From Spirochaetota bacterium (GTDB lineage: Bacteria > Spirochaetota > UBA4802 > UBA5550): a stretch of 17,379 nt of DNA. Shown piece by piece: positions 1 to 17,379 of this stretch. The stretch is from assembly GCA_050298055.1 (NCBI GenBank), contig JBNKTL010000065.1, positions 1 to 17,379 on the forward strand, given 5' to 3'. Within the stretch, counting starts at the first letter, position 1; each line of letters begins with the position of its first letter. The notes beneath the pieces are model-generated. The model had not been told where the DNA came from. It was given only the letters and a program-made list of their open reading frames with translations, and did no database searches. The position numbers were made by a program, and so were the translations under genes.

Positions 1-333
1 CTCCTGAAACTTCCCGAAATAAAGGGAAAACTGAAATTGAATATTCTCTCGGTCTTTACGCCCCTGTTTCACGGACGGGGGCCGCATCATTTCGACAGGA
101 GGTATATCTGGAACTATAACGGGCTGATCGTCGGCCGGGACGCCGTTGCCGTCGATGCAGTGGGACTGGCGCTCATAAGGGCCAAAAGGAGAAAACAGTT
201 CGGGAAGGAGATAAAATTTCAGACTATTCCGAAACATGTTGAGACAGCAGATAAAAAACATGGGCTCGGTGTGAGCGAGCTCAGCAGGATCGAACTTATA
301 AAGATTGGCTGGAAAGAGAATATATTAATCTAA
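1..333 (+). CDS. 3' part of a DUF362-like protein (5' end outside the window)
   Basis: Frame is open from base 1 (LLKLPEIKGKLKLNIL...). It contains GxGP and 'LIVGRDAVAVDAVG', resembling the D(P/A)VAVD motif of DUF362 C-termini. Stop is TAA at 331-333. Confidence 0.65.
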   Translation, partial: LLKLPEIKGKLKLNILSVFTPLFHGRGPHHFDRRYIWNYNGLIVGRDAVAVDAVGLALIRAKRRKQFGKEIKFQTIPKHVETADKKHGLGVSELSRIELIKIGWKENILI

Positions 334-334
334 A

Positions 335-475
335 GTAACTACTCAGCTCAGCTATACAGATGAATAATCATGTTTAATAAAAACATAACTGATCCCTGCC
401 GCCTGAGGAGGCGGGGACATATTGTTGTTATTTTTAGCAAATACGTTATTTTCGGTCATATAGCCGAGTAGTTAC
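335..475. mobile_element. 141-bp MITE-like element with terminal inverted repeats
   Basis: Left end GTAACTACTCAGCT (335-348) and right end AGCCGAGTAGTTAC (462-475) are complementary at 13/14 positions. The repeat extends to 17 bp (ATA/TAT) if a CAGCT duplication on the left is skipped. Internal hairpin CCGCCT-GAGG-AGGCGG at 399-414. AA flanks both sides. Confidence 0.55.
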
Positions 476-566
476 AATTTAAATAATAAATGAGTTTTCC
501 AGCCTGAAACTATGCAAAAAAACATACGACATAATTCATTTTTTTTTGGAAAAAGAATTAATTCTA

Positions 567-597
567 TTGACAACTTCCCCCCCATTAATTGTAAATT
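567..597 (+). promoter_or_regulatory. Possible sigma70-type promoter for carA-nrdJ
   Basis: Perfect TTGACA at 567-572. The best -10-like hexamer, TAAATT (592-597), has a suboptimal 19-bp spacer. Confidence 0.3.
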
Positions 598-749
598 TTG
601 AGAGCATTATAACATCTGATTTTCTACAGAGATTTAAAAAAAAAAATTTTAACCATATAAAATTTTTGATATTTTAATTATGGGTACCTCGGGAAACTTG
701 CACCCAAAGAACAGGGGTTCCCTTATATACCTGTCAGGTTGATTATACA

Positions 750-1832
750 ATGAGAAAATGTTACCTCATACTTGAAGACGGAACCGAGTTTACGGGACAG
801 AGTTTCGGTTACGAATCGGACATGCTTGGCGAACTGGTTTTCAATACATCCATGAGCGGTTACCAGGAAGTCCTTACTGATCCTTCGTACAGCGGTCAAA
901 TTGTGACCATGACATATCCCATGATCGGCAACTACGGGATAAACCGGGAGGACACGGAATCGGAAAAGGTCCAGGTATCCGGTTTCGTTGTCAGGGAGTA
1001 CAGTAAAAACTACTCCAACTTCAGGGCAACAGGCCCCCTGGACGAATATCTCAGGGAAGCAAAGATTGCGGCCATAGAGGGTATCGATACACGGAAAATC
1101 ACACGCTATATAAGGGACAGGGGTGCCATGAGAGCAGGAATATTCCTTGAAAAAAAAGGCGCCGTGGAGAAGGTCAGGTCACACCCCCGGATGACAGGAC
1201 TTGATCTTGCTTCCTCTGTCTCCTGCAAAGAACATTTCAGCTACGGAGAGAAAGATAAGAGCAGACCGCTTATCGCTGTCTTCGATTTTGGAATAAAGAC
1301 AAACATACTGAGACTCCTTGAAAAGGAGGGGTTTTCCCTCAATGTTTATCCCGGGAAGACTCCCCTGAAAGACGCCCTGAAAGACGGCGTAAAGGGGGTC
1401 TTCTTATCAAACGGTCCCGGTGATCCCGCGGCTGTGGAATACGGGAAGTCCCTGGTGGAGGATATTGCAAAGGAGGAGATCCCCGCCTTCGGAATATGCC
1501 TGGGGCACCAGATAATGGCCCTGGGACTGGGAGGGTCCACATATAAGCTGAAGTTCGGGCACAGGGGCGCCAATCAGCCGGTGAAAAATATGGATACGGG
1601 TAAGATTGAGATAACATCTCAGAACCATGGGTTTGCCGTTGACATGGAGTCTCTCAAGAAGAAAAGCCAGGTGGAGATAACCCATGTGAACCTCAACGAC
1701 AACACGGTTGAAGGCCTGAGGCATAAAAGGCTTCCGATAATGTCAGTACAGTACCATCCTGAGGCCAGTCCGGGACCTCATGACTCACGGTACCTTTTTA
1801 ATGATTTTTATAAAATGGTAAAGGATAATTAA
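750..1832 (+). CDS. carA: Carbamoyl-phosphate synthase small (glutaminase) subunit
   Basis: Motifs GELVFNTSMSGYQEVLTDPSYSGQ, FLSNGPGDP, FGICLGHQ (catalytic Cys), SQNHGFAVD and VQYHPEASPGPHD; 360 aa. Confidence 0.98.
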   Translation: MRKCYLILEDGTEFTGQSFGYESDMLGELVFNTSMSGYQEVLTDPSYSGQIVTMTYPMIGNYGINREDTESEKVQVSGFVVREYSKNYSNFRATGPLDEYLREAKIAAIEGIDTRKITRYIRDRGAMRAGIFLEKKGAVEKVRSHPRMTGLDLASSVSCKEHFSYGEKDKSRPLIAVFDFGIKTNILRLLEKEGFSLNVYPGKTPLKDALKDGVKGVFLSNGPGDPAAVEYGKSLVEDIAKEEIPAFGICLGHQIMALGLGGSTYKLKFGHRGANQPVKNMDTGKIEITSQNHGFAVDMESLKKKSQVEITHVNLNDNTVEGLRHKRLPIMSVQYHPEASPGPHDSRYLFNDFYKMVKDN

Positions 1833-1833
1833 A

Positions 1834-4173
1834 TTGAACAAAAGAGATGTAACAACAACAGACTGGAAAACACTTGAAATAAATTCCAAGCTTGAACCCC
1901 AGCTGTCGAAAAATTCCGTCATTGTACTTGAGAAGAGATATCTCGCGAAAAACTCAAAAGGGAAAGTCGTGGAAAAACCCGTTGAACTCTTCCAGAGGGT
2001 GGCAAAGTATATTGCCGCCGCGGACTTTAACTACAATAAATCCCGGGAAGAGGTAACGGCCCTGGCAGACAGCTTCTATGAAATGATGGCAAAGCTGCAG
2101 TTTCTCCCCAACAGCCCCACCCTGATGAACGCGGGAAGAAGCCTGGGACAGCTCTCCGCGTGTTTTGTTCTCCCGGTGGAAGATACCATGTCTCAGATAT
2201 TTGACTCGGTGAAGCATATGGCCCTTATCCATAAGAGCGGCGGAGGGACCGGTTTCTCGTTCTCCAAACTCCGTCCGAAGAACGATTTTGTGAGCACCAC
2301 GGCCGGCGTCTCCAGCGGACCCATTTCTTTTATGAGCATATTTAACGCCGCAACAGAGACCGTAAAGCAGGGAGGAACAAGACGGGGGGCCAACATGGCT
2401 ATCCTGAATATCTCGCACCCCGATATTATAGAGTTTATCAAGGCAAAGGAAGACAACAATACCCTCACCAACTTCAACATATCGGTTGCCCTCACAGACA
2501 GCTTCATGGAAGCCGTTGAAAAGAAGGGGACATACACACTGGTCAATCCCCGGACAAATAAGCCGGAAAAGGAAATTGACGCGCATTCTGTTTTCAAACT
2601 GATCATACACAAGGCCTGGTCCAACGGGGAACCGGGAATAATCTTCATTGACAGGATAAACCAGGAAAATCCCCTGAAAAAGGTCGGTCTCATAGAGAGT
2701 ACAAATCCCTGCGGCGAACAGCCCCTTCTTCCCTATGAGTCGTGCAACCTCGGCTCCATTAACCTGAACACGGTTATCACGGAAAAAAACGGAGAACCAT
2801 CCATCGATTTTGATCTCTTAAGAGATATTACCGCCCGGGCCGTACATTTTCTCGACAACGTTATCGATGTGAACAACTATCCACTGGAGACCATAAGGGA
2901 AATGACCCGGGCCAACAGGAAGATCGGGCTGGGAGTTATGGGATTTTCCGACCTTCTGATCAAACTGGGGATCCCCTATAACTCCGAAGAGGCCATTAAG
3001 GTGGCAGAAGAGATCATGTCCGCCATTCAGGATGAATCGAAGAAGGTATCCAGAGAACTTGCCGGGGAAAGAGGGGCATTTCCCAACTATGAAAAATCCG
3101 AATATTACTCTCGGGGTGAAGAACCCCTGAGGAACGCCACCACCACAACCATTGCCCCCACAGGTACTATCAGCATCATAGCCAACTCATCAAGCGGCAT
3201 AGAGCCCATATTTGCCCTGGCATACGTAAGAAATGTCATGGACGACAACGTCCTGGTGGAGACAAATCCTCTCTTCGAAGAGAAGGCACGGGAGAGGGAA
3301 CTCTTTACCGAAGAGATCATGGAGAAAGTGGCAGAGCACGGCTCGGTGGCGGATATGGATGAAATTCCCGATGATCTGAAAAAGGTCTTTGTGACATCAC
3401 ATGATATCGACCCGGAGTGGCATATCAGGATACAGTCCGCGTTCCAGAAATATGTGGACAATGCCGTATCCAAAACCGTTAACTTTCCCAACAGCGCGTC
3501 GGAGGAGGATATCGAAAAGACCTATACCCTTGCCTACAAACTGGGGTGCAAGGGTGTGACCGTTTACCGGGACGGTTCCCGTGATTCCCAGGTCCTTGAA
3601 AAGAAATCAAAAACGGAAAAACCCGCTGATGAAGCTGCGAAAACTGACGGATCCTCCGAGGCCAGGATAACACCCCGGTCAAGGGGAGAAGTGATAAAGG
3701 GCGCCACCCGGAAGATGACAACGGGATGCGGCTCCCTCTATGTCACAATAAACGAGGACGAAGAGGGGCTCTTCGAGGTTTTTGCCACAATGGGAAAAAG
3801 CGGCGGATGCGCCGCCAGCCAGACCGAAGCTGTCAGCCGGCTCATATCCCTGGCCTTAAGAAGCGGCATCGACAAGAGCAAGCTCATCAGGCAGATAAAG
3901 GGGGTCCGCTGCCCCAACCAGGCATGGGAAAAAGGGGGTAAGATCTACTCCTGCGCCGATGCCATTGCCAAGGCCCTTGAAAGGCATGTGGGAATAGACC
4001 CTGAGATCTATGAAGAAGAGGAAAAAGCCGATACCGCCAAAAGCATGGCGGAGACCAACGGAAGAGACAGCGACAAGGTCATGGTGGGAGTCTGCCCGGA
4101 CTGTCACGGACCGCTGGAGTATGAGTCGGGATGTTCCGTCTGCAGGTCGTGCGGGTTTTCCCGGTGCGGGTAA
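1834..4173 (+). CDS. nrdJ: Class II adenosylcobalamin-dependent ribonucleotide reductase with fused C-terminal TSCPD-type domain and Zn ribbon
   Basis: Motifs PNSPTLMNAG, QLSACFVL, SGGGTG, TNPCGEQPL (radical Cys), CNLGSINL, TIAPTGTIS, SKTVN and KGVTVYRDGSR. The C-terminal region has GCGSLYVTIN...SCADAIA and CPDC..CRSCGFSRC. TTG start is 1 nt after the carA stop, with AAGGA upstream. Confidence 0.95.
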   Translation: MNKRDVTTTDWKTLEINSKLEPQLSKNSVIVLEKRYLAKNSKGKVVEKPVELFQRVAKYIAAADFNYNKSREEVTALADSFYEMMAKLQFLPNSPTLMNAGRSLGQLSACFVLPVEDTMSQIFDSVKHMALIHKSGGGTGFSFSKLRPKNDFVSTTAGVSSGPISFMSIFNAATETVKQGGTRRGANMAILNISHPDIIEFIKAKEDNNTLTNFNISVALTDSFMEAVEKKGTYTLVNPRTNKPEKEIDAHSVFKLIIHKAWSNGEPGIIFIDRINQENPLKKVGLIESTNPCGEQPLLPYESCNLGSINLNTVITEKNGEPSIDFDLLRDITARAVHFLDNVIDVNNYPLETIREMTRANRKIGLGVMGFSDLLIKLGIPYNSEEAIKVAEEIMSAIQDESKKVSRELAGERGAFPNYEKSEYYSRGEEPLRNATTTTIAPTGTISIIANSSSGIEPIFALAYVRNVMDDNVLVETNPLFEEKARERELFTEEIMEKVAEHGSVADMDEIPDDLKKVFVTSHDIDPEWHIRIQSAFQKYVDNAVSKTVNFPNSASEEDIEKTYTLAYKLGCKGVTVYRDGSRDSQVLEKKSKTEKPADEAAKTDGSSEARITPRSRGEVIKGATRKMTTGCGSLYVTINEDEEGLFEVFATMGKSGGCAASQTEAVSRLISLALRSGIDKSKLIRQIKGVRCPNQAWEKGGKIYSCADAIAKALERHVGIDPEIYEEEEKADTAKSMAETNGRDSDKVMVGVCPDCHGPLEYESGCSVCRSCGFSRCG

Positions 4174-4207
4174 CAGGACCTGTTCCGGGCAAAAAGAAAG
4201 GTATTTC

Positions 4208-4828
4208 TCAGCAGCCCTCAAGCTTCTTTTTCTTTTTCTTTTTCCTCTGTTTGGGTGTCTTCTTTTTGCTATCGGGCTCGCTTCCGGCACTCATCTCCGT
4301 ACCGCCGCCCCCGAAATAATTCGCCACGGCAACCCTTCCTTTGTAGCGGAGTACTTCATCATCCGTTATATTCACGGGTAGTTTCGGATTAAGAACTATC
4401 TTATTCCAGAGATTGAACCCCCCCTCAAGGACCAGAACGTCTACCCCGGCACTTTTTAATACCACCCATGCCTGGTGGGCATGGGAGTTCCCGTTAGAGA
4501 AGATCACAACCTGTTTGTCCGCAATCAGCCGTTCAAGAGTATCTTTTTTCAGAAGTTTTCTGAGGGGGATATTTTCCGCTTTTTTAATACTCCCATTCTT
4601 GTATTCCTTCGCCGTCCTGATGTCAACCAGCCTGAAATCGTTTTTTCCCTGGATTATCCATTCCGAAAGTTCGCCGGGGGAAACATGGTCATCTCTTTTC
4701 ATGATCTCTTCCGAAAGTTTTTCGGGATCGAAGGAGTATCTCCCCCTGTCCGGGCCCGGCAGGAAGAGCATGACAAAGGCCAGAACAAAGGCCACGAGCA
4801 CCCCGATCTCCTTGTTTTCAATTTTCAT
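4208..4828 (-). CDS. Membrane-anchored rhodanese-like protein lacking the active-site Cys, with a Lys-rich tail ending in Cys (…KKKKKKKLEGC)
   Basis: N-terminal hydrophobic helix and rhodanese signatures LVDIR..EY..G.I..A.NIP and LEGGFNLW. The active-site loop reads IFSNGNSHA (Ser, no Cys). RBS is AGGAGGAG. Confidence 0.85.
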   Translation of the reverse strand: MKIENKEIGVLVAFVLAFVMLFLPGPDRGRYSFDPEKLSEEIMKRDDHVSPGELSEWIIQGKNDFRLVDIRTAKEYKNGSIKKAENIPLRKLLKKDTLERLIADKQVVIFSNGNSHAHQAWVVLKSAGVDVLVLEGGFNLWNKIVLNPKLPVNITDDEVLRYKGRVAVANYFGGGGTEMSAGSEPDSKKKTPKQRKKKKKKKLEGC

Positions 4829-4845
4829 GATTCTCCTCCTGCATC

Positions 4846-5454
4846 CTATGATCGGGAAGTATTCCCGTTAAACTTCTCTTCAAGTTTTTCAGCACCCCAG
4901 AAACCGGAGAGGGCGATCATCATCACGATAAATCCCACCACTCCTGCCGACAGGCCGAAAAACTCGTATAGTGTAACGCGGCCCATGAAACCGCTGTACT
5001 TTCCTGAAAAGAATTCTTCAATATACGGCGATATTTCTCCGAAAACAAACATTCCCAGGAGAATTCCGCCTATGTAAAAATATGAATCCACCTTTAATGT
5101 TGCGGCACCCGCAACGCTTACACCGGGTCAATAACCGCTTAATATGAAACCGAATCCCATTATGAGCCCTCCCGCAAGCCCCGCCCAGAGATATGTGGGA
5201 TTGATTAACATCACATCCACGTTGAGCCAGCCGATTGAACTTAAAAGGATGATCCCGAACATCGCGGTAATAATGGCGGTAAACATGATCTTAAAAACGC
5301 TCATGTCCCTGAAATAGAACTGCATGGCAAGTTTCCGGGCATTGCCCATTCCCCCCCTTTCAACCGCAAAACCGAAACCGATACCGATGAGGAACGCAAG
5401 CAGGAAGTTGATCCCGTTACCCCATTCACTTATAACAGCTATTGGTGCAAACAT
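4846..5454 (-). CDS. YeeE/YedE-family sulfur-compound transporter subunit; probable selenoprotein (Sec at residue 109, GY-U-PG), 202 aa
   Basis: Track ORFs 5128-5454 and 4846-5091 are in the same frame and are joined by TGA (5130-5128) plus 12 sense codons: ...GFGFILSGY-U-PGVSVAGAATLKVDSYFYIGGILLG.... The TGA occupies the Cys position of the family G(Y/F)CPG motif and is followed by a SECIS-like hairpin. RBS AAGGAG lies before ATG 5454; the final stop is TAG. Confidence 0.88.
5095..5130 (-). promoter_or_regulatory. Bacterial SECIS-like element
   Basis: mRNA reads UGA-CCCGGUGUAAGC-GUUGCGG-GUG-CCGCAAC-AUUA. A perfect 7-bp stem (5115-5099) starts 12 nt after the UGA and has a G-initiated apical loop. 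UAA/UUA can extend the lower stem. Geometry and sequence resemble the E. coli fdhF SECIS (GGUUGCAGGUCUGCACC). Confidence 0.8.
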
Positions 5455-5500
5455 CTTTTACTCCTTCAACATGAGATTACTTCCGGAGAACCACCGGAGA

Positions 5501-6052
5501 CTATATCCACAGCTTCCTGACAAAATAGGCCAGGGAGTAGGCCCCCACAAACATCATCATCATGACCACCCAGCTCCCCAGGGCAAGGGAGGCGCCCCCG
5601 GTAAGGGCATTGCCGCTTGCGCACCCCCGGGCAAGCCGCGCTCCGAACCCGAAGAGAAATCCTCCCGCGGCGGCAAAAATCCATCTCTGCTTATTGGTTA
5701 TCCGGGGCCCCCGGTTTGTCTCAACTTTTATCCTTCCGGCAAACGCCCCGGAGATAAGTCCTCCCGCAAGGACGCCCAGTATTTCAAAGACCAGCCATTT
5801 CTTGAAGGGGTTTTTCTCACCTCCCCCGTAATGGGCAAGATAGGCGTTATTGTCCACATGGTCCTGGGACACGGCCTTCTCCACGGCCACAACCGCGCTC
5901 ATGAATGCCCCGGAGGCACCCAGCCCTCTTCCGGAAATAATAAATGAAGAGAGAAGTACCAGCCCCAGAAATACCCCGACGATATAAGGTGAGGCATATT
6001 TATTATTATCCATTGCCTTTAACTCCCGCTTTTTAGATTTTGAGGTCCCCAT
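5501..6052 (-). CDS. YeeE/YedE-family sulfur-compound transporter subunit (GCxSG type)
   Basis: Hydrophobic protein with SPYIVGVFLG, GRGLGASG and GGFLFGFGARLARGCASG motifs. An alternative start is ATG at 6013 (MDNNKY). Confidence 0.9.
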   Translation of the reverse strand: MGTSKSKKRELKAMDNNKYASPYIVGVFLGLVLLSSFIISGRGLGASGAFMSAVVAVEKAVSQDHVDNNAYLAHYGGGEKNPFKKWLVFEILGVLAGGLISGAFAGRIKVETNRGPRITNKQRWIFAAAGGFLFGFGARLARGCASGNALTGGASLALGSWVVMMMMFVGAYSLAYFVRKLWI

Positions 6053-6096
6053 AAAGAATAACTCTCCGGTAAAAAAATTTGATTCACTCTATAATA

Positions 6097-7077
6097 TCAG
6101 TAGCTGAGCCAGGATGAGACCTGCCCCACCTCAAGAAAAATAAACCTTAAAAGAAGCCCTCCCGCGAGAACACAGGCGGCCGCATAGACCCCCGGGATGA
6201 CCCACCCTTTCAATTCCAGCCACTCAAGAAACGCCGGGATACTGAGACCGAAAGCAAAGATAAATATCCAGAAGATATGTGTAAACTCCCCTCCCAGGAT
6301 AAGACCGATTGCCTCCCTGTGTGGCCCGGCCGATGTGAGCATGCCGAAGATAAAGAGTGTCAGAATGAAAAGTTCCAGCCCGATAAATCCCAGGTCCAGC
6401 CGGGTAAAGAAATGTTTTTCCTTTTTATTCCGGCTGAAGAGAATGATAAAGGCGGCCCCGGTTGAAAGACCGGATACCAGGAAGAGGGGGCCAACAATGG
6501 CCGAATTCCAGAAGGGACGGGCCCCGAAAGAGCTGAGAAGAACCCCGGTATAGATCCCCAGAAGGACTCCGATAGGGAGAGAGGCCGCTGCGATCCGCTT
6601 CTTCTGCTTTTCCGCGAATTTGACCGATCTCTCCAGGAGCCCGGGAAACCAGGGAGGAATACTCTTTGGGGGAGCTTTAAGTTTTTTATAAACTTTGGGA
6701 AATCCCTTTCTCACGGTTCCCAGGGTCAGGAGTATACTGGAGGGGTAGACCAGGAGAAGGATCCAGGACCCCCATGACATTACGGAAGTGACCCTGAAGG
6801 TCGTGTAGAACCTCCAGACGGATACCTTGTGAGTAAGGTCCAGGAAGAGGGCCAGCATTCCCAGGGTCATGACCACCGGAACCGAAGCCACGATCCTGTT
6901 GGTTGAGAGGTGAAATTCCTTTCCTCTTTCGGTCAGAATCATATATGCGGAGAGAACAAGTATCCCGGCGGCAAGTCCCCCGAGAAAAAGATAGACAGGT
7001 ATCTCCCATCCCCATATCCCGAGAGATGTTCCCGGAACATGGGCGGCTTTGTTAGTGGTTATCGTTATCTCATTCAT
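6097..7077 (-). CDS. psrC: NrfD/PsrC-family integral membrane quinol-interacting subunit
   Basis: WGWEIPVYLFLGGLAAG, LFLDL and SVMSWGSWIL motifs with multiple transmembrane segments; follows the Fe-S subunit gene. Confidence 0.9.
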   Translation of the reverse strand: MNEITITTNKAAHVPGTSLGIWGWEIPVYLFLGGLAAGILVLSAYMILTERGKEFHLSTNRIVASVPVVMTLGMLALFLDLTHKVSVWRFYTTFRVTSVMSWGSWILLLVYPSSILLTLGTVRKGFPKVYKKLKAPPKSIPPWFPGLLERSVKFAEKQKKRIAAASLPIGVLLGIYTGVLLSSFGARPFWNSAIVGPLFLVSGLSTGAAFIILFSRNKKEKHFFTRLDLGFIGLELFILTLFIFGMLTSAGPHREAIGLILGGEFTHIFWIFIFAFGLSIPAFLEWLELKGWVIPGVYAAACVLAGGLLLRFIFLEVGQVSSWLSY

Positions 7078-7093
7078 TCTGTCACAATCCTCG

Positions 7094-7645
7094 CTATGAT
7101 AGATAGAATATATTGGGTCCGGTTCCCGCCCGGGGAAGGAGCGGCCTGTTTTTTCTTGTTTTCAGTTTTTTTGAGACCCCGCTCCGGGGATTTTCCATAT
7201 CCCCAAACTCAATACACCGGGTGGGACACACGGAAGCACAGGCAGGATCAAGGTTATCCGCTACCCGCCGGGAACAGAAGGTGCATTTTCCGGCATATCC
7301 TTCGGGGGTGATATACCGGGCATTGTAGGGGCAGGCGGCCATACACGCTTTGCATCCCGTGCATTTTCCCGGGTCAACTTTTACAATATTTGAATTCATA
7401 ACGGTATGACTGGCCCCCGTGGGACACGCCGAGACACAGGGAGCATTGGAACAGTGGTTGCACCTCTCGGACCTGATCTCCATGGAGAGGTCGGGGAATT
7501 TACCCGAGACCTCCTCCACAACCCATACCCGGTGAAGGCCTTCGGCAACCTCATTCTCGGTCTTGCATGCCATAACACAGGCGCCGCAGCCCACGCAGAG
7601 TTTTGTGTCAATTACCATCCCGTACCTTTTTTTTGATGATCTCAT
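7094..7645 (-). CDS. psrB: PsrB/PhsB/NrfC-type four-[4Fe-4S] electron transfer subunit
   Basis: Motifs CVGCGACVMACKTEN, CNHCSNAPCVSACPTGA, CTGCKACMAACPY and KCTFC...PACASVCPT; ATGA overlap with the psrA stop. Confidence 0.93.
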   Translation of the reverse strand: MRSSKKRYGMVIDTKLCVGCGACVMACKTENEVAEGLHRVWVVEEVSGKFPDLSMEIRSERCNHCSNAPCVSACPTGASHTVMNSNIVKVDPGKCTGCKACMAACPYNARYITPEGYAGKCTFCSRRVADNLDPACASVCPTRCIEFGDMENPRSGVSKKLKTRKNRPLLPRAGTGPNIFYLS

Positions 7646-9855
7646 ACACTCTCCTCGACTTTGAAAGTGACAAAATTTACCCTTATCCCGTTCCCCCCCA
7701 TAACCGGGTCCATGTTGATCTGTGTCATCAGGTCGCTGTCGGCCGCCCCTTTCAGATAGGACTTTTTCATCTGTTTCTGGGTATGGCCGAAACCATGGAC
7801 CATATACACGCAGTCGGGCCTGATCCTCTCGGTGACCTTTGCTCTTATCCTTCCGGACACAATACCGTCCTGGTTCTCAAGCCGGAGGTACTGACCGTTT
7901 TTAATTCCCCAGTCAAAAGCCACGCTGGTATGCATCCAGACTTCATTTTCCGGGTCTATCTGCACAAGAAGGGGATTGTTGGATGTCCTTCCAAAGGAGT
8001 GGGCGGGAGACCTGCCGTAGAGGAGCCGGTAATAATCCCTGTCAGGCTCCCGGTGTTTTTTATAGCGGGGGACGGGGTCAAAGCCATACTCCTCCAGGAC
8101 CCTGGAGTAGAGTTCAATTTTCCTGCTGTCGGTCCCGAATTCAAATTCTTCTCCCTTTCCCATATAGAGAGGGTCCCCGCTTTCCAGGGTCTTGACGCCG
8201 ATTTTTTTCATCTCTTTAAGGGAACTCCCCGCTTTTTTGAGCCTGAAGTCCAGGTACTCCTCCATAGTCTTCCAGGGGAAATACTTTCCGCAGCCGATTT
8301 TACCCGCAAGCTCCCTTGCCATCCACCAGGCAGGTTGTGTATGGAATTTTGGTTTTGCCGCCGGGGTCCGGACCGCGATCTGGGCCGTTCTGCCGGGAGA
8401 GACCCTGATATCGTCATAGCGTTCAAGATAGGTACATTCCGGCAGAACCACGTCGGCCCAGCCGGTAATTTCAGAGGGCATGGTGTCTATGACTACAAGG
8501 AGCTCGAGGTTATTGATCGCCTCAATAGTCCTCTTCCTGTTGGGAAGCGCCTTCATCAGGTTGGAGCCGTATACCAGCCAGCCCTTGAACAGGTTGTCCC
8601 GCCTGGCGGAAGGAATAGTCGCATCACATATTCCCGACGCAATAGCCAGGTTGGCCAGTTCCCATTTTCCGGGGAATTCCTCTTTCCAGCTTCTTCCCGG
8701 TTTCGGGAACTTCGGGTGGGGATAAGCGGGAACATGGGCCTTCCGGGGCAGGTAAAATCCCCCCTTTCTTCCCCAGGAACCCAGAAGGGCATTGAGGATG
8801 GCGTTGGCTCTGACCCTCTGGGTATCGTCACCATACCAGACATTGTGCCGTCCGGGGTGGACAAGGGTAGCGGGAGAATGTTTCGCCATTTCACGGGCTG
8901 TTTCCCTGATCAGTTCCGGTTTTATGGAAGTGATGGGATATGCCCATTCCGGAGTGTTTCTTCTTACCGCTTTTTTTAATTGATCAAATCCCCGGGTATA
9001 ATTTTCAACATACTCCCTGTCGTAGAGCTCCTCCCGGATAATAACATTGATCCAGGCAAGGAGGAGGGCGATATCAGTAGCCGGTTTAATAGGGAGCCAG
9101 TACCTGGCTTTACTGGCTGCCGTAGAGAAACGGGGATCAACGACGATCAGGGAAGCCCCCCGGGAGAGGGCCCGGGCAAATTCATTCACCTGCGCACTGT
9201 GGGTGTTTTCACCGATATGGGAGCCGATAAGGACGATGCACCTGCTGTTTTTCATATCGGTGCATTCGGGAGAGTTTATTGCCGCTCCGTAGGTAAAGAG
9301 ATATCCCTCTTCACGGGGCCCTCTGCAGTTTGCATATGAGGGGGCCGCGATGTTTTTAGATCCATAGCCCTTGAGCAGGGTCTTGAAAAAGGACCCGCCG
9401 GCCCCATGGGTGAAGAGGGCCATGGATTCCGGTCCATGTTTCTCCTTAAGCTTCAGCATTTTATCGGCAATTGTGTCGAGAGCTTCATCCCAGCTCGCTT
9501 CCCGGAAGACCTGCTTTCCTCTCTCTGAAGTCCTGATGAGGGGCTTTTTTAACCTGTCAGGGTCATTATAGGACCCGATCCCGGCTGATCCCTTGGTGCA
9601 GAGCCTGCCGTAACAGTGATTGTCACTCTCATTTCCGGTAATTTTCCAGAGCCTGCCGTTTTTTTTGTAAACCCAGCCGGCACACTTGAATGTGCACATT
9701 TCACAGTATGTGGGAGTCCGGGTAATTATTCCCGGCTTCTCTTCCGGCAGGGACTCACTGGATAAACTGCTCATGAGGCCGCCGGCTGCTGCGATTCCGC
9801 CGGCACTTATTGCGGTGATCTTAATAAAATCTCTGCGACTGAACTTTTTATTCAT
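7642..9855 (-). CDS. psrA: Tat-exported molybdopterin oxidoreductase catalytic subunit, polysulfide/thiosulfate reductase (PsrA/PhsA/SrrA) clade
   Basis: Tat motif SRRDFIK, FS0 motif CEMCTFKC...GRLCTKG, predicted Mo-ligand segment PSYANCRGPRE (Cys, TGC codon), VVDPRFS and ADVVLPECTYLER; 737 aa. The exact substrate cannot be determined by eye. Confidence 0.85.
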   Translation of the reverse strand: MNKKFSRRDFIKITAISAGGIAAAGGLMSSLSSESLPEEKPGIITRTPTYCEMCTFKCAGWVYKKNGRLWKITGNESDNHCYGRLCTKGSAGIGSYNDPDRLKKPLIRTSERGKQVFREASWDEALDTIADKMLKLKEKHGPESMALFTHGAGGSFFKTLLKGYGSKNIAAPSYANCRGPREEGYLFTYGAAINSPECTDMKNSRCIVLIGSHIGENTHSAQVNEFARALSRGASLIVVDPRFSTAASKARYWLPIKPATDIALLLAWINVIIREELYDREYVENYTRGFDQLKKAVRRNTPEWAYPITSIKPELIRETAREMAKHSPATLVHPGRHNVWYGDDTQRVRANAILNALLGSWGRKGGFYLPRKAHVPAYPHPKFPKPGRSWKEEFPGKWELANLAIASGICDATIPSARRDNLFKGWLVYGSNLMKALPNRKRTIEAINNLELLVVIDTMPSEITGWADVVLPECTYLERYDDIRVSPGRTAQIAVRTPAAKPKFHTQPAWWMARELAGKIGCGKYFPWKTMEEYLDFRLKKAGSSLKEMKKIGVKTLESGDPLYMGKGEEFEFGTDSRKIELYSRVLEEYGFDPVPRYKKHREPDRDYYRLLYGRSPAHSFGRTSNNPLLVQIDPENEVWMHTSVAFDWGIKNGQYLRLENQDGIVSGRIRAKVTERIRPDCVYMVHGFGHTQKQMKKSYLKGAADSDLMTQINMDPVMGGNGIRVNFVTFKVEESV

Positions 9856-9916
9856 ACTCTCTCCTTCTTTATTTTGAGAGAATTATTATATATAATCCAA
9901 ATGAATAATATACATG

Positions 9917-9954
9917 AACAACAAAAAGTCCCCGGTTCCTGGAACAGCGGGGAC
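9917..9954 (-). terminator. Intrinsic terminator-like hairpin upstream of psrA
   Basis: Minus strand reads GTCCCCG-CT-GTTC-CAG-GAAC-CGGGGAC followed by TTTTTGTTGTT. Confidence 0.7.
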
Positions 9955-10056
9955 ATTTAAGTTATGATTGTTAATGAATTATCTATTCTTGTTAATAACT
10001 GAGCGTGTCGTAACATTATCTACTCTATCACATGATACTTACTATATAGTTCATTT

Positions 10057-10085
10057 AATATAATAAGTATTTAGCAGAGGGTCAA
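10057..10085 (-). promoter_or_regulatory. Sigma70-type promoter facing psrA
   Basis: TTGACC (10085-10080), 17-bp spacer, TATATT (10062-10057); an almost purely A/T tract at about 10086-10135 resembles an UP element. Confidence 0.6.
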
Positions 10086-10163
10086 ATAATATTTTAAAAA
10101 TTTTATAATTTTTTAAAATTATAATTTTTTTAATTGTTTTATTGAATTCAGAGTAAAGACAAT

Positions 10164-10394
10164 TCACACAAGCGCGGTTATCCCCGTAAACTCCACCTCC
10201 CCTTCAAGGAGCTGCCGGATATTTTCCGTCTCGCCCTCACCGAACCTGATGCAAACCCCGCAGTCGGAGCTTATGTATTTGGGGACAGGGATAAGCTTAT
10301 GAGGGACCCTTCTCTCTCTCAATACCTTTTCAGCCTTCATGGCATGGCTCACAGATTTGAAGAGCACCACATAATATTTCCCGGCACTGCTCAC
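10164..10394 (-). CDS. DUF3343-family putative Se/S carrier protein
   Basis: F.SVSHAMKAEK..., LIPVPKYISSDCGVCIRF (CxxC); GTGA overlap with the yedF stop. This is a typical neighbour of YedF. Confidence 0.85.
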   Translation of the reverse strand: MSSAGKYYVVLFKSVSHAMKAEKVLRERRVPHKLIPVPKYISSDCGVCIRFGEGETENIRQLLEGEVEFTGITALV

Positions 10395-10999
10395 GGAGAG
10401 ACAAGCCTCCCCGCGCCGGTCATTGCACCGGCAATGTCGTACATGTTGGAAATATGCCCCGCGCCCAGTTCCTCTATCTTAAAGAAATTCGTGCAGGTAC
10501 CGCAGACGAGAATATCCGTCCCCTTCTCTTCAAGAAGAAGAAGGTCATCAACCACCGGCGAACCCTTTACCGCGAGCTTCACCCCGGAATTGTAGAAGAT
10601 AAGGCTCTCCGGAAATTCATCAAGCTCGGTGAGGGTGTGGATAAAACCGCGGACAAGAACATCACCCAGTTCATCATCTCCCTTTCCCATCCTGTTTGAT
10701 GAAATAACGACTACCAGGGGACCGGAACCGCTATTCTCAATATTGCACTCAGCCTGAAATTCCGTTTCGGCAACCTGCTTCTCTCCTCCCCGGGCCCCGG
10801 TCATGGTTACGGCGTAAATACCGCCTTCTTTTTCATTTATGGCCACACTGCATTTCAGCTTTGCACCCAGTCTCTTCAGGTTCTCAACGGCAGTAGTGTT
10901 ATCCACGCTTATCTCAATCCCGGAAGTTTCCTCCAGGGCTTTTTTCGCCAGAAGGACCGGCTGGGGACATTCAAGCCCCTTTGCGTCAATTTTTTTCAT
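10391..10999 (-). CDS. yedF: Selenium metabolism protein YedF (TusA/SirA domain plus DsrE-like domain)
   Basis: N-terminal IDAKGLECPQPVLLAKKAL (CPxP). C-terminal MGKGDDELG..L..FI..L, FYNSGVKL, LVCGTC and ISNMYDI. Confidence 0.9.
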   Translation of the reverse strand: MKKIDAKGLECPQPVLLAKKALEETSGIEISVDNTTAVENLKRLGAKLKCSVAINEKEGGIYAVTMTGARGGEKQVAETEFQAECNIENSGSGPLVVVISSNRMGKGDDELGDVLVRGFIHTLTELDEFPESLIFYNSGVKLAVKGSPVVDDLLLLEEKGTDILVCGTCTNFFKIEELGAGHISNMYDIAGAMTGAGRLVSP

Positions 11000-11013
11000 T
11001 TTTTGTCTCCGTT

Positions 11014-12174
11014 TTATAAATTATGATTTTTCGCAATTTCCCCGATGGCTTCACACGCCCTGTCAACATCCTCTTCGCTGTTAAACAATCCGGGACTTAG
11101 CCGGACAGTTCCTTCAGGATATGTTCCCATGGTCCTGTGGGCGGAGGGCGCGCACTGAAGGCCCGGTCTGGACATAATGCCATATTCTTCGTCCAGTTTC
11201 ATTGATACATCCGAGGGGCTCATCCCCTCAATATTAAAGGAGACCACCGGCATCATCCTTTCAGGATCACGGCTCCCGCAGAGCCTCACCCTTTCAATTC
11301 CGGACAGTCCCTTCAGCAGTCTTTCAACCAGGGCTGTTTCATGTTTCCTGATATTCTCAATGCCCCTCTCCAGCAGGTAAGCCGCTCCCGCATCCAGCCC
11401 GGCAATTCCCACGGTGTTGAGGGTCCCCGCCTCAAAGATGTCGGGCATAAAACCGGGATGGACCTCAGACTCGGAAAAACTTCCCGTCCCCCCTCTCAGC
11501 AGGGGCGTGATTTTACCCTCAAGGCTTTCATCTATGTAGAGGCCTCCAGTCCCCTGGGGGCCGAAGAGTGACTTGTGACCGGTAAAGGCCAGGAGTTTTA
11601 CCCCCATTTTTTTTACGTCGATATCCAGGGCGCCCGCGGTCTGCGCCCCGTCAACACAGAAGACCAGCCCCGCGTCACCGGCAATTTTCCCCGCTTCTTC
11701 AACAGGCATGATACCCCCCGTGACATTTGAAGCGTGGGTAAGATAGACCGCCCGTGTATTCTTCTTTATCTCTTTTTTTATGTCCGCGGGGTCCAGCTCA
11801 CCCCCCGGGGAGCACTTTACCACGCTTATTTCAACACCGGAACCCTCCAGGGCCCGCAGGGGTCTCATGACCGAGTTGTGTTCCATCCCCGAAGTGATAA
11901 CATGATCTCCCGGTTTCAGGAGCCCGGTTATGGAGATGTTCAGGGCTTCCGTGGCGTTCTTTGTGAAGATAATTCTCAGGGGATCATCCGCTCCCAGGAT
12001 ACGGGAGATCCTTTCCCTGCAGCTGTAGATAATTCTTGCCGCTTCTATGGAGAGCCTGTGCCCCGACCGTCCCGGAGAACCGCCGATCTCTTCCATGTAT
12101 CTTTTCATGGCACCGGGGACTTCTTCCGGCTTGGGCCACGTGGTGGCGGCATTATCAAGATAAATAAGGTTCAA
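11014..12174 (-). CDS. Class V PLP aminotransferase: cysteine desulfurase / selenocysteine lyase-like
   Basis: Motifs IYLDNAATTWPKP, MEHNSV, HASNVTG, DGAQTAG, FTGHKSLFGPQG (PLP Lys) and SRPGLQCAP (catalytic Cys). TTG start with GGAGAGGAG RBS. Confidence 0.93.
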   Translation of the reverse strand: MNLIYLDNAATTWPKPEEVPGAMKRYMEEIGGSPGRSGHRLSIEAARIIYSCRERISRILGADDPLRIIFTKNATEALNISITGLLKPGDHVITSGMEHNSVMRPLRALEGSGVEISVVKCSPGGELDPADIKKEIKKNTRAVYLTHASNVTGGIMPVEEAGKIAGDAGLVFCVDGAQTAGALDIDVKKMGVKLLAFTGHKSLFGPQGTGGLYIDESLEGKITPLLRGGTGSFSESEVHPGFMPDIFEAGTLNTVGIAGLDAGAAYLLERGIENIRKHETALVERLLKGLSGIERVRLCGSRDPERMMPVVSFNIEGMSPSDVSMKLDEEYGIMSRPGLQCAPSAHRTMGTYPEGTVRLSPGLFNSEEDVDRACEAIGEIAKNHNL

Positions 12175-12184
12175 TCTCCTCTCC

Positions 12185-13087
12185 TCATTTTTTTGTTCTC
12201 TGCTTCTTCAGTTTTTCCACAAAGACCTCCGCCTGTTCCGAGAGCCTCCTTTTATCCGAGAAGACAACATAGAAGTCCCGTTTTATTTTAAGCCCCTCAA
12301 CCCGGTGGACTTGAAACCTCCGGGGGCCCTCTTCATCCCCCATGGCGAGGCTTGAGATAAAGGAATAGCCCATACCCGCCATGACCGCCTGCTTTGCCCC
12401 TTCAGATGAGGAGCACTGGTAGACAATGTTCAGGTCAGAAGGGAGGATGCCGCCGGCGTTAAGGGCCTTTTCACAGGCATCACGTGTTCCGGACCCTCTC
12501 TCCCTGTTGATCAGGGGCAGGGATTTAAGCTTGTCCATGGGGATACTCTTTTTCCCTTCCGGGGGCCCGATCAGGAGTATCTCATCACTAAAGCAGCGCG
12601 TAAACTTAAGTCCGGGAAAGGCGATCTTTTTCCCCACAATCCCCGCCTCAACAGAACCCTCTTTCACAAGTTCTATGGCTTCACGGCTGTTTGCCGTCTC
12701 AACAGTGTAGGAGTAGTCAGGGTTTTCCCTGTAGATCTCTGCCACTATTTCCGGAAGAATATAGGTAGAGGGGATGGAGCTTGCGGATACCCGTACCGCG
12801 GTGCCGGGGATCCTGCTGCCCAGCCCGGTTTTCAGCTTTTCAACGCTCTCCAGGAGATTTTCGGCAAATTCCACAAAGATCCTACCGTCATCGGTAAGAT
12901 GAAGCTCCTTGCCCGCCCTGTTGAAGAGACGGATTCCCAGCACCTCTTCCAGCTGCGCCATCTGGTGGCTGATGGTAGACTGGCCGATCTTCAGCTTTCT
13001 CGAAGCCCGGGTGAAGCTCTTTTCCCCCACGATTGTGAGAAATGACCTGAGCTGCTTCAGGTCAAAATTTAATTCGGCTTTCTTCAT
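12185..13087 (-). CDS. LysR-family transcriptional regulator (CysL-like; Se/S-metabolism context)
   Basis: HTH region LKQLRSF...SFTRASRKLKIGQSTISHQMAQLE..LG..LF.R; substrate-binding domain with RERGSGTR. Confidence 0.93.
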   Translation of the reverse strand: MKKAELNFDLKQLRSFLTIVGEKSFTRASRKLKIGQSTISHQMAQLEEVLGIRLFNRAGKELHLTDDGRIFVEFAENLLESVEKLKTGLGSRIPGTAVRVSASSIPSTYILPEIVAEIYRENPDYSYTVETANSREAIELVKEGSVEAGIVGKKIAFPGLKFTRCFSDEILLIGPPEGKKSIPMDKLKSLPLINRERGSGTRDACEKALNAGGILPSDLNIVYQCSSSEGAKQAVMAGMGYSFISSLAMGDEEGPRRFQVHRVEGLKIKRDFYVVFSDKRRLSEQAEVFVEKLKKQRTKK

Positions 13088-13203
13088 ATTCCCCCGGGAG
13101 AAACAATAATATCAGAACTTATTCTTCTTCCCTAACAGAGGCAGCTCCAGATTCAACCCTTTTTTTGATACCCAGTATTAATATTTTCAATACAGATCAC
13201 CGG

Positions 13204-13242
13204 GTGAAACCGGCGGCATAAAGCGCCACCGCCGGTTTTCAC
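13204..13242. terminator. Strong hairpin downstream of the lipoprotein rhodanese gene (terminator or mRNA stabiliser)
   Basis: GTGAAACCGGCGG (13204-13216) pairs with CCGCCGGTTTTCAC (13229-13242), 13 bp with one bulge, 25 nt after the 13268 stop. U-tracts are short on both strands. Confidence 0.6.
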
Positions 13243-13267
13243 GTAAGTTTTTTAAACCCTTAGAAAA

Positions 13268-13765
13268 TTATTTTTTATCCACACTGTACCCGGCTTCCTT
13301 CCAGCCCACGATTCCGCCGGGTTGCCTGTAGACATTTTTATAGCCCAGTTTCACCGCCCACATTGCGCCGTTGTGGCTCCGGGAACACTTTGTAAAACCG
13401 CAGTAGACCACAATGGTTTTCTCCGGGTTATCTCCCAGGAGTTTTTTATATGCCGCTTTCTGGTCATCTTTCATTTCTTTCAATTCGGGAATGGGAAAGA
13501 GAAAATTCACTGCCCCCGGGATATGGTTCTTGTCATAACTTTTTTCAGCGGGCATGGTATCAATGATAAGCATCTCTTTTTTTGAATCCATCCACTTTTT
13601 CAGCTCATCCGTGGAAACGATCTTATATCCGCCCCTGATGACTTCTTTGGCAAATTTTACAGCGCTCTTCTCAGTGGCCAGTTCACTTTTTGATTTGCCG
13701 CAGCCCGCAAGGGAAACGGCAAGTACAGCCACTCCCATGAAATACAATGCTCTTTTTATTTTCAT
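13268..13765 (-). CDS. Rhodanese-domain lipoprotein (exported sulfur/selenium transferase)
   Basis: Signal peptide with lipobox LAGC; IIDTMP..SY...HIPGA; active-site loop YCGFTKCSRS; PGGIVGWKEAG. RBS is AAGGAG. Confidence 0.9.
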   Translation of the reverse strand: MKIKRALYFMGVAVLAVSLAGCGKSKSELATEKSAVKFAKEVIRGGYKIVSTDELKKWMDSKKEMLIIDTMPAEKSYDKNHIPGAVNFLFPIPELKEMKDDQKAAYKKLLGDNPEKTIVVYCGFTKCSRSHNGAMWAVKLGYKNVYRQPGGIVGWKEAGYSVDKK

Positions 13766-13786
13766 AATGATCTCCTTTGGTGTAAT

Positions 13787-13828
13787 ATCTAGTTTTTCGA
13801 TAATTTATATCTATTTTTTTGTTGTCAA
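13787..13828 (-). promoter_or_regulatory. Promoter of the rhodanese gene overlapped by tandem LysR-type boxes
   Basis: Minus strand has TTGACA (13828-13823), 17 bp, AATTAT (13805-13800). Dyads ATC-N9-GAT (13787-13801) and ATA-N9-TAT (13800-13814) both fit T-N11-A. Confidence 0.5.
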
Positions 13829-14050
13829 TGGTTTTTTGGTTTGCTTGTTTTCCGCGGGGAGGTCTTTCTTTTTGGATGAATATTATAAAAATTGCGACAT
13901 TACACTTGATGTCATTTATATGGTGTGTCCATGATTGATGATACCGTAGTACTTGATTGAGTAATCAAAATGATTTTCTATTGACAGGATCTATTTAACA
14001 TGTAACCGTATTAAAACTATTTTTTATCTTTATTTTTTTGTGGAAAGACT

Positions 14051-14977
14051 ATGAAACTCAAACTTACAATCATTACCCTGCTTCTGATTATTTTACCGAT
14101 TAAGAATATCTATGCTGAAAAGCTGGCTGTACTGCCATTTTCCCAGAAACAGGGAATCAGCGACAGGGATTATAAACATATCTTCAAAGCTTTTTTGGAT
14201 AAGGTATCCGGGTTTCCTCAATTTGAAGTCATGGACCTAAAAAAAATATTTTCAATTTTTAAAGAGCATGAAATAGACCAGAAGGACTTTAAGTCTCTGC
14301 AGGATATCTCCAGGATAGGTAAATTGCTTGAAGTGGATTTACTGATAATCGGGAATCTTGGATTAAAGAACTCCAATAATCATACCGTATATACAATCGA
14401 ACTGCTCCTTATGGATGTAAAACGCAATATCACTCTCAATCATTTATCCTGGACTTATAATGTGTCAGGAAATATATTACATCTGGCAGAAAGCGCAGCT
14501 CTAAAGCTCTTATGGTTAAACAGAGATCTTTACCCTCTTTCAGTAAACCTCTACTCAGACCGAAAGAAAAAAACACCACTGCCTTCTATGAGAAAACTGA
14601 TACGGTACAAAATAAAAAATTTTAAATTGAATAAATACTGTGAAGTCGTGGCTGTTGATGCAATTATAAATGAGAAAAAAGGGATATCTACTTTAGGTTG
14701 TATCGGATGCATTACACTGGTTGGCTGGTTATTTTTACCGTCAGATGAAATAAAGACACATGTCGAAGTTAATATAAAGGTCCAGTATCTGACAAAACAG
14801 GGGATAAAAAACAGATCATTTTATAAATCCTATAAGAAAACCGAAAGCTTTAACATTTTTAGAAGTGAAAATAAGAAATTTGCTAACACATTCAGGTTAC
14901 TTGAAAGGACAATCAATGAAATTGAAAAAGAGATTAAATTAAAAATACCAGCAGCTGGAAGCAACAGGGAATTATAG
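14051..14977 (+). CDS. Secreted hypothetical protein with a possible CsgG/TolB-N-like alpha/beta N-terminal domain
   Basis: 308-aa ORF with a signal peptide (…NIYA|EK) and a 'LAVLPF…IGKLLEVDLLIIGNL' pattern; hydrophobic LGCIGCITLVGWLFLP segment in the C-terminal half. Confidence 0.6.
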   Translation: MKLKLTIITLLLIILPIKNIYAEKLAVLPFSQKQGISDRDYKHIFKAFLDKVSGFPQFEVMDLKKIFSIFKEHEIDQKDFKSLQDISRIGKLLEVDLLIIGNLGLKNSNNHTVYTIELLLMDVKRNITLNHLSWTYNVSGNILHLAESAALKLLWLNRDLYPLSVNLYSDRKKKTPLPSMRKLIRYKIKNFKLNKYCEVVAVDAIINEKKGISTLGCIGCITLVGWLFLPSDEIKTHVEVNIKVQYLTKQGIKNRSFYKSYKKTESFNIFRSENKKFANTFRLLERTINEIEKEIKLKIPAAGSNREL

Positions 14978-15099
14978 AATAAGATTTTAGAGAATATTAC
15001 ATCTGGCCTGGTTGAAATATGTGATTTTTTATATTTCTTTTCAAACATACATTTATATTGATACGACATTATTATGATTACTATAGGAGAATAATTTTA

Positions 15100-15732
15100 A
15101 TGAAAAAGAAAAAAATAATTATTATTACTATTTTTGTCTTTTTAACAAACACGAATTTTCTATTTTCAAAAACATTAAAATTTCCCCGTTTAAATCTTAA
15201 TTATGATTTAAACGAAGAATGGAAATATTATGGATTATCAAAAATATCAAAAACAAAATTTGTATATACTTTCAAACGAAAACCCATAAAAGACAAAATT
15301 GGAGAACCAATAATACCCGCAATCGTATTTTTATTTGAAAAATATAACAAGGATATTAGTCCAATACAATATTCTATAGCTAAACGTGTTCAATTTAATT
15401 TAAAAGAAATAAAATTATTAAAAACGTATATTGATAAAATTACTGGAATTAAGTCTGCTGTATTTTTACATGGTGAAAAAATAGATAAAAAATCAAAACG
15501 ACACCTTAGCTTTATACTATTTTCTTTTACATATGGAGAGCATGGCATAACAGTTATTTGTAATAGTACCAGTGATGTTATCAGTAAAGTTACAAAGGAA
15601 TTTATTGATTTAATAAAATCTATGAAAATAACTACAAATGAAAACATTATTGAAATAGTAGAAATGAATCACAATGGCATAATTAAAATAATGGATGTTA
15701 AAAACAATATTGGGATTGTAAAATCCAGATAG
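15100..15732 (+). CDS. Secreted hypothetical protein
   Basis: ATG at 15100 (MKKKKIIIITIFVFL, signal-peptide-like) follows RBS AGGAGA (15085-15090) and is preferred over the track's TTG at 15058. The ORF is long despite very AT-rich DNA. Confidence 0.7.
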   Translation: MKKKKIIIITIFVFLTNTNFLFSKTLKFPRLNLNYDLNEEWKYYGLSKISKTKFVYTFKRKPIKDKIGEPIIPAIVFLFEKYNKDISPIQYSIAKRVQFNLKEIKLLKTYIDKITGIKSAVFLHGEKIDKKSKRHLSFILFSFTYGEHGITVICNSTSDVISKVTKEFIDLIKSMKITTNENIIEIVEMNHNGIIKIMDVKNNIGIVKSR

Positions 15733-15943
15733 CTTTATTATTTCTTAATAGAAGGTAATGCATTGTGATCTTTTAGGATGCTTTCAATTTGCAAAAATAA
15801 TTAAGTACTTCATGATTCATTAATTAAAAGATACAGATTCCATTTGTAATTTTTTTTAAAGGAATAATGAGTAGTATACCGGAAGTCGAGCACTAGGGAG
15901 TTTTAAACGAACGGCTTAAGTGACTTAACAAGAGGAGATATCA

Positions 15944-17164
15944 ATGAATAAATCATCGACGTTTATGTTTTATTTTTTATTATTTTTTTGTATATCATGT
16001 AATAGAAATGAAAATTATTTGTATTTAAATAAATTTAGTGGCGTTGCATTATATTCAGGCAAAAGTTCAGGGAGTCCTGTTATTACATATATTCCATATG
16101 GACATAAATTGAAGTTATTGAAAAATGAAAAACTACTTAACAAAACCAAAAGTGGTGGCAGCATAACTGACTTATATCATATCACCTTTAATAATCATAC
16201 AGGCTGGATTTTTGAAAAACCTTCAAAAAGTAAGCCAGATATGAATCTTTATTATAAAGTTGTTACTGGAAGCGGCCTCTTTTTGAGAAAAGAACCTTCT
16301 GTTAATGCGAAAGCTATTCTCTTAATACCGTACTTATCAAAAGATAAAGTTTTAAAAATTAGTAATGTCTGGCATAAAATTGGAAACAAAATTGCTTTTT
16401 GGGCTAATGTAAGATATAAAAATTATACAGGATGGATTTTTACTGCTTTTGTGGAAATTCAATCTCTTGAATCTCTAAACAATAAAGATTTTCATGAGTG
16501 GAGTTATTATGATGATTTTAAATTTGATGAATTAAATAAATATGAAAAAATATCTGATTTAAGCAGTTATAATGTCAAGACTCATAATTACAATAATTTC
16601 CAAATCACTATTTGTAGTCCCAAGAAGCATAATATTGGTAATAATATATTATTACTTTTTAAAAATTTAAAAACAAATAAAACCTTTTACAGTGATAAAT
16701 ACTCAATAATTCATAAAATTCAATTTAACTATCCACTAGAAAACTCAGTGTTAATGAGAGTAAATTCATGTTCTTCTTGTGATGAATATGAATTTAATGA
16801 AGTGTTTTTACTGGAAGATAATTCTATTAAACATTTTAGTTTTGAAAGTACTAAATTTAATTCATTTTGCCAAAATAATTTTGGTATGTATGATCCAACC
16901 AATAATTATCGAATAAATAAAACAGATACAGAAAAAACATCATTATACATTTATAAAAAACATGTATCATGTAATGATAATTCAATAAAAAGTCCTCTAA
17001 TATGTTGTGAAGATAATTCATATTATAATAATAAATATTTTAATAATGAAATTTTTATTGTAATTAAAAATGTAAATGGGAAATTCACAAGTAATTTTAT
17101 AGTAGACTCTGGTGTTATGAAGGAATATGATAAAGAATGGTCTAGTTCAAAAATTTTAAAATAA
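15944..17164 (+). CDS. Lipoprotein with two bacterial SH3-like domains and a Cys-containing C-terminal region
   Basis: RBS GAGGAG; lipobox-like FFCISC; two repeats of the form SG(V/L)xL...P/S...IPY......(T)GWIF; C-terminal CSSC and CC. Confidence 0.75.
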   Translation: MNKSSTFMFYFLLFFCISCNRNENYLYLNKFSGVALYSGKSSGSPVITYIPYGHKLKLLKNEKLLNKTKSGGSITDLYHITFNNHTGWIFEKPSKSKPDMNLYYKVVTGSGLFLRKEPSVNAKAILLIPYLSKDKVLKISNVWHKIGNKIAFWANVRYKNYTGWIFTAFVEIQSLESLNNKDFHEWSYYDDFKFDELNKYEKISDLSSYNVKTHNYNNFQITICSPKKHNIGNNILLLFKNLKTNKTFYSDKYSIIHKIQFNYPLENSVLMRVNSCSSCDEYEFNEVFLLEDNSIKHFSFESTKFNSFCQNNFGMYDPTNNYRINKTDTEKTSLYIYKKHVSCNDNSIKSPLICCEDNSYYNNKYFNNEIFIVIKNVNGKFTSNFIVDSGVMKEYDKEWSSSKILK

Positions 17165-17228
17165 TTGTGGAATAACATAAGTAAAATAACAGATATATGC
17201 ATCTTATTGATTGTAAAAAAGAGGAGCT

Positions 17229-17302
17229 ATGATGCTGGATGAGAAGGATTTTTCCCTCTTTTGTGCCGGCGGATACCGGTTTGAAGATACAGTAGCCCCT
17301 AT
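17229..17302 (+). pseudogene. 5' fragment of a gene apparently interrupted by the IS end
   Basis: RBS GAGGAG then ATG at 17229 (MMLDEKDFSLFCAGGYRFEDTVAP...). The frame runs into the IS terminus at 17303 and stops at TGA 17352-17354. Confidence 0.4.
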
Positions 17303-17379
17303 TGTCAATTTTCACGATATTGACCCCCTCGTAATCGCAATGCTGACCCCCTGAAAATCGGTATACTGACCCCTCTTAA
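17303..17379. mobile_element. Terminal inverted repeat of an IS21-family insertion sequence (truncated by the window end)
   Basis: Begins TGTCAA… and carries TGACCCC repeats at 17321, 17344 and 17367 (exact 23-nt period), matching the multi-site architecture of IS21-family ends. Confidence 0.7.

Follow-up and report, generated by a model that had tools for sequence, protein, structure and literature searches.

A predicted selenocysteine codon in the N-terminal half gene of a split YeeE/YedE channel from a Spirochaetota bacterium

We found that a gene encoding one half of a split YeeE/YedE channel in a Spirochaetota bacterium carries an in-frame TGA. Judging from homologous sequences, this codon is very probably decoded as selenocysteine (Sec), which would make the gene a real selenoprotein gene that has been mis-annotated. 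The Sec site lies in the N-terminal half and would be a second, apparently unlisted site in a family already catalogued, by prediction only, as containing selenoproteins.

The reading frame, its partner gene and their surroundings

The window, by which we mean the whole 17,379-nt stretch of contig JBNKTL010000065.1 that was analyzed, contains on its minus strand a frame at 4846-5454 whose sole interruption is a TGA at 5130-5128. As the initial annotation had claimed, translating TGA as U gives a single 202-aa product in which one codon is recoded, U109, in the context ...ILSGY-U-PGVSVAGAATLKVDSYFYIGGILLG (motif GY-U-PG), and both the in-frame TGA and the read-through frame are confirmed. U109 is the only Cys/Sec residue of the protein. 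Under translation table 11 the same frame is cut into products of 108 aa (5128-5454) and 81 aa (4846-5091, GTG start), and the fragmentary annotation that had been predicted is indeed found in the database, whose entry for this gene (source NCBI) is the 108-aa product. An AGGAG sequence resembling a ribosome-binding site lies 7 nt upstream of the gene.

Taken together, the frame, Pfam, homologues and a family profile identify the product of 4846..5454 (minus strand) as a yedE-type N-half (PmpB-like, Cys91-type) subunit of a split YeeE/YedE channel. PF04143 covers residues 34-186 and thus spans the TGA (44.9 bits against a cut-off of 27), and model positions 2-149 and 163-309 correspond to the two adjacent half genes; no NCBIfam model scored above its own cut-off for the N-half protein. 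The partner (5501..6052, minus strand), assigned from Pfam and a profile, is a yeeE-type C-half (PmpA-like, Cys293-type) of 183 aa with a single Cys, Cys144, in RGCASG (codon TGC). The N-half family profile aligned U109 with Cys91 of StYeeE from S. thermophila (E 0.0015) and showed no equivalent of Cys22, while the partner profile best matched the C-terminal half of StYeeE that contains Cys293, with Cys144 at the Cys293 position. The profile comparison of the N-half with the C-half was weak (probability 1.3%). A PDB search with the single N-half sequence gave no match, the profile alone having matched. The AlphaFold model of the N-half is all-helical (pLDDT 79.9), and its top Foldseek match, YeeE 6LEP, is weak and non-significant (E 1.9, TM 0.50).

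The N-half gene is the fifth of a six-gene run on the minus strand. The run begins with genes for a PsrA/PhsA-like molybdopterin subunit with a twin-arginine-like N-terminus (7642..9855; best NCBIfam match PhsA at 474.8 bits, below the cut-off of 694), a PsrB/NrfC-type 4Fe-4S subunit (7094..7645) and an NrfD/PsrC-type membrane subunit (6097..7077), the latter two identified by NCBIfam and Pfam. These are followed by the C-half, the N-half and a rhodanese-fold protein (4208..4828; Pfam and ORF) whose N-terminal segment is hydrophobic and whose Lys-rich tail ends in EGC. The only Cys of the rhodanese-fold protein is at the end of this tail, and an EGC or GGCG end is kept in many neighboring homologues, in the manner of a carrier arm. 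We considered Sec at this end as well (EGC-TGA) and rejected it, as the TGA there is an ordinary stop and homologous tails stop with TGA, TAA or TAG (39, 19 and 8, respectively, of 66 regular-expression matches, which include duplicates and some off-target hits). A second, all-Cys split YeeE pair is encoded elsewhere in the genome (C43:35791-39129, equivalent to L215:791-4129), behind a multi-heme cytochrome gene, and here a rhodanese-like domain with the end GGCG is fused to the N-half.

Located 300 nt upstream of the operon, and on the same strand, are selenium-metabolism genes (10164..13087; NCBIfam and Pfam) encoding a LysR_Se-like protein that scores just under its cut-off, an SclA-like PLP enzyme, YedF and DUF3343/Se_S_carrier. 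This cluster lacks selD, which is on another contig. Further upstream, 13268-13765 (minus strand) encodes a lipoprotein-like rhodanese; it is akin to the N-terminal part of the selenoprotein TsoB, though at 97.5 bits the match falls far short of the cut-off, and it has Cys in an uninterrupted frame. In addition, 14051-17164 (plus strand) holds three long ORFs without an NCBIfam match, one of them with an SH3_3 domain. An Rfam scan of the whole window gave no match, and promoter and terminator counts in the window were near chance.

Decoding signals and the state of the site in homologues

In bacteria, Sec-tRNA is delivered to UGA by SelB bound to a hairpin. The four genes that the initial annotation proposed to look for are all present in the genome (4.7 Mb, 98% complete): selA, selB and the tRNA-Sec gene (selC) lie together on contig C5, and selD, itself with a TGA, is on contig C39. 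The profile scores of selA, selB and selD exceed their cut-offs. A sequencing error had been named as a possible source of the TGA; two further samples from this study retain it in their contigs (X2 record 4600-5783 and X3 record 5022-5211), with strain differences elsewhere and none at the codon, these being assembled contigs, not raw reads. Of two more runs compared, X7 spans the codon, with its differences listed in part, and the RNA run X4 does not reach it.

A SECIS-like hairpin was identified by folding and a positional scan at 5099..5115 (minus strand), exactly where it had been claimed. After a 12-nt spacer, a 7-bp stem formed by GUUGCGG (5115-5109) and CCGCAAC (5105-5099) encloses the loop GUG (5108-5106), which places a G at +20 after the UGA. 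Compared with dinucleotide shuffles, its stability was not significant (z -0.2 to -0.6). In a 71-nt fold that included the UGA, a rival pairing with UGA-proximal bases was the minimum-energy structure and the pair probability of the stem was ~0.45, rising to 0.8-1.0 once the fold omitted the UGA together with the 9 nt after it, which the ribosome would cover. By our own scan, which is not bSECISearch, a loop-G hairpin of equal stability lies at +17 to +22 after 17 of 4468 TGAs in this genome (0.4%) that terminate stop-free runs of at least 100 codons. An element of this type also follows the TGA of the genome's selD, with its loop G at +18. The hairpin is therefore unusual by position and unremarkable by stability, and constitutes weak evidence when taken alone.

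The hairpin scan of the genome also returned two FdhA-type (formate-dehydrogenase-type) genes (C22:5890-8619 and C22:26872-30054) and one MsrA gene (C4:72438-73202) with in-frame TGAs and hairpins. In addition, two paralogues encoding PhnD-like ABC substrate-binding proteins (PF12974, 55% identical) have an in-frame TGA at a common column and a similar hairpin. These are C67:12530-13378 (plus strand; L207) and C16:50182-51033 (plus strand; L208), with KNL-U-TVF and KNV-U-TIF, respectively, in the order listed. No close homologue was found in 121 other genomes of the class, and the available portions of the text of a 2026 selenoprotein review (PMC13188914) contain no phosphonate/PhnD entry. From their sequences, these genes may possibly represent an unlisted selenoprotein family.

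The best named homologues of the N-half protein are from Spirochaetes, and, in agreement with the expectation of the initial annotation, the UGA column is occupied by Cys in 120/120 full-length homologues (those listed of 475 found), among which it is the only conserved Cys column. At the nucleotide level, 181 matches covered the site, corresponding to 134 loci that are distinct in their downstream 45 nt: 65 with TGC, 51 with TGT, 18 with TGA and none with TAA or TAG. The 18 of 134 should not be read as a frequency, because TGA-flagged loci were fetched on purpose; an unselected search of the class gave TGA in 3 of 28 matched places. Three of the 18 TGA loci come from the window's family, and the others from phylum samples centered on Thermodesulfobacteriota (9), KSB1 (3) and Calditrichota (3). 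Other in-frame stops were seen among the matches (L105, L147-L149, L202, L205), none of them at site 109.

UGA followed by a hairpin, which had been put forward as a supporting observation, was found at 15 of the 18 TGA loci, compared to 21 of the 116 Cys loci (loop-G, bulge-free, -5 kcal/mol or better; rows are related and not independent). The three carriers that failed this strict bulge-free test (L117, L119 and L120) are near-copies of two passing loci with an identical 6-bp stem. The register of the stem differs between lineages, and G009 has the register of the present locus with bases that are changed yet paired. We detected selA in 15 of the 18 carriers and did not find it in G014 (65% complete, with a TGA-bearing selD), G741 and G991. 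Since selA is widespread in the class (100 of 122 genomes), its co-occurrence with the TGA is weak evidence, being necessary and not discriminating.

Relaxed selection on the downstream half, which the initial annotation had named as grounds against Sec, gave way to signs of purifying selection. The frame is open for 84-302 codons beyond the TGA in 18/18 carriers, and downstream of the TGA pN is well below pS (e.g., 0.031 vs 0.163). When TGA-TGA and Cys-Cys pairs were compared in matched bins, downstream identity was essentially equal (80.7 vs 80.2%, 62.9 vs 60.7% and 49.0 vs 44.1%). Together, these observations remove the objection of relaxed selection.

In a tree that included 17 TGA rows (L201 was dropped as too short), 8-9 changes between TGA and Cys were needed, 4 of them forced by strongly supported branches; the tree is unrooted, and gains and reversions are not separated in this count. 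A single origin of the TGA was rejected, one TGA clade being excluded by the AU test (p=0.0027). Thus, the swap between Cys and Sec happened, or was undone, repeatedly. In the tree, Cys orthologues intermingle with Sec orthologues, and both have the operon in common, with the PsrA-like gene adjoining 11 carriers, this locus included; it was not found in the fetched DNA of carriers L154 and L200. As the closest homologues (65-70% identity) carry Cys despite residing in selA-positive genomes, Sec is not required for function. The partner has Cys in 17 of the 18 N-half TGA carriers (one is unscored), and conversely the N-half has Cys in 5 loci where the partner carries the TGA, a sample too small to support a rule that Sec never occupies both halves.

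Short database homologues also tend to end just before the site. Among the 120 listed of 200 homologues of 30-104 aa, 81 have GGY as their last residues, and at most 5 proteins share any other end position. Those with names belong to Candidatus Rokubacteria and one planctomycete, and one member of a 90% cluster of GGY-ending proteins continues as GGYCPG. Proteins of 105-110 aa were outside both search length ranges, and the 108-aa entry of the present gene is thus uncounted. In a search of representatives, 2 of 150 short proteins ended at GGY. We also scanned viral contigs for the stop codon of the GGY-ending proteins and obtained only five 15-residue matches, which were omitted. Many database entries can thus be flagged as candidate cuts at a Sec codon.

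A proposed role and its alternatives

If decoding follows the established route, SelB on the hairpin 12 nt downstream would bring Sec-tRNA to UGA109, the machinery being present, and the 202-aa product would build a two-gene YeeE/YedE channel together with the 183-aa product of the gene upstream, the former as its N-terminal and the latter as its C-terminal half. That the two halves form a heterodimer is highly likely by alignment and by analogy with published relatives. In YeeE, C293 is at the periplasmic entrance and C91 and C22 are towards the cytoplasm, with C91 and C293 reported as essential (PMC7449682). The present channel would have only two pore chalcogens, an outer one, Cys144 of the partner, in place of Cys293, and an inner one, Sec109, in place of Cys91. 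Its likeliest job would be to carry sulfane sulfur, as polysulfide or persulfide, through the inner membrane in the service of the periplasmic PsrABC-type reductase encoded alongside it. The C-terminal Cys of the tethered rhodanese may load the outer Cys, a role suggested by the fusion of the N-half to a rhodanese in the second, all-Cys copy. The more nucleophilic Sec would then bind the sulfur briefly as a selenosulfide before passing it to a thiol in the cytoplasm. Reasoning from relatives, we consider a relay of sulfane sulfur by the Sec/Cys pair, including its substrate, direction and covalent chemistry, to be somewhat more probable than the alternatives combined, and the same measured preference applies to the whole explanation, a Sec/Cys two-gene channel serving a PsrABC-type reductase.

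Alternatively, and with a smaller though still appreciable chance, the protein may be a TsuA-like selenoprotein, that is, a channel that conducts thiosulfate or another small sulfur anion non-covalently and in which Sec is a near-neutral substitute for Cys. The structural study of StYeeE proposed an S-H-S hydrogen-bond relay or channel, which is non-covalent (PMC7449682), and the interleaving of Cys and Sec orthologues with an identical operon is in line with a near-neutral swap. However, the N-half has no Cys22 equivalent and no adjacent TsuB/YeeD, the TsuA model scores 21.9 against a cut-off of 400 bits, and the split relatives that have been assayed, YedE1E2, take up zero-valent sulfur in a manner that needs both halves and both Cys (PMC10812762).

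The properties of Sec also bear on this question. Sec is more nucleophilic than Cys and donates hydrogen bonds less well, a selenol being largely ionized at neutral pH, and for this reason we favor a covalent relay over the hydrogen-bond model of the structural study. Repeated selection of Sec likewise favors covalent chemistry. Natural Cys and Sec orthologues that are 65-70% identical and share an operon make the choice between the two mechanisms testable.

A connection to selenium itself seems unlikely, though it is suggested by the selenium-metabolism cluster 300 nt upstream on the common strand. In that case the Sec form would handle selenide or polyselenide produced by a PsrABC-type selenite reductase and would feed the LysR_Se, SclA, YedF and DUF3343 genes, and a YedE-like protein has been reported in selenium transport in Methanococcus (PMC11582611). 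However, none of these four genes had a match in the 14-kb and 18-kb loci of carriers L150 and L155. The selenium-type YedE/FdhT model (NF033796) does not match the N-half and gives the partner 39.8 against a cut-off of 350, and the Cys version of the operon occurs in L016, L029 and L031, from genomes where selA was not found.

It is highly improbable that the TGA is a true stop, whether in a pseudogene, in a two-piece gene that restarts at GTG 5091 or through an assembly error. Gene callers do end the protein there, TGA often serves as a stop elsewhere in the genome (it terminates 653 of 2071 long ORFs), and an intact all-Cys paralogous pair exists on C43. Nevertheless, TGA recurs at the one conserved Cys across four phylum samples with neither TAA nor TAG in 134 loci, it is kept in the two other assemblies, the downstream sequence is under purifying selection, and the GTG restart is not conserved in carriers, being ATC, ATT and ACA in L035, L036 and L118. 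Reading of the TGA as Trp or Cys, by a changed code or leaky read-through, is barely credible even though the frame would be open under such a code, given that the only TCA-anticodon tRNA is tRNA-Sec, that tRNA-Trp has the anticodon CCA, that TGA ends about a third of the long ORFs and that column 109 is never Trp in the 120 listed homologues.

Returning to the covalent relay, we offer a broader reading that is speculative and, on balance, doubtful: split YeeE channels may be covalent chalcogen relays with a widespread, uncatalogued second Sec site, either pore Cys having been repeatedly upgraded to Sec, and in large clades such as Rokubacteria a selenosulfide shuttle embedded in the membrane may link the cytoplasm to a polysulfide (or polyselenide) reductase in the periplasm and to a rhodanese arm with a Cys tail. 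If this were true, the 104-aa "fragments" of Rokubacteria would be users of such a shuttle.

Comparison with catalogued selenoproteins and known channels

The initial annotation described a hidden selenoprotein and left open whether its subfamily was already catalogued. For the family it is: YeeE/YedE is listed among predicted selenoprotein families, with WP_012471001.1 as its single representative (PMC13188914, PMC9312934), the 2026 review gives the motif of this thiosulfate transporter family as GUxSG (PMC13188914), and a 2016 survey counts 5 YeeE/YedE selenoproteins in a supplement row, with no mention in its main text as far as consulted (PMC5029168). The representative reads ARLADG-U-PSGHG and is a C-half (Cys293-type), as are two further examples with G-U-PSGHG (PMC12013277 supplement). 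For the N-half and its site, the description as hidden stands: the GY-U-PG form is absent from the lists compared, in the portions available of PMC13188914, PMC9312934, PMC5029168 and PMC12013277, and from literature searches, and other recent surveys may list it. The main text of the GOS paper cited for the family (PMC2398784) contained no match.

The catalogued C-half Sec form was also recovered here, in loci where the N-half has Cys. The partner-type half carries the TGA in L050, L053, L142 and L145-L148, within DG-U-PLGH or DG-U-PSGH, which is the catalogued form; its PLG variant does not fit the GUxSG motif as listed. As described in the sources consulted, the catalogued selenoprotein (PF04143) resembles the present one in being a half-size subunit in which Sec replaces the single pore Cys, and in being predicted only. 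The two differ in that Sec is in the C-half of the former, whereas here the Cys91-type N-half carries it, in GY-U-PG, and the C-half has retained Cys (TGC). The N-half gene thus belongs to PF04143 and is of the split, PmpAB/YedE1E2-like kind, distinct from the catalogued GUxSG form. With regard to decoding, the genome's selD and fdhA-type genes similarly have UGA followed by a hairpin of the 6-bp class with the loop G at +18 to +20; their products, unlike the N-half, are soluble enzymes whose Sec sites have long been known.

TsuA/YeeE of Spirochaeta thermophila and E. coli (PDB 6LEO, 8J4C) belongs to the same family, with U109 corresponding to Cys91 and the partner Cys144 to Cys293. However, TsuA/YeeE is one chain of 330-350 aa with three Cys and a TsuB/YeeD partner and serves thiosulfate assimilation, whereas here there are two chains with one Cys or Sec each, no Cys22 equivalent and no adjacent YeeD. 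The neighbors are instead NrfD-type and rhodanese genes, and a TusA domain first appears 5 kb away, in YedF. Closer in architecture are PmpA/PmpB of Serratia and YedE1E2 of Cupriavidus pinatubonensis, which are likewise two adjacent half genes with one conserved Cys each, PmpB and PmpA being the N and C halves of YeeE, respectively (PMC11582611). Those proteins are ~130 aa with four helices, while the present ones are 202 and 183 aa, one of them with a predicted Sec, and the present pair sits in a psrABC-rhodanese operon.
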